Origin: an uncultured Chloroflexia bacterium
Lineage (GTDB): Bacteria > Chloroflexota > Anaerolineae > Anaerolineales > UBA4823
Assembly: GCA_963840255.1 (NCBI GenBank)
Contig: CAWIYB010000003.1
Span: 67,077 to 131,076 of the forward strand
Length of the DNA: 64,000 nt
Direction of reading: 5' to 3'
Every line of letters begins with the position of its first letter. Within the stretch, counting starts at the first letter, position 1. The notes beneath the pieces are model-generated. The model ran no database searches, had not been told where the DNA came from, and saw only the letters and a program-made list of their open reading frames with translations. Positions 1-64,000 of this stretch are shown here, one piece after another. A program made the translations under genes and the position numbers.

Positions 1-336
1 TTCCGGCAGTTCTTATACAAGGAAGGCTCTGCCAATTGGGTTGAAGTGGGTCGCACCTTTGACCTCACAGCAGTCTATTCGGATACAGGCACGATAGCCA
101 ACCTAGCACCTGGTCAGACTTTCTCAATGACGATTGCTTATTCGGATACCCAACCAGGTCCATCGATCGAAGCAACCCTGGCGATTAACAATTGGGATGG
201 GTTAAGTTGGAACAGAGAACCCACCAGCACGTTGGATACCGTTAATCACCTCATCTCAGCCACTCCAGGTCACTTATCCCGCTGGGCAGTATTGGGTGAG
301 CCAAAGATGGTCTTATTGCCGGTTATTGGCAGGTAA
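1..336 (+). CDS. 3' end of a probable secreted/surface protein ending in a VLLPVIGR motif (partial)
   Basis: Frame is open from base 1 (FRQFLYKEG...) to TAA at 336; beta-rich sequence with a terminal LPV motif. Confidence 0.75.
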   Translation, partial: FRQFLYKEGSANWVEVGRTFDLTAVYSDTGTIANLAPGQTFSMTIAYSDTQPGPSIEATLAINNWDGLSWNREPTSTLDTVNHLISATPGHLSRWAVLGEPKMVLLPVIGR

Positions 337-367
337 AATACATAAAGGAGTCAGAAGCAGTTTATTT

Positions 368-1114
368 ATGGGCCAATCAATATTACTTGGGCAGAACCAG
401 CAGCTCCAAAAAGTTCCGCAGGCGATGTGGAAGCAACATCTAGCACAGGTTCCGGAACATGCACCGGCCCGGCTGAGCTTCATGACGGAGGCACATCAGC
501 GGGTGCGCAATTTCGTAGTAAAGGAGCTGGCGCTCAGGCAGCAACCGCTGGAGCCAAAATATATCTCCGAGAATTTAGATCTGCCCTTGGACCAGGTGAC
601 AAGGATCCTGGATGAGCTGGAAAAAAAGCTCTTCTTCCTGGTGCGCAACGGGCAAGGTGCAGTCACATGGGCTTATCCTGTTACCGTAGAGGTTACCCCT
701 CACCGGCTAAGTTTTGACAGCGGGGAAAAATTGTATGCTGCCTGAGCAGAAGATGCCATAGCGGCGCCCTTCGTGCAAGGGAAGCTACACAACAAGGCAA
801 TTTCGGTGGTAATAGAGACCAGGTGCGTGCATTGCGATCGAAGCTTGCACATCAAGGTTGACAGTAGTATGAAGGTATTTGTGCGTGAGCCAGACGCAAC
901 ACCGCTGGTGTTCATGCCAGATATGGACTGGGAACATTTTACCCAGCGGACGATCATCGACGCCTACTGACGGAACACCGTCTTCTTCTGGTCAGAAGAA
1001 CACGCCAGGGAATACCGCTTGAAGGTGATGCAAGTCAATGGAGTTTATTTAACGCTGGAGCAATGTGTGTACATGACGCCTATCACTCAAGGAGCACTGT
1101 TCGGATTTAGATAA
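368..1114 (+). CDS. MerB-like (alkylmercury lyase family) putative selenoprotein with two in-frame UGA (Sec126, Sec201), 248 aa
   Basis: ORF-track pieces 296-745 and 773-970 and the segment 971-1114 share one frame. LYAA-U-AED matches MerB YAWCALD; DAY-U-RNTVFF matches MerB FCxxVHFF. N-terminal HTH and AYPVT..TPHR segment present. A hairpin follows each UGA. Confidence 0.85.
759..787 (+). promoter_or_regulatory. Candidate bacterial SECIS 1 (for UGA 743-745)
   Basis: TAGC-GGCG-CCCTT-[CGTGC]-AAGGG-AA-GCTA; 26 nt between UGA and loop; G at loop position 2. Confidence 0.6.
979..1004 (+). promoter_or_regulatory. Candidate bacterial SECIS 2 (for UGA 968-970)
   Basis: CGT-C-TTCTTCT-[GGTC]-AGAAGAA-C-ACG; 19 nt between UGA and loop; GGUC loop resembles the E. 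coli fdhF SECIS apical loop. Confidence 0.7.
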
Positions 1115-1295
1115 CCATGGTCGGGCAAGACAAGGATTGGGAAAGAAATTGCGCTGGAATTATATCTCAAGCTTAAAGTTTAGTGAGACGAGATTTCGTA
1201 TGAGATAATTGGGCATAATTGATAGACATTGTCATTTTCCACATTTTTTATAGGTATGGAAAGAAGCGGGGCAATATTGGTATGGGAACTCTCTA

Positions 1296-2738
1296 ATGAA
1301 TATTTTAGTAGCAGGTGCGAGCGGATATATCGGCGGAAAGCTCGTCCCACGTCTGGAGGCGCTGGGGCACCACGTGATCTGCCTGATGCGCAATCCTGTG
1401 TCTGGGTATCGCCACACCTGGGGCGAGGTTGAAATCCGGCGGGGTGATCTGCTCGAGGCGGCAAGCCTGCCTCCGGTAATGCAAGGGGTGGAGGTAGCTT
1501 ATTACCTGGTGCACTCGATGGCAGATGGAGTGCACGGCTTTATTGAGAGGGATTATGCTGCGGCGGAGAATTTCAGCGCTGCAGCCCAGTCGGCTGGAGT
1601 GAAGCGTATCATTTACCTGGGCGGATTGGGAGATCGTGACAGAATGATTTCTCCACATTTGGAAGCACGCCAGCGGGTGGGGGATGTGCTGCGGCTCTCG
1701 GGCGTGCCGGTGACCGAGTTTCGGGCTGCCATCGTCATTGGCTCAGGCAGCATGTCGTTCGAGATGATCCGCTATATCACCGAACGGCTGCCCATCCTGT
1801 TCACCCCCAAATGGATCTCCACCCTGTGCCAGCCGATTGCCATCGAGAACGTGCTGGATTACCTCACCTGCAGCCTGGATGACTCGCGTTCCACGGATGC
1901 CATATTTGAAATCGGCGGGCCGGATGTGCTGACCTATGAGGACATCCTGCGCGGCTACGCAGCCGCACGGCGGCTCAACCGCAAGCTGGTGCAGCTGCCC
2001 TTCCTGAACACGTCCATTTTAGCCATCGGTGCCGACGTGATCACCCCGCTCCCGCCTGCGTACCTCCATATCCTGATTGACGGCTTGAAGAACGAGGTGA
2101 TGGTGCGCAACCCACACGCCCAGGATGTTTTCAACTTGGATCTCATCTCATACAATAACGCACTAAATCGAGCACTTCAACGGGATGGAACTGGTGAGGT
2201 TGAATCTTATTGGGCTGGAGCGAGGGCAGGTTTACCAGCAGGACGGACGCATAAGAACACCGAGGGCATGTTCATCGAGCAGCTGCGGATGAAGACCAGC
2301 GCTCCAACCGAGGCGATTTATCGAATTTTTAGTGCCATCGGCGGAAAGCAGGGCTTTTATTTTGGAGCTTGGCTTTGGAAGCTACGCGGGATGTTGGATA
2401 GACTGGTTGGCGGACCAGGCATGAGGCGCGGGCGGCGCGATCCGCATGACCTGCGGACCGGGGATGTGGTGGGTGGTTATAGCGTCGAAATGGTGGAGCC
2501 TGGGCGGATGCTGCGCTTGCGGAACGAAATGAAAGCACCCGGCCCAGCCTGGATGCAATTCGAAGCCGTTGCTGCAGAGGGTGGGAAAACAATGTACGTC
2601 CAAACGGCGTTCTTCGAACCCCATGGCCTGGCAGGTGTGTTCTATTGGTATGGGCTGTACCCTTTCCACCAGGTCATATTTAATGGACTGGCGAGCGCCA
2701 TTGTCAGGCGAGCTGAGACCCTCGACCAGCTGAGCTGA
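1296..2738 (+). CDS. NAD(P)-binding SDR/epimerase with C-terminal DUF2867 (YbjT-like)
   Basis: GASGYIG Rossmann motif, YYLVHSM; C-terminal W.LRG.LDRLVGGPG and FEPHGLAG. Confidence 0.85.
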   Translation: MNILVAGASGYIGGKLVPRLEALGHHVICLMRNPVSGYRHTWGEVEIRRGDLLEAASLPPVMQGVEVAYYLVHSMADGVHGFIERDYAAAENFSAAAQSAGVKRIIYLGGLGDRDRMISPHLEARQRVGDVLRLSGVPVTEFRAAIVIGSGSMSFEMIRYITERLPILFTPKWISTLCQPIAIENVLDYLTCSLDDSRSTDAIFEIGGPDVLTYEDILRGYAAARRLNRKLVQLPFLNTSILAIGADVITPLPPAYLHILIDGLKNEVMVRNPHAQDVFNLDLISYNNALNRALQRDGTGEVESYWAGARAGLPAGRTHKNTEGMFIEQLRMKTSAPTEAIYRIFSAIGGKQGFYFGAWLWKLRGMLDRLVGGPGMRRGRRDPHDLRTGDVVGGYSVEMVEPGRMLRLRNEMKAPGPAWMQFEAVAAEGGKTMYVQTAFFEPHGLAGVFYWYGLYPFHQVIFNGLASAIVRRAETLDQLS

Positions 2739-2836
2739 CATTTTTTCACCCTGTCGCAAGGATTATAATCACGCATGAGACTGGAAGGGCATCCTCCAGC
2801 TTTCGGGATATTTGAGATCGTATAAAGGAGTAAGTT

Positions 2837-3298
2837 ATGGCTATCGATTGGGAGGCTTGGAAGTTCTTGCTGGGAGAGTGGGAGGGTGGGAACGAAGCCG
2901 ACCCTGGACAGGGCTATGGCTGGTTCTCATTCAGCCTCGAGTTGGATAAAAACATCCTGGCGCGCCGGAGCCGGACCATCTTCCCGACCACCCCCGAGCG
3001 CCAGGGATATACCCATGACGACCTGCTGTTCATATATACTGAATTTACCGAAAAAAAACGAGCCATCTATTTTGATAACGAGGAGCATACGATCCATTAT
3101 GAGGTCAGCATCGAGCCTGATGAGCAGAGCATCATTCTCGAGAGCGACCCCATCCCCTCAACACCACAGTTCAGATTCACCTATACCAAGACGGGAGATG
3201 ATACCCTGAACGCCAGGTTTGAGATGACTCCGCCGGGCGAGCCGGGGACGTGGTTCGTTTACCTCGAAGGGAGCTCCAAACGGATTAAACCGAAATGA
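2837..3298 (+). CDS. Hypothetical beta-barrel-type protein
   Basis: RBS AAGGAG; FLLGEWEG start, AIYFDNEEH. Confidence 0.7.
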   Translation: MAIDWEAWKFLLGEWEGGNEADPGQGYGWFSFSLELDKNILARRSRTIFPTTPERQGYTHDDLLFIYTEFTEKKRAIYFDNEEHTIHYEVSIEPDEQSIILESDPIPSTPQFRFTYTKTGDDTLNARFEMTPPGEPGTWFVYLEGSSKRIKPK

Positions 3299-3840
3299 CC
3301 AGTTACATTTCTCTGCTGAGAGGTATAAATGTAGGGACGCAGAAAAGAATGTCCATGGAGACCTTGCGTGGAATCTACATGGATCTGGGATTTATGAACG
3401 TGCGCACCTATGTGCAAAGTGGGAATGTGGCTTTTGAAAGCCAGGCTGTGAGCAGGTCAGATTTGGTCAAGTGTATCGAGTCACGGATTGAGCAATTTTG
3501 TGGATACCACGTGGAGGTCTTCGTTCGCCAGGCCGATGAACTTCAACGCTTGTTGAGGAGCAATCCATTTCTGACAGTCAGAAACGAGGACCCAAGTAAG
3601 CTGCACGTGAGCTTCTATTATCAACCGCCGGTAGAATCCATGCTGAGTAAATTGACGGCACCAACTGACATAACAGATGAATTCGCCTTGGGTGAGATGG
3701 CGGTCTATTTGTTCTGTCCAACAGGGTATGGAAAAACGAAGCTATCGAACAGCTTTTTCGAGCGGAAACTGGGCATATCGGTTACCACGCGCAATTGGAA
3801 CACGGTGAACGCATTGTATAAGATGGCAGTCGAAAACTAG
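3295..3840 (+). CDS. DUF1697 family protein
   Basis: LLRGINVG, TYVQSGNV, TTRNWNTV signatures. Confidence 0.9.
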   Translation: MTSYISLLRGINVGTQKRMSMETLRGIYMDLGFMNVRTYVQSGNVAFESQAVSRSDLVKCIESRIEQFCGYHVEVFVRQADELQRLLRSNPFLTVRNEDPSKLHVSFYYQPPVESMLSKLTAPTDITDEFALGEMAVYLFCPTGYGKTKLSNSFFERKLGISVTTRNWNTVNALYKMAVEN

Positions 3841-3848
3841 AATTGCTT

Positions 3849-3880
3849 GTAGGGGCACGAAATTTCGTGCCCCTACTTTT
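3849..3880 (+). terminator. Perfect 28-bp palindrome plus T-run: intrinsic terminator, GTAG-type REP-like
   Basis: GTAGGGGCACGAAA|TTTCGTGCCCCTAC then TTTT, 8 nt after the stop codon. Confidence 0.75.
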
Positions 3881-4023
3881 ACAGAAGCTGTAGGATGCGA
3901 CCAGGAAGAACAGCTTCACGATCGAGATAAGCGCTTACTTGGTTATAACCCGATGGAAGGAGAAGATCGCTTCGACCTGCAAGTATCGCAGGTCGTCCCC
4001 GTAAATCAACGGGGATAAACGCG

Positions 4024-4431
4024 ATGACAACGAAGAATATGCTTCCCGAACGCTATATCGAAAAACATCTTCAACTAGTGCCGCCTGACCTGCGAGATAT
4101 CGTGCTCGAGATCAGGAACATCGTCGCTGACGTCGCTCCCGCTGCCACTGAATGCCAGCACAGCCGGGGGTTCAGCTATTATTTCAAGGAACGCGGTGGA
4201 CCGGTGAGTGCGGGCATCTGCCAGATCGGCATATTTCCTGACCACATCCGCCTGGGCTTTATCCATGGTGCCTTTCTGCCCGATCCGCAGGGATTACTGG
4301 TCGGCGAGCCAAAGTATAAAAAACATGTACGCATTTACCATTATGAGGATGCTCCCTGGGATTACCTGAGAGAGCTGATCCTGAGGTCATCGCGATTTGA
4401 CCCGTACACGTTAAAGGAGCGTGCAGCGTAA
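4024..4431 (+). CDS. DUF1801 (YdhG-like) family protein
   Basis: HIRLGFIHGAFLPDPQGLLVGE..KHV motif. Confidence 0.75.
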   Translation: MTTKNMLPERYIEKHLQLVPPDLRDIVLEIRNIVADVAPAATECQHSRGFSYYFKERGGPVSAGICQIGIFPDHIRLGFIHGAFLPDPQGLLVGEPKYKKHVRIYHYEDAPWDYLRELILRSSRFDPYTLKERAA

Positions 4432-4883
4432 TGAATATACATCGCATACCAATCCTAATGCTTGGAATGATATTGCTCATTAACCTGGCAGCATGCACCG
4501 ATCAAGACGTGCAACCTACCATCCCTTTATCCATCCCGACCGAAACAACCACCCAAGCAACCAGCCTTCTTGCCACACCTTATTCACAGCAACCGGCAGC
4601 CGGGATCTGCGCCAGCTTTGAGGGGCAAGTGGTCACGGTGACCCTGAACCAAGACATCCCGGACCCACGATGTGCTAAAGTAACGGCAGACCAAACGCTA
4701 ACGGTTATCAATAATACCCAAAGTTCACTTCAGATCGCGATCGGCAGGTTTACTTCCAGCCTTGCGCCGGGTGAAAATAAGACCATCGACACCCCATTTG
4801 GGGAGTATCTTGCTCTCGGTGTCCATCAGCTGCAGGTATCTCCCTGCTGCGGAGCAGAGCTGTGGCTGGAGGAAACCAAGTAA
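4431..4883 (+). CDS. Putative lipoprotein with cupredoxin-like C-terminal domain
   Basis: Signal peptide with LAAC lipobox, Thr/Pro linker, beta-rich C-terminus. Confidence 0.6.
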   Translation: MNIHRIPILMLGMILLINLAACTDQDVQPTIPLSIPTETTTQATSLLATPYSQQPAAGICASFEGQVVTVTLNQDIPDPRCAKVTADQTLTVINNTQSSLQIAIGRFTSSLAPGENKTIDTPFGEYLALGVHQLQVSPCCGAELWLEETK

Positions 4884-4928
4884 AACAGCGCTCAAAGATC
4901 GATCTTGAATGGTTGCCTTGACCCAACG

Positions 4929-6083
4929 ATGAGGAAAACCCTTCCTTTTTCATTTTATTTTGTCTATTTCGCTGCGGCTGCTTTTTTACAGCCTTACATC
5001 TTCCTCTATTTCCAGGAATTGGGCTTCAGCGGAGCTCAAATCGGCTTACTGGCAGGCATCGTGCCATTAATACTCATGGTTGGGTCAACCTTCTGGACAG
5101 GTTTGGCAGATGCGAAGCTGCGACACAAGCTGATCATGAGCCTGACCATCCTGGTAAGCGTACTGACCATGGTCATTTTTCCCTTCGTGAAGATGTTCAC
5201 ACTGCTCATCCCGGTAATAATTATCTATGCCCTGTTCGCCGCGCCGGTCACATCCTTCGCCGATAGCGCTACCATGGCCATGCTGGCAGACAAAAAGGAC
5301 ATGTATGGCCGGGTCAGGATGGGAGGCACGATTGGTTGGGGGGTGATTGCACCAATCGCAGGCATAATCATTGATCGATACGGCATCCCGTGGGCATTTT
5401 GGGGTTATTCAGCGATCATGATCTTCACCCTGGTCCTCTGCCAATGGTTCACCTTCGGGCAAGGTAGCGTGCGTGAACCCATGCTGGCAAATTTCCGCAA
5501 ATTACTGACTGACCGGAGATGGGTACTTTTCCTCAGCCTGATGTTCCTCGGTGGTGTCTCCTTCACCGTCGTCAACAATTACCTGTTCCCCTATATGGAA
5601 CAGCTTGGCATAAGCCGGTCGACTATGGGGATGGCGCTATTTATCGCCACGTTATCCGAGCTGCCAGTCCTGTTTTTCTCCAAGAACCTGATCGACCGGT
5701 TCAAGGCGCAGGGATTGCTTTTCATAGGCATGTTCATTACGGGTGTACGCCTGATCCTTTATGCAGCGCTAAATTATCAGTCAGGCATCCTCATCTTCCA
5801 GCTGATCAGCGGTCTCACCTTCCCACTGGTTTGGGTGGCAGCTGTGTCTTATGCCAATGACATCTCTCCTGAAGGTTTGAAAGCCACCGGGCAGGGATTA
5901 GTGGGAGGTATTACATTTGGTATCGGTTCTGCAGCGGGAGGAGTCATCGGTGGGCTGCTGCTCGGGAGTGTTGGCGGTCAGGCAATGTTCCTGGTGATAG
6001 GATTAGTGGTGCTCCTGGGCATGGCAATGATCTTCCTCCTTGAGAGGAACCAGAATGCTCGCCAGGTGCAGGGAATAGACTGA
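4929..6083 (+). CDS. MFS transporter (MFS_1-like)
   Basis: About 12 hydrophobic segments; YGRVRMGGTIGW motif. Confidence 0.85.
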   Translation: MRKTLPFSFYFVYFAAAAFLQPYIFLYFQELGFSGAQIGLLAGIVPLILMVGSTFWTGLADAKLRHKLIMSLTILVSVLTMVIFPFVKMFTLLIPVIIIYALFAAPVTSFADSATMAMLADKKDMYGRVRMGGTIGWGVIAPIAGIIIDRYGIPWAFWGYSAIMIFTLVLCQWFTFGQGSVREPMLANFRKLLTDRRWVLFLSLMFLGGVSFTVVNNYLFPYMEQLGISRSTMGMALFIATLSELPVLFFSKNLIDRFKAQGLLFIGMFITGVRLILYAALNYQSGILIFQLISGLTFPLVWVAAVSYANDISPEGLKATGQGLVGGITFGIGSAAGGVIGGLLLGSVGGQAMFLVIGLVVLLGMAMIFLLERNQNARQVQGID

Positions 6084-6634
6084 TGTATGCGTATTTACCC
6101 CCATTACTGATCGGGTTTACTTTCAACGCTGTCAGTGCATTTACCGCCTTCTATTCCCGGCATTTAGGAGAACGCGGCGGCAGAGTGGCATGCATTATAT
6201 TTAGAGATATCCTTGGAATACCGGTGTGGGTTATAGGTTATGCCCTGGCAGTGTTATCGTCTTCATCGCTGCTGTTCACCCGCACCTTGGTCTCATCTGT
6301 AATAGCGTGGTTTCTGCTCCTGGCAGGGGTGGTGATTATCCTCGCCGGTCGGGTTTCGATCCGCTGGCGGGCAGTGGCACCATCAACCCGGGATACGCTC
6401 GTCACTGATGGGATATATGCCCATATCCGCCATCCAATTTACTCGGGACTAGCCCTTGAGCTGATCGGGTTATTTCTATGGTTGCCAACAATGGATGTGT
6501 TCATCGCCTGTTTATTAGGGTTGAGCTGGGTGCTCGTCCAGGCCAGGTTAGAAGAAATGGACCTCGTCGACCGCCTGCCCGAATATAAGGATTATATGCA
6601 GCGAGTGCCGCGTTTCATCCCCCGGTTAAGGTAA
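6083..6634 (+). CDS. Isoprenylcysteine carboxyl methyltransferase / PEMT family membrane protein
   Basis: LVTDGIYAHIRHPIY, RLEE..L, Y..Y..RVPRFIP. Confidence 0.85.
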   Translation: MYAYLPPLLIGFTFNAVSAFTAFYSRHLGERGGRVACIIFRDILGIPVWVIGYALAVLSSSSLLFTRTLVSSVIAWFLLLAGVVIILAGRVSIRWRAVAPSTRDTLVTDGIYAHIRHPIYSGLALELIGLFLWLPTMDVFIACLLGLSWVLVQARLEEMDLVDRLPEYKDYMQRVPRFIPRLR

Positions 6635-6679
6635 ACCTGGTTGGGCATAACAGCTCGCCCATCGATGGGTTATAACTTA

Positions 6680-7165
6680 TTATTGTAGTGAGATCGAAAT
6701 ATCAGCCCTGATCTGGATTGGTGTAGCTAACGCAAGGCGCCTGGCAGTATCCTTCAGGAACTCCCCACTTTCAGACTGGATATCAGGAAACAGCTCAGCC
6801 ACCGGCACCGCCCGATGGACATGCTGCCATAGGTCCGGGTCGATGACCCTGCCGTCAAACAGGATGATATCAATGTCGATGGTTCGGGAAGCATTTTTAT
6901 CATCAGTACGCACCCTCCCCATCTGTGCTTCCAGTGGTCGAAGGACCTGTTCTTTTAGTTCAGCAGCACCGAGCGGTGTGGATATTCGCACAGCCAGATT
7001 GAGAAAATCAGGGTAGCAGCAGTCCACCGAGGCTGACTCCCAAATGGATGAGACCGTGTGGATGGTCACTTTATCCTTCAGCAGGTCCACCGACTGGGGA
7101 ATATTTAAATCAGGTTGGATGTTCGAGCCGAGTAGGAGGCAAGCTTGATGGAGAGTCGCATTCAT
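6680..7165 (-). CDS. folK: 2-amino-4-hydroxy-6-hydroxymethyldihydropteridine diphosphokinase
   Basis: LLGSNI, FLNLAV, LEAQMGRVR, RTIDIDII. Confidence 0.85.
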   Translation of the reverse strand: MNATLHQACLLLGSNIQPDLNIPQSVDLLKDKVTIHTVSSIWESASVDCCYPDFLNLAVRISTPLGAAELKEQVLRPLEAQMGRVRTDDKNASRTIDIDIILFDGRVIDPDLWQHVHRAVPVAELFPDIQSESGEFLKDTARRLALATPIQIRADISISLQ

Positions 7166-7175
7166 CTCTGGCCTG

Positions 7176-7901
7176 CTAAATCAGGTGTCTACCACCGTCA
7201 ATGTGGATGATCTCCCCGGTGATATATTGCGGACCATCCAGAAGGAACACCAGCGCCTGACCCACTTCCGCAAGGTCTGCCCATCTTCCAGCCGGGACGT
7301 TTTTTAGGATATTCACCGGCGTGGTTCCGTTACTGGGTGGAAGAATCGCTCCCAGGGCTAAACCATTCACTGTGATGTTGGGTGCTAAAGCGACTGCAAG
7401 TGACTCTGTGAGTGCAGCGAGGGCAGACTTACTGATGGTGTACGCCAGATGGTCTCCGGCTGGACGTAAAGCCCGCCAATCGAGCATATTGACAATGCGC
7501 CCCGTGCTCTCTGTGGGCAGGTGGCGGGCAAATTCCTGGCTAAGCAGGAAGGGTGTAGTCAGGTTAACCATCAGGTGGTGGTTCCATTCCTCCAGTGTGG
7601 TGCCTTGCCAGGTATGGGTTCCGAAAATAGCGGCATTGTTGACCAGGGCAAATAATGGCCCAAACTCGTAGGCTTGCTGTATCAGGCTGCCCACCTGTGC
7701 CGGGTCGTTGAGGTCAGCCTGCTGCAGGTTTGCTCTTCTACCCAGAGTCGTAATCTCATCCCTCAGGCTCTCGGCTTCGGCTTGGGAGTGACCGTAATGA
7801 ATAACTACATCACCGCCAGCCCGGGCAACGGTCAGGGCGAGCTCCCGCCCAACCCGCAGTGCTGCCCCGGTAATGAGCACCAGTTTATTATTTAATGTCA
7901 T
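7176..7901 (-). CDS. Pteridine reductase-like SDR (FolM/PTR1-like)
   Basis: TGAALRVG, NNAA, YTISK; lies between folE and folK. Confidence 0.8.
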   Translation of the reverse strand: MTLNNKLVLITGAALRVGRELALTVARAGGDVVIHYGHSQAEAESLRDEITTLGRRANLQQADLNDPAQVGSLIQQAYEFGPLFALVNNAAIFGTHTWQGTTLEEWNHHLMVNLTTPFLLSQEFARHLPTESTGRIVNMLDWRALRPAGDHLAYTISKSALAALTESLAVALAPNITVNGLALGAILPPSNGTTPVNILKNVPAGRWADLAEVGQALVFLLDGPQYITGEIIHIDGGRHLI

Positions 7902-7986
7902 CTGGCCTTCCCTCTAGAATTTCAGGCTTTACTAAAAAGTAATTAAATATGAATATAATAAATGCTCCGCGATGATTCCCAGCCGG

Positions 7987-8631
7987 TTATTTCTTCCAAG
8001 TGGCCATGAACTCCTCACGCAGAGATGGCTCACTGGCATAATTACCGCGCCACACTGTGGTGCGGGTGATGGGAGCAATTTCTCGCACGCCTCGCATTTC
8101 CATGCACAAATGATGAGCCTCGAGATAGACAGCTACACCGCTGGGATGCAGCATCGTTTCCAATGCATCGGCGATTTCCTGACCGATGCGCTCCTGGACT
8201 GAAAAACGCCTCGAAAAGAGCCTTACCATGCGGGTAAGCTTGGAAAGGCCAATGATATTCTCATAGGCGATATAGCCAACATACGCCTGTCCGTAGAATG
8301 GGAAGACATGGTGTTCGCACAGTGAAAAGAAGTGAATGGGACCCTCAATCACCTGGCTCAAATTGCAGTCAGGCTCGCCCCTGCATTCCGTGCTGAAAAC
8401 CCGCAGCAGCTTCGGGTCGCCATCATAGCCCTGCGTGGCATCAAAGAGAGCTTTCACAAACCTGCGGGGAGTGTCTTGAGTGGATGGTGTATTACAATCC
8501 AACCCAAAGGCAGTAAAAATTTCCTCCATATACATTTCATACTTAGCGAATGCTTCGTTGGAAATTTGGCGTTTTTGTAATTTTAAGCTATCTTGAATGA
8601 CAAAGTCTTCAATATCGTCGGGGATATTCAT
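7987..8631 (-). CDS. folE: GTP cyclohydrolase I
   Basis: DTPRR, SLCEHH, GLSKL.R, QER, HLCMEMRG. Confidence 0.9.
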   Translation of the reverse strand: MNIPDDIEDFVIQDSLKLQKRQISNEAFAKYEMYMEEIFTAFGLDCNTPSTQDTPRRFVKALFDATQGYDGDPKLLRVFSTECRGEPDCNLSQVIEGPIHFFSLCEHHVFPFYGQAYVGYIAYENIIGLSKLTRMVRLFSRRFSVQERIGQEIADALETMLHPSGVAVYLEAHHLCMEMRGVREIAPITRTTVWRGNYASEPSLREEFMATWKK

Positions 8632-8747
8632 TGAATTCTCCTTTTCAATGCACGGCTGCCGCGCAATTATATTAATCTTCGCCTACACTTACGCAGGGTT
8701 GAAAATAATCCAGCAGGTATCAATGGTTATTGATAATTATAACGGGT

Positions 8748-9590
8748 TCAGCCCTTATAGGTCAAAACTCTGCCCCACAGGCTCTTGGTGCCCCAGATCC
8801 CAGCGCGCAAGGTCTCCAGCTGGACAATCTGACTATGATCGACAAACAGGTTGACTTCAGCGCCATAGTTTTTTATGTACCAGGCGAAAACCTCCGGGTC
8901 GGCAGCCTCAAACATTGGTTTTTCCAGCCCGATGGCATTGATGATCTTGGCGACGACATCCGTACGCCAGGTAGTCACGTTCTCGGTGATCCCCTCTGAT
9001 TCGATCATGATCATATATGCACCGGCATCCACAAACCGCCTGGCTTGATGGATGGCCCACTCGGGGTCACGCGTGCCTTCCGCAGCCAGCTCTGCCACAG
9101 CGGTGGCACCACCGGCTCCAAACTGGATACCCACTTCAGGCTTGGCTTTCAACCCGGCTTTCTGCACTTTCTCGACCAGCCTGAGCCAGTCATCGGTTGG
9201 GATGGAAATAAACCCGCTGGAGATTTCGACGATATCGAAACCAATCTGCTTGCATTCCTTAATATATTGGTCTACGGCTTGAGCACCTAGCGTCAGGACG
9301 TGCTCGATAAAACCACCTGTGGACACGAGGACGTTATACTTGTGGCATATGTCCAGCAGCTCGATAACCGCTTTGCGCGGCATCAGGCTGAAGGAGCCAC
9401 CGGCGAATTTCAACACATCCACGTATGCGCTCATGGTCTCGAGGATATCTTCCAGATAACGCTTTCCCATGGGGGTATAGTATGGCCCACGGATTTCAGT
9501 GACGCCTGTCTGGCGAGGTTTGCCCTGACGCTGATTAATTCTCAAAAAAGAGAAGGCCCGATCATCATTTTGATCATTCATTGATTCCAT
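8748..9590 (-). CDS. comA: Phosphosulfolactate synthase family (ComA/Hsa32-like)
   Basis: KPRQTGVTEIRGPYY, VDVLKFAGGS, EISSG, KPEVG, FEA..P, YG.EVNL. Confidence 0.85.
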   Translation of the reverse strand: MESMNDQNDDRAFSFLRINQRQGKPRQTGVTEIRGPYYTPMGKRYLEDILETMSAYVDVLKFAGGSFSLMPRKAVIELLDICHKYNVLVSTGGFIEHVLTLGAQAVDQYIKECKQIGFDIVEISSGFISIPTDDWLRLVEKVQKAGLKAKPEVGIQFGAGGATAVAELAAEGTRDPEWAIHQARRFVDAGAYMIMIESEGITENVTTWRTDVVAKIINAIGLEKPMFEAADPEVFAWYIKNYGAEVNLFVDHSQIVQLETLRAGIWGTKSLWGRVLTYKG

Positions 9591-9602
9591 ATTTCATCTT
9601 TC

Positions 9603-10973
9603 CTATGCTTGCTGCTTCACGCTTCCCAGCATTGCTGTCAGGTCGCGGATGCGAATGTTTTCCAAATCTCTTACTGCATTTTCGAGCTCGTCCTGGAGAG
9701 AGGTCGAAATAGTTTGGTCGGTAAGCTGTTCGAACTTTTTCACCGCTGTTTCCCAATGCATGGGGCGGGTAAGGAAGCCCTCATAATCGTACTTGTCCCT
9801 GGTGACTGCCCGCCCGTCCTGCAAGGTGATGGTAATACGGCAAGGCATCTCAGCCGGAAACCGCTGGCTATATTCAAGCCTGGGACGAATGGTCACTTTT
9901 CGCAGCAGGGATTGGACGTCAGCTTGCTGTATACGCTCAGGCAGGTACTGTGGCGGCAGGACCTGGTCATCTAAAATGGCCACCGCAATAATATACGGCA
10001 GGCTGTGGTCGGCTTCTTCCTTGGTGCGCACGGTGACCTTCTCACCCTCTTCGCCGCCGCCGATGATGTTATAGGCTACATCGAACGTCTCGATATCGAT
10101 AGTGCGGATTGCAGCCGGATCAATCTCCTGCTCGTTTTTCAGCTCCAGCGCACCTTCAATTGTGGCTTGTGAATGGATCTCAGCGTTATAGCGTTTCACC
10201 ACGGTGTGGGCAATCTTTTCCAGGTCTTCCCTGGACCAGTCCAGGGAAAAATGTCCGGAAATTGCGTCCATGAAGCCCTTATTGCCTTCGAAGACTTCGC
10301 CCGGTCCGGTGATACCCCGCATGGCGAGGAAGGCAGCATTCATCACGCCAAAAGCTGTGTTGGGGTAAGCCAGACCCTTCCAATTGGAGAGGGCTCCGGT
10401 ACGTGTGACCCTGAGGGCGTTATATGCCGTCCCGGAAATGGCGATGGCATTGGCAGTCTTGTCTTCATCCAGACGAAGAGCCTTGGCAATCCCAGCGGCG
10501 AGACCATAAGCACCCTGGGTGGTATGGTCAAATCCTTTAGCCCGTACGGGCGCCACATCGCTCAGGCGACACTGCACCTGGTATGCCACTGCCAGGGCGG
10601 TCAGAAATTCCATACCACTCCCATTGGCATATTCGCATGCTGCCAGTACCGCGCCAAGGTTGTCACTGGGGTGACAGGTTTCTCCCGGGGCAAGGTAGCT
10701 GTCGTTGAAGTCCAGGAAGCGCACCAGGGCACTATTATAAAAGGCAGCCCGGTCAGGCGCAGTCAGACCGCCACCAATCAGGGTGCAGATGGGATTACCG
10801 CCGAAATCTGCATTTTGAGTGGCGATCATGCGAATCGTACCCGCATCCAAGGCACCGATGGCACAGCCCAGGGCATCCAAAACCCGGATCTTCGCCTGGA
10901 GGCGGGCGGCTGGGGAGAGCCAGTCAAACTCTGCAGCAACCACGAACGATGACAGCTCATTCACCATGGCCAT
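9603..10973 (-). CDS. MmgE/PrpD family protein
   Basis: RFLDFND, HPSDN, GFDHT, KEEADHSLPY. Confidence 0.9.
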   Translation of the reverse strand: MAMVNELSSFVVAAEFDWLSPAARLQAKIRVLDALGCAIGALDAGTIRMIATQNADFGGNPICTLIGGGLTAPDRAAFYNSALVRFLDFNDSYLAPGETCHPSDNLGAVLAACEYANGSGMEFLTALAVAYQVQCRLSDVAPVRAKGFDHTTQGAYGLAAGIAKALRLDEDKTANAIAISGTAYNALRVTRTGALSNWKGLAYPNTAFGVMNAAFLAMRGITGPGEVFEGNKGFMDAISGHFSLDWSREDLEKIAHTVVKRYNAEIHSQATIEGALELKNEQEIDPAAIRTIDIETFDVAYNIIGGGEEGEKVTVRTKEEADHSLPYIIAVAILDDQVLPPQYLPERIQQADVQSLLRKVTIRPRLEYSQRFPAEMPCRITITLQDGRAVTRDKYDYEGFLTRPMHWETAVKKFEQLTDQTISTSLQDELENAVRDLENIRIRDLTAMLGSVKQQA

Positions 10974-10988
10974 GATGGACTTCCCGGT

Positions 10989-12161
10989 CTACAGCCGACC
11001 TTTAAGCTCAGCCGCAGTAAATGGACCCGGCTCAGCAATCAGGGCGCGTGCCTTGGGGACGGTGTCCCACACATTCCACAGGAGCACGCCTCTGACACGC
11101 CCATTAGCCAGGTAATAAACCACGCCTTTTTTATATTCATCCTTCCAATCCACAAAGGTCTCCAGGCGTGAATCAAGCTCACCGACAGCTTCATAACCCA
11201 GCTCGAACAGGTCGGAATAAAAATAAGATAAGTGGTGATAAGGCTCGTTGGCACCTGCCATATTACGCCCTGCCTGCTGACCCATGTTATTGGCATTGTC
11301 TTCGTGCTCGATGCGCAAGCGTTTACCAAGCGTGGGGCTGGCGAACTCAGCCACATCGCCGGCAGCAAATATATCTACACCACTGGTGTGGAGCATATCA
11401 TCGACCACAATCCCATTCCCCACTTTTAAACCTGCAGATTGCGCCAGCTCCACATTGGGCTGGATGCCGATTCCGGCGATCACCCCATCCACCTGGATTG
11501 CATCGTCATCCACTGTGATCAGCTGGTAGCGATTACCGGTCTTTTTCAAGTCTTGCACCTTTGACCCTGGCAGCACCTCCACACCTTTTTGGCGGAAGAA
11601 GTTGTTTAAATAATCTGAGATCTGGCGTGGATACATATTCGCCCCTATACCAGTGTCAGGGAAAAGTAAGCTCACCTTTTTTCCGTTCATCGCCAGTGCC
11701 GCAGCGATCTCCGAGCCAATGAAGCCTCCACCGATCACGCCAAAGTGTTCACCGCGGCTGCTCAGCTCGCGCAGGTGCTGGTAGTCATCCAGGGTGCGGT
11801 AGTAAATAATATCCCCTTCACCGAAGGGCAGCTTGCGAGGTGTGCCACCCGTGGCCAAAAGCAATTTTTCGTATTGATATTCTGTTCCCTGGTCGTCGCG
11901 AACCACTTTTTTAACTGGGTCGATTGAGCGGATGGTCCTGCCCAGGTGCAGGTCCACTGTGAATTGCTGGGTCCCGCGCCAGATACTGTCCAATGCTTTT
12001 CCCTTCCAGAGTCCTTTGGTCAGAGGTGGACGGCTATAGGGTGGGTTATGATCGCTCCCAATCAGCCCAATCTTTCCAGCAGGGTCCAGCGCCCGGATTC
12101 CCCTGACAGCTGAATCAGCAGTCATACCGGCACCGACAATCAGGTATTGATAGTTTGACAT
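10989..12161 (-). CDS. FAD/NAD(P)-dependent oxidoreductase (ferredoxin reductase / AIF-like)
   Basis: IVGAG, PYSRPPLTK, LLLATG, IGGGFIGSE, FAAGD, RIEH. Confidence 0.9.
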   Translation of the reverse strand: MSNYQYLIVGAGMTADSAVRGIRALDPAGKIGLIGSDHNPPYSRPPLTKGLWKGKALDSIWRGTQQFTVDLHLGRTIRSIDPVKKVVRDDQGTEYQYEKLLLATGGTPRKLPFGEGDIIYYRTLDDYQHLRELSSRGEHFGVIGGGFIGSEIAAALAMNGKKVSLLFPDTGIGANMYPRQISDYLNNFFRQKGVEVLPGSKVQDLKKTGNRYQLITVDDDAIQVDGVIAGIGIQPNVELAQSAGLKVGNGIVVDDMLHTSGVDIFAAGDVAEFASPTLGKRLRIEHEDNANNMGQQAGRNMAGANEPYHHLSYFYSDLFELGYEAVGELDSRLETFVDWKDEYKKGVVYYLANGRVRGVLLWNVWDTVPKARALIAEPGPFTAAELKGRL

Positions 12162-12191
12162 TAAGCCCTCCCAAGAGCAGATGAATATGTC

Positions 12192-12253
12192 CCACAATCA
12201 ACGAATTGTGGCGAAAATATGGTAGAATTAATTATATATCGCAGTACGATGTA
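12192..12253. promoter_or_regulatory. Inverted repeats in a divergent promoter; probable MarR operator
   Basis: CCACAAT-N6-ATTGTGG (12192-12211) and TATATCG-N5-CGATGTA (12235-12253). Confidence 0.45.
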
Positions 12254-12317
12254 AGTCAACCTTTTCGGTCAAGCTCCACCTAAATTGGGTAGCTTTATTA
12301 TATACGATGGGATTGTG

Positions 12318-12746
12318 ATGACGGATTTCTCGACTTTTTCAAAAGGTGATTACGAAACCCTGGCAGAGTTCCGCTATGCCCTACGCTGTTTCTTGCGCTT
12401 TAGTGAAAGTGCAGCTGAATCTGCAGGTCTCACCATGCAGCAGCACCAGGCGCTGCTGTTCATCATTGGTTATCCAGGCCGTGAACAGGTGACGATTGGC
12501 GAGCTGGCTGAGCGTCTGCAGATCCGCCATCATAGCGCGGTGGGCATGGTGGATCGGTTGGAAGATCAGGGATTGGTGGAAAGGATCCATAACGGCGCGG
12601 ACAGGAGGCAGGTATTTATCGGGTTGACTGAGAAAGGGATTGGGGTGTTGAAAAGTCTGGCGAGCACGCACCGGGATGAGCTGCGCCATCTCGGACCGCA
12701 GCTGTGTAACATGCTTGAGCAAATTACTAGTTTGACGGATAGATAG
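12318..12746 (+). CDS. MarR family transcriptional regulator
   Basis: GLTMQQHQALL, IGELAERL, VDRLEDQGLVER, DRRQV. Confidence 0.9.
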   Translation: MTDFSTFSKGDYETLAEFRYALRCFLRFSESAAESAGLTMQQHQALLFIIGYPGREQVTIGELAERLQIRHHSAVGMVDRLEDQGLVERIHNGADRRQVFIGLTEKGIGVLKSLASTHRDELRHLGPQLCNMLEQITSLTDR

Positions 12747-13050
12747 AAAATCCCTTCCAGGCTTTCGTGTTTGAGGGTGGCTATATTACTCCGGAAAATG
12801 GGGAAAGTCAGTATATATCAGGAGTTTTTATCCATTGTAGCGGTGTTACCCAGTCACAACCCCTGATCTCTTAGCAAAGTCCGCTGCAAAAGCAAGGGCT
12901 TGGGGATGGCCGGTCAACGATATTGCAAGCAGTCATATAGCTATGCTCACAGCCTCCACGCATCTGGCAACAATCCTGCTTCAAGGATCAGAACAAAGCA
13001 TATGAGATGGTATTTACCCCCATTTATACACATCCAGATAAAATGATCCA

Positions 13051-14493
13051 TTATCTGACTGTCTTTACTCGCCTCACGGCGAGGACGGAGAACAGGAACA
13101 ACATTCCGTAGATGCTGAAGATCAACACATATCCGAACCCTGGTATCTGTGGCACTTGTCCGGTGACAAAATCGGCAATCGGACCACCAATATATGCGCC
13201 CACCGCACCCGCTCCTGCTCCTGCCAGGTTGGATATACCCAGGTACCGCCCTGCTTCCTCCTTGGGAACCAGGAGCGTACCTAACGCCCAGTTGGCAGTA
13301 TAGAATAAACCGGTTCCAATTCCAATAATGCATCCGCCGATATAGATCGCCGGAAGGCTGGGGAAGCTGAGAGCAATGATGGTACCCACCAATGCGGTCA
13401 GCCCTGCAATTGCCACCATGCGCTTCTCACCAAACCGGTCAGTCAGCCAGCCTGCCGGTAAAGTGGATAACAGGATCATCAGACCAACAATCAGGATTAG
13501 CTTGCTCGCTGGGGATGCGGCAGCTTCCTTCACATAACCCAGGCGAGCCTGCAGAAAATAGATCGCAAAGGTGGACAAATTGACCGCGCCCACCAGGAAT
13601 GCCAGCCGGCTGATCACCCACCAGGTGAACGAGGGATTTTGTTTGGCCTTATCCCCAATACTGATGCGCACGCTGATCCAGACCCCCATGCCAACCGCCA
13701 CCAACATGGCAGCCAATCCGATCAACCCCATAATTATGAATAAAGCAGTGGTAGAGCTGACGTTGCTCATACGGTTACTAACAAAATTGACCACATATCT
13801 CGAGCCAAGGATGATGAAGGTGAACACCACTGTCATTCCCACCAGGCGTATCAACGCTCCCCAGTCCATCGGAGGAGCTGTCTCTTCCAGCGGTTTTTCA
13901 GGGACGAGCATCGTCAGCAGCATTACCATAATCAGAACAACAACCGCAACCAGCAGCCCTGCCCACAGATACCCTTGGCTGACCAGCTTTGCAACAGTGA
14001 ACGCCACAAGGATCAAAGGAAGGGGAATCTCGAATAATGCCTTCACGCCAGAGAATCGACCGCGCTTTTCTTCTGGCACCATGTCAGGGATGATCCCCTG
14101 CTCGGCAGCCTGGCTCGCATTGGTCGACACCGGTTGCACCAGACCGATGGCAAATAGTACCCAGAAACCGAGCATGCCTTGCATGCGGGCAGTAAAGCCG
14201 ATCAGGATGGTGAGGGCTGCAGTTACCAGCGCGCCAACGAAAATAAATGGTCGCCGCCGACCCCAACGGAGTGTGCTGCGATCTGAGAACATGCCCATCA
14301 CTGACTGGGCAAGCAGTGCCACCATCAGGGTGTACAGGCGGAATGTCCCATAATAAGTACCTTGCTGCGTCTCCCCGACAAACTGCTGTACCAGCAGCGG
14401 GGTAATCAAACCCATGGTCTGGGATAGTGTGGTCAGCCCGAAAAAGTAAATGTTGAAGGTGATATAGTCAAACCAGCGAATTGGTCGGCTCAT
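13051..14493 (-). CDS. MFS transporter (SLC45/sugar-like)
   Basis: GMFSDRSTLRWGRRRPFI, GWLTDRFGEK, many TM segments. Confidence 0.85.
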   Translation of the reverse strand: MSRPIRWFDYITFNIYFFGLTTLSQTMGLITPLLVQQFVGETQQGTYYGTFRLYTLMVALLAQSVMGMFSDRSTLRWGRRRPFIFVGALVTAALTILIGFTARMQGMLGFWVLFAIGLVQPVSTNASQAAEQGIIPDMVPEEKRGRFSGVKALFEIPLPLILVAFTVAKLVSQGYLWAGLLVAVVVLIMVMLLTMLVPEKPLEETAPPMDWGALIRLVGMTVVFTFIILGSRYVVNFVSNRMSNVSSTTALFIIMGLIGLAAMLVAVGMGVWISVRISIGDKAKQNPSFTWWVISRLAFLVGAVNLSTFAIYFLQARLGYVKEAAASPASKLILIVGLMILLSTLPAGWLTDRFGEKRMVAIAGLTALVGTIIALSFPSLPAIYIGGCIIGIGTGLFYTANWALGTLLVPKEEAGRYLGISNLAGAGAGAVGAYIGGPIADFVTGQVPQIPGFGYVLIFSIYGMLFLFSVLAVRRVKTVR

Positions 14494-14550
14494 GGTTGGA
14501 TCCTGGTCAAAACGGAATGAAGTGAGTAGGATCACCTTCCAGGTCAGGTT

Positions 14551-15312
14551 TTAGTGGAATAAACGCTCAATGAAGCTGAGGGTCAGGTTTGCTGCCAGGT
14601 CATGCTCCTTATCCAAGATCACACAGTGGGTGGAATGCTCCAGCCAATGCAGCTCCTTGATGGATGAGCTAACCTGGTTATAAATGATCTGGGGTGATTG
14701 CGGATGGACGGTTGGGTCAAGCCTGCCTTGGAGGATCATAATTGGCTGTCGGACCTGCGGCAGGAGAGCAAGAACCGATTTTTGTAAGCGCATGAGCTGG
14801 ACGGCAGCCTTTAGCGGCTGAACGGCATATCCCTGCCAGGGGTTATCGTCTGCAGATGGAGCTTTGGGGACGGAAGCAATGAAAGGTGCCAAAACGGACA
14901 GCAGGAAATTTTTGGCACGTCCGATACGGAGTCGCAGGGCAGGTGCATAACACAAGATCCCTGCAGATTCCGCATGCGTGACTGCCAGGTACAAAACGAG
15001 CAATGCGCCTGCCGATTCGCCACCGATCACAACATGCTCACAGCGGGTGGCCAGCTGTTGGTAGGTCTGCCCAACACAAGCGAGCCAATCCTGCCAGGTG
15101 AAGCGGTTGCAGTCCACAGGGGTGGTGCCGTGACCCGGCAGCAAAGGGGCCGCTACCGTGTAACCATTTTCGTGGAGAACCTTCGCCAACAGGCGGACCT
15201 CGGCGGTAGTTGCAGTAAATCCATGACACAGCAGCACACCGGTCGGTCCCGCCGGCCAAAAGAAAGGTGAACCATCCAGCTGGGGGTTGCGCAGGATGGA
15301 GGGTTTGATCAT
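14551..15312 (-). CDS. Carboxylesterase (alpha/beta hydrolase)
   Basis: HGFT, LPGHG, GESAG nucleophile elbow, D..V and C-terminal His. Confidence 0.9.
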   Translation of the reverse strand: MIKPSILRNPQLDGSPFFWPAGPTGVLLCHGFTATTAEVRLLAKVLHENGYTVAAPLLPGHGTTPVDCNRFTWQDWLACVGQTYQQLATRCEHVVIGGESAGALLVLYLAVTHAESAGILCYAPALRLRIGRAKNFLLSVLAPFIASVPKAPSADDNPWQGYAVQPLKAAVQLMRLQKSVLALLPQVRQPIMILQGRLDPTVHPQSPQIIYNQVSSSIKELHWLEHSTHCVILDKEHDLAANLTLSFIERLFH

Positions 15313-15333
15313 CGGATCATGGGTGATGCTAAA

Positions 15334-16737
15334 TCAACCAATAAACTTCCTCAGCAGGAGGTAGAGGATGGCAGCAACAATTAGCAGTAAAACGAAACCT
15401 CCCGCAGACAACATGGTTACTTTGAGCGAATCGAGCGGCTTCACCCCGCTCACCTTGCCAGTTTGACCGTTGACATACAGGCGGTAACGCTTGCCCTGGA
15501 AGGTATAATTTCCAATATAGATTGGCAAGAGAGCAAGCTTATAGGTAAGCCCGCTCCACTTCCCTGCACCACTGCCAAAATTGTGCTTGGGGTGACCAGG
15601 ATCAACCTGCTTGGATAGGTTGGACTTTACATTTTTGATTACTATTTCGCGTGCCTTTAACGAGGCATCAGCCAGAGGGTGATCATAGGTCAGTGCCAAC
15701 CAACCGGCAAGAAAATCTGGGGAAAATTCGACCAATTCCTCCAGGTTGAACGGCTCGATACCGGCAACCTCTGCCGGTGACATCTTGCGCAGCCCAGGGA
15801 TAATCACATTGTTAAACATCTCAAAGTGAGATCCACTACGGGTATCCCATTGGGGCAGTTTGCTCGACCCGGTGTTGTCTTCATAGAACCAGGGTATTTC
15901 CAAAGCCCCCGAGAAGATCCAAAATGGGTAATAGGCTGGATGAAGCAGCATGCCTGCGTGCTGGATCGCCAGGTTATCCGGAGAAAAAAGACCTTTGTTC
16001 AACCAGGCTTTGATGGAATCGTTCGCCTTTTGGGGGTCAATTTTAAACACGCCTATCGCCTGCGGGTCGACCAATTCCATCAGGTTGGGGGAAGTGATAA
16101 AGCGGTTCGAGGCACAATAAGGGCAGACATCGGCGGTCTGACCAGGCGGTAGGATGATGACCACTCCGCATTGCTCGCAGGTGAGGCGCGACTGGCTCTC
16201 CGCCCAGCGGTGAGCACGCTCGGTGGGTAGAGTGGCATCTAATATTTGTTCGGAGCTTTCACTGAGCACACGTTGATCCACTTTGCCGGTAAAACCACAA
16301 AACTGGCATACCAGGGTTGTCTCATGGATGTCATAGGCAATCGAAGCGCCGCAATTCGGACAGGTATAAGTCTTGACGGTTGCCTCTTGAGGAGGCGGTT
16401 CTACCTCAGGCGCGTAGGAAGCACCTTCCGGCATCAGCGGGCTCTTATCCAGTTTCTCATTAATCATCAACAGCCCGCGCTTGGCGGTGGCGTTGGATGG
16501 GTCGATTGCGACTGCCTTTTCCAGGTACCCGCGCCGTTCCTGCAACTCATCCGTCGTTGCCGAAAGCCAGATCCAAATGCGCGCGTCTGAGCTGTTGATC
16601 AGCGCAGCTTGATCGAGTAATCTTTTTGCTAAAGAGTGGTTGCCATTTTTGACAGCAATAATGCCATCTTGAATGAGCTGTTCAAATTCGAGCGAGCTGA
16701 TTGAATCAGGTTGATTGGAAAATGCAGGCGGCAGCAT
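15334..16737 (-). CDS. TPR-like / Zn-ribbon protein with C-terminal TM helix
   Basis: N-terminal helical repeat; CPNC/CQFC and CEQC/CPYC pairs; VNGQTGKV.G; terminal hydrophobic helix. Confidence 0.75.
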   Translation of the reverse strand: MLPPAFSNQPDSISSLEFEQLIQDGIIAVKNGNHSLAKRLLDQAALINSSDARIWIWLSATTDELQERRGYLEKAVAIDPSNATAKRGLLMINEKLDKSPLMPEGASYAPEVEPPPQEATVKTYTCPNCGASIAYDIHETTLVCQFCGFTGKVDQRVLSESSEQILDATLPTERAHRWAESQSRLTCEQCGVVIILPPGQTADVCPYCASNRFITSPNLMELVDPQAIGVFKIDPQKANDSIKAWLNKGLFSPDNLAIQHAGMLLHPAYYPFWIFSGALEIPWFYEDNTGSSKLPQWDTRSGSHFEMFNNVIIPGLRKMSPAEVAGIEPFNLEELVEFSPDFLAGWLALTYDHPLADASLKAREIVIKNVKSNLSKQVDPGHPKHNFGSGAGKWSGLTYKLALLPIYIGNYTFQGKRYRLYVNGQTGKVSGVKPLDSLKVTMLSAGGFVLLLIVAAILYLLLRKFIG

Positions 16738-16769
16738 TTTTAGATTATATATCTTAAAATAATAAAACG

Positions 16770-17387
16770 CTAATCTTGATGGACGAAGAAACCACTAAGG
16801 AAATGACGGATGGGAGGCAGACGGAGGATGAGTAAAAAGCCGATCAAGATCAACCAGAGATAGGGTTGCACTACACCTTGTTTTACAACCTTGACGTAAT
16901 GCACAGCAGCCAGGATGTCGATCACATACACCATACTGTGCAAACGCTTCCAGTTTTTGCCAAGTCGTTTTGGCCAGGGTGGGAACGAAGTAATTGCCAG
17001 AGGGATCAACAGTAAGCCGGCAATTAATCCTATCAGGGCATATGTTTTGATAATTTCATCACCGATATATTGAAAATCGAAGCCATAATCCAGCCCAATA
17101 AAAATGGCAAAGTGGATGCACACGTACAAGAATGAATAATCTCCCAGGGCGCGCCTTACTTTGAGTGCAGGAGAAAAACCAAAGATGGAATTTAATGGCG
17201 TACATGCCAGGCTCAACACGAGCAGGATCAGGGCAATCTTGCCTGTGCGCAATATTGCACCCCGGATAGGATCCGCTGTTAAATGTCCCTGCCAGGCATC
17301 ATAAAAGAGCCAAGGAATCGGAAGCAGGCAGGCGATATGTACCAGGATCCGAAACCAATAGTCGAAAAATCTATTTTTGATGTTCAA
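16770..17387 (-). CDS. msrQ: Protein-methionine-sulfoxide reductase heme subunit
   Basis: SLACTP, RRALG, LAITS, WKRLH; adjacent to msrP. Confidence 0.9.
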
Positions 17388-18316
17388 AAATTCTTCTCTA
17401 AATCCATCCCTGTGTAAAGTGAGGCTACTTCGTTTTCGTATCCATTGAACATAAGGGTCTTCATCCGTCCAACCTCGCCGATGCGCCGCTCGGTGGCTTG
17501 TGACCAGCGTGGGTGGTCCACATTGGGGTTAACGTTGGCATAAAACCCGTATTCGTCTGGAGCAGCATCCATCCAAGTAGAGGTCGGCTGAGCATTCACC
17601 AGCTCAATCTTGACAATCGCCTTGATGCCCTTGAAGCCGTATTTCCACGGCACCACCAGGCGGATGGGTGCCCCATCTTGCTTGGGTAAATCCGTCCCAT
17701 ACAGGCCGGTGACCATCAAAGTCAGGTCATGCATGGCTTCATCCATGCGCAGCCCTTCGACATAAGGCCAGGAGAGTAAGCTGGATCCCTGCAGAGGCAT
17801 ATCCGTGGGATCCAGAATGGAGGTAAATTTAACGAAAGTCGCCTCCGAGGTGGGTTGGACGTCTTCAAGCAGGCGGTGCAGGGGAAAACCTATCCACGGG
17901 ATGACCATCGACCAGGCTTCGACACAGCGCAATCGATAAACGCGCTCTTCCGGTGAAAATTGCTGCAAGTCGGCTATGGTATAGGTCTTGGGGTTACTGA
18001 CCAGCCCTGATACCTCTATGCTCCATGGTGAGATGGGGAAATCGGCAGCCAAATCCGCCACGGCGGTCTTATCGGTGGAGAATTCGTAGTAATTATTGTA
18101 ATGGGTGATATCCTCATAGGATGTCAGCGGGACACCAAGCTCATCGGTGGTAGCACCGATGATAGGAGGCGGGCTGGCTTCAGCGGTGGGTAAGTTCCCC
18201 TTACAGGCTGCCAGAGCCAAAGCACCCACCAGGGTTGCTCCGGCGCTGCCAATAAACTGCCGTCGTGAGAGATAAAGACTCTTGGGGGTAATCTCAGAGG
18301 AATCAATCTTGACCAT
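17384..18316 (-). CDS. msrP: Protein-methionine-sulfoxide reductase catalytic (Mo) subunit
   Basis: Tat motif SRRQF; [30 protein letters not shown]. Confidence 0.95.
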
Positions 18317-18468
18317 GCTGCGCCTCCTGATATCTATACTGTTCTTATTGTACCTACTTTTATACGCAGGAAAGTCACCAATAGATTAGGATTATTTAAG
18401 CTCCTTCCCCTGCAACCCAATCAGGCTGGAGACGTAGATAGCTATAAATATAGATCAAGGAGCACGAA

Positions 18469-18690
18469 ATGATTGACCCCAAGAATAGCCATTGGCTGCT
18501 AAGACCGTTTATCTGGATTTGGAATTTAATCGCCTACATCGTAACGCTTACGGGTAGATTGCTAGCGGTGATTTTAGGATTGGTTATCATGCTCGCGGGA
18601 GCCGTCCTGACCGTTACCGTGATTGGGGCAATTGTGGGTATTCCGCTGATCATTATCGGTATACTTCTTGTCGTCAGGGGTCTGTGGTAA
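18469..18690 (+). CDS. Small membrane protein
   Basis: RBS AAGGAG; two long hydrophobic stretches. Confidence 0.75.
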   Translation: MIDPKNSHWLLRPFIWIWNLIAYIVTLTGRLLAVILGLVIMLAGAVLTVTVIGAIVGIPLIIIGILLVVRGLW

Positions 18691-18712
18691 GCTAACTCTC
18701 AAGTAGTTAAAA

Positions 18713-18751
18713 AATCATCAAGCTCCTCTGGATAGGAGGAGCCTGATGATT
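18713..18751. terminator. Hairpin between convergent genes
   Basis: AATCATCA-AG-CTCCTC...GAGGAG-CC-TGATGATT. Confidence 0.6.
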
Positions 18752-18784
18752 CTTATGCTGGTAAACCTGTTCGGAGGCTTACGA

Positions 18785-20146
18785 TTAGGTGTAATCAACC
18801 TTTATCGGAGCAACACTTGGAACTGCTGTTTCGAGCTCAGTCGAATTTTGATCAGCAACCACTGTTTCTTCAATAACTCCCGATTGAGGTGCTCCTCGAC
18901 CATCCTCAAAGTGCATGATTGCTGGGATGAATGTGCCAATTACCCCCATTGAGATCGTTACAACTCCACCGATAATGAACCAGGTCTGCACACCCAGTTT
19001 GTCTGCGATGGGACCAGCGATGATCAATCCGAGCGGAGACATGGCACCTGCCATGGTACTGATAAGTGTAAATACACGCCCCTGCATTTCAGGCGCTACC
19101 GCAGCCTGCACGGCTGCCATAAGTGGTCCGTTGACGATGGGACTCATCACACCAATAAAGAACATGGCAGCAACAGCCAGAATAAATGCATTTGAAGGCA
19201 GCAATCCGATCACCAGGCAGCCCGCGCCCATGGCTAACAGTCCCATCAAAGTGGTCATTATGCGGCGCTTAAACCCTCCCCAGGCACTGAGGATCAGGCC
19301 CCCAACGATGAACCCCATTCCTGAAAATGACTCGAGTGAAGCCAGCTGGATCGCACCACCGTTGAAGTGCTTGGTTACCAGGATAGGGAGCAGCGAGAAC
19401 GCTGGGGTGAGCAGGAAATTGATCACCGTCGCCATGACGCCGATGAGCATGAGCCCCGGCCAGCTCCATACATAACGGAAACCGGCGCGGAAATCTTGCC
19501 AGTAAGTGGATTTCCCCAGTGCTTCGGGCTGTAAATCATTCCGCTCGGGCTGCGGTATTTTGAAGAACAATAAGGGTACGATGGCAAGCGAGGCAGTTAC
19601 CACATCAATTGCCAGGATTGCTTGCATGGGGATCACTACCAGGAGCAATGCACCCAGCGGGGCAGAGGCGATGCTCATGCCACCCTGCAGCATCTGGTTT
19701 AGACCTTGAATGCGGGTCAGATGCTCCTTGGGCACCATGAGCGAGGTGGAGGCCATCATCGCATTCGAGTGAAAACCACCACAAACGGAACGGACGAAAA
19801 GCAGGGCGTACACCTGCCAGATTTGCACATGCCCAATAACAAACAGGATGGCTAACCCGATTGTCGCCAGGGCGATGATAGCATCGGCAAAGATCATTAT
19901 GAGACGGCGGTTCCAGCGGTCCACCAGAGTGCCAACGAATGGACCGAGCACCACCTCTGGCACCATCCCAACCAGGGTGGCGGTAGCCAGGACCGTTGCC
20001 GATCCGGAGGTCTGGGTGAGCCACCAGATGACGGCGAAACCTACCAGCCGGCTGCCTAATAACGATAATGCCTGGCCGGTCCAGATGGTGAAAAATCTGG
20101 GAGCCCAGGGTTTAGGTTTATCAACAATAAGATCTGCAGCCATCAC
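18785..20146 (-). CDS. MFS efflux transporter (MefA/DHA3-like)
   Basis: WTGQALSLLGS, GTLVDRWNRR, QGRVF. Confidence 0.85.
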   Translation of the reverse strand: MMAADLIVDKPKPWAPRFFTIWTGQALSLLGSRLVGFAVIWWLTQTSGSATVLATATLVGMVPEVVLGPFVGTLVDRWNRRLIMIFADAIIALATIGLAILFVIGHVQIWQVYALLFVRSVCGGFHSNAMMASTSLMVPKEHLTRIQGLNQMLQGGMSIASAPLGALLLVVIPMQAILAIDVVTASLAIVPLLFFKIPQPERNDLQPEALGKSTYWQDFRAGFRYVWSWPGLMLIGVMATVINFLLTPAFSLLPILVTKHFNGGAIQLASLESFSGMGFIVGGLILSAWGGFKRRIMTTLMGLLAMGAGCLVIGLLPSNAFILAVAAMFFIGVMSPIVNGPLMAAVQAAVAPEMQGRVFTLISTMAGAMSPLGLIIAGPIADKLGVQTWFIIGGVVTISMGVIGTFIPAIMHFEDGRGAPQSGVIEETVVADQNSTELETAVPSVAPIKVDYT

Positions 20147-20381
20147 ATTTTCCTTCGCGGTTGATCAATTTTCCAAGTTGTTTATATTATACACAAATAT
20201 TTTTAATTGTCAATAAATATTTATAATTTTTTTGTAGTATATTATTAATATATTCAACTACAATTTGTTGTTTTATTTTTTAATGGATACTGCCAATTAT
20301 ACCCCCTTATTGGAATGGCTCAATTAAACCTCGGGTATAATCATTTCAGACTACCAATCATCGTTCGCGGAGGAAATCAAC

Positions 20382-20636
20382 ATGGTCATGCCGGTGATGC
20401 AATATGCTCCAGAAACCTGCGCCTGGTGTGAAGGTACGGGTAAATATGGACAATATGGTGATATCTGCCTGGTGTGCAATGGTCAGGGTAGTGTGCTGGT
20501 GGCGCAGCCTTCCCGTAATTGCCCACACTGCGAAGGCAAAGGGACGCAAATGTCGGGTGAATTCCAGGACCGCTGTAAAATTTGCGGTGGATCGGGTTGG
20601 TCGCACGTGTTTAAAAACGCATCTTCCACCCGCTGA
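20382..20636 (+). CDS. Stand-alone DnaJ-type zinc-finger protein
   Basis: RBS GGAGG; four CxxCxGxG repeats in 84 aa. Confidence 0.8.
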   Translation: MVMPVMQYAPETCAWCEGTGKYGQYGDICLVCNGQGSVLVAQPSRNCPHCEGKGTQMSGEFQDRCKICGGSGWSHVFKNASSTR

Positions 20637-20644
20637 GTGCCCGC

Positions 20645-21394
20645 ATGCGGCTCGAAAATAAGGTCGCCCTGATTACCGGGGGGACGAGTGGGATTGGTAA
20701 AACCACGGTGGAGTTATTCGCTTCTGAAGGGGCAAAGGTGGCGTTTACCGGGAGACGAACCCAGCTCGGTGCAGAGCTGGCTGAACAAACCGGTGGTCTA
20801 TATATCCAGGCTGACCACCGCCGGATGGAAGATTGCCGGCGTTCGGTGACCGAGACGATTTCAAAATACGGACAGATCGATATCCTGTTCAATAATGCCG
20901 GGATCGTGGTGAGTGGGACAGCAGAAACAACCACAGATGAAGATTGGGACGACACCCTGCAGTTAAATGTGACCGCGGTCTGGCGCATGTCTAAACTGGT
21001 GCTGCCGGTGATGCGCGCCCAGGGCGGTGGGGTGATCATCAACAACGCCTCAGATTGGGCCTTCATCGGTGCCCCGGCGGTTGTGGCATACTGCACATCC
21101 AAAGGTGCAGTGGTGCAGATGACGCGGGCCATGGCGATCGACCACGCTGCCGAAAACATACGAATCAATGCCGTTTGCCCGGGAGATACTTTCGTTGACC
21201 GCTGGGTGAAAGAGGGCTATTACCGGGTATCCGGCGGGGTCAGCGAGGCTGAAGCGCGCAAGACTGACCTGCCGATGGGACGTGTGGCTGAGACGATTGA
21301 AATCGCCCGCGCCGTCTTATTCCTGGCATCTGACGATTCAAGTTTTATGACCGGATCCGCACTGGTTGTAGATGGGGGAAGTACCGCCCGCTAG
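20645..21394 (+). CDS. Short-chain dehydrogenase/reductase
   Basis: TGGTSGIG, NNAG, YCTSK. Confidence 0.92.
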   Translation: MRLENKVALITGGTSGIGKTTVELFASEGAKVAFTGRRTQLGAELAEQTGGLYIQADHRRMEDCRRSVTETISKYGQIDILFNNAGIVVSGTAETTTDEDWDDTLQLNVTAVWRMSKLVLPVMRAQGGGVIINNASDWAFIGAPAVVAYCTSKGAVVQMTRAMAIDHAAENIRINAVCPGDTFVDRWVKEGYYRVSGGVSEAEARKTDLPMGRVAETIEIARAVLFLASDDSSFMTGSALVVDGGSTAR

Positions 21395-21413
21395 AGGCTG
21401 CTTACCAGATCGA

Positions 21414-22232
21414 TCATTCCATCATATCGAAGACAGCATATAACATCAGCCCGGTGGCGATCGCCAGGTTGAGGGAGGTCACCCGACCCTGCATGGGAAT
21501 TTTCAACATCACCTCACAGGCTGCCGATTGAGCAGGGGTCAGACCTTCGCGCTCGCTGCCCATCAATAAAATCAGCGGCTGCTCAAAGTGGTCGATTTGG
21601 CGGTAATCCCGGTCGGCATGGGCTGAGGTACCATAGACCTTGACCCCGTTAGCTTTCACCCAACGCACAAAATCTGTAAAAACTGCGGAGACCATTGGAT
21701 ACCAGAATATTGACCCCATACTGGCACGTACACAGTTGGGATGATAGGGGTCAGCGCTGAATTGGTTATTGTCCGGATCGTCCAGCAGGAGTAATCCGCT
21801 GGCACCCACGGCATCGATTGTGCGCAGGATTGTACCAATATTGCCGGGGTCCTGGGGTGCGACCAGTGCCACGCCCCAGGGGAAGTTCTTCGGAGTTAGC
21901 GAATCGAGGTGCAAACCGGGCTTGTGGATGACCGCGAGGATCCCTTGCGGGTTATCCTTCCCTGCCATACCAGCGAAGGTGCTGGCGTCCACGGCATAAC
22001 AAGGGATTCCTTGCTGCGATTGCTCGTGGATCAGCGCGAGGGCAAAGTCACTGGTGAGGATATCGGGGGCATAGCAAATATATTCGACCCGCACATGGGC
22101 GGCGCTGGCCTCGCCTACGTGGCGAATACCTTCGGCAACGAACAAACCACTGCTTTCGCGTTCCTTGCGCTGCTCGATTAGCTGGCGGACCAGTTTAATC
22201 TTGGGGTTGGAACGGCTGGTTAGAGTCGTCAT
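21414..22232 (-). CDS. TrmH/SpoU family RNA methyltransferase
   Basis: QDPGNIGTILRT, MGSEREG, IPMQG..SLN. Confidence 0.92.
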   Translation of the reverse strand: MTTLTSRSNPKIKLVRQLIEQRKERESSGLFVAEGIRHVGEASAAHVRVEYICYAPDILTSDFALALIHEQSQQGIPCYAVDASTFAGMAGKDNPQGILAVIHKPGLHLDSLTPKNFPWGVALVAPQDPGNIGTILRTIDAVGASGLLLLDDPDNNQFSADPYHPNCVRASMGSIFWYPMVSAVFTDFVRWVKANGVKVYGTSAHADRDYRQIDHFEQPLILLMGSEREGLTPAQSAACEVMLKIPMQGRVTSLNLAIATGLMLYAVFDMME

Positions 22233-23904
22233 TCTGATCCAGTGGAATCCAGGTCAGGACCGAGGTACCTTTCCCAGGCTCAGAATTGACCTCGATATCT
22301 CCGCCCATTTTACGCGCCCGGGTGCGCATGTTAGCCAAACCATGCCCGAGTGCCAGGCTCATCTTACTCAAATCAAAGCCGATCCCATCATCGGAGATCT
22401 CCATCCTGATCTGCCCAGGTTCCGTCCATAGCTTCATTTTTACCTGGTGTGCCTCGGCGTGCTTGGCGGAATTCGCTAACGCCTCCTGGGAGATATGGAA
22501 TAACGCGGTGGAAATCGCAGTTGGAAGGATCAGAGAGCCAGTATCAGGTCCGGTGAGGTTGATCGCCAGCTGGGTATTGGCGCGGGTTTCATCAATGAGG
22601 CGTTGCAGGCTTTCCATCAGGTTTTCGCCGCGGAACTGCCGCGGGCGAAGGTCCATGATATAGGTGCGAATATCACGAATAGTGCTGTTTAATCCTTCAA
22701 TAGCCTGTTCGATTTTTATTAGTGCTTTATCAGGATTTGTCTCCACTTCCATGCGGGCATAATCCAGCGCCAATCCTACCGCATAGATAGATTGGATGAT
22801 GCCGTCATGCAGATCCATGCCGATGCGCTCGCGTTCTTCGAGCACCGCCAGTCGTCGGTTTTGCTGGTTCAGGCGCACATTTTCGATCGTGATACCCGTC
22901 CAGGTGCCGATTGAGGTGAGCAGGTTGATCTCGCGCGGCTCGAGTCGTTGCAGCTTGCGGGTGGCAATCCCCATCACACCGATGATGTTGGTATGGGCAG
23001 TCAAAGGGATACATGCCAGGCACCGGTAACCCGCATCCACCACCTGGCGGCGTAAAAAGCGTACGTCCTGCTCGAGCGAGCTGCTTACAAGTGGTTTACC
23101 ATTCTCTGCCACCAGTCCTACGAATCCTTCGCCCAGCCTGAACTGGTCCTTGCTCCAGAACACAAGGGTGTCTTCACCCTGATGCATCGCCATGCGGAGT
23201 GATAAACCGTCTTCTTCGGTCAGGAACACCTCGCCCGCCTCAACATCCAAGTAGGACATGACGAAGTCAAGGGTCTTTTCAAGAATTTTATCGATCTCAA
23301 AGGTGTTGGCGAGCATCTCCCCGATGTCATTGAGCAGCTTCAGGTCCTTGTTGCGCTGGGAGAGTGACTGATCGCGCTCCACCAGGTCGTTATACATGCG
23401 GGCGTTTAAAATTGCCACTGCCGCATATGCGGCTAACATTTCAATCACACGTTCATCATCACGGGTGAACTCGGTGTAATCTTCCTTATCGGTCAGGTAT
23501 ATTTGTCCTAACAGCTGGTTCCCCGATAATATCGGCACACCGAGAAAGGATGTCATTGGCGGGTGGTTGGGCGGGAAACCAACACTGCGCATATCCTGGG
23601 ACATATCAGGGACGCGTATCGTCCGCTTTTCCTTGGCAATTGCGCCAATCAAGCCGAGACCTATCGGTGGGTGTGCCATCAGATTGGTTTCGCCAGACGT
23701 CATGCCAACGGGGATAAAATGTACCAGTTTCGCGTGTTCATCCAACACCCCCAGAGCAGCGTAACGCGCTCCGGCTTGCTCACGGGCAAGCTGCGCGATC
23801 CTTTCCAACACCACCTCCAGTGATAGATCACTTACCAGCTCGAGGCTGGCGCGATGCAGCGCCACCAGACGGGCTTCGATTTGTTCACGGGTTAACAATA
23901 CCAT
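22195..23904 (-). CDS. GAF-GAF sensor histidine kinase (HisKA_3, DosS/DevS-like)
   Basis: GFPPNHPPMTSFLGVPI, ERERIGMDLHD, QEALAN..KHA, DDGIGF, GHGL.NM. Confidence 0.9.
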   Translation of the reverse strand: MVLLTREQIEARLVALHRASLELVSDLSLEVVLERIAQLAREQAGARYAALGVLDEHAKLVHFIPVGMTSGETNLMAHPPIGLGLIGAIAKEKRTIRVPDMSQDMRSVGFPPNHPPMTSFLGVPILSGNQLLGQIYLTDKEDYTEFTRDDERVIEMLAAYAAVAILNARMYNDLVERDQSLSQRNKDLKLLNDIGEMLANTFEIDKILEKTLDFVMSYLDVEAGEVFLTEEDGLSLRMAMHQGEDTLVFWSKDQFRLGEGFVGLVAENGKPLVSSSLEQDVRFLRRQVVDAGYRCLACIPLTAHTNIIGVMGIATRKLQRLEPREINLLTSIGTWTGITIENVRLNQQNRRLAVLEERERIGMDLHDGIIQSIYAVGLALDYARMEVETNPDKALIKIEQAIEGLNSTIRDIRTYIMDLRPRQFRGENLMESLQRLIDETRANTQLAINLTGPDTGSLILPTAISTALFHISQEALANSAKHAEAHQVKMKLWTEPGQIRMEISDDGIGFDLSKMSLALGHGLANMRTRARKMGGDIEVNSEPGKGTSVLTWIPLDQNDDSNQPFQPQD

Positions 23905-24036
23905 TCAGGCTGCCTCACCACGCCATTATTTTACCTTATTTGGTGATGTTTGACTAATATAGGTATGATTTTTATCATACGTACTCCAAAAACCCGTGGA
24001 AAGCAGTAAAATAATCCCTGAGGAACGGAGGTGGGC

Positions 24037-24600
24037 ATGGCCAAACAAATATTGGTCTTCAAAGGCAGTCCGAGGGATAAAGGTAACAGCAGCATCCTGG
24101 CTGATAAAGCGGCTGAGGGGGCAAAAAGCGCCGGTGCCCAGGTTGAAAGTTTTTCTTTACACAAAATGGATATCCATCCCTGCGATGCCTGCGATATTTG
24201 CCAGGAGACAGAAGTGTGTGTGCTGGGGGATGATATGCAGCAGCTGTATCCCAGGCTGCGCCAGGCTGATGCAATCGTGATCGCCTCTCCAATCTATTGG
24301 TTCACCATCAGCGCCCAGACCAAGCTATTCATAGACCGGTGGTATGCACTGGAAAGCTCACAGGGCTCCGCCCTCAAAGGCAAGCGGTTTGGGATTTTAT
24401 TAACCTACGGCGATAACGATCCCTACTCCTCCGGGGCAATCAATGCTATCCGTACTTTCCAGGACATGTTCCGCTATATCAAAGCAGATATCGTGGGGAT
24501 GGTCTACGGAACTGCAAATAAGGAGGGAGACGTCTTGAACCAGCCGGATCTGTTGGAAAGCGCTTATAAACTGGGCGAAAAACTCGCTACTCACCGCTGA
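24037..24600 (+). CDS. Flavodoxin-family iron-sulfur flavoprotein / FMN reductase
   Basis: GSPR..GNS, CDACDIC..C, ASPIYW. Confidence 0.88.
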   Translation: MAKQILVFKGSPRDKGNSSILADKAAEGAKSAGAQVESFSLHKMDIHPCDACDICQETEVCVLGDDMQQLYPRLRQADAIVIASPIYWFTISAQTKLFIDRWYALESSQGSALKGKRFGILLTYGDNDPYSSGAINAIRTFQDMFRYIKADIVGMVYGTANKEGDVLNQPDLLESAYKLGEKLATHR

Positions 24601-24774
24601 CAATCGTACAGCACCTATCAGAAAAATCCTATCTTCTCATTTGCATGGGTCAGCGATCATATTGGTGAATTTTTTCCATTGGATTTGCTGGCGCTGCATG
24701 AACATTTTTCTTTGAGGGTAAGTAATTCTATTATAGAAGGCCATACGAACACCAAACCGCAGTGGATGTTTTCA

Positions 24775-25506
24775 ATGGATGGTCGAACCGAATTCGATGA
24801 GCCGGTAGAACAAGCTTTGAGCAGGATTTACGCAGGTCAGATCCTGGATGTTGCCACAGGCAGCGGCGGGTTCATCACTTTCCTGCTGGATAACATCGGC
24901 GACTTCACTGAGATTACCGGGATAGACAACAGCCTGCGCCCACTGGATGCCGCTCGCAACGCATTCTTGCGAGATAATATTCACTTCCTCCAGATGGATG
25001 CTGCCCGGATGGAATTCCCTGACCAACATTTCGACACGGTGTGCATTTCCAACAGCCTCCACCATATGGAAGATTTACCGGCAGTGTTGAATGAAATGGG
25101 ACGGGTGTGCAAAGCCGGCGGGCAGTTCATCATCAGTGAAATGTACCGTGATGGTCAAACTGAAACTCAGCAAACCCATGTTGCCTTGCACCACTGGTGG
25201 GCAGCGGTGGATACCGCCGAGGGAATCCATCACCGCGAGACGTACACCCGCCGTGAGCTGGTCGAAATCACTGATAATCTCGGCCTAAATTCTGTTGATT
25301 ATTTTGACCAGAAGGACCTGGAAGCAAATCCAAAGGATGCACAATTAATCCGCGAACTGGATGGCATCATTGACCGCTACATCCAGCGTGGGAAGGGGCT
25401 TAATGGCGGGGCAGAATTACTGCAACGCGGTGAGACCCTTCGCCTGCGGCTGCATCAGGTGGGTTTCCACGGGGCGACGAGCCTTTTTGTAATCGGGAAG
25501 AAGTAG
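24775..25506 (+). CDS. Class I SAM-dependent methyltransferase
   Basis: ILDVATGSG, FDTV, SLHH, K.GG. Confidence 0.85.
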   Translation: MDGRTEFDEPVEQALSRIYAGQILDVATGSGGFITFLLDNIGDFTEITGIDNSLRPLDAARNAFLRDNIHFLQMDAARMEFPDQHFDTVCISNSLHHMEDLPAVLNEMGRVCKAGGQFIISEMYRDGQTETQQTHVALHHWWAAVDTAEGIHHRETYTRRELVEITDNLGLNSVDYFDQKDLEANPKDAQLIRELDGIIDRYIQRGKGLNGGAELLQRGETLRLRLHQVGFHGATSLFVIGKK

Positions 25507-25518
25507 ATTAACAAAATA

Positions 25519-25543
25519 GGGACTGCCCTTTTGGGACAGTCCC
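25519..25543. terminator. Hairpin terminator between convergent genes
   Basis: GGGACTG-CCC-TTTT-GGG-A-CAGTCCC preceded by an A-run. Confidence 0.6.
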
Positions 25544-25613
25544 ATCGAACAATCTTGTCTCGCCCTTGGAGGAGGCGTTTGAGACCTATGTAATAATCCT
25601 GGAAGCGAATCGT

Positions 25614-25922
25614 TTAGCGCGAGCTGGATGACTGATGGGCCGGCTGTTGATTGGCCTCAACGTGGTCCTGCATCTCATTCAGGCTATATTTAAACTGTGA
25701 GTTATCCAAAGCCTGCACGATAATCGTGCCTGGTCTGGTCACCCAAAAGTTCCGGCCTGCTTCGACGATGTAATCCTTAAAGTCACCTTCCTGGGTGACC
25801 CACAGCATGCCGCTTTTGCAGCTGATCACATCACCGCGCCGGTTTCCATCGATGGACCAGGTTTTATATTTGGCCAGGGTGATATCAGTCAGGGTGTGAA
25901 TATTTTGTTTGGTGTTTATCAT
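25614..25922 (-). CDS. DUF2917 (cupin-like) protein
   Basis: C.SG.LWVTQEGD..DY...G signature; divergent from a MocR-type gene. Confidence 0.85.
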   Translation of the reverse strand: MINTKQNIHTLTDITLAKYKTWSIDGNRRGDVISCKSGMLWVTQEGDFKDYIVEAGRNFWVTRPGTIIVQALDNSQFKYSLNEMQDHVEANQQPAHQSSSSR

Positions 25923-25978
25923 AATTTCATCTCCTAATATTTTATCCATCTATATTCTATCCAATATAGAATAAAATA

Positions 25979-26058
25979 ACAGATGCAAATAATTGAAATT
26001 GTAACCATAACAGTTATAATTGAATACAACTGTGCTTGTTTTTTGTGGTCATAACTGT
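25979..26058. promoter_or_regulatory. Candidate MocR/GabR-type operator
   Basis: ACAGAT (25979), ACAGTT (26010), AACTGT (26028), AACTGT (26053): mixed inverted and direct hexamers. Confidence 0.5.
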
Positions 26059-26078
26059 ACTGGAAAATTGGTGATTTG

Positions 26079-27518
26079 ATGGGAGATAACCAAAATCAGG
26101 ATACATTTTTATACGAACAAGTAGCCTCTGAGCTGGCTGAGCTGATCAGGATGGGTACATTCCGGGCAGGTGAGCGCCTCCCCTCCGTCAGGCAGTTGAG
26201 CCGCCAGCGCAAGATCAGCATCACCACGGTATTACAGGCCTATATGCTGCTGGAGAACCAGGGACTGATCGAATCGCGCCCACAGTCCGGTTATTATGTA
26301 CGCTCGAAACTACCTCAAATGCTGCCGGAACCCGAAATGTCAGCTCCGCAGCAAGACCCCACCGAGGTGAGCGTCAGGGAACTGGTGATGATGGTGCTGA
26401 AGGATTCATCCAACCCCAACCTGATCCAGCTGGGTGCAGCCATCCCCAATACCGAGCTGGTTGTGCCGATGAAATTGAACCGCATCATGGCAGGCTTGTC
26501 TCGCCGGTTGGAAAACCAATATGGTGGTTATGAAATCCCCCCGGGGAACGAAGCCTTGCGCATCCAGATTGCCCAGCGTGCGGTTGGGATTGGCTGTAAT
26601 ATCACCCACGGAGATGTGGTGACTACCTCAGGCTGCCTGGAAGCTTTCACCCTCAGCTTGAGGGCGGTGTGTCGCCCGGGAGATACCGTGGCCATCGAAT
26701 CGCCGATGTATTTTGGGGTGCTACAAGTTTTAGAGTCACTTAATCTACGCGCCCTTGAAATCCCTACCCATCCACGCGATGGGATCAGTCTTTCCGCGCT
26801 GCGCTTCGCCCTTGAGCATAACTCCATCCAGGCCTGCATGGTGTTATCCAACTTCAATAACCCGCTGGGCAGCTGCATCCCCGATGATAACAAGCAGCAG
26901 CTGGTCGAGCTATTGGCGCGCCATGAAATCCCGCTGATCGAAGGGGATGTGTGCGGCGAGCTGTTCTTCTCCGGGGTGCGCCCCAGCGTGTGCAAGGCCT
27001 ACGACCACAAGGGGTTGGTCTTGCTATGTTCCTCCTTCTCCAAGGACCTGGTGCCGGGGTACCGGGTGGGGTGGGTGGTGCCGGGCAGGTTCAAGGCGAC
27101 TATCGAGTGGCTGAAATATACCACCAACGTCGCCACTGCCACCCTGCCCCAGGTGGCGATCGCTAAATTCCTTGAGTCGGGCGGCTATGACCACCACTTG
27201 CGCAGTATCCGCAGGCTGTACGCCGGATTTGTCTCGCAGCTCTCGCATGCCGTGATGCGCTATTTCCCCGAAGGCACGCGCGTCACAAGACCCAATGGTG
27301 GCATCGTGCTGTGGGTGCAGATGCCTGATTACGTTGATTCACTCGAGCTGTACAAACAAGCCTTACAAGACGGGATTACCCTGGCGCCGGGATATATGTT
27401 CTCCGCCACCGAGCAGTACCGGAATTTTATCCGGTTAAACGCCGCTTGGTGGTCTTATGAAACCGACCGGGCGATGAGAAGGTTAGGTGAGTTGGTAGCT
27501 GAGCAGGGACAAGCATAA
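26079..27518 (+). CDS. MocR/GabR family GntR regulator with PLP-aminotransferase domain
   Basis: LPSVRQL HTH; SSFSK, PGYRVGW. Confidence 0.92.
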   Translation: MGDNQNQDTFLYEQVASELAELIRMGTFRAGERLPSVRQLSRQRKISITTVLQAYMLLENQGLIESRPQSGYYVRSKLPQMLPEPEMSAPQQDPTEVSVRELVMMVLKDSSNPNLIQLGAAIPNTELVVPMKLNRIMAGLSRRLENQYGGYEIPPGNEALRIQIAQRAVGIGCNITHGDVVTTSGCLEAFTLSLRAVCRPGDTVAIESPMYFGVLQVLESLNLRALEIPTHPRDGISLSALRFALEHNSIQACMVLSNFNNPLGSCIPDDNKQQLVELLARHEIPLIEGDVCGELFFSGVRPSVCKAYDHKGLVLLCSSFSKDLVPGYRVGWVVPGRFKATIEWLKYTTNVATATLPQVAIAKFLESGGYDHHLRSIRRLYAGFVSQLSHAVMRYFPEGTRVTRPNGGIVLWVQMPDYVDSLELYKQALQDGITLAPGYMFSATEQYRNFIRLNAAWWSYETDRAMRRLGELVAEQGQA

Positions 27519-27540
27519 TTTTATTCACGCTCAGAACAGG

Positions 27541-27891
27541 TCATCGAGTCCGCGAATCTTTCCAGATCTGCTGCTCGTTAGTCCGCTTTGATAGGAAATC
27601 CGGGCACTTCCCATCTCCTGTGCCGGTAAACCCGCCATCGGGCGCGCAAATAACGTTGCCATCAGCGCTATACAGCGTGCTGTATTGATCGCAACATTGG
27701 GGCGGGATGTAATACACCACCTGACCGTTATATTCATAGCTCCAGATGGACTGCGGAGGGTTGCCAACCACATCGCTTTCATATTGCGTAATCAGCTTAT
27801 CCACCCAGGCAGGGTTTGCTGATTGTGTGGCTTGGGAACATCCTGCCAGGAGAATGGACACACTAATGACGATCAGGAAAATGATTTTCAT
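27541..27891 (-). CDS. Cys-rich lipoprotein (DUF6970-like)
   Basis: LAGC lipobox; QCCDQY...CAPDGGFTG.GDGKC. Confidence 0.75.
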   Translation of the reverse strand: MKIIFLIVISVSILLAGCSQATQSANPAWVDKLITQYESDVVGNPPQSIWSYEYNGQVVYYIPPQCCDQYSTLYSADGNVICAPDGGFTGTGDGKCPDFLSKRTNEQQIWKDSRTR

Positions 27892-28074
27892 GATAATCCT
27901 CTGCAAGTTCCGATGAACCAAAATTACATCAATAAGGTCAGAACGCAACGATGGACAGAATTGTTCCAATAATATTATTATATTCAGCAATTTGATAGCT
28001 TTTGCCAGCCCGCACAGATAGACTAGAACTATCAGGTCTGTGATACGATCAGGGTTCACCCTGAAAGGAAAATT

Positions 28075-29373
28075 ATGCCATCAGAAATTAAAGGCTCCCG
28101 CATACCAGGCTTTTACAACCTTGCTCTCTCTCAGCGGTTGGACGAACTCGCCCAACGCGGAGGCCTCTCCGCCGAAGATATCGCCGCACTTAGCGGTCAG
28201 GCAGGTCTCACTGCCGAGCAAGCCGACCATATGATCGAGAACGTGGTGGGTACCTATGCCCTGCCGCTCGGGATTGCGCTCAATTTTATCGTCAATGGGC
28301 GTGAAGTACTGGTACCCATGGCGATTGAGGAACCTTCGGTGGTTGCGGGAGCTTCCTTTATGGCTAAATTGGCGCGTGCCGGGGGAGGTTTCACCGCCCA
28401 GGCTGACCCGCCGGAGATGATCGGGCAGATCCAGCTGCTGTGCCTTGCTGATTTAGCCGCAGCCAAACAGGCAATCGTGGACCAAAAAGACTGGCTGCTG
28501 GCGGAGATCTCGGGATTAGATCCGGTGTTGCAGCGCCTCGGTGGCGGTCCACGTGAGCTGGAAGTGCGCTTGATCGAAGAGAGTCCCATTGGAGCCTTTT
28601 TGGTGGTGCATCTGATCTACGACGTGCGTGATGCCATGGGTGCCAACGCGGTCAATACCGCCGTCGAGCGCCTGGCACCCCAGCTCGAAACCATCACCGG
28701 CGGTAAAGCCCATCTGCGCATTCTCTCCAACCTGGCAGATCACCGCCTGGCGCGGGCACAGTGCACCATCCCTCTCAACCAGCTGGCATTTGAGGGGTAC
28801 TCTGCCGAAGATGTGCGTGATGGCATCATCTCCGCCTGGGCATTTGCCCAGGCTGACCCGTACCGTGCCGCCACGCATAACAAGGGCATCATGAATGGGG
28901 TCGACCCGGTGGTGATCGCCACCGGCAACGATTGGCGCGCCATTGAAGCCGGGGCACATGCCTTTGCCGCCCGCAGCGGTCGCTATACCTCTCTCTCCAC
29001 CTGCGGACAGGATGCCCACGGCAACTTGGTGGGCAATCTGGAGATGCCGATGGCAGTCGGCATCGTTGGAGGAGCCACCCAGGTGCACCAGGCCGCGCGT
29101 GCTTCCTTAAAGTTGATGGGCGTGAACACGGCTGGCGAGCTGGCAGAGATCATCGTCTCGGTGGGGTTGGCGCAAAACCTGGCAGCCCTGCGTGCCCTGG
29201 CAACCGAGGGTATCCAGCGCGGACATATGGGATTGCACGCCCGCCAGGTAGCCATCGCCGCAGGCGCCCAAGGGGATTTGATCGAGCAGCTGGCTTCCCA
29301 GATGGTGGCTGAGAAGACTGTGCGCATCGATCGGGCAAAGGACATCCTGGCGGAATGGGAAAAGAAGGGTTGA
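28075..29373 (+). CDS. mvaA: HMG-CoA reductase, class II
   Basis: MIENVVG, EEPSVVA, DAMGAN, THNKGIMNG, GIQRGHM.LH. Confidence 0.95.
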   Translation: MPSEIKGSRIPGFYNLALSQRLDELAQRGGLSAEDIAALSGQAGLTAEQADHMIENVVGTYALPLGIALNFIVNGREVLVPMAIEEPSVVAGASFMAKLARAGGGFTAQADPPEMIGQIQLLCLADLAAAKQAIVDQKDWLLAEISGLDPVLQRLGGGPRELEVRLIEESPIGAFLVVHLIYDVRDAMGANAVNTAVERLAPQLETITGGKAHLRILSNLADHRLARAQCTIPLNQLAFEGYSAEDVRDGIISAWAFAQADPYRAATHNKGIMNGVDPVVIATGNDWRAIEAGAHAFAARSGRYTSLSTCGQDAHGNLVGNLEMPMAVGIVGGATQVHQAARASLKLMGVNTAGELAEIIVSVGLAQNLAALRALATEGIQRGHMGLHARQVAIAAGAQGDLIEQLASQMVAEKTVRIDRAKDILAEWEKKG

Positions 29374-29750
29374 GCAGCCTGAAAATTCAAAGTGAACGCT
29401 TGAAAAAGGTTCTCCCCTGGGTCTGTTTCGTCCTGGCATTGGCGGGAGGAATACTCGCCTGGTGGGTCGATTCGCGCAACGACGAACCCCAGGCAGCAGT
29501 TTTGGTGCTCCTGATGGTTACATTTGTGACCGGGTTTCTGCTACCACGGCGTGCCTGGTTATGGGCGGTGATTACCGGTCTATGCCTGCCTGCCGGGTAT
29601 CTGTTCACCCGAAGGTTGGGCTACCTTCCTGCCTCTCCGGTTGAACCAGGCTGGTACGCCTCAGCCATCGCACTCATCCCGGCATTCATCGGGGCATATA
29701 GCGGAGCCCTGGCAAGGGTCATTCTTAACATCGTAACGTCCAAAACCTGA
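29355..29750 (+). CDS. Small membrane protein (start uncertain)
   Basis: About 4 hydrophobic segments. Confidence 0.6.
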   Translation: MGKEGLSSLKIQSERLKKVLPWVCFVLALAGGILAWWVDSRNDEPQAAVLVLLMVTFVTGFLLPRRAWLWAVITGLCLPAGYLFTRRLGYLPASPVEPGWYASAIALIPAFIGAYSGALARVILNIVTSKT

Positions 29751-29876
29751 CTCCAAATTGGAAGATGTTATACTTCATGGCTGACCCAGTGAAATAGACT
29801 TTAATATAAATTTGACTGTTTCAAGCACTTAACACAACTGGTCAAGTCGACATTGGAGAAGACTTCGTAGAAAGAA

Positions 29877-30968
29877 GTGAATTATATGGAAATGCCTCAA
29901 TCAAACCCCAAACCCATGCTGCTTAAACCCACCCATCCGGTGGGGATCATCGGCTATGGCGCCTATGTGCCTCGCTACCGACTGCCTGCCAAAGAAGTGG
30001 CGCGTATTTGGACGGATGGCGCGGGTGGGCTGCCAATAAAGGAGAAAGCCGTCCCAGGGTTGGACGAAGACGTGGCAACCATGTCGATTGAAGCTGCCCG
30101 TAATGCCATGCTGCGCGCCGGCATCCATGCGCAGGATATCCGCGCCGTGTGGGTGGGCTCGGAATCGCACCCCTACGCGGTAAAACCCACCTCGACCATC
30201 GTCGCTGAGGCGATCGGGGCAGTGCCGTACGTGCAGGCGGCTGATTGGGAATTCGCCTGTAAAGCCGGCACGGAGGCCATGGTTGCGGCAATCGGTTTCG
30301 TCGGTTCAGGCATGGCGCATTATGCCATGGCGATTGGCATGGATACTGCCCAGGGGCGCCCGGGTGATGCTCTGGAATATACTGCTGGAGCAGGGGGGGC
30401 GGCTTACCTGTTGAGCCCGGCTGAAGAAGCCCTGGCAGTGTTCGAAGGGTCCTATTCTTACGTCACCGACACCCCTGATTTTTGGCGCCGTGAATACCAA
30501 AAATACCCGGAGCACGGTCAACGGTTCACTGGTGAGCCAGCCTACTTCAAACATATCATCGAAGCCGCCCAGGCGCTGATGGAAGGCACCAACACCACTG
30601 CCAAGGATTACAAGTGGGCAGTCTTCCACCAACCCAATGCCAAGTTCCCGCAGCGGGTGGCAGCCCAGCTAGGTTTCACCAAGGAACAGATCGCTCCCGG
30701 GCTGCTGGTTCCGGTGATCGGCAATACCTATGCCGGTGCGGCTTTAATCGGACTGACCGGCATCCTGGATATCGCTGAGCCAGGAGATACGATCCTCATG
30801 GTCTCCTTCGGCTCCGGCGCCGGCTCAGATGCCTTCGCCATCCGCGTTACCGAAGCTATTCGCGAAAAGCGTGACCGCGCTCCCAAGACGCAGGATTATA
30901 TTGCCCGGCGCACAGAGATTGATTACGGCACCTATGTGCGCTACCGCGGCAAACTGGCTATGAAATAA
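29877..30968 (+). CDS. HMG-CoA synthase, archaeal type (start may be a few codons downstream)
   Basis: [51 protein letters not shown]. Confidence 0.92.
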
Positions 30969-30991
30969 ATCTATAAGGGGAATAACACACC

Positions 30992-32149
30992 ATGAGTGAA
31001 GTCGTCATCGCAGGCGTCGGTCAAACAGACGTCGGTGAACATTACAACATTTCCCTGCGCGACCTGGCATTGATGGCTTTGGAAGCCGCCATCCATGATG
31101 CAGGCGGCTTACGACCCGACATCCTGTTCGTCGGGAATATGATTGCCCCTTCAGCCTCACACCAGGCTCACCTGGGCGCGCTCATCTCCGATTATGGCAG
31201 CCTGGACGGCATCGAGGCCTCTACGATTGAGGCAGGTGGCGCTTCAGGTGGTGCAGCCTTGCGCATGGGTTATCTCTCCCTTAAATCGGGAGAAGCAAAA
31301 GTAGCCCTGGTGCTGGGGATCGAAAAAGTCACCGATCAGCTTGGCCCCGGTGCTGAGTCGATGCAGACCCTGAGTGAGGATAGTGATTATGAAGCCGTAC
31401 AAGGGCTCACCCCCAACGCTCAGGCAGCCCTGCTGATGCGCCGTTATATGCACGATTATGGGGTGAGCCATGATGCTTTTGCCCGCTTCCCCATCCTGGC
31501 GCATGCCAACGCCCTCACCAACCCCCATGCCATCTACCATAACCGGGTCTCGCTGGAAGCGTATCGAAACGCCGACCCGTTGAGTGACCCCCTGACTCTG
31601 TTCGATACCGCCCCGGTGGCAGACGGAGCTGCTGCGTTGATCCTGACCCTACCAGAGTATCTACCTCCTGGCTTTGCCACCTCACAGGTGCGCATCACCG
31701 GCTCCAGCCTGGTCACCGACCGCCTGGCGATCCACGACCGTCCCGACCCGTTAGCTTTCGATGCTGCCCGCCGTTCGGTCGAAAAAGCCTGCCGGCAGGC
31801 AGGTCTCTTACCGGCAGATGTAGACCTGTTCGAGCTGTATGACTCTTATTCCATTTACGCTGCCCTGGTTTTGGAAGCGGCAGGCTTTACCAACCGCGGT
31901 GAGGGCTGGAAGCTCGCCCAGGGGGGCAAGCTGGAAAGGGATGGTGAGCTGCCTATCGCCACTTTTGGTGGTCTCAAAGCGCGCGGCAACCCGGGTGGGG
32001 CTACCGGGGTATATCAAGCCGTGGAGGCAGCCCTCCAGCTGCGCGGTCAGGCGGGTGCGAACCAGGTCAAGGATGCCCGGCGGGCTCTGATCCAGTGCCT
32101 GGCAGGTCCGGCATCATCGGCGGTCACACATGTTTTGGAGGCTCCATGA
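30992..32149 (+). CDS. Thiolase-fold protein (archaeal/SCP2-type) with degenerate catalytic motifs
   Basis: DGAAA and GGLKARG.P.GATG retained; but EAGGASG, ELYDSY and GNP stand where CxS, HDCF and GHP are expected. Confidence 0.85.
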   Translation: MSEVVIAGVGQTDVGEHYNISLRDLALMALEAAIHDAGGLRPDILFVGNMIAPSASHQAHLGALISDYGSLDGIEASTIEAGGASGGAALRMGYLSLKSGEAKVALVLGIEKVTDQLGPGAESMQTLSEDSDYEAVQGLTPNAQAALLMRRYMHDYGVSHDAFARFPILAHANALTNPHAIYHNRVSLEAYRNADPLSDPLTLFDTAPVADGAAALILTLPEYLPPGFATSQVRITGSSLVTDRLAIHDRPDPLAFDAARRSVEKACRQAGLLPADVDLFELYDSYSIYAALVLEAAGFTNRGEGWKLAQGGKLERDGELPIATFGGLKARGNPGGATGVYQAVEAALQLRGQAGANQVKDARRALIQCLAGPASSAVTHVLEAP

Positions 32150-32250
32150 AAGTCGGTCTGGTGCTTATCATCGCTGAACGCAAAGAGCTGGGGCGCGCTT
32201 ACAGCTACCGTCACCTTTCAACCATGCAAGGTCTGAAAAAGGCAACCTGA
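32146..32250 (+). pseudogene. 34-codon ORF, possible N-terminal remnant of an LLM-class oxidoreductase gene
   Basis: ATGA overlap with the thiolase stop; MKVGLVLIIAERKELGRAYSYR. Confidence 0.35.
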
Positions 32251-32316
32251 TAGGAATTGATAGCGACCAATGGCTATAGTTAGCATCGAAAGCTATTAAA
32301 TAAGGAGATACTGACT

Positions 32317-32715
32317 ATGGAAATTCCTCGCCATTGGCGGTTGAAGAAGCAGCGTTATGCTCTGGTTGGAGAAGTATGCCCGCATTGTGATGCCAAGTTG
32401 TTCCCACCACGTGATATTTGCCCCAACTGTGGGCAGGAAGCCCGCAATGAATACCAGTTTAGTGGGAAAGGTGAGGTATTTTCGTATACCACCATCTATG
32501 ACGCCCCAGCCGGGTATGAATCCAACGTGCCTTACACCGTGGCACTGGTGAAGTTGCAAGAGGGTCCGATGATCACCGCCCAGCTGACCGATTTGGGCAG
32601 CCAGAAGGTTGAAATTGGTATGCCGGTTGAAATGGTCACCCGCAAGCTGCGCTCAGATGGTGACGAACGGGGGATCATCGTATACGGATATAAATTTAGA
32701 CCACTGCTGCAATAA
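32317..32715 (+). CDS. DUF35 Zn-ribbon OB-fold protein
   Basis: CPHC..FPPR..CPNC, G.GEVFSYT, YGYKFRP. Confidence 0.92.
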   Translation: MEIPRHWRLKKQRYALVGEVCPHCDAKLFPPRDICPNCGQEARNEYQFSGKGEVFSYTTIYDAPAGYESNVPYTVALVKLQEGPMITAQLTDLGSQKVEIGMPVEMVTRKLRSDGDERGIIVYGYKFRPLLQ

Positions 32716-32735
32716 GATTATTTTTATGAAACTTC

Positions 32736-32768
32736 AAGCGCTCTCCACATGGAGGGCGTTTTTGTTTT
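32736..32768 (+). terminator. Intrinsic terminator
   Basis: CGCTCTCCA-CA-TGGAGGGCG followed by a T-tract. Confidence 0.7.
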
Positions 32769-32916
32769 AATCTACCGTCTTATGATTCCTTTGCATCTAG
32801 TAGATTAAGAAAATTACCTCAAAAAGTCAGTTTACTGCTGAGACTACTGAGAATGAGATTTGTGTATGAAGACCTTCGCTTCTCCTCGCCTGGTCACATA
32901 TGTTGTGCGTACCGCT

Positions 32917-33538
32917 TCATGGGTTCACCCAAAATTCAAAATCATCAACCAGTAAGGTACTAAGAATGGATGAATTTGTCGTCACCTGGATGACGAGATT
33001 TACAGATTGTCCAGCATAGGCGCGTAAATCATATGCTTTCCGATGCCAATCAGAATTATATGTCTGACATAGTGGAAAATTATCAATCACATTGTTATTG
33101 ACAGTAATTTTGTACGCATCATTTCCACAAACCGTTTCAAAGGAGGTGATCGACCGCCAAAATGACAGGTATGGATGATCTGCGGGGACAACGACCGTTT
33201 GATCAATCGAGTCGATAGCATTGTTCGTGCTGCCCAACTGCGCATACCAGTTGCCATTATGGGCAATATCGCTATTTTGGAGGATGATTACATGTCCTAG
33301 ATTTGAAGACTCGCGCCAGGAAACGTGACCTTGTTCAAAACCTCCATTCGGAACTGCAACGGGGTTTGGATTTGGGGTTGGTGTGGGAGTCGGCGTCGAG
33401 GTTGGGGTTGGCGTGGGTGTATTCGGCGCTCTATCCACAATGGGTAAATATGATCGTATTGGCTGCTGCCAGGCTTACTCCAACAACCAGACTGCCAAGT
33501 AATAAAACTATGAGTAAAGGTAAAGTAAATTTCTTCAT
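32917..33538 (-). pseudogene. Frameshifted secreted protein: signal peptide, YLPIV motif, (PT)n linker, carbohydrate-binding-like domain
   Basis: RBS AAGGAG, ATG at 33538, MKKFTLPLLIVLLLGSLVVGVSLAAANTI; frame shifts near 33450 into YLPIVDRAPNTPTPTP...NGGFE. Confidence 0.7.
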
Positions 33539-33860
33539 TTTATTCTCCTTCTCTCACCCATTGGCTGATTAATTATCATTATACCGAAATTCCACTATCA
33601 TTTTACATCAATCGAGGCGTCCGGAAAGTTGTATCTCCTGGACAACTTCTGACCATCAAATATGATACATGTTCTGGTGGTGTCGAACGACGAAATGGTA
33701 CGATTTACCCTTTCCTGCGCACAGTCTCAACTCTCTTTGAGTGAGATTTCGAATTGGTTAAGGCAATTCAGTGTAAAAGTGTAAAAATGGAATATAATCA
33801 GATCGTATTTGGACAATTTAGATAATATATTAATGATTAACAATGAAAGGATGGTGGGAA

Positions 33861-34223
33861 ATGTTGAACCTTAATTCAGTTATGATTGGAACAAAACAAA
33901 CCAAAGCCCTGGCAGCCTTCTATGAAAAGGTGCTAGGAAAGCCACCGGAAATGACCGACCCCGAGAATGGATTCTTTGGTTGGCAGGTGGGAGCCAGCTA
34001 CTTTGGTGTGCTGGAACATTCTGAGATGGGTGGAAACACGAAAGACCCGGGCAGAATTTTGCTGAACTTCGAGACGAGCGAGGTAAAGCAGGAATTTGAA
34101 CGGATCAAATCACTGGGAGGGGTTGTCATACAGGCGCCATACCAGATGGGTGGTGGATGGATTGCCACCCTGGCTGACCCTGATGGCAACTACTTTCAGC
34201 TGATGAGCCCGATGGAGATGTAA
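33861..34223 (+). CDS. VOC/glyoxalase family protein
   Basis: AFYEKVLG, LADPDGN. Confidence 0.88.
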   Translation: MLNLNSVMIGTKQTKALAAFYEKVLGKPPEMTDPENGFFGWQVGASYFGVLEHSEMGGNTKDPGRILLNFETSEVKQEFERIKSLGGVVIQAPYQMGGGWIATLADPDGNYFQLMSPMEM

Positions 34224-34264
34224 GTTCTGGGCGAAAACACATAAAGATGATCAAAAAAATCATG

Positions 34265-34291
34265 AGCGTCCTCCAGATGGAGGGCGCTTTT
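34265..34291 (+). terminator. Intrinsic terminator, near-copy of the 32736 hairpin
   Basis: AGCGTCCTCCA-GA-TGGAGGGCGCT followed by TTT. Confidence 0.7.
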
Positions 34292-34377
34292 AATTGTTTT
34301 GTGGCATAATCGCGATAGGATATACTATTCCAAAATAGCGAAATTCTACCTGAACATAAAATAGGTTCCACGAGAGA

Positions 34378-34608
34378 ATGCAGCAACTAATCTGTTCCCG
34401 CCTGGCTGAAATTGAAGCTACCGAGAATATCCGCATCGTATACGCATGCGAATCCGGCAGTCGTGCGTGGGGCTTTCCATCACAGGACAGTGATTACGAT
34501 GTGCGGTATATCTATATTCGTCCGATCGAATGGTATTTATCGATTGATGAGAAGATATTAGGTTCCAGTTTATTGCCCTTAAATCAACCCAAGGAGAAGC
34601 CCCCATGA
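34378..34608 (+). pseudogene. Truncated predicted nucleotidyltransferase (YcgL/RlaP-like)
   Basis: ESGSRAWGF.S.DSDYDVR motif; similarity ends after about 58 aa. Confidence 0.75.
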
Positions 34609-36572
34609 AAAAATCACCCCTTCTGATCCTCGTGTTTGGTATCCTCTTGCTATTTTTCATCCAGTCTGCCGGTACGCTGGTTGAATCGATCTACATCCTT
34701 GACTTGATGAACTCCAGGCTCGACGCAAAGGTACTGGGGGTATTGTTTTTCTTCGTGCCCTTGCTCTTCCTTCCATTTTTTAAGAAATTTGCTCGACCAC
34801 TGGTGTGGATCCTCTTCGGACTCCTGTTCATCTCCCGCGGGCTGATCCCGTATCTCAGCACCTCCAATCGCCTGTTAGCCTCCGGTATCGCCACTGCTGT
34901 CTGCCTCAGCCTGTTCTTTTTGCTCATCACCACCCGCTCGTCCGTCGGCAGGTGGGTTTCTGCCGGGCTGGCCTTGGCAGTGAGCTTGTCCACCCTGCTG
35001 CGGGCAGTGGGACATGGCATCGAATACTCCCTGACCCCTGCTGGCGCCTGGGTTGGGTGGGTGTTAGGGCTGGCACTCGGTGGCTCTCTGGCACTGTCAG
35101 ACCTTAAGGGCAAGGAAACCGCTCCGCAATACGGTGGAAATCCCACCTCTCCAATCCTCGGTATCTACCTCATCCTGACCCTGGTGTACTTTTCAGTTTC
35201 AGCGCCTGCCGTGATTGCCCGCTGGACTGAGGCCAATTACACCCTGATCGTTGGTGCAGTCAGCCTGCTGTCACTCCTTTGGGTCTGGGTATCCACCAGC
35301 CGGCCGCGTTTGCTTGACCGCATCTCATCCCGATTTCTGGTTGCCTGGAACCTGCTCTTTGCTGCCAGCCTCACCCTGACCTTGCTGGCTCAGCGTGTTT
35401 CATTCCCACCTGCGTTGGACTCGCCTCCCGTGGTGGTCGGTGAACCCAGCCTGCTGCAAATGGTCCTGCTGGCGTTGATGCTCCTGCTCTTCCCGGTGTT
35501 GTTTCTCGACCTGCAAGTCTTCATCCAAAAAATGCAGCTGTCCACCCAGCCGCCCCGCAGCCTGGCACCCGGTATCCTCCTGGGGAGCTTCTCTTTGGTC
35601 GTGTTGATCTTTATCAACATTTTTTCCAACGTGTGGGGCTATATCGAACCAATCAGCCCACCCTTCCGTAACACATTCTGGCTGGTCTATTTCCTACTTT
35701 CCGGTGGCATCACCCTGCTGGTGTGGCGCGCCCAAAGGGGCAAGCCAGCCTCCGAAGGAGAGCCTGCAGTATCTCACCCATGGGAGTGGGCAGTCGTGCT
35801 TGGCGTTATTTTCCTGGCAACGCTATTTTTTGCTAGGCCAATGACGCCGGTACAGGTAGACGCTGCCGGCAAGACCTCTCTGCGTGTGATGACCATGAAC
35901 ACCCAGCAATCCAATGATGAATTCGCTGAGAAATCCTTCGAGGCGCAGCTCGCCCTAATAAAACAGGTGTCCCCTGATATCCTCGCCCTACAGGAAACCG
36001 ACTCGACCCGCATTTCGCTCAATAATAATGATTACGTGCGCGCCTTCGCCGACGGGTTGGGTTATTATTCTTATTACGGTCCAAAGACCGTCGCCGGTTC
36101 TTATGGCACCGCCATTTTATCGAAATACCCTCTGCTGAACACCCACACAACTTTCATGTACAGTGACAAGGATGAGACCGGCGTTGCCGAAGCTGAAGTC
36201 GAAGTGGCCGGGAAGCGTTTTTCGATCTACGACGTCCATCCCGATAGCTCCGACCCAGCCATGCTGAGCTTTGCCCAATCCCTGCTGGCACGCGCGCAGG
36301 ATAAACCCTACGTGATCGTGATGGGCGATTTCAACCTTCGAGATTACGAGCAAGCCTACAAACTGGTTGACAGCGTTTACACCAATGCCTGGACAAGTGT
36401 CTACCCTTCTGAAATCAGCCCGGATGGAATAGATATGTCGGGTGATAACCGCATCGATCATATTTTTCTTTCGCCCAACTTGACCGCTCTCGACCCAACC
36501 TACATCTTGCCGCCTGAATCCGCCACCGATCACCCCGTGCACTGGGCGGATATTGTATGGGGATCGCCGTAA
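34605..36572 (+). CDS. Polytopic membrane protein with C-terminal endonuclease/exonuclease/phosphatase domain
   Basis: About 13 TM segments, then MTMN, LQE.D, GDFN, RIDHIF, TDH.P. Confidence 0.85.
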   Translation: MKKSPLLILVFGILLLFFIQSAGTLVESIYILDLMNSRLDAKVLGVLFFFVPLLFLPFFKKFARPLVWILFGLLFISRGLIPYLSTSNRLLASGIATAVCLSLFFLLITTRSSVGRWVSAGLALAVSLSTLLRAVGHGIEYSLTPAGAWVGWVLGLALGGSLALSDLKGKETAPQYGGNPTSPILGIYLILTLVYFSVSAPAVIARWTEANYTLIVGAVSLLSLLWVWVSTSRPRLLDRISSRFLVAWNLLFAASLTLTLLAQRVSFPPALDSPPVVVGEPSLLQMVLLALMLLLFPVLFLDLQVFIQKMQLSTQPPRSLAPGILLGSFSLVVLIFINIFSNVWGYIEPISPPFRNTFWLVYFLLSGGITLLVWRAQRGKPASEGEPAVSHPWEWAVVLGVIFLATLFFARPMTPVQVDAAGKTSLRVMTMNTQQSNDEFAEKSFEAQLALIKQVSPDILALQETDSTRISLNNNDYVRAFADGLGYYSYYGPKTVAGSYGTAILSKYPLLNTHTTFMYSDKDETGVAEAEVEVAGKRFSIYDVHPDSSDPAMLSFAQSLLARAQDKPYVIVMGDFNLRDYEQAYKLVDSVYTNAWTSVYPSEISPDGIDMSGDNRIDHIFLSPNLTALDPTYILPPESATDHPVHWADIVWGSP

Positions 36573-36688
36573 CCCTTTGGTAAGCCATACAGGTAATAGT
36601 ATCGAGATCAGGTAGCTCAGGATAGCTCATTATTCATCATTATGAGCACATGCAAGTGACATGATATGTTGATCAAGAACGATGTCCA

Positions 36689-36721
36689 TGCGCTCTCTAT
36701 AGAAGAGAGCGCACTTTTTTT
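36689..36721 (+). terminator. Intrinsic terminator
   Basis: TGCGCTCTCT-ATAGA-AGAGAGCGCA followed by T7. Confidence 0.75.
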
Positions 36722-36900
36722 ATCCCAAATAAGTGGATTGGTGGTTAGCCTGGGGTATTTAACTAACCTATATTCTTTTGATTATTGGACTATTACTACC
36801 TGTTTTGGGATATTTTTGATATAATGACCGGCGAGCGATAAATCGGGGTATTTCATTTCGACCCAGTTGTGTCATAAAAATGATTACGCAGGAGGAATGC

Positions 36901-37332
36901 ATGTCTGTACAAATTCAGTACTCTCAGGTGATAGATAAGCCAATAGCTGATGTGTTTCACTTTTACGCACATGATCATGTACGTAATCATCCACGGTGGG
37001 ACCCAGATATTGAGCTTTGGCTAGAATCAGACGGAATTATGGGTGTGGGGACGATTATCCACAGGCGTAACAGCCGCAGCGGTACACCCGTCGAAGGTAC
37101 GATGCAAGTGGTGGAATATGAACTAAACCGGGAGGTTGGAATGATTATCCACGATGGTTTAGTGATAACGCATGGGCGTGCTTTATTTGAGCCCTTAAGT
37201 GACGAACAAACCAGGATCACGACTATTATCGATATTCCCGGTATGGATGAGCCAATGGACAAGAGTTTTTTGATGAGCCGGTTGGAGCGAAGTGGGAAGA
37301 ATATGAAGCAGCTGATGGAATCGGAGATCTAG
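36901..37332 (+). CDS. SRPBCC / polyketide cyclase-like protein
   Basis: VIDKP..DVF, NHPRWDP; RBS GGAGG. Confidence 0.75.
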   Translation: MSVQIQYSQVIDKPIADVFHFYAHDHVRNHPRWDPDIELWLESDGIMGVGTIIHRRNSRSGTPVEGTMQVVEYELNREVGMIIHDGLVITHGRALFEPLSDEQTRITTIIDIPGMDEPMDKSFLMSRLERSGKNMKQLMESEI

Positions 37333-37340
37333 GAGTATTT

Positions 37341-37727
37341 ATGTCTGAGCCAATCGTATTTATTAGCCGCAATAAGGTGAAGGAAGGAATGCTGGACGAA
37401 TTTAAAATTCATTATCACAATAGCATTCCTCCGATAGAAGCGGGTAAACCTGGTACACTTGCCCAACTGGCATATTTCAATACAGATTCTTCCCAGGTGG
37501 ACATTGTGCGTCTTTTTCCCAATCCAGATGCTTTGGACCATCAATTGCAGGGAGCCGATGAGCGGTCCAAAATAACTTACAAGTATATTGAACCCACCAG
37601 TGTTGAAATCTATGGCACGCCAAGCGATTTTACGCTTGAGAGATTGAAGAAAATTGCAGGATCAGGAATCCAGGTTCGCATCAACCCTCAATTTGCTGGC
37701 GGTTTCATCCGTCCCGAGTCTGGATAG
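37341..37727 (+). CDS. Hypothetical protein (dimeric alpha/beta barrel, ABM-like)
   Basis: RBS AGGAG; VKEG.LDEF, EIYG.PS, GGF.R. Confidence 0.65.
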   Translation: MSEPIVFISRNKVKEGMLDEFKIHYHNSIPPIEAGKPGTLAQLAYFNTDSSQVDIVRLFPNPDALDHQLQGADERSKITYKYIEPTSVEIYGTPSDFTLERLKKIAGSGIQVRINPQFAGGFIRPESG

Positions 37728-37864
37728 CCTGATATCCAATTAAGTGATAGCAGGATTTTGCTGTTTCAAATGGGTCAATAAATCTCGAACCTTTTCGAAC
37801 AATCGGGGTAGCTTAACTCGGCTTTCCTTCACAAACCTCTCAGCTGGAAGAAAGGAAAGGCTAA

Positions 37865-38362
37865 ATGGACACAATATCCGTTATTCAATCGATTACCATC
37901 CTATTTTCTGAGGCTTACGCCGGACCCGTAAATCCTTCTTCCACCTGGTTCATCGATAACGAACCCGACTCTGGGATCCTGGGTCTGATTGCGGGAGTTA
38001 CTGCCTCCGAGGCATCCTGGTCTACCAACCGCAACCAGCCCGGCACGACCATCGCCGCCCACGTTGAGCACTTGCGCTGGAGCCTGGCAAATGCCAATGC
38101 TGCTCTGCAGGGCAAGCCATACCAGGGGAACTGGAGCGAAAGCTGGAACACGCTCGACGCAGACGATGAGAAATGGGTACGGCTGCGCAGCGACCTGCAG
38201 AAGGAGTTCGAGCTGCTGCTTGAAAATATTCGGAAGCAAAATGAACTCGCTGGAGATTACTTGACCGGCGTGATGGCATTGATTCCCCATGCCGCTTACC
38301 ACCTGGGAACCATCCGCCAGCAAATTGAGCGGGCGCGTCAGGATCCCCAAAAGGCATCGTAA
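37865..38362 (+). CDS. DinB-like protein
   Basis: TIAAHVEHL, HAAYHLG.IRQ. Confidence 0.8.
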   Translation: MDTISVIQSITILFSEAYAGPVNPSSTWFIDNEPDSGILGLIAGVTASEASWSTNRNQPGTTIAAHVEHLRWSLANANAALQGKPYQGNWSESWNTLDADDEKWVRLRSDLQKEFELLLENIRKQNELAGDYLTGVMALIPHAAYHLGTIRQQIERARQDPQKAS

Positions 38363-38385
38363 AATCAGCATGTAGATAAAAAATC

Positions 38386-38790
38386 ATGGAATCACACTCT
38401 CCCATCATCGAAATGCGCGTTGCTCTCACCACTAAAGATTATGAGCGCTTATTGCATTTCTATTGTGCCGGGCTCGGCCTTGAGCCTGACCAAATCTGGA
38501 ATAACGAGCAAGGCAAAGGGTTGATCCTTAATCTGGGGACGGCTACCATGGAGCTGTTTGACGAAGCGCAGGCTGAAACGATTGATCGAATCGAAGCAGG
38601 ACGACGCATCAGCGGCCAAATCCGCATCGCTCTTCAAGTGCCAGACTTGCAAGCAGCAACGGAAAGGTTGTTAGCTCACGGGGCAAGCCTGGTCCATGAG
38701 CCTGTCGTCACTCCGTGGGGCGATACCAATGCTCGCTTCCAGGACCCTGATGGTCTACAAATTACGTTGTTTCAGAAATCTGGAAGCTAA
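38386..38790 (+). CDS. VOC/glyoxalase family protein
   Basis: FY..GLGL, TPWG, QDPDG. Confidence 0.88.
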   Translation: MESHSPIIEMRVALTTKDYERLLHFYCAGLGLEPDQIWNNEQGKGLILNLGTATMELFDEAQAETIDRIEAGRRISGQIRIALQVPDLQAATERLLAHGASLVHEPVVTPWGDTNARFQDPDGLQITLFQKSGS

Positions 38791-38913
38791 GCAGGATCAT
38801 CCTTTTTCCCAAGCGTCCCGGACAAATCGGAATTTAATGATACTATATATGCCCGCCAATCTCCGCCCAAACGGTGGTGATCAAGGATCTGCGTAAATTG
38901 GTTCAGGATTGAG

Positions 38914-39261
38914 ATGGACGAAAAAACAGTCATTCTGTACCGCCCGACTGGACCTGAAGAAATGGATCTGGTGAAACAGACTGGTTTCACCCGCTGGCCG
39001 CCACGTCTGCCTGAGCAACCGATCTTCTATGCCGTCACCAATGAAGAGTATGCCGCGCAAATTGCTGCAAAGTGGAATGTCTCTGACAGTGGTGCAGGTT
39101 ATGTCACCCGCTTTTACGTCAGAAAATCCTTTATCGAACGCTATCCAGTCCACCAGGTAGGCGGTAGCGTCCATACCGATTGGTGGATCCCGGCATAGGA
39201 TCTGGTACAACTGAACGAAAATATCGTGGGTATAATCGAGTTAATTGGTAATTATCCGTAG
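38914..39261 (+). pseudogene. Small conserved protein (often labelled ADP-ribosylation/crystallin J1) interrupted by in-frame TAG
   Basis: LYRP.GPEE, WPPRLPEQPIFY, WIPA-*-DLVQLNENIVG.IE continues in frame to TAG at 39261. Confidence 0.7.
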
Positions 39262-39288
39262 TATCGCAACAAGATAATAAGGAAAAAG

Positions 39289-40503
39289 TTGGATATGGAT
39301 AATTTGCATCAAAAAAGCTTAGCGTATTTACATCAATTATGTGGTGAGATAACAGACCGGAGTGTTGGCAGTGATGGCAATCGCCTCGCCACCCAATACT
39401 TCCAGGAATGCATCACATCATTGGGATGGGCAGTGGAGACGCAGGAATTCGATGCTATGGATTGGATTGACGGCGGGGCAAGCTTGGTATGCGGCGAAGA
39501 TAAATTTCAAGTGTATGTCAGTCCGTATTCTCTTGGCTGCCTGGTCGAAGGGAAGCTTATCGGTATCTCAAACGTAGATGAACTGGAACGTGCAAAGATT
39601 GCCGGCAGCCTGGTGCTTTTGCATGGAGAAATTGCCAGGGAACAGCTCATGCCAAAGAATTTCGTATTCTATAACCCTGAGGAACATCAACACATCATCT
39701 CGCTGCTGGAAAAAGGCGATCCAAAAGCGATCCTCTGTGCCACCGGAAGAAATGCCTCTCTTGCTGGCGGTGTTTATCCATTTCCATTGATTGAAGATGG
39801 CGATTTTGATCTCCCCTCAGTTTACATGACTGAAGAGGAGGGTAATAAACTTCTTGGTTTTTCAGGAAAAACCGTCACCTTACAATCCACTTCTAAACGC
39901 ATACCCGGCAAAGGCTATAACGTGATTGCCCGAATTGGCAATCCATCTGGTAGGCGCATCGCGATCACTGCCCATATCGATGCCAAGAAAGGCACTCCAG
40001 GAGCGATCGATAATGCCAGTGGCGTGGTGGTGTTATTGCTGCTGGCGGATGTGTTGAAAGACTATACTGGAAACAACCTGGTTGAGATCGTGGCATTAAA
40101 TGGTGAAGATTATTATGCCGTACCAGGTCAGATGCGCTATATCCAGGATTACCAGGACCGGTTTACCGAGATTATATTGAATATTAATATCGACGGGGCA
40201 GGGTATAAAGACGGCTTGTCTGCCTTTTCGTTCTATAGTTTACCTGAAGATATGGATCAGAAGATCAAGGAAGTCATCAGCCATTTTGGTGGAATTACCG
40301 AAGGTGCGCAATGGGTGCAGGGAGACCACAGCATCTTTATCCAAAATGGCTGCCCTGCCGTGGCAGTCTCATCGGACTGGTTCACCGACCACATCGATAG
40401 CCAGCAAATCACCCATACCCCCAAAGATAATATCGAAATTGTTGACTGTCAAAAATTGGTGGAGATAGCCCAGGCGCTGAATACATTTTTGCGAAATTAC
40501 TGA
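39289..40503 (+). CDS. M28 family metallopeptidase with PA-like domain
   Basis: TAHID, GAIDNASG, NGED, NID, GDH..F, HTPKD. Confidence 0.88.
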   Translation: MDMDNLHQKSLAYLHQLCGEITDRSVGSDGNRLATQYFQECITSLGWAVETQEFDAMDWIDGGASLVCGEDKFQVYVSPYSLGCLVEGKLIGISNVDELERAKIAGSLVLLHGEIAREQLMPKNFVFYNPEEHQHIISLLEKGDPKAILCATGRNASLAGGVYPFPLIEDGDFDLPSVYMTEEEGNKLLGFSGKTVTLQSTSKRIPGKGYNVIARIGNPSGRRIAITAHIDAKKGTPGAIDNASGVVVLLLLADVLKDYTGNNLVEIVALNGEDYYAVPGQMRYIQDYQDRFTEIILNINIDGAGYKDGLSAFSFYSLPEDMDQKIKEVISHFGGITEGAQWVQGDHSIFIQNGCPAVAVSSDWFTDHIDSQQITHTPKDNIEIVDCQKLVEIAQALNTFLRNY

Positions 40504-40552
40504 CCTGTTTTCTGTGCCCTCCTAATTCAAATCAGGCAAAACTGGTCATAAG

Positions 40553-41155
40553 ATGCCTGAACAACCAGCCCTCACGATCGTCAACGTCGGTTACCTCTCC
40601 ACCAATTACTGGGTGGTGAGTGCGGGCAGGTCGCGCATCCTGGTAGACTTGGGATACCCGGGCACGATGGGCACCATGCGATCCAGGCTTAAGCAGATGG
40701 ATATCCCCCTCGATGAGATCCGCTATGCGCTGGCAACCCACTACCACATCGACCATGCCGGTTTGGCTCAGGAGCTCAAGCTGGCAGGGGTATCCTTGCT
40801 GGTGCTAAATGTGCAGGTAGCGGCGATTCCGCTGATGAAACAGTTTACCAAACCGCAGGACCATTACGTGGAGGTCTCTCTGGAAGGCAACGTGGTCATC
40901 GCTCCAAATGAGAGTCGTGCCTTGCTCGCCCAGGTGGGCATTCCTGGTGAGATCCTGAACACTCCCGGTCACTCGCATGACAGTGTCTCACTGCTGCTCG
41001 ATAACGGCTCAGTCTTCACCGGTGACCTGACGCCTTATGAGCTGGCGTGGGGAGAGACTGCAGACATGGTGACTGCCAGCTGGCATCTGTTGAAGGAGAA
41101 AGGCGCAACTCGCGTTTATCCAGCCCACGGGGTAATACGGGCGATAGATATATAA
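40553..41155 (+). CDS. Metallo-beta-lactamase fold hydrolase
   Basis: THYHIDH, TPGHS, FTGD, PAHG. Confidence 0.9.
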   Translation: MPEQPALTIVNVGYLSTNYWVVSAGRSRILVDLGYPGTMGTMRSRLKQMDIPLDEIRYALATHYHIDHAGLAQELKLAGVSLLVLNVQVAAIPLMKQFTKPQDHYVEVSLEGNVVIAPNESRALLAQVGIPGEILNTPGHSHDSVSLLLDNGSVFTGDLTPYELAWGETADMVTASWHLLKEKGATRVYPAHGVIRAIDI

Positions 41156-41225
41156 CTTATCCTGTTACTGATGATGAGCAATTATCAGTCGTAAAGCGAG
41201 TATTTAATCCGGATTTGAAACAGAA

Positions 41226-41264
41226 TTGACAATAATTCGGTTTGTAGATACAATGTAATTACAT
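41226..41264 (+). promoter_or_regulatory. Sigma70 promoter and toxin-antitoxin operator palindrome
   Basis: TTGACA-N17-TACAAT; ATGTAATTACAT at 41253-41264. Confidence 0.7.
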
Positions 41265-41279
41265 ATTGGAGAGAATAGC

Positions 41280-41540
41280 ATGGGCACAACGATTCGCTCA
41301 AAAGTAGTAAAAATTGGTAATTCACGCGGCGTTCGCATCCCACGTACCCTTCTGGAGCAGGCTGGGTTAGCAAATGACGTCGAAATGACAGTTGAAGGAA
41401 ATAATCTCATCATTCATTCAATCCACCATCCCCGTAACGGTTGGGAAAACCTGTTCAAAGCGATGGCAGTTAATGGTGATGACCATTTGCTTGATACCGT
41501 TACACCGACACAATGGGAGCAAGATGAGTGGGAATGGTAA
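41280..41540 (+). CDS. AbrB/MazE-type antitoxin
   Basis: KIGNSRGVRIP; acidic W-rich C-terminus. Confidence 0.9.
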   Translation: MGTTIRSKVVKIGNSRGVRIPRTLLEQAGLANDVEMTVEGNNLIIHSIHHPRNGWENLFKAMAVNGDDHLLDTVTPTQWEQDEWEW

Positions 41541-41857
41541 TACACAGGTTCGATGTCTTTCTAGTTAATCTGGACCCAACTCTTGGGAAAGAGATACAAA
41601 AGACTCGTCCTTGTTTGATCATTTCCCCAGACGAGATGAATGATTATATTGCTACGGTTATTATTGCTCCGATGACGACTAAAGGGCGAGATTATCCAAC
41701 ACGGGTACCATGTAAATTTGAGGGGAAAGATGGACAAATCGTATTGGATCAAATTCGCACTGTAGATAAGTCAAGGTTGGTCAAACGGCTTGGAAAAATT
41801 AGTCTCAGCACTCAGAAAAAAGTATTGATCGTCTTATCCGAAATATTTTCTGAGTAA
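41528..41857 (+). CDS. PemK/MazF family endoribonuclease toxin
   Basis: LDPTLG.EIQKTRPCLIIS, DQIRTVDKSRL. Confidence 0.93.
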   Translation: MGMVIHRFDVFLVNLDPTLGKEIQKTRPCLIISPDEMNDYIATVIIAPMTTKGRDYPTRVPCKFEGKDGQIVLDQIRTVDKSRLVKRLGKISLSTQKKVLIVLSEIFSE

Positions 41858-41946
41858 CACACACCAACGCAGTAAAACATCTTAATTGATTTTATCGGTC
41901 TGGCGAGCGTATAATTCCTCTCCCAGCATCATTAATCATTTCCTCA

Positions 41947-41975
41947 TTGACATTATTACGTAATACTGTTATAAT
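41947..41975 (+). promoter_or_regulatory. Perfect consensus sigma70 promoter with palindromic operator in the spacer
   Basis: TTGACA-N17-TATAAT; ACA-T-TATTACGTAATA-C-TGT at 41950-41969. Confidence 0.8.
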
Positions 41976-42028
41976 AGTTATTATCCCGGGTTTCTCAGAA
42001 AGAAAAAATTTAAACAGGAATTCCAATT

Positions 42029-42658
42029 ATGACAACTGAAGAATTACTAATCCATCAACTGGCAGCACGCGCCGGAATTTCCGTCCGGACCATCCGCTAC
42101 TACATCGAAGAAGGGCTATTACCTCAGCCAAGTTATCAGGGGAAGTATTCCTACTACACCCTGAATTACCTTGACCGGTTGGAGCTCATCCGCAGGCTGA
42201 AAGAATCATATCTGCCTCTGCGCGAAATTCGCGAGATCATGACCTCACTCTCTGATGAGGAGGTACGAGTAAAACTCAAAGATCAGCCCAGCTCCAACCA
42301 GATGTCATTAGCTGACCCAATCCAAGCCGCTCCCAGCGGGAAACCTGGAGAACAAGCGCTGCGCTACATCAACCAGCTGATGGATGATCAGACGAAATAT
42401 AAGTCGAAAGGGATTGATAACAAAACTAATTTAAATTTATTCGGCCACAAAGAAGTTTTACCCCAGGTAAGAATCAGCTCACCGGATGCCTCATCGACAA
42501 CACCTGAAGAGGAAACCTGGCAGCGCATCTCCCTCGCCCCCGGGGTTGAGCTGCATCTGCGCCAGCCCTTGGATCCTGATACGAACAGCCGGGTCTGGCA
42601 GGTAATCCAATATGCAAAAAGAATGTTCACCATCAAGTCTCAAGGAGGGACCAAATGA
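42029..42658 (+). CDS. MerR-type HTH regulator
   Basis: LAARAGISVRTIRYYIEEGLLP; C-terminal W.RI.LAPGVELH. Confidence 0.85.
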   Translation: MTTEELLIHQLAARAGISVRTIRYYIEEGLLPQPSYQGKYSYYTLNYLDRLELIRRLKESYLPLREIREIMTSLSDEEVRVKLKDQPSSNQMSLADPIQAAPSGKPGEQALRYINQLMDDQTKYKSKGIDNKTNLNLFGHKEVLPQVRISSPDASSTTPEEETWQRISLAPGVELHLRQPLDPDTNSRVWQVIQYAKRMFTIKSQGGTK

Positions 42659-43902
42659 AAGAAATTACTCTTAGTATTAAGTTAAATCAAGACAAGCAGT
42701 TAATTTCAAAAGAAGCAGCCACCCAGCGCATTCTTGAAATTCGCTTGCAAGCCCCGCTGGCCTCAGCGGAGGTCAGCAAACCCAGGCTCAATCTGGCATT
42801 GGTACTGGACCGCAGTGGTTCGATGGCAGGTGAAAAACTGGAATACGCTAAGCAGGCTGCCATCCATGTGCTCGATCTATTGCAGAAGGAAGACCAGGCG
42901 GCTTTAGTGGTTTATGACGACAGGGTCCAGGTTTTATCCCCCAGCCTGAGTGTTACCAACGGCAACCGCTTTGAGCTGAAACAGTTGATCGCCAGAGTTG
43001 AATCGGGAGGTTCGACCAATCTCTGCGATGGCTGGCTTACTGGATGCAAGTCAATTGCTGCCTCAGCCCGGGAAGACACCATCAACCGCACCATGCTGCT
43101 TACCGATGGGCAAGCCAACGTTGGCGTAACCGACCTGGAAATCCTCGCCGCACATGCGTTTGAGCTTTACAAGGATACGATCTCCACGTCTGCATTTGGG
43201 GTCGGGTATGGGTTTAACGAACACTTGCTCGAGGCCATGGCGAACAAAGGTGGAGGGAATTTCTATTTCATAGAGCACCCCGACCAGATACCGCAGATTT
43301 TCCTCAAGGAATTCGATCAGCTCGTTGGCATCGCCGTCCGCAAGGTTGAGATCAAGCTTGAGCTTCCAGCCTCCATCGAATGGCAGATCTTGGGTGGTTG
43401 GTCAACGGAATATAAAAATGGCACTTTGCACATCTATGTCGGTGATATGCTGGCGGGGAAAATGCAGGATATTTACTTGAAGCTGCAAATCCCGGCGGAT
43501 GTAAACGCGGGCAAGCTTGCATTGAGCGCCAAAGCATTCGGTCAGGGTGAACCCGGACAGCTGTTTGAAGATCAAGCTGAGCTGGACTTCCAATATGCTG
43601 GCAGTTCAGATGTCGACCAGGCACCTGAGAACAAAGAGCTGATGGAACGTTTCAGCCTGGTAGATCTGGCAGAGACCGCGGCCGAAGCATTAAAACTGGA
43701 GCGAAAGGGGCAGCGGGATGAAGCCAACAGAATGCTCAATCAAAGTCTGAACCGCAACCGACCCTATATCTCCCTGCAGGAAGACACTAATTATCAGGGT
43801 ATGTCCACCAGGATGAAGCAAGGCATGACCGAAGCCGACCGAAAACGGTCGCATTCTGAAAGCTACCTGCAGCGCAGGAGCAAGGAAAATAATGAGAAAT
43901 AA
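42655..43902 (+). CDS. VWA domain protein
   Basis: MIDAS DRSGS, GGST, LLTDG.AN; ATGA-coupled to the MerR gene. Confidence 0.9.
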   Translation: MKEITLSIKLNQDKQLISKEAATQRILEIRLQAPLASAEVSKPRLNLALVLDRSGSMAGEKLEYAKQAAIHVLDLLQKEDQAALVVYDDRVQVLSPSLSVTNGNRFELKQLIARVESGGSTNLCDGWLTGCKSIAASAREDTINRTMLLTDGQANVGVTDLEILAAHAFELYKDTISTSAFGVGYGFNEHLLEAMANKGGGNFYFIEHPDQIPQIFLKEFDQLVGIAVRKVEIKLELPASIEWQILGGWSTEYKNGTLHIYVGDMLAGKMQDIYLKLQIPADVNAGKLALSAKAFGQGEPGQLFEDQAELDFQYAGSSDVDQAPENKELMERFSLVDLAETAAEALKLERKGQRDEANRMLNQSLNRNRPYISLQEDTNYQGMSTRMKQGMTEADRKRSHSESYLQRRSKENNEK

Positions 43903-44006
43903 CGAGCAGTTCTGCTTTTAGGCGATTATAGTGTTAGAATTGATCATTAACGGAACATAAGCAGCGATTTTACGGATCGGTTATTTCAAACTGGGGGGTC
44001 CGTTGT

Positions 44007-44042
44007 GAAGCGCTCTGTGCGCAATAGCGTGGAGAGCGCTTC
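44007..44042. terminator. Hairpin of the GCGCTCT/AGAGCGC family
   Basis: GAAGCGCTCT...AGAGCGCTTC. Confidence 0.5.
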
Positions 44043-44088
44043 TGATTTAATCAACAGTTTGGTCAGCTATAATTACCATCGATAAACT

Positions 44089-44850
44089 ATGCTGCAAGCT
44101 CGAATGGAACTCACCTCAGGTAGACCAACGGTCTTTTTTATCGGCACCTCCGGGTGGACTTATGACCACTGGAAAGACCGTTTTTATCCCCACGATTTAC
44201 CCAAGAAAAGCTGGTTTGATTATTACGCCGAAAAATTTTCAACAGTCGAGGTGAATGCCACCTTCTATCGCAGCTTCAAGGACCAGACCTACCACAAATG
44301 GCGCGAACGCGCACCGTCGGGTTTCAGCTTCGTGCTTAAAGCCCCCCAGTTGATCACCCATCGCAAAAATTTGCTGGGTATAGATGAGGATATCCAGGCA
44401 TTCTACCAATCGTGTTCAATCCTTGGAGAAAAGTTCGAAATGATCCTGCTCCAGGTGGCTCCTGACACGCCATATGACCCTGCCCGCTTGCACAAGGCAT
44501 TATGCGCATTCCCCGACCCAACCAGGGTGGCTGTGGAATTCCGCCGGACTGAATGGCTCAACCAGGAGACGCTGAGCCTGCTGCGGGAGCTGGGTGTGAC
44601 CATCTGCAATGTGGATTCACCCCAACAGCGGCTTACTGGCAGCCTGACATCAAGCCGGGCATACCTGCGGCTCCATGGGCGGAATAATTGGTACGCCTAT
44701 AATTACTCGCATGAGGAGCTGGTCCAAATTGCTGAGCTTTCCCGAGGATTAGTCCAGCAAGGGGCAAGCCGGGTATATATTTTCTTCAATAATGACTTCG
44801 AAGGCTACGCACCCGCCAACGCCCTGGCATTGCGGCGCATGCTTGAGTGA
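44089..44850 (+). CDS. DUF72 family protein
   Basis: IGTSGW, VEVNATFY, AVEFR, YLRLHG, FFNND. Confidence 0.92.
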   Translation: MLQARMELTSGRPTVFFIGTSGWTYDHWKDRFYPHDLPKKSWFDYYAEKFSTVEVNATFYRSFKDQTYHKWRERAPSGFSFVLKAPQLITHRKNLLGIDEDIQAFYQSCSILGEKFEMILLQVAPDTPYDPARLHKALCAFPDPTRVAVEFRRTEWLNQETLSLLRELGVTICNVDSPQQRLTGSLTSSRAYLRLHGRNNWYAYNYSHEELVQIAELSRGLVQQGASRVYIFFNNDFEGYAPANALALRRMLE

Positions 44851-44920
44851 ACCCGTAATTACCAACTACTTCATACATTAGGTTCCTCAAATATCGAATT
44901 TCCAAATCGGATCACATACT

Positions 44921-45098
44921 TGTCATTGCGGTTATCCCCGCTTTATTTCGGGGAAAAGACCAGTGCTCTTCTGGTCATGAAGCAATCTTCCTCTTTCAAA
45001 ATAACTCAATCAAGCAATATCCAGATACTGTAGAAACCCAACCTTCCTTTTTATCATCGCGTTTATCCCCGTAGATTTTCGGGGAGCAATCTTCCTCT
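44921..45098. repeat. Two degenerate copies of a short palindromic repeat
   Basis: 44921-44994 and 45052-45098 share TCAT(T/C)GCG-TTATCCCCG..TTTCGGGGA..AGCAATCTTCCTCT. Confidence 0.65.
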
Positions 45099-45105
45099 GA
45101 CAATA

Positions 45106-45134
45106 TTGACAAATCAATGTAGTTCGACTACAAT
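45106..45134 (+). promoter_or_regulatory. Sigma70 promoter with overlapping operator-like palindrome
   Basis: TTGACA-N17-TACAAT; TGTAGT-TCG-ACTACA at 45118-45132. Confidence 0.6.
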
Positions 45135-45348
45135 TGTTAGAGGGGTACTATAATTTGCTGTGTAATATAAACACCTGCCCGAGGTGGTAACACCAACACC
45201 ACCTTGTTAATAATAGACTATCTGAAAATCAACTACTGCAAGCGGCTCACAGCTCCCCCGCATGGATTGGGATGGCGGCTTGTCCATCGATTTCGTTTTC
45301 AGCAGTTGACATTTTGTTTTATTTAGTAATATAAAGAGGTTACTTACC

Positions 45349-46767
45349 ATGACAACACCCATCCTTACACCGTCAGATAGCTTGCGTGTATATGATGATA
45401 TCCTGAAAACGATCGGTAAAACTCCTCTGGTTCGGTTAAGGCACCTGGCGAAGGATCTGCCTTGCCCGGTTTATGCCAAGGTGGAATATTTCAACCCGGG
45501 TGGCTCGGTTAAGGACCGTATTGCGGTCAATATCATCGAGCAAGCTGAAAGAAGTGGACGACTTAAGCCGGGAGGGACGGTCGTGGAGGCCACCTCTGGC
45601 AATACCGGCCTCGGTCTGGCGATGGTTTGTGCCATAAAAGGCTACAAAGCAGTCTTCGTTTTGCCGGATAAAATGAGCCAGGAGAAGATCCAGCTTCTGC
45701 GCGCCTATGGGGCACGCGTGGTGATCACACCCACAGCCGTCGCCCCGGATGACCCACGTTCGAACATCAGCGTTTCAAAACGCATCGTGGAGGAAACTCC
45801 CAACGCCATCCTGGCAAACCAGTACCACAACCCCGAAAACCCGCGCAGCCACTATCTCACCACCGGCCCTGAAATCTGGGAGCAGACGGGTGGCATGGTT
45901 ACCGATGTGGTGTTGGGGATGGGCACAGGCGGCACAATCAGCGGTGTCGGGCGTTATCTCAAGGAACAAAATCCCAGCGTCCGTATCATCGGTGTAGACC
46001 CGGTGGGCTCGCTGCTAATGGAAACCTGGCAGCAAGGGCACATCCCGGAAGATATCAAGCCCAAAACCTATAAAGTCGAGGGCATTGGTGAAGACTTCAT
46101 TCCTTCCAGCCTGGATATGTCGGTGATAGACGGCGTGATCCAGGTTGGGGACAAAGAATCTTTCAGCTGGGCGCGCCGCCTGGTTAAAGAGGAAGGCATC
46201 TTTTGCGGCGGCTCATCGGGGTCAGCCCTGGCTGCTGCCATGCAATATGGCGCGACCCTTACCTCCGACCACCTCCTGGTGGTGCTTCTGCCCGATTCGG
46301 GCACCCGCTACCTGTCAAAATTCTACGATGACAAGTGGATGCGCGAAAATGGCTTCATGGAGGCAGAGTGGTGTGAAGCGTCGCTGAAGGAGGTCTTGTC
46401 GGTAAAACCGGGCAGGGTATTGATCACCGCCCATGTCACCGACCGTCTGACCGATGTGATCGCCGCGATGAAGGCTCATGATATCTCCCAAATGCCGGTG
46501 CTCAGCCAAAACGAATCCTTGGCTGGATTGGTGACCGAGATTGACCTGCTCAAGTATCTGGTCGAAGATAACCACGCTCAACATCCCGAGGAGACGGTTT
46601 CTGCCATCATGCGCCTCGCTCACAACGTCTTCCCCTCCAGTACCACGGTTGAAACCATTCTGCCCACCATCATGGAAGACCAGGTGGTGCTGGTCACTGA
46701 AGACAGTCATCCCATCGGCATCCTGACCAAGATTGATCTGCTCGATTTCATCACCCAGGGCATGTAA
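45349..46767 (+). CDS. Cystathionine beta-synthase with C-terminal CBS domains
   Basis: NPGGSVKDR, TSGNTG, GMGTGGT, EGIG, PDSG.RYLSK. Confidence 0.92.
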   Translation: MTTPILTPSDSLRVYDDILKTIGKTPLVRLRHLAKDLPCPVYAKVEYFNPGGSVKDRIAVNIIEQAERSGRLKPGGTVVEATSGNTGLGLAMVCAIKGYKAVFVLPDKMSQEKIQLLRAYGARVVITPTAVAPDDPRSNISVSKRIVEETPNAILANQYHNPENPRSHYLTTGPEIWEQTGGMVTDVVLGMGTGGTISGVGRYLKEQNPSVRIIGVDPVGSLLMETWQQGHIPEDIKPKTYKVEGIGEDFIPSSLDMSVIDGVIQVGDKESFSWARRLVKEEGIFCGGSSGSALAAAMQYGATLTSDHLLVVLLPDSGTRYLSKFYDDKWMRENGFMEAEWCEASLKEVLSVKPGRVLITAHVTDRLTDVIAAMKAHDISQMPVLSQNESLAGLVTEIDLLKYLVEDNHAQHPEETVSAIMRLAHNVFPSSTTVETILPTIMEDQVVLVTEDSHPIGILTKIDLLDFITQGM

Positions 46768-46769
46768 CC

Positions 46770-47925
46770 ATGACCCAGGAGAAGCAAATTATGGAATTCG
46801 AAACCGCCTGCGTCCATGCTGGTCAGCCCCCTGACCCCACCACAGGTGCGGTTATGACCCCCATTTACCAGACCTCCACATATATTCAGGATCGGGTCGG
46901 GGTGCATCGAGGCTACGATTACGCCCGTACCGCTAACCCCACCCGCACCGCTCTTGAATCATGTTTGTCTGCCCTGGAAGGTGGTCAATTCGGCCTGGCA
47001 TTCGCCTCGGGCATGGCAGCCATCGACACCACCTTGCGCCTCTTATCACCGGGTGATCACGTCCTGGTGGGTAATGATGTCTACGGGGGTACTTATCGCC
47101 TTTTCGAGCGCGTGCTGCATCCTTACGGGCTTGTTTTCTCGTACATCGACACCCGCGACCCTGACCAGGTGAGCTCGAACTTGCGTCCCAAAACCCGCAT
47201 GCTCTGGCTCGAGACGCCCTCGAACCCTTTGCTGATGGCTGAGTGACGTCTCTGCCTTGGCTGGAGTGGCTCACGCTAATTCCCGCCAGGTTTTAGTGGT
47301 TGTGGATAATACCTTTGCCACTCCCTACTTACAGCGACCGCTGCTTTTGGGTGCCGATTTGGTGGTGCATTCATCCACCAAGTACCTGGGCGGTCATTCG
47401 GATGTCGTCGGGGGTGCAGTGGTGGGGAAAGATAAAACATTGGGTGAACGCCTGGCATTTTTACAGAACGCGGTCGGCGCAGTGCCAGGACCGATGGATT
47501 GTTTCCTTGTCCTGCGAGGTATAAAAACCCTGCCGGTGCGCATGGATCGCCACGCTCAAAATGCAGCCAGGGTTGCAGATTTCCTGCAGGCTCACCCCAA
47601 GGTGACCCAGGTCATCTATCCGTTCCACCCATCACACCCTCAGGTGCAGCTTGCCCGTCGGCAGATGCGCTCAGGTGGTGGAATGGTATCCTTCACCTTG
47701 AAAGGTGGGGCAAAGGAAGCGATTAACGTGGCTGAAAGCACCCACCATTTTGCCCTGGCTGAAAGCCTGGGAGGGGTGGAATCACTCATCGAAGTACCGG
47801 CAGCCATGACGCATGCTTCTACGGTAAATTCTCCCCTGGCGATCGATTCCAGCCTGGTGCGTCTATCCGTCGGGCTTGAAAATATCGATGATTTGCTGGC
47901 AGACTTATCACAGGCACTTGGTTAG
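46770..47925 (+). pseudogene. Cystathionine gamma-lyase/synthase split by a +1 frameshift near 47236
   Basis: YAR..NPT, FASGMAA, ETPSNP in the first frame; DNTFATP, HSSTKYLGGHSD, AESLGG in the next frame. Confidence 0.85.
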
Positions 47926-47936
47926 GAGCATACGAT

Positions 47937-48635
47937 ATGATCAATAATTCCCTCCATCCATGGACGCTCGACCCGGACGAAGCCATCCGCCTGCAGGAAG
48001 ACTTACGCCACAGGCTGGTGCTGGACTGGGACGGTCGCATGGTAAACAAGGTTGGCGGCGTAGCAGTTAATGAAATTGATGGTTCGGTGCAGGCTGCCAT
48101 CACCGTCCTTCACTACCCCCAACTGACCTCGGTCGCGTCATCCATCGGAGAAGCCCCGCCGGGGTATCCATATATTCCAGGTCTGCTCATCTATCGCGTG
48201 GGTCCTGCCATATTGAATGCCTGGGAAAAGCTGGCGGATAAACCAGATTTACTTCTGGTACAGGCTCACGGCTTAGCACACCCCCGTGGGATGGGCATGG
48301 CTTCTCATCTGGGGTTGTGGCTGAATATCCCCACCATTGGAGTGGCCAAAACCCTGCTCTATGGACGCGAATCAGTTGCTCCCATGAAGGTGGGTGATTG
48401 GACTGAGCTTCTGGATGAACACAGTCCCAGGCTGGTCATTGGTGCCATACTGCGCACCTGCGATAGTGCCAAACCGGTTTACGTTTCGGCAGGTCATTTA
48501 ATCGACCTGGCGCATTCCATTTCGTTTGTGCGTGATTGCTGCCGGGGTAATCGTTTACCGGAGCCAATCCGTGGTGCACAAAAAATGGCTCGTGCCGGCG
48601 AGCAGGTTAGCATAAACATGGAGCCGCGGACTTAA
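47937..48635 (+). CDS. Endonuclease V homolog lacking catalytic residues
   Basis: PYIPGLL, HPR..G.ASHLG, PTIGVAK, PVYVSAG, RLPEP retained. Confidence 0.85.
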   Translation: MINNSLHPWTLDPDEAIRLQEDLRHRLVLDWDGRMVNKVGGVAVNEIDGSVQAAITVLHYPQLTSVASSIGEAPPGYPYIPGLLIYRVGPAILNAWEKLADKPDLLLVQAHGLAHPRGMGMASHLGLWLNIPTIGVAKTLLYGRESVAPMKVGDWTELLDEHSPRLVIGAILRTCDSAKPVYVSAGHLIDLAHSISFVRDCCRGNRLPEPIRGAQKMARAGEQVSINMEPRT

Positions 48636-48867
48636 TTTATTTCTCGAAATTAGCCCGGTACAGGCCTGGGGGGAAATCCTGACCTGATATGAAGGTTTGA
48701 TTCCGTCATCACGCCTCAGCTGGATCTGCCCACTCTTTAGTTTTTAATAAAACCAGCTGTATTCCAAATTTTTATTCTTTCTTGACCCTTTTTAGCCAAT
48801 CATTGCCATTAAATTGACCTGGATGGCGATATAGTAGGTGGGTAAATTAATCGATTTGAGGTTGCCT

Positions 48868-48960
48868 ATGAACGATATCATCTATCTAGCTATTGTTTTG
48901 GTTTTTTTCCTCGCTAGTTGGGGCTTGCTGGTTTTGTGCGAGCGCCTGATGGAGGATTAA
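48868..48960 (+). CDS. 30-aa membrane micro-peptide upstream of kdpF
   Basis: RBS GAGG; MNDIIYLAIVLVFFLASWGLLVLCERLMED. Confidence 0.7.
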   Translation: MNDIIYLAIVLVFFLASWGLLVLCERLMED

Positions 48961-48961
48961 T

Positions 48962-49054
48962 ATGGACCTCATTTATATTATCGCCGGCTTCATTTCGGTG
49001 GCCTTATTCATTTATCTTGTGCTGGCATTACTCAAACCAGAATGGTTTGATTGA
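48962..49054 (+). CDS. kdpF: K+-transporting ATPase subunit F
   Basis: RBS GGAGG; ...YLVLALLKPEWF. Confidence 0.88.
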   Translation: MDLIYIIAGFISVALFIYLVLALLKPEWFD

Positions 49055-49075
49055 TGATGTGGATGGAGCATATCT

Positions 49076-50875
49076 ATGACCGTCAATAGCTACCTGCAAA
49101 TCGGCATCTATTTCGTGGTATTGGTCCTGTTGGTCAAACCGCTTGGCTTATACATGGCACGCGTCTACCAGGGCGAATCCACATTCCTTGACCGGCCCAT
49201 CCGCCCTCTTGAGCGCTTGTGTTACCGGCTGATTGGGGTCAATCCCCAGGATGAGATGGATTGGAAGACCTATGCGATTGCTCTGCTGGTCTTCAGTGCC
49301 ATCAGCGTCCTGGTAGTCTACCTTCTTCAGCGTGTACAGGGATTATTACCCCTTAACCCACAGAAGCTCGGGGCAACCACGTCTGACCTTTCCTTCAATA
49401 CCGCCGTCAGCTTTGCCACCAATACCAACTGGCAGAACTATGCAGGCGAGACCACCCTGAGCTACCTGACCCAAATGGTGGGTCTGACCGTGCAGAACTT
49501 CGTCTCAGCCGCGGCAGGCATGGCCGTCCTGGTTGCTTTCATCCGTGCCCTGGCGCGCAAGCAGACCACGAAATTAGGCAACTTCTGGGTCGACCTCACC
49601 CGTAGCACGCTCTATATCTTGCTACCGCTGTCGATCATCTTTGCCCTCGTCCTGGTCAGCCAGGGAGTAGTGCAGACTTTATCTCCCTATAAGCAGGCAG
49701 CCTTGTTACAACCTTCCAGTTACCAGATCCCCGTGCTGGACGCCAGCGGCAGCCCGATGCTGGATTCACAGGGGAACCCGGTGATGGAAACCGTTCCTTT
49801 GACCACGCAACTTCTGGCGGTGGGACCAGCCGCTTCTCAGATCGCCATCAAGCAGTTAGGCACGAATGGTGGAGGTTTTTTTAACACCAATTCTGCCCAT
49901 CCGTTCGAAAACCCCACCCCCCTCACCAATTTCCTGGAGATGTTGGCCATCCTGCTCATCCCCGCTGCGCTCACCTATACCTTTGGCAGGATGGTTGGTT
50001 CCACCCGCCAGGGGTGGGCTATCCTTGCAGCTATGCTGGTGCTGCTGTGGGTGCCTTTGGGCCTGGCATTGGCATCTGAACATGCCGGGAACCCTGCCCT
50101 GGTCAGCCTGGGAGTGGATCAGACCGCCAGCCCCACCAATCTGGGCGGCAATATGGAAGGCAAGGAGGTGCGATTCGGTATAGCCAATTCCGCCCTGTGG
50201 GCAACCTCAACCACGGCGGCTTCGAATGGCTCGGTGAACAGCATGCACGATTCATACACTCCCCTCGGCGGCCTGGCGCCAATATGGATGATGATGCTTG
50301 GCGAGGTTTCCTTTGGAGGGGTCGGCTCAGGCTTATACGGGATGCTTGTTTTCGTCATCGTAGCTGTTTTTGTTGCCGGTTTGATGGTGGGCCGGACACC
50401 CGAATACCTGGGCAAGAAGATTGAAGCATACGAGATGAAAATGGCCTCAATATTAATCTTGATCATGCCCTTCACCGTACTGGTGCTCACTGCCATTGCC
50501 GTGATGACTGTTGCAGGCAAGGCAGGTATCTTTAACCCGGGTGCGCATGGTTTTAGTGAAGTGCTTTACCTTTTCACCTCCCAGGGCAATAACAATGGTA
50601 GCGCATTCGCCGGCATCGGCGGTAATAATCCATTTTATAACCTTTCTGGTGGAATAGCCATGCTGATTGGGCGTTTTTTCCTTGCCGTTCCAACTCTGGC
50701 TCTGGCTGGGTCGCTGGTTAAAAAGAAGAAGACGCCAGAAAGTGCCGGTACTCTCCCCACGCATACAGCGCTTTTTATCGTCTGGTTGATCGCCGTCGTC
50801 ATCCTGGTTGGGGCGCTAAATTTCTTCCCAGCTCTGGCTCTGGGACCGATAGTAGAGCATTTGATGCTGTGGTAA
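49076..50875 (+). CDS. kdpA: K+-transporting ATPase subunit A
   Basis: [25 protein letters not shown]. Confidence 0.97.
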
Positions 50876-50936
50876 ATATGGACGTTATTTACATAACAAG
50901 TTTCTCGCATATTGTCTTGATGAACAGGTTTATCGT

Positions 50937-53030
50937 ATGACCACTCAACTTCAACCAAGGAATTCTCAATCTCTCAAGCGGGAGTTGTACCTGCGTGCAA
51001 TTCCAGCCGCATTGTTCAAGCTCAATCCGCGCCACATGGTACGCAACCCGGTTATGTTCGTCGTCGAAGTCGGCAGCCTATTGACCTCATTGTTATGGGT
51101 TCAGGCTCTGGCAGGTCATGGGGAAGCCCCAACAGCTTTCATCGGTGCTGTGGCATTATGGCTGTGGTTTACGGTTATCTTCGCTAATTACTCTGAAGCC
51201 GTTGCCGAAGGGCGCGGCAAAGCCCAGGCAGAGGCCTTACGTAAAACACGCCGGGAAACTCAGGCCAAAAAACTACGCCAACCTCACCACGATGCCGGTT
51301 ATGAGATTGTGCCCTCCGCGTCTCTGTGTAAGGATGACTTGTTCCTGGTGGAAGCCGGCGATATCATCCCGGTTGATGGAGAGATCATCGAGGGGATTGC
51401 TTCCGTGGATGAGAGCGCAGTTACGGGTGAGAGTGCGCCGGTCATCCGTGAATCTGGCGGAGACCGCAGTGCCGTTACCGGTGGCACACGCTTATTATCA
51501 GATTGGTTAGTGGTGTGCATCACCGCCAACCCAGGCGAAGGCTTCCTGGATCGCATGATCGGGCTGATCGAAGGTGCCAAACGCCAGAAAACCCCCAACG
51601 AAATCGCCTTAAATATCCTTTTAGCTGCCTTCACGATCATATTTCTAATTGTTTGTGTGACCTTGCTCCCGTATTCCCTTTACAGCGTGCAGGCTGCTGG
51701 AGCTGGCACCCCGATCACCATCACCGTACTGGTGGCATTGTTAGTCTGCCTGATACCGACCACGATTGGCGGGTTGCTCTCCGCCATCGGCATTGCCGGT
51801 ATGGACCGCATGATCCAGCGCAATGTGATTGCTCTATCCGGACGGGCAGTGGAAGCCGCAGGTGACGTGGATGTGCTTCTACTCGATAAGACCGGCACCA
51901 TCACGCTGGGTAACCGCCAGGCAGTCGAGTTCATCCCTGTAGCCAACATCAGCTCAAAACAGCTGGCGGAAAGCGCCCAACTTTCTTCGCTGGCTGATGA
52001 GACGCCGGAGGGTCGTAGTATTGTGGTTCTGGCGAAGGAAAAATTCGGCTTGCGCGGTCGGACCGTAGGGGCTGGTCCGGAGACACCATCAGGCGCCCGT
52101 TTTATCCCCTTCACCGCTCAAACCCGGATGAGTGGGGTGGATTTGGATGGAACATCCATCCGTAAAGGCGCCCCGGATGCAATGATAAGTTATATAAAGA
52201 ACCAAGGTAAACCAATACCAGCGGAATTAGACCGCCTGGTGGAAGGCATCGCCCGAGATGGTGGCACACCACTGATTGTGACCCGCAACGGGGACGCTCT
52301 AGGTGTGATCCACCTCAAGGATATCGTCAAGGGTGGGATCAAGGAACGCTTCACCCAGCTGCGTAAAATGGGCATCAAAACCGTGATGATCACCGGCGAT
52401 AACCCGCTCACAGCCGCGGCGATAGCCGCAGAGGCTGGGGTGGACGACTTCCTGGCCCAGGCTACCCCGGAAACCAAGCTGAAGCTCATCCGGGAATACC
52501 AGGCTGGGGGACGGCTGGTAGCCATGACCGGTGACGGCACCAACGATGCCCCTGCTCTGGCGCAGGCGGACGTCGCGGTAGCTATGAACACCGGCACTCA
52601 GCCGGCGCGTGAAGCCGCTAATATGGTTGACCTGGATAGCAACCCCACCAAGCTGATCGAGATCGTAGAAATCGGCAAGCAGCTGCTGATGACCCGCGGC
52701 TCGTTGACCACCTTCAGCATCTCCAATGACGTATCGAAGTATTTTGCCATCATCCCTGCTGCCTTTGCCAGCACCTATCCTCAGCTGGGTGCGCTTAATA
52801 TCATGCACCTGGCAACTCCGCAGAGTGCCATCCTCTCCGCAGTGATTTTCAATGCTCTGATCATCGTCGCCTTGATCCCACTGGCGCTCAAGGGTGTCCC
52901 TTATCGAGCTAAAGGTGCAGCACAGCTTTTACGGGACAATTTGCTCATCTACGGGTTGGGAGGACTGGTCGCCCCATTTATTGGGATTAAACTGATCGAC
53001 ATGCTGTTGGTTTTTTTACACCTGGTGTAG
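50937..53030 (+). CDS. kdpB: K+-transporting ATPase subunit B
   Basis: TGES, DKTGT, GDGTND, LIPTTIG. Confidence 0.97.
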
Positions 53031-53080
53031 CCGGCACGCGGATATAAGGTGAATTAAACCCTGAGTAAGAGAGGTAAATT

Positions 53081-53845
53081 ATGAAAACGAACCGCTTATC
53101 TTTTTCATCCACAATCTTTTTTAACTGTATCTTCGCTTTTTTGAGCGTCGTGATCTTGACGATTCCTTTATTATTTATCGGGAGAGACACATTAGGCGAA
53201 GCTGTCATTGCCTTGCTATACCTGGTGCCGGTCGGGTGGAGTGCTGTCCGCTGGGGTCAGGGCGCGGGCGTGTGTGCGGCTGTAACTGCAGCTTTAGCTT
53301 TTGATTTTTTTTTCATTCCACCTTTCTACACATTCGCCGTGGGCAGGCTTGAAGGCTGGTTGGTGCTGGCGATCTTCCTGGTAGTATCGATCGTAGTGAT
53401 CGGTTGGATCCAAACCAGCTTAACCAAAGCTCAGACCAGTGAGCGCGAAGCTGTCTTTATGTACGAGATAAGCACGGCCCTGGCAGGGCTGCGCACCCAG
53501 GAAGCGGTCGTCCATACCCTGGCAACGAATTTACAAATGATGTTCCAGGCCGAGCTGGTGGAAGTATTCGTTCAACCTGGTGGAAAAACAGAGTCAATAT
53601 TCTCTGGCGCACCAGCTGATGTGAAAGGAAGTGGAATCCCCGACCGCATTCTGCCTATTTTGGCTTCACCAGGAATGTTGGGAGAAATCCGTATCTGGCA
53701 AGGTCACGGTTGGCTACCTGGAGAAGGCAGCCGGCTGCTGAACAATATCGCCACTCAGACATCACAAGCCCTTGAACGGGCTCGGTTGGCAGAAGCAGAG
53801 ATATTATTAAATACGCTGCGAGCAGAAACAGCAAGCAAAGGTTAA
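53081..53845 (+). CDS. Stand-alone KdpD-like membrane (DUF4118) plus GAF-like protein
   Basis: 4 TM segments with [12 protein letters not shown]; EREA..YE; C-terminal QALERARL; no kinase domain. Confidence 0.8.
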
Positions 53846-53846
53846 T

Positions 53847-54419
53847 ATGCGATCACAATTAAGACCAGCAATCGTGTTACTTGCCATTTTCACCTTATTG
53901 ACAGGTGTTATCTATCCTCTGGTGGTTACTGGAATCTCCCGGTTGGTCTTTCCTCACCAGGCAAATGGAAGTCTGATCGAGCATAATGGTCAGGTAATAG
54001 GTTCCGATTTAATCGGGCAATCTTTTAACGACCCGCGCTATTTCTGGGGCCGCATTTCAGCTACTTCACCCTACCCATACAATGCAGCAGCCTCCTCGGG
54101 CTCAAATCTGGGACCCTCCAATCCCGCTTTGACAGCTGAGGTGAACGCTCGCATAGCCGCCTTGAAGGCTGCTGATCCCGCAAATACTTCACCGATCCCG
54201 GTGGATTTGGTGACCTCATCCGGCAGTGGTCTTGACCCGAATATCAGTGTTGCCGCAGCAAATTATCAGGTGGCGCGTGTTGCCAGGATACGCGGACTGA
54301 GCGTAGAGGTTGTACAGGCTTTAGTCGACCAATTTACCGCGGGGCGGCAGCTCGGTGTATTGGGAGAACAGCGGGTTAATGTTCTCGAGCTCAACCTGGC
54401 ATTAGATGGGATAAAATAG
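53847..54419 (+). CDS. kdpC: K+-transporting ATPase subunit C
   Basis: [34 protein letters not shown]. Confidence 0.96.
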
Positions 54420-54436
54420 GAAGGGGAGTAATTTCA

Positions 54437-57118
54437 ATGAGTTCCACGCCTCCTGTTAACCGCCCAGATCCAGATGATTTGCTCGCCCGCATCCAGTCTG
54501 AAGATAAGCATCGGGCACGTGGGCATTTAAAGATCTTCTTCGGTTATGCTGCCGGCGTTGGCAAGACCTATGCCATGCTTGAGGCTGCCCATCAACGTCA
54601 AGCTGAGGGGATAGACGTTGTGGTGGGCTATGTAGAAACTCACCAGCGCGTGGATACAGAAAATATGCTGCAGGGGCTGGAACTGATTCCGCCCAAGACC
54701 ATCACCTATCGAAATATCAACCTCACCGAAATGGATATTGACCAGGTTCTGCTGCGGCAACCCCATCTGGTTCTGGTGGACGAGCTGGCCCACACCAATG
54801 CTCCCGGTTCGCGGCATGCCAAGCGCTATCAGGATGTGGAAGAACTTCTATCAGCTGGAATTAATGTCTATTCAACCTTGAACATCCAGCATTTGGAGAG
54901 CCTGAATGACGTTGTCGCCCAGATCACTGGCACCAAGGTGCAAGAGACCATCCCGGATAGTGTGCTCGACGAGGTCACCGATATCGAGCTGATCGATTTG
55001 CCCACCGATGAATTGCTCAACCGGCTTAAAGGCGGCAAAGTATACATTCCGGAACAGGCCGAGCGCGCCATTGAAAAATTCTTCCGCCAGGGAAATCTCA
55101 CTGCTTTGCGCGAGCTGACCATGCGCCGGGCAGCCGAACGGGTGGACGACCAGATGCTAAGCTACATGGAAACACGTGCCATCTCCGGGCCGTGGCAAGC
55201 AGGCGAGCGCTTACTTGTTTGTATCAGCCCTGGGTCGGTGAGCGAGCGATTGATCCGTACCGCCCGCAGATTGGCGGATGAGCTGAAGGCGGAATGGTCT
55301 GCCATTTACGTCGAAACCCCTCGGCAGGCTGGAATCTCAGCTGAACAGCGCGACCGTGTCGACCGTATGCTGAGGTTGGCAGAGGATTTGGGAGCAAAAT
55401 CTGTCTCCCTGCCCGGTCAATCGGTAGTGGAGACCGTGACTGATTATGCCCGCAGCCATAACGTCACTAAAATTATCATCGGAAAGTCACGCCGCTCACG
55501 CTGGGAAAAATTACTGCGAAACTCGGTCGCCGATGAGCTCATCCGGCAAAGTGGACCGATCGATGTTTACTTCGTCAACAGTGAAGCCAACCCCTGGACC
55601 ACACCTCCCGAACGCTTATGGCAACCCCATCGACCGTGGCGCAGATATTTGTGGGCAACCGCCCTGGTGGCGTTAGCCACAGTCATTGGTGCATTGGTTG
55701 CTCCGTTCATTTCACCTACCAACCTGGTGGTTATTTATCTGCTATCCACGGTGCTTGCGGCGCTTTTCCTCGGTCGCGGACCGGCCGTACTGGCTTCAAT
55801 TTTGAGTGTGGCAGCATTCGATTATTTCTTCGTCCCGCCACATCTCACCCTGGCAGTTACCGATACCGAATACATATTGACTTTCTTCGGTTTGCTGGCG
55901 GTGAGTTTAGTGATCAGCTACCTGACTGCCCAGGTGCGTGAGCAAGCCGATGCAGCCCAAAGGCGCGAAGCCCAAACGGCAGCGTTATATGAGCTGGGAC
56001 ATGACCTGACGGCTACGGTTGGGTTGGAAGCAGTGGCAAAGACGATCATCTCCCATATCAGCCAGACTTTTAGCCGCGAAGTTGCCATTTTCCTACCTGA
56101 AGCTGGTCAATTAATTCTTTATTCTGCCAGTTCAGGTTTGGTTGTCGCTGAAAATGAGCTGGCGGTAGCCACCTGGACCTTTGAGCATGGTCAGCTGGCT
56201 GGACGTGGGACGGATACATTGCCAGACGCCTCGATGCATTATCAACCGCTTAAGACCACGCACGGGGTGATTGGTGTGCTGGGGGTAAAGCCTGCCAGCC
56301 CCAGCTCGTATATGAGCCCCGATCAACGCCGCACATTGGATGCTTTCGTCAACCAGGTCGCCCTGGCGATTGAAGGTGCTCGCTTGTCTGAGCAAGCCCG
56401 TCAGTCGGAGCTATTGGAAGCCACCGAAAAACTACAAGCGGCGCTGCTCAATTCCATCTCGCATGATCTTCGCACCCCGCTGGTTTCCATCACCGGCGCC
56501 TTGAGCAGCCTGGATGAAGACAGCCCCGCCCTGGATGAAGAAGTCAGGAAAAGCCTGATCGAGACCGCCCGCGAGGAAGCCGAACGATTGAACCGGTTGG
56601 TGGGCAACCTCCTGGATATCACCCGCCTGGAAGCTGGTGCGATGCATCTGCATCGTGAACTATGTGACGTGCAGGAGTTAATCGGTTCATCCCTGGAGCA
56701 AATTGGGACTCCCCTCAAGAACCGCCAGGTGAAGGTCGATATTGCACCCAAATTACCACTTATAACCGTAGATTTCGTGTTGTTCAGCCGGGTTCTGGTG
56801 AATGTGATCGATAATGCCCTCAAGTACTCTGCGCCGGATAAACCGGTTGAAATCAAGGCCCGCGCCAGCCACCAATACTTGGAAATCAGTGTGGCTGACC
56901 GCGGAGAGGGCATCCCGGTAGACGATCTTGAGCGAATATTCGATAAATTCTACCGGGTGCAGAGACCTGACAATGTGAGCGGCACCGGTTTAGGTCTATC
57001 GATCAGCAAGGGAATCGTGGAGGCGCACGGCGGATGCATCCAGGCAGAAAACCGCCGCGGGGGTGGATCCATCATTAAGGTACAGCTACCGTTAGAAGGG
57101 ACAGTGAACAATGAATGA
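54437..57118 (+). CDS. kdpD: Sensor histidine kinase KdpD
   Basis: GYAAGVGKT, DELAHTN, Usp domain, 4 TM, GAF, SHDLRTPL. Confidence 0.97.
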   Translation: MSSTPPVNRPDPDDLLARIQSEDKHRARGHLKIFFGYAAGVGKTYAMLEAAHQRQAEGIDVVVGYVETHQRVDTENMLQGLELIPPKTITYRNINLTEMDIDQVLLRQPHLVLVDELAHTNAPGSRHAKRYQDVEELLSAGINVYSTLNIQHLESLNDVVAQITGTKVQETIPDSVLDEVTDIELIDLPTDELLNRLKGGKVYIPEQAERAIEKFFRQGNLTALRELTMRRAAERVDDQMLSYMETRAISGPWQAGERLLVCISPGSVSERLIRTARRLADELKAEWSAIYVETPRQAGISAEQRDRVDRMLRLAEDLGAKSVSLPGQSVVETVTDYARSHNVTKIIIGKSRRSRWEKLLRNSVADELIRQSGPIDVYFVNSEANPWTTPPERLWQPHRPWRRYLWATALVALATVIGALVAPFISPTNLVVIYLLSTVLAALFLGRGPAVLASILSVAAFDYFFVPPHLTLAVTDTEYILTFFGLLAVSLVISYLTAQVREQADAAQRREAQTAALYELGHDLTATVGLEAVAKTIISHISQTFSREVAIFLPEAGQLILYSASSGLVVAENELAVATWTFEHGQLAGRGTDTLPDASMHYQPLKTTHGVIGVLGVKPASPSSYMSPDQRRTLDAFVNQVALAIEGARLSEQARQSELLEATEKLQAALLNSISHDLRTPLVSITGALSSLDEDSPALDEEVRKSLIETAREEAERLNRLVGNLLDITRLEAGAMHLHRELCDVQELIGSSLEQIGTPLKNRQVKVDIAPKLPLITVDFVLFSRVLVNVIDNALKYSAPDKPVEIKARASHQYLEISVADRGEGIPVDDLERIFDKFYRVQRPDNVSGTGLGLSISKGIVEAHGGCIQAENRRGGGSIIKVQLPLEGTVNNE

Positions 57119-57803
57119 CATAGGGTTACGGGTCTTGGTGGTTGACGATGAACGCGCCATCAGGCGCTACCTGCATGCAGCCCTCAACGCCCAGGGATAT
57201 ACAGTGTACGAAGCCAGCGGTGGAAAAGAAGCCCTGAACATGGTGGTCGCCGACCGGCCAGACTTGATCATTCTCGACCTGGGACTGCCTGATCTGGATG
57301 GTGTCGAGGTGACCCGCCAGCTGCGCGAGTGGACGCATATCCCCATTATCATTCTCTCAGTCAGGGAACAGGAAAGCGATAAAATCGATGCCTTGGACGC
57401 AGGCGCAGATGATTACCTGACCAAACCTTTTAGCAGCGGCGAGCTCATGGCGCGCATGCGGGCAGCGTTAAGGCACTCCATGGAAACCCCCTCAGCGCCG
57501 GTATTCAAAATGGATAATCTTAATGTGGACCTCACTCGCCGCCAGGTGAAACTGGCCGGTGAGGAAATCTCATTGACCCCTACGGAATATGACCTGCTGC
57601 GCATCCTGGTGCAAAATGCCGGCAGGGTGCTCACCCACCGGCAGCTCCTGCGCCAGGTGTGGGGAGGCGCTTATGAAAGCGAAGCACACTTATTGCGCGT
57701 GAACATGAGCAACCTGCGCCGGAAAATCGAGCCCGACCCTACCCGACCCCGCTATATCATCACCGAGCCGGGGGTGGGTTATCGCTTGAAAACCGAAGCA
57801 TAA
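57111..57803 (+). CDS. kdpE: Response regulator KdpE
   Basis: ILDLGLPD, DDYLTKPF, TEPGVGYR. Confidence 0.96.
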   Translation: MNDIGLRVLVVDDERAIRRYLHAALNAQGYTVYEASGGKEALNMVVADRPDLIILDLGLPDLDGVEVTRQLREWTHIPIIILSVREQESDKIDALDAGADDYLTKPFSSGELMARMRAALRHSMETPSAPVFKMDNLNVDLTRRQVKLAGEEISLTPTEYDLLRILVQNAGRVLTHRQLLRQVWGGAYESEAHLLRVNMSNLRRKIEPDPTRPRYIITEPGVGYRLKTEA

Positions 57804-57912
57804 TCCTGGCATCCAACGCCCGGCAGCCGTTATTCTCCTGGAATACGCGCAGCGGGTTGATATCCAGCTCCCGGATCTCGGGAAAATCGATCAATAACTG
57901 CGAAAGACGCAA
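57749..57912 (+). repeat. Direct repeat copy 1 (164 bp): kdpE 3' end plus 3' end of the convergent CoA ligase
   Basis: Matches 61938-62100 with 3 substitutions and 1 indel; last 117 bp identical. Confidence 0.95.
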
Positions 57913-58101
57913 CAAGGCGCCACTAACTCGTTATTAATATTATTACATCCAATTTTTATCTAATTACGTATAATAATATATATTCATATCCAAAATTGAG
58001 TAATAGTTGGAGAGCACCAGTCCCAATAACAATTAAATAATTCGATCAACAGCATAGACTAACATGCTGACAATCCGGTAGCTATCCTGACGAGGAGCCC
58101 C

Positions 58102-61100
58102 ATGTCAACCCTTCGCAAGTTATCCTTTCTGCTGTTGTCTCTCACCTTGGTACTGTCCATGACGATGCCGGTTCAAGCCTTCGTCAAATTGCCCTCTCAC
58201 TTTGTCCCCGGCGATGATGCTATCGGTGCAGCTGCCGGTGACCAGTTCGCTCCAGCCATCGCCCGCGGGGGAGATAACTTCCTGGCGGTGTGGTCCGATA
58301 AGCGCTCGAACCCCAATGGCGGTATATACTTCGAATTTGAAACCTCCAATGATATCTACGGTGTGCGCCTGGACGCGACGGGTAACCCGTTGGAGATGGT
58401 CCCTTTCCCAATTGCTGCAGGGCCTGGATCTCAAGAGAATCCCAGGGTGGTATGGAATGGTACCAATTGGCTGGTGGTTTATGAAAGCTACGATATTGGT
58501 GGCACAGGTTATTACTACCAGAAAACGCTCGAAGCCGTACGGGTTTCCCCGGCGGGTGTCGTGCTGGACCCGGAACCCATCAAGTTGTACAGCATTACTC
58601 CATCTGGAGGCATGTGGTCGGTTGCTTCAGATGGCAACAATTGGGTGATTGCCTTCGAAGGCACTTCGGCGAGTACTGATCTGATGGCGATGCGTATCTC
58701 ACCAGAGGGTGTGGTACTCGACCCCCCCATCTATACCCTGGTCCCCGCTACGTACTACTCACGCCCCAACTTGCGTCTGTCATATGCCAACGGAGTTTTC
58801 CTGCTCACCTGGGCAGATTTCACCGACACGATGGCTATCCGCTTCGACCAACAGCTTAATCTCTTGGATGCTTCTCCGCACCTGTTGCTGAGCAGCTGGA
58901 ACTTTGCGGATTTGACCTCTAACGGTAGCCAGTTCTACGCTGTATGGATCTCCCAGGACCCGCCTAATTATCTAATTTCCGTTACCGGCTCGCGCATCAG
59001 CACGGATGGGGTTATGCTGGACGGGAATGGGGTGAATATCTCAGATACCCATGAGCCTTTACCGTATTACATAACAAATGTGGTATGGGATGGCACGAAT
59101 TGGAAAGTGACCTGGGAATATCAAGGTGTTTCGGTGGCACGGGTCAATCAGGATGGTCAGGTGTTGGATCCCGGCGGCGTGGCGGTGGCAGGTCTCACCC
59201 CTGGGCCGACTGCTCCCAACCCGTCTGGTGGGGTACAGCTCGTCTGGTCAGACTTCAACATCTCTCTGGCAAACTCATATGATGTGTTTTCAGCCTCGAT
59301 CTCCGCGGATAACGTGGCGGAGCCAATCCAGACCCCATCAGCCGGCACACCTGCTCAATTGCATCCGGATATAGCTGTGGGCAGTGCGGGATATATGCTC
59401 GCCTTTGATAGTGATGTCTCGGGTATCCATCGGGTTATGGCTCAGCCTCTGGATGCCACCGGCAACCCGCTCACCACGGAACCCATCCTGCTCGATACGT
59501 TTGACACCACCTATAAACCAGGGTTTCCCACCGTAGCCTGGAATGGATCACTGTATCTGGTATCCTGGAACAACAGCAGCGGCGTTGTCGCTCAGCGTAT
59601 CCAGCAAGATGGCACACTGGTGGATCCAGCACCATTCCTCGTGATGCCCGGCTTCGGCGCCACGGATGTCGCCGGCCTGGGTGATGTCTTCCTGGTGACC
59701 GGTCTGAAGATCGGCATCAACCCTGAATATGTCTTCCCAATGGCGGCGCGTGTACGCGGCTCGGATGGCGTAGTGCTCGATAACCCTGCACTGACTTTAG
59801 GGAGTTCCTTCGCCTATAATCCGTCAGTAGCTGTGGTGGGAGGGCGCTGGCTGGTTGTTTGGGAGGCACACCCGACCCATGACAATCCCATCGCAGACAC
59901 CATGGCAGCATTTGTAGATGACAGTGGTGTTATCTCGCCTGAGTTCTTTGTTTATGGTTCCTACTCGACCAGCTCATACTCTTACGGCACCAGCTTGGCT
60001 TCCAATGGTAGTGAGGCGCTGGTGTTACAGAACGCCGAGATTTCATCTGGTGTGGAGATGGACCTGGCTGGGCGTATCGTTCACTCGGATGGTACCCTGG
60101 GCCTCGACTTCAATCTCACTCCGTGGGCTGGCAACCAGTACCGCCCGCGGGTAGCCTGGGATGGCAGCCAGTTCATTGTCGTCTACCAGGATCAACGCAA
60201 CCGCCTGGCGGAGTGGGAGCTGGATCAGATGGACGCCCGCAGCGACTTGTTCGGCATGCGTGTTGCCTCTGATGGGACCATTCTCGATCTCACGGGATTC
60301 ATCTTCTCGAACTCCACCGGCGCGGAGGCCTACCCGAATATCGCCTCAACGGACGGAACCTCCCTGATTGCGGCCTCGATCGTGCAAGAGTCCCCCTATT
60401 CATCCTACCGTGTTGGTTATGAGTTGATCGGCTTAGGGGGCAATGCATGGCCGGTTGCAGTCGCCTCAGCCAGTCCTGTAAACGGTGATGTTCCTCTGCC
60501 GGTGTCATTCAGCTCTGCGGGCTCCACCGATATGGATGGTAGCATCGCTTCCTATGCCTGGGATTTTGGCGATGGCAACAGCTCGAGCGAAGCCAATCCC
60601 AGCCACACCTATACCACCGGAGGCCCCTTTGTGGTAACCCTGACCGTCACTGACGATCAGGGTGCTCAGACGACGACCACGGTGTTTGTCAAAGCCCTCA
60701 ACCCTAACCAGCTCCCAGTAGCGAATGCCTCAGCTGAGCCTATGGGGGGCATTCCACCGTTCGACGTGGTCTTTGATGCCACCGGTTCCTACGATCCGGA
60801 TGGCTGGTTGGGAAATTTCCACTGGACTTTCAGCGATGGTGGGGAATACTGGGGCAACATTGCTTATGCCACAGTCTATACGACCGACCCCTTCACAGCC
60901 ACCTTAACCGTGTTCGATAATCGCAATGGCACCGGCAGTGCAACTGTGGTCATCAACACCGATAACTTCCCCCCGGTACTTGATCCCATCGGTGCAAAAA
61001 CCGTGGATGAGCTCACCCCGCTGGTATTTACCGCTACCGCCACCGATCCCGATACGGGTCAATCTCTCGCCTTTTCGCTCGGACCAGGTGCCCCGTCAGG

Positions 61101-61836
61101 CGCCAGCATCGACCCACTCACCGGCGTTTTTAACTGGACACCTACCGAAGCCCAGGGTCCGGGCACTTATCCGGTGAAGGTGATCGTCACGGATAACGGT
61201 AGTTTCCCATTGAGTGACTTTGAAATCGTCCATGTAACCGTCAATGAAGTCAATCTGGACCCAATCGTGGATGCTGGTCCAGATCAGGAAGTCAGCGAAG
61301 GACAGCCGGTTCACTTTACTGGGAGTTTCGTGGACCCAGGACTGCTCGGTTCTCCTCAAGCAGGTGAATCTATCCTGTGGGATTTCGGGGATGGTATAAC
61401 AACCACTGGTGTTTTGACCCCGACACATTCCTTCGGGAATAATGGAAATTTCACCGTCACCCTGACCGTTACCGATACGTACGGGGGTGCAGGGCGTGAC
61501 AGCCTGCAGGTATCCACCACCAATATCTCACCCGTCCTGGAAGCGTTACCAGATCGCACCGCCGGACCCGGTCAGGTGATCCTGATTAACAGCGCATTCA
61601 CCGATCCGGGATGGCTTGATACCCACACCCTCACCATCGAATGGGCGCCTGGCGTGACAGAAAACCTTGACCTTGCTGCAGGCGTGTTGGAATTCCAACT
61701 CAGTCACACATACGCCGCCCTGGGAGATTACACCGTGACGATCACGGTAGCCGACCCGGATGGCGGGCAGTCCAGTCAGGTTTTCACCATTACGGTCCAA
61801 TTCTATGAGATATTCCTACCGTTAACCCGGCGCTAA
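58102..61836 (+). CDS. Large secreted protein: repeat (propeller-like) region, PKD and Ig/cadherin-like domains, C-terminal FLPLTRR motif
   Basis: Signal peptide (VQA); about 12 R[VI]..DG..LD repeats; WDFGDG PKD motifs. Confidence 0.88.
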   Translation: MSTLRKLSFLLLSLTLVLSMTMPVQAFVKLPSHFVPGDDAIGAAAGDQFAPAIARGGDNFLAVWSDKRSNPNGGIYFEFETSNDIYGVRLDATGNPLEMVPFPIAAGPGSQENPRVVWNGTNWLVVYESYDIGGTGYYYQKTLEAVRVSPAGVVLDPEPIKLYSITPSGGMWSVASDGNNWVIAFEGTSASTDLMAMRISPEGVVLDPPIYTLVPATYYSRPNLRLSYANGVFLLTWADFTDTMAIRFDQQLNLLDASPHLLLSSWNFADLTSNGSQFYAVWISQDPPNYLISVTGSRISTDGVMLDGNGVNISDTHEPLPYYITNVVWDGTNWKVTWEYQGVSVARVNQDGQVLDPGGVAVAGLTPGPTAPNPSGGVQLVWSDFNISLANSYDVFSASISADNVAEPIQTPSAGTPAQLHPDIAVGSAGYMLAFDSDVSGIHRVMAQPLDATGNPLTTEPILLDTFDTTYKPGFPTVAWNGSLYLVSWNNSSGVVAQRIQQDGTLVDPAPFLVMPGFGATDVAGLGDVFLVTGLKIGINPEYVFPMAARVRGSDGVVLDNPALTLGSSFAYNPSVAVVGGRWLVVWEAHPTHDNPIADTMAAFVDDSGVISPEFFVYGSYSTSSYSYGTSLASNGSEALVLQNAEISSGVEMDLAGRIVHSDGTLGLDFNLTPWAGNQYRPRVAWDGSQFIVVYQDQRNRLAEWELDQMDARSDLFGMRVASDGTILDLTGFIFSNSTGAEAYPNIASTDGTSLIAASIVQESPYSSYRVGYELIGLGGNAWPVAVASASPVNGDVPLPVSFSSAGSTDMDGSIASYAWDFGDGNSSSEANPSHTYTTGGPFVVTLTVTDDQGAQTTTTVFVKALNPNQLPVANASAEPMGGIPPFDVVFDATGSYDPDGWLGNFHWTFSDGGEYWGNIAYATVYTTDPFTATLTVFDNRNGTGSATVVINTDNFPPVLDPIGAKTVDELTPLVFTATATDPDTGQSLAFSLGPGAPSGASIDPLTGVFNWTPTEAQGPGTYPVKVIVTDNGSFPLSDFEIVHVTVNEVNLDPIVDAGPDQEVSEGQPVHFTGSFVDPGLLGSPQAGESILWDFGDGITTTGVLTPTHSFGNNGNFTVTLTVTDTYGGAGRDSLQVSTTNISPVLEALPDRTAGPGQVILINSAFTDPGWLDTHTLTIEWAPGVTENLDLAAGVLEFQLSHTYAALGDYTVTITVADPDGGQSSQVFTITVQFYEIFLPLTRR

Positions 61837-61905
61837 TCGATTACGTGGTGAGCGTTTGCGAAGTCTGAATTAGTAAACAGGTAACTTATTTTTGATGTAG
61901 CGGCT

Positions 61906-64000
61906 TTAGTCATCGGATACTTGATGATTGGCTGAAGCCGCTATATCATCACCGAACCGGGATGGGTTATCGCTTGAAAACCAAAGCATAATCCTGGCAT
62001 CCAACGCCCGGCAGCCGTTATTCTCCTGGAATACGCGCAGCGGGTTGATATCCAGCTCCCGGATCTCGGGAAAATCGATCAATAACTGCGAAAGACGCAA
62101 TAGGGCGTCGCTCACCGCCAGAAGATCAGATGGTTTGTGCCCGCGAGCACCCTTGAGGATGGGCGCTCCGCGCAGCTCATCGATCATTTCCCTGGCTTCC
62201 TGGTGCGTGATCGGTGCCACCCGCAGCGAGACCTCTTCCAGCACTTCCACAAAAATACCGCCCAATCCAATCAGCACCACCGGGCCAAAGTTCGGGTCTT
62301 GCCTGCCGCCCAGGATCAGCTCCTGCCCGCCTGTCACCATGGGCTGCACCAGCACACCATCGATGTTCGCTTCCGGGTATGACGATTGGATGCGGTTCAG
62401 CATATCATCGAAGGCTTCCTCCACTGCAGGTCCATTACGCAGGTTGAGCTGCACTCCCCCAACATCAGACTTGTGCGATATTTGCTCTGAGATGACTTTG
62501 ATCGCCACGGGGTAGCCCATCCGTTCAGCAGCCGCCCGCGCCTCCTCCTTGGTGGAGGCGCGTACACCCACTGCCGTCGGGATCCCATAATACTCTAGCG
62601 CCTGCATAGACTCGGAGAGCAGCAGGTCGCGCTTCTCATCGAACGCATGCTCGATCAACTCACGCACCGCAGCCTGGTCAACGGCGAAGGTGGGAGTTTG
62701 TTCAGCACTGCGGATCTCCTGCATGCGGCTGTAATACCTGTAGCTCATCTCCAGCGCCCGGATGGTCTCAACCACCGCCGTGAAGATGGGGTAGGCATAG
62801 GTTTGCCGCATGTAGTTGACTTCCTGGGCGCTGGTGGATATGTAATAAGCAATCGGTTTGTCATAGCGCTTGGTCAGCTCCATCACCCGCTCGAGCAGCT
62901 TGCGGCTTGCCTCGATTTCCCTTTCGGAGGCTGTATGGAGGAACACCACCCCATCCACACTTTCCAGTTTCAGCGTCTGCTCGAGGATTTGGCCGTACAC
63001 CTCCAGGTCGAACAGGTCCCCCAGGTCCACCGGGTTGGTTAGCTTGATCACCGAGGCGCGGAAGTGTTTCTCGATCTCCTCCAGGAAGGATTGCGGCAGC
63101 TGGGCTAGCTCAAAACCCGATAGCTCGCTGGAATTTGCCGCCACCACGGCATGCCCTCCTGAACGCGAGATGATCGCCAGGTTTTTACCTCGCATGGCGG
63201 GCAGGCGTAGCGCTTTCAGGTTGTTGAGCAGGCTGGTGGCGTCGTGCACCCGCACGATATCCGCCTGCTTGAAAGCCGCCTCAGCCACTTTATCATCGCT
63301 GGATAGTGCCGCCGTGTGCGAGGCGGCGATGACCTTGCCCAGTTTGCCGATATTTGATTTAAACACCAGGATCGGCTTGCTGGATCGGCAGGCGATGTCC
63401 ATCAGCCGGCGACCATCCCGCAGGCTCTCCAGGTACACGAAGATCACCTTTGTGCCCGGGTCATCCAGCATGAATTCCAGCACGTCCTCCGCGCTGGTAT
63501 CCAGCATATTCCCCACTGAGACAAACTTGTTGAGCGCAATCCCTTCATTCGCCATCAGGTTGAGCACCGAAAAACCCACCCCACCACTTTGGGAAATGAT
63601 GGAAACTTCCCCCGGGTCGGAAGGCTTCTTCAAGCGCAGGAAAGGGACGCAGAAGCCGTTATCGATGTTGATCACCCCCACGCAGTTCGGTCCGATGAAG
63701 CGCAGCCCGTAGCGCTTCGCCACTTGGACGATTTGCTCTTCCAGCTGCAGGCCTTCGTCACCGTATTCGCGGAATCCGGCTGTCTCGATGATTGCCCAGC
63801 GCACCCCCTTCTGACCGCATTCCTCCAGTACGGCAGGCACCGTCCTGGCTGGCGTGAGGATCACTGCCAGGTCGACTGGATCGGGGATATCTGATATCGA
63901 GCGGTAGATGCGGTGGGTCTGGACGTAACCTCCGGATGGTCCGACCGGGTAAACGATGCCCCCGAAGCCGAATTCCACCAGGTTGCCGATGATATTGCGA
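61906..64000 (-). CDS. Acyl-CoA synthetase (NDP-forming) / acetate-CoA ligase family, 5'-partial
   Basis: GPNCVG, SQSGG, SHT, NPVDL, HKSDVGGV, ELDINPL; frame is open to the window edge. Confidence 0.92.
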   Translation of the reverse strand, partial: RNIIGNLVEFGFGGIVYPVGPSGGYVQTHRIYRSISDIPDPVDLAVILTPARTVPAVLEECGQKGVRWAIIETAGFREYGDEGLQLEEQIVQVAKRYGLRFIGPNCVGVINIDNGFCVPFLRLKKPSDPGEVSIISQSGGVGFSVLNLMANEGIALNKFVSVGNMLDTSAEDVLEFMLDDPGTKVIFVYLESLRDGRRLMDIACRSSKPILVFKSNIGKLGKVIAASHTAALSSDDKVAEAAFKQADIVRVHDATSLLNNLKALRLPAMRGKNLAIISRSGGHAVVAANSSELSGFELAQLPQSFLEEIEKHFRASVIKLTNPVDLGDLFDLEVYGQILEQTLKLESVDGVVFLHTASEREIEASRKLLERVMELTKRYDKPIAYYISTSAQEVNYMRQTYAYPIFTAVVETIRALEMSYRYYSRMQEIRSAEQTPTFAVDQAAVRELIEHAFDEKRDLLLSESMQALEYYGIPTAVGVRASTKEEARAAAERMGYPVAIKVISEQISHKSDVGGVQLNLRNGPAVEEAFDDMLNRIQSSYPEANIDGVLVQPMVTGGQELILGGRQDPNFGPVVLIGLGGIFVEVLEEVSLRVAPITHQEAREMIDELRGAPILKGARGHKPSDLLAVSDALLRLSQLLIDFPEIRELDINPLRVFQENNGCRALDARIMLWFSSDNPSRFGDDIAASANHQVSDD
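61938..62100 (+). repeat. Direct repeat copy 2 (163 bp)
   Basis: Matches 57749-57912; the kdpE-derived part carries the differences. Confidence 0.95.

Follow-up and report, generated by a model that had tools for sequence, protein, structure and literature searches.

A MerB-family gene with in-frame UGA codons at both catalytic cysteine positions, a probable two-selenocysteine protein

Introduction

The described proteins closest to the gene reported here are MerB, the organomercurial lyase (EC 4.99.1.2) with which bacteria cleave mercury–carbon bonds, represented by the protein of E. coli plasmid R831b (PDB 1s6l, 3f0o, and 3f0p), and MerB2 (5c17), both of which belong to the same Pfam family and share the same fold. 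Surveys of merB define the protein by three residues, Cys96, Asp99, and Cys159, according to the part of the literature available to us (PMC8261052). A further relative is SaoL, of the SAO (selenocysteine-assisted organometallic) system, which the accessible part of the report by Haft and Gwadz (bioRxiv 10.1101/2022.07.06.499078) presents as a MerB-like family of about 213 aa with a single selenocysteine (Sec) in a CU dipeptide, a Cys kept at the Cys96 equivalent, and a conserved nine-gene locus. Chemical precedent for selenium-assisted Hg–C cleavage is also on record in the portion of PMC10114901 at hand.

Bacterial selenoproteins with more than one Sec form a small group. The available part of a review (PMC13188914) counts 119 families, a small subset of which carry two or three Sec, and the portion of PMC9312934 accessible to us has an older table that includes a putative mercuric reductase with a UxxU motif. 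In text searches, a two-Sec MerB-like family was not found in the table of that review, as far as its accessible content goes, and text searches that did not cover supplementary tables found no published description of a two-Sec MerB-like protein. Here we describe a gene that very probably encodes such a protein.

Results

A single reading frame interrupted by two UGA codons

We analyzed a stretch of 64,000 nucleotides (the window), in which the initial annotation had read one frame from ATG 368 to TAA 1114 broken solely by two TGA codons. Translation of the window reproduced this frame. The MerB-family selenoprotein gene occupies positions 368–1114 of the + strand, on which all features given below also lie, and encodes 248 residues between ATG 368 and TAA 1112–1114 when both UGA codons are read through. 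The only internal stops are TGA 743–745, which is residue 126 in the context LYAA-U-AEDA, and TGA 968–970, which is residue 201 in the context IIDAY-U-RNTVFFWSEEHA. The start at ATG 368 is supported by homologs, whose alignments begin at residue 1. A possible ribosome-binding site, AAGGAG at 345–350, was noticed by eye 17 nt 5′ of the ATG, a long spacing that leaves the assignment weak. A promoter and terminator scan of window positions 1–1400 returned nothing exceeding shuffles, and the "terminator" that it predicted at 969–982 falls within the MerB-like gene.

MerB fold and correspondence of active-site residues

Translated with UGA as Sec, the protein scored 52.2 bits in an HMM search with the Pfam MerB model PF03243, above the gathering cut-off of 27 (residues 108–234), in keeping with the MerB-like identity first proposed for it, and the same model run on the raw DNA scored 36.1 bits with two TGA codons inside the match. 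The AlphaFold (AF2) model of the 248-residue protein had a pLDDT of 94.0 and a pTM of 0.91. When this model was compared with the PDB by Foldseek, all 11 matches at E ≤ 0.001 were MerB or MerB2, the best TM-score being that to 5c17 (0.70 query-normalised, 0.83 target-normalised).

Profile-to-PDB alignment with E. coli MerB (1s6l/3f0o) equated U126 with Cys96, D129 with Asp99, C153 with Cys117, and U201 with Cys159. It thereby confirmed the earlier claims that the two UGA codons (743–745 and 968–970) sit on the Cys96 and Cys159 positions, that the Asp is kept, and that a CVHC motif lies at the Cys117-equivalent site. Asp129, encoded by GAT at 752–754 and equivalent to the proton donor Asp99 of MerB, was invariant in our alignment A2 and had a GAC or GAT codon in 156 of the 157 Sec/Sec genes. 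In the motif C153-V-H155-C156 (824–835), to which no role can be assigned, C153 was invariant and C156 conserved at 90% or more in A2, and a separate conservation tally put both H155 and C156 at 90% or more.

The active-site positions are therefore those of MerB, with the equivalents of Asp99 and Cys117 retained, whereas both ligand cysteines are Sec in the new family. The two proteins further differ in sequence, at only 14–19% identity, in an N-terminal extension of about 30–40 residues, and in the extra conserved His-Cys that follows the Cys117 equivalent. By the residues that define MerB the protein does not qualify, since the Asp is present but both Cys are UGA (Sec), though the site is chemically analogous. 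Scores against the MerB equivalog models were likewise far under their cut-offs (47.7 against 193 for NF009710 and 36.4 against 200 for NF033555), which leaves room for a substrate other than mercury.

Genomic context and the question of function

The carriers differ from those of classical MerB in what surrounds the gene. Across 81 loci, no neighbor cluster occurred in more than seven, the ten most recurrent neighbor clusters were annotated by Pfam with generic families only, and no mer operon context was seen. MerA (TIGR02053) was above its cut-off in none of the 11 carrier genomes checked, the best score being 399 bits against 454.

These observations leave room for a real two-Sec protein that is not a lyase. 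On a MerB scaffold, the two Sec could serve to bind or sequester soft metals or metalloids (Hg, Cd, Ag, Cu, As) with very high affinity, or as a diselenide/diselenol redox couple. The lack of mer context, of MerA, and of any conserved neighbor, the low equivalog scores, and the unexplained conservation of H155 and C156 all fit such a role. So does the chemistry, as tight Hg–Se binding would hinder turnover and the very strong grip of a diselenolate on Hg(II) would speak against a fast one. MerB itself reportedly binds other metals, and one change can make it copper-binding, according to the available part of bioRxiv 10.1101/2022.07.06.499078. Against this stands the retention of the proton-donor Asp, which mere binding would not require, and of the whole MerB fold including the surroundings of the active site. 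We regard a non-lyase function as possible but doubtful.

Identity with SaoL is a far weaker proposition. The initial annotation had cautioned that Sec-containing MerB-like proteins of the SaoL type were already known, and the caution was apt, since SaoL, as presented in the accessible part of the preprint (bioRxiv 10.1101/2022.07.06.499078), is a distinct single-Sec (CU) family of this kind. Both are MerB-fold selenoproteins of the same Pfam family with Sec at the Cys159 equivalent, both are cut at UGA in databases, and both occur in anaerobes, as far as that source describes SaoL. The match to the SaoL model NF040728 was, however, weak and partial (47.2 bits, with the cut-off at 140, and residues 38–168 only). 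Sec201 is preceded by Tyr or Phe, giving YU or FU and not CU, and the Cys96 equivalent is Sec where SaoL has Cys. The protein has two Sec and 248 aa, and it lacks a conserved locus, in contrast to the nine genes reported for SaoL, although individual Sao models were not searched. An ortholog of SaoL is thus contradicted by HMM score, by the missing CU, and by the absence of a conserved neighborhood, and we consider it very improbable.

Conservation of both UGA codons among homologs

We compared 160 homologous loci, drawn from several phyla and a large number of assemblies, at 47–83% protein identity. TGA was present at both sites in 156 of them; two loci had Cys/TGA, two had Ser/Cys, and none had TGG. 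Site by site, this corresponds to TGA in 156/160, Cys in two, and Ser in two at site 1 (Sec126), and to TGA in 158/160 and Cys in two at site 2 (Sec201). Cys/UGA alternation, by which the initial annotation had suggested that the two sites be judged, thus occurs but is rare; Cys/Cys orthologs are essentially missing, and there are almost no sulfur-only orthologs. In independent samples, two TGA codons were found in all eight matches of one class and in three of four matches of another. We confirmed 425 loci of the family among species-representative genomes, and metagenome contigs contain 569 or more; many bacteria of soil and sediment carry the two-TGA gene.

Sequence conservation continues beyond the UGA codons; a lack of it there would have spoken against the initial proposal. 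D129, F135, V136, G138, C153, F206–E210, G225, and Q241 were invariant in A2. Differences at codon positions 1/2/3 were 0.31/0.24/0.62, 0.35/0.26/0.60, and 0.31/0.25/0.63 in the three segments of the gene, and judged from these figures all three show the pattern of a translated gene. The prediction that standard gene callers would split the gene was also borne out, as public databases hold 125-aa stubs for 61 of 147 new representatives, along with 200-aa stubs or false proteins with Trp at both sites.

Read evidence was sparse. The search listed four DNA runs from one study, with shares of 0.04–0.12, and no RNA run, and it yielded only short contigs of relatives, none of them over 743–745. One such contig (869–1038, nine differences) showed no difference at 968–970, which is too thin as evidence. 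Even without raw reads over 743–745, the identical TGA pair in 156 other assemblies speaks strongly against sequencing error.

A conserved hairpin downstream of each UGA codon

The initial annotation had placed a hairpin after each TGA. This was upheld at the family level, where RNAalifold gave two consensus hairpins, but not by single-sequence folding of the window regions, which was no better than shuffles (z = −0.08 at site 1 and −1.33 at site 2). Hairpin 1 (CCCUU-CGUGC-AAGGG, 767–781) lies at nt 25–39 counted from the U of UGA-743 and codes for P134, F135, V136, Q137, and G138; in the window a lower stem lengthens it to 759–787, with −8.9 kcal/mol. Hairpin 2 (UUCUUCU-GGUC-AGAAGAA, 983–1000) lies at nt 16–33 from the U of UGA-968 and codes for F206, F207, W208, S209, E210, and E211. 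Among the 157 Sec/Sec genes, the stem of hairpin 1 was fully paired in 154 and its loop was CGUGC in 150, with pair 25–39 being CG in 147, UA in four, UG in three, and CA in three. The stem of hairpin 2 was fully paired in 153/157 and its loop was GGUC in all 157, and its codons were nearly fixed (TTC 156/157, TTC 157/157, TCA 156/157, and GAA 155/157).

Freedom of synonymous codon choice is high throughout the gene and collapses in one short hairpin after each TGA. Among 92 conserved degenerate columns, the nine lowest synonymous entropies all fell within the two hairpins. The mean was 0.15 for the ten hairpin columns and 0.88 for the 82 others, and hairpin 1 alone ranged from 0 to 0.30 against a median of 0.92 elsewhere. 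Relatedness among the sequences makes the Mann-Whitney p value for the contrast (1.7e-7) look stronger than it is.

We then compared both sites with published criteria for bacterial SECIS elements (bSECIS), which the available Fig. 2 legend of PMC13188914 gives as a loop of 3–9 nt, a stem of 4–16 bp, a G among the first two loop nucleotides, a spacing of 16–37 nt, and an MFE ≤ −7.5. Site 1 fits them with the loop CGUGC, a stem of 5 bp (most of the family has 7 bp), a spacing of 26 nt, and −8.9 kcal/mol when the lower stem is included, and site 2 with the loop GGUC, a 7 bp stem, 19 nt spacing, and −13.2 for its context. Without their surroundings, the core stems reach only −5.3 and −5.1 kcal/mol, which is weak and short of the −7.5 threshold. 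Across the family, the contexts reached −7.5 or lower in 156/157 genes at site 1 and in 128/157 at site 2, leaving 29/157 site-2 contexts short of it.

Variants without UGA gave a mixed picture. Hairpin codons were relaxed in L084, L121, and L128 at site 1 and in L128 at site 2, whereas L012, with Cys at site 1, keeps hairpin 1, and L121, with Cys at site 2, keeps most of hairpin 2. This relaxation control rests on four sequences, and sampling of a second class gave no new Cys variants. Because FFWSEE is also kept in the two Ser/Cys forms, part of its conservation is protein-driven. Rfam gave no gathering-level match on the window, its coverage of bacterial SECIS being uncertain, and a permissive scan of 700–1120 gave a chance L19-leader match only.

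The view that two nonsense mutations have by chance left a pseudogene here, or that the TGAs are assembly or sequencing errors, can draw on the split gene calls and the missing reads over 743–745, but it is contradicted by the recurrence of the TGA pair in 156/160 loci, by equal purifying selection on the protein in all three segments, and by the entropy collapse in a conserved hairpin after each TGA, and we regard it as practically ruled out, much as the initial annotation had judged two chance nonsense mutations unlikely.

Selenocysteine machinery and the meaning of UGA

The source genome carries the complete machinery for Sec insertion. A tRNA-Sec was detected at 72.6 bits and called SeC/tca by ARAGORN, and SelA, SelB, and SelD are present, SelD being itself Sec-containing with one in-frame TGA that is followed by a comparable GUG-loop hairpin. 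The lack of such machinery, which would have refuted the initial proposal, therefore does not apply, all of selA, selB, selC, and selD having been found. A phylogenetic profile against SelA was uninformative, as 173 of the 201 genomes in the class have SelA and so do seven of eight carriers, the exception being a genome (G031) that is 88% complete and in 940 contigs.

Full-length homologs in protein databases have Trp at both sites, which could suggest that carriers decode TGA as a standard residue, be it Trp or some other. At the DNA level, every site that was not Cys or Ser was TGA and never TGG in the 160 loci examined, so the Trp residues are TGA codons misread by gene callers, and Trp at these positions, also named beforehand as grounds for rejection, is apparent only. 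Since TGA is a normal stop that ends 672 of 1865 long frames in the source genome, the W/W proteins come almost all from contigs of about 1 kb, where callers may switch to table 4 (an inference), the positions align to catalytic Cys of MerB with Cys and never TGG as natural substitute, and the Sec machinery is complete, decoding as a standard residue merits next to no credence.

Discussion

Taken together, UGA conservation, the hairpins, and the Sec machinery support the originally proposed 248-aa protein with Sec at both active-site positions, its lyase chemistry being only inferred. We hold with high confidence that 368–1114 is a real two-Sec selenoprotein gene; selenium incorporation and expression have not been shown experimentally. 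That the protein is an organometal lyase, cleaving a carbon–metal bond, is an inference, as are its activity and substrate, and we see the chances as evenly divided. The combined reading of a two-Sec MerB-fold selenoprotein that works like MerB appears likely to us, a judgment weighted toward the selenoprotein part.

In the reading that we favor, Sec is inserted at UGA-743 and UGA-968 by the SelA, SelB, and tRNA-Sec of the genome, with each UGA presumably served by its own in-frame SECIS hairpin (767–781 and 983–1000). If the protein is a lyase, its likely chemistry, inferred from the shared active site, would be that of MerB, with two chalcogen ligands on the metal and an Asp as proton donor. 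The substrate would be an organometal compound, with methylmercury or another organomercurial the most likely kind; its metal would be bound by the two selenolates, and Asp129, being retained, would donate a proton to the leaving carbon and so break the metal–carbon bond. Selenolates carry no proton at neutral pH, and their hold on Hg is tighter than that of thiolates. Such properties would help the enzyme to capture its substrate and activate the bond even where substrate levels are very low, but they would make metal release the hard step. Because the gene stands alone, without a mer operon, MerA, or a conserved neighbor, removal of the metal would not proceed via the classical hand-off to MerA.

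Like other prokaryotic multi-Sec selenoproteins, this family decodes, by our prediction, more than one UGA as Sec in a bacterial mRNA and would use selenium as a soft-metal ligand. It differs from them in that the two Sec lie 75 residues apart, have an in-frame hairpin each, and meet only in the fold. For selenoprotein biology, it would represent a large family in which both active-site ligands are Sec, with a separate SECIS for each.

The enzymes that degrade methylmercury in anaerobes without mer genes are not established, according to the accessible part of PMC10114901, and how MerB could work without MerA is a question raised in the available part of PMC8261052. Surveys that require Cys96/Asp99/Cys159, as that part of PMC8261052 describes them, cannot detect the two-Sec family. 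Stand-alone Sec/Sec MerB-type enzymes might be a missing route, independent of mer, by which methylmercury is broken down in anoxic soils, peat, and sediments, although this proposal is speculative and on present evidence unlikely. Under it, the diselenolate would capture methylmercury at environmental trace levels, methane would be released through Asp129, and the mercury, with no need for MerA, would either stay bound to selenium or move on via the conserved Cys-x-His-Cys. Such a route would have been invisible to all protein-based merB surveys, and it would rest on a bacterial enzyme in which selenium supplies both active-site ligands and for which orthologs with sulfur alone are almost absent. 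The two-Sec family offers a concrete, testable candidate for methylmercury degradation in anaerobes without mer genes.

Reading frame and selenocysteine machinery

A single frame on the + strand runs from ATG 368 to TAA 1112-1114 of the window (248 sense codons), with no internal stops other than TGA 743-745 (+; site 1, residue 126 in the context LYAA-U-AEDA) and TGA 968-970 (+; site 2, residue 201 in the context IIDAY-U-RNTVFFWSEEHA). The coordinates and contexts assigned to 368-1114 in the initial annotation were exact, and its expectation that standard gene callers would split the gene was borne out by the table 11 ORF list, which cuts the frame into pieces ending at 745 and 970. A lack of conservation among homologs past the UGAs had been named as grounds for refutation. 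Such conservation was present: each of the three segments contains invariant residues in an alignment of 37 family members translated directly from DNA, and the same codon-position pattern holds throughout. For 3000 random pairs of 157 Sec/Sec genes, differences per site at codon positions 1/2/3 were 0.31/0.24/0.62 upstream of the first UGA, 0.35/0.26/0.60 between the UGAs, and 0.31/0.25/0.63 past the second. As judged from sequence comparison, the protein is under equal purifying selection in all three segments of these genes. Antisense ORFs lie over the gene at window 700-957 (-) and at homologous positions elsewhere; they recur in 18-23 of the 81 loci compared and are most likely a by-product of the conserved sense frame, not genes.

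The genome (4.13 Mb, 5 contigs, 95% complete) was searched for selA, selB, selC and selD, as had been proposed, and all were found: SelA (438.8 bits), SelB (wing domain 69.8 bits, in a 641-codon frame), tRNA-Sec (72.6 bits; SeC with anticodon tca according to ARAGORN), and SelD (360.9 bits, with one in-frame TGA). TGA functions as a normal stop codon in this genome, where 672 of 1865 long stop-to-stop frames end in it. The selD gene, which lies outside the window (G000:C3:690881-691813 (-), locus L171 in the window's own genome), is itself a selenoprotein gene with the motif SSCAG-U-ASK and a GC-rich hairpin bearing a GUG loop ~30-46 nt downstream of its Sec codon.

Conservation of both UGA codons

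A word-indexed protein search returned 93 relatives in three length groups, namely ~248 aa, ~200 aa (ending at site 2), and ~136-150 aa (ending at site 1). The full-length database relatives, nearly all on ~1 kb contigs, carried W at both sites. Taken at face value, this would have refuted the initial annotation, for which Trp or Arg at these positions was disqualifying, and the DNA was therefore examined. We confirmed 425 loci in a species-representative genome collection and at least 569 in metagenome contigs, keeping 80 from each. The codons at the two sites were TGA/TGA in 156 of these 160 loci and TGG in none; the W in database proteins is therefore TGA translated as Trp. We infer that it arises, most simply, from gene callers choosing table 4 on short contigs. 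Alternation between Cys and UGA, suggested as a further check, was limited to two Cys/TGA loci (L012, L084) and two Ser/Cys loci (L121, L128).

The gene was patchy within classes. In independent whole-genome searches that agreed with the locus counts, it was detected in 8 of 201 genomes of the window's class, all eight matches having '2 TGA', and in 4 of 251 genomes of a second class, three with '2 TGA' and the fourth with one. An exhaustive profile search of 1.84 billion representatives gave 972 relatives at E<=0.001, of which 68 reached E<=1e-30; 61 of the 147 new representatives listed were 123-128 aa long and stop at the first UGA. Among the matches listed, the close family contained no Cys/Cys ortholog, and more distant full-length forms had Ser/Cys or lacked the site residues altogether.

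Databases hold the family (P0002-P0041, P0104-P0228) in three wrong forms: W/W full-length proteins on ~1 kb contigs, ~200-aa stubs, and 125-aa stubs. One full-length homolog, P0031, known as protein only and without its DNA, carries Gly at site 1 but Leu at site 2, either as true variation or through an error of translation. Some entries resemble fusions, such as P0044 (296 aa, acetyltransferase domains) and P0086 (304 aa, AHSA1/START), and might reflect read-through introduced by this mis-calling.

SECIS-type hairpins

The hairpin initially proposed after each UGA was supported at the family level but not by the window alone, for which single-sequence folding was not convincing (z = -0.08 at site 1 and -1.33 at site 2 versus shuffles). 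The RNAalifold consensus of 157 sequences contained one hairpin after each UGA: hairpin 1 at window 767-781 (+; nt 25-39, CCCUU-CGUGC-AAGGG) and hairpin 2 at window 983-1000 (+; nt 16-33, UUCUUCU-GGUC-AGAAGAA). Their stems were fully paired in 154 and 153 of the 157 sequences, and the loops were CGUGC in 150 and GGUC in all 157, respectively; the corresponding 63-nt stretches comprised 150 (site 1) and 149 (site 2) distinct sequences. Pair 25-39 of hairpin 1 was CG in 147 sequences, UA in 4, UG in 3, and CA in 3, corresponding to a few compensatory changes and three breaks.

Synonymous-codon freedom was tested at the 92 alignment columns whose amino acid is both conserved and degenerate; the median relative codon entropy was 0.92. 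The nine lowest values (0 to 0.30) were all at P134, F135, V136, Q137, G138, F206, F207, S209, and E210, with Ser209 encoded by TCA in 156 and Val136 by GTG in 155 of 157 genes; adjacent conserved residues used the full range of synonymous codons.

Both hairpins fit the published bacterial SECIS model, which calls for a loop of 3-9 nt with G within its first two positions and then G or U, a stem of 4-16 bp, a spacing of 16-37 nt, and an MFE <= -7.5 (PMC13188914). Spacing from the UGA was 26 nt (site 1) and 19 nt (site 2). In the window, hairpin 1 extended by its lower stem folds at -8.9 kcal/mol and the context of site 2 at -13.2 kcal/mol; the core stems by themselves are weaker (-5.3 and -5.1 kcal/mol). 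As a small UGA-loss control, restricted to four variants, hairpin-1 codons were altered in L084, L121, and L128 and hairpin-2 codons in L128; contrary cases were L012, which retains hairpin 1, and L121, which retains most of hairpin 2.

Protein family and fold

With UGA read through and Sec entered as Cys, the suggested MerB HMM search matched Pfam PF03243 above cut-off (52.2 versus 27 bits, residues 108-234), the only such match in the genome. Scores against NCBIfam models of MerB proper were far under curated cut-offs (47.7 versus 193; 36.4 versus 200), as was that against the SaoL model (47.2 versus 140 bits, residues 38-168 only), and no model in NCBIfam release 20.0 claims the two-Sec family. 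A profile of the 37 family members aligned to E. coli MerB (1s6l and related entries; counted along the printed alignment) placed U126 on Cys96, D129 on Asp99, C153 on Cys117, and U201 on Cys159, matching the initial assignment of both UGAs to catalytic cysteines, of a retained Asp, and of a CVHC at the Cys117-equivalent site. The AlphaFold2 model from this alignment had a mean pLDDT of 94.0 and a pTM of 0.91, and all 11 Foldseek matches in the PDB at E<=0.001 were MerB or MerB2 structures (best TM 0.70 query-normalised and 0.83 target-normalised; identity 14-19%). The following matches (E>0.1) were winged-helix regulators aligned over ~85 columns of the N-terminal part only. The profile alignment and structural matches thus identify a MerB-fold protein that retains the catalytic Asp and in which both ligand cysteines are UGA-encoded.

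The C153-V-H155-C156 motif (window 824-835) provides a His-Cys after the Cys117 equivalent. This His-Cys is conserved among Sec/Sec members, with CxxS or CxxT in its place in several Cys/Sec forms; the motif may relay metal or have a structural role. Compared with MerB, the protein is extended at its N-terminus by residues 1-37 (window 368-480), for which the model has a beta-hairpin (residues 4-17) and two helices; G8 and W21 are conserved there. A winged-helix-like unit spans residues ~41-102, with weak MarR-type Foldseek matches and no evidence of DNA binding.

Genomic context and distribution

Neighbours in the window encode a DUF2867/NmrA-type protein, DUF1697, DUF1801, an MFS transporter, an ICMT-type methyltransferase, HPPK, and an SDR. 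The downstream gene (window 1296-2738 (+); 480 aa, an NmrA/NAD-binding domain fused to DUF2867) is common only to the loci of the three closest relatives and is therefore not a conserved partner. Neighbour clusters in common with the window came from these relatives only, no neighbouring family occurred in more than 7 of 81 loci (gene pieces and overlapping ORFs excepted), and the most recurrent families were generic. Matches to MerA (TIGR02053, cut-off 454 bits) remained below cut-off in the window's genome (best 318) and in 10 other carriers (best 399); this leaves room for a divergent MerA that scores under it. Going by record titles, Chloroflexota accounted for 60 of the 80 genome loci, mostly as Anaerolineae-type MAGs; 16 were Acidobacteriota, Desulfobacterota-type, Zixibacteria, Cytophagia, or a Gammaproteobacteria MAG, and 4 were unclassified.

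A new subfamily and its proposed role

Our literature search, with subscription-only papers and supplementary tables outside its scope, found SaoL as the only MerB-type selenoprotein and no description of a two-Sec MerB form. SaoL (~213 aa) is described as carrying a single Sec, within a CU dipeptide at the position equivalent to Cys159, and as having Cys at that equivalent to Cys96; it is the marker of a conserved locus of nine genes in anaerobes (bioRxiv 10.1101/2022.07.06.499078). A 2026 review of 119 prokaryotic selenoprotein families has SaoL, with one Sec, as its sole MerB-type entry, as far as its accessible text extends (PMC13188914). The two-Sec family, in contrast, has Sec at both sites, 248 aa, and no conserved neighbourhood, and identity with SaoL was rejected on every criterion testable here (HMM score, site residues in 160 loci, neighbourhood). 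Compared with MerB proper, it meets the fold and Pfam criteria but fails the equivalog and context criteria. The reading as a hidden Sec/Sec MerB-like protein holds, given TGA/TGA in nearly all loci, the MerB fold, and the Sec machinery, with lyase function only inferred.

Our sequence analysis indicates that both UGAs are decoded as Sec, each via its own in-frame SECIS-type hairpin, and that the product, as modelled, has a MerB fold in which Sec-Asp-Sec occupies the Cys-Asp-Cys site. If the protein acts like MerB, its two selenolates would coordinate the metal of an organometal compound, and the departing carbon would take its proton from Asp129. Selenols lose their proton at neutral pH, and their affinity for mercury exceeds that of thiols. 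Selenium compounds are reported to cleave Hg-C bonds chemically (PMC10114901). Product release would be the cost of a Sec/Sec site: MerB is thought to pass Hg(II) directly to MerA, and its function without MerA is an acknowledged open question (PMC8261052). With no MerA here, turnover might be slow, the product might be cleared by small thiols/selenols or by C153-x-H155-C156, or the metal might be a different one. On this analogy, we rate the chance that the protein is an organometal lyase as about even; a binding, sequestration or redox role can be entertained only tentatively. Both the enzymatic function and the substrate remain inferred. The gene itself is a conserved Sec/Sec member of the MerB superfamily, representing a new subfamily, distinct from MerB and SaoL, that occurs widely among bacteria of soils and sediments and is consistently annotated wrongly.
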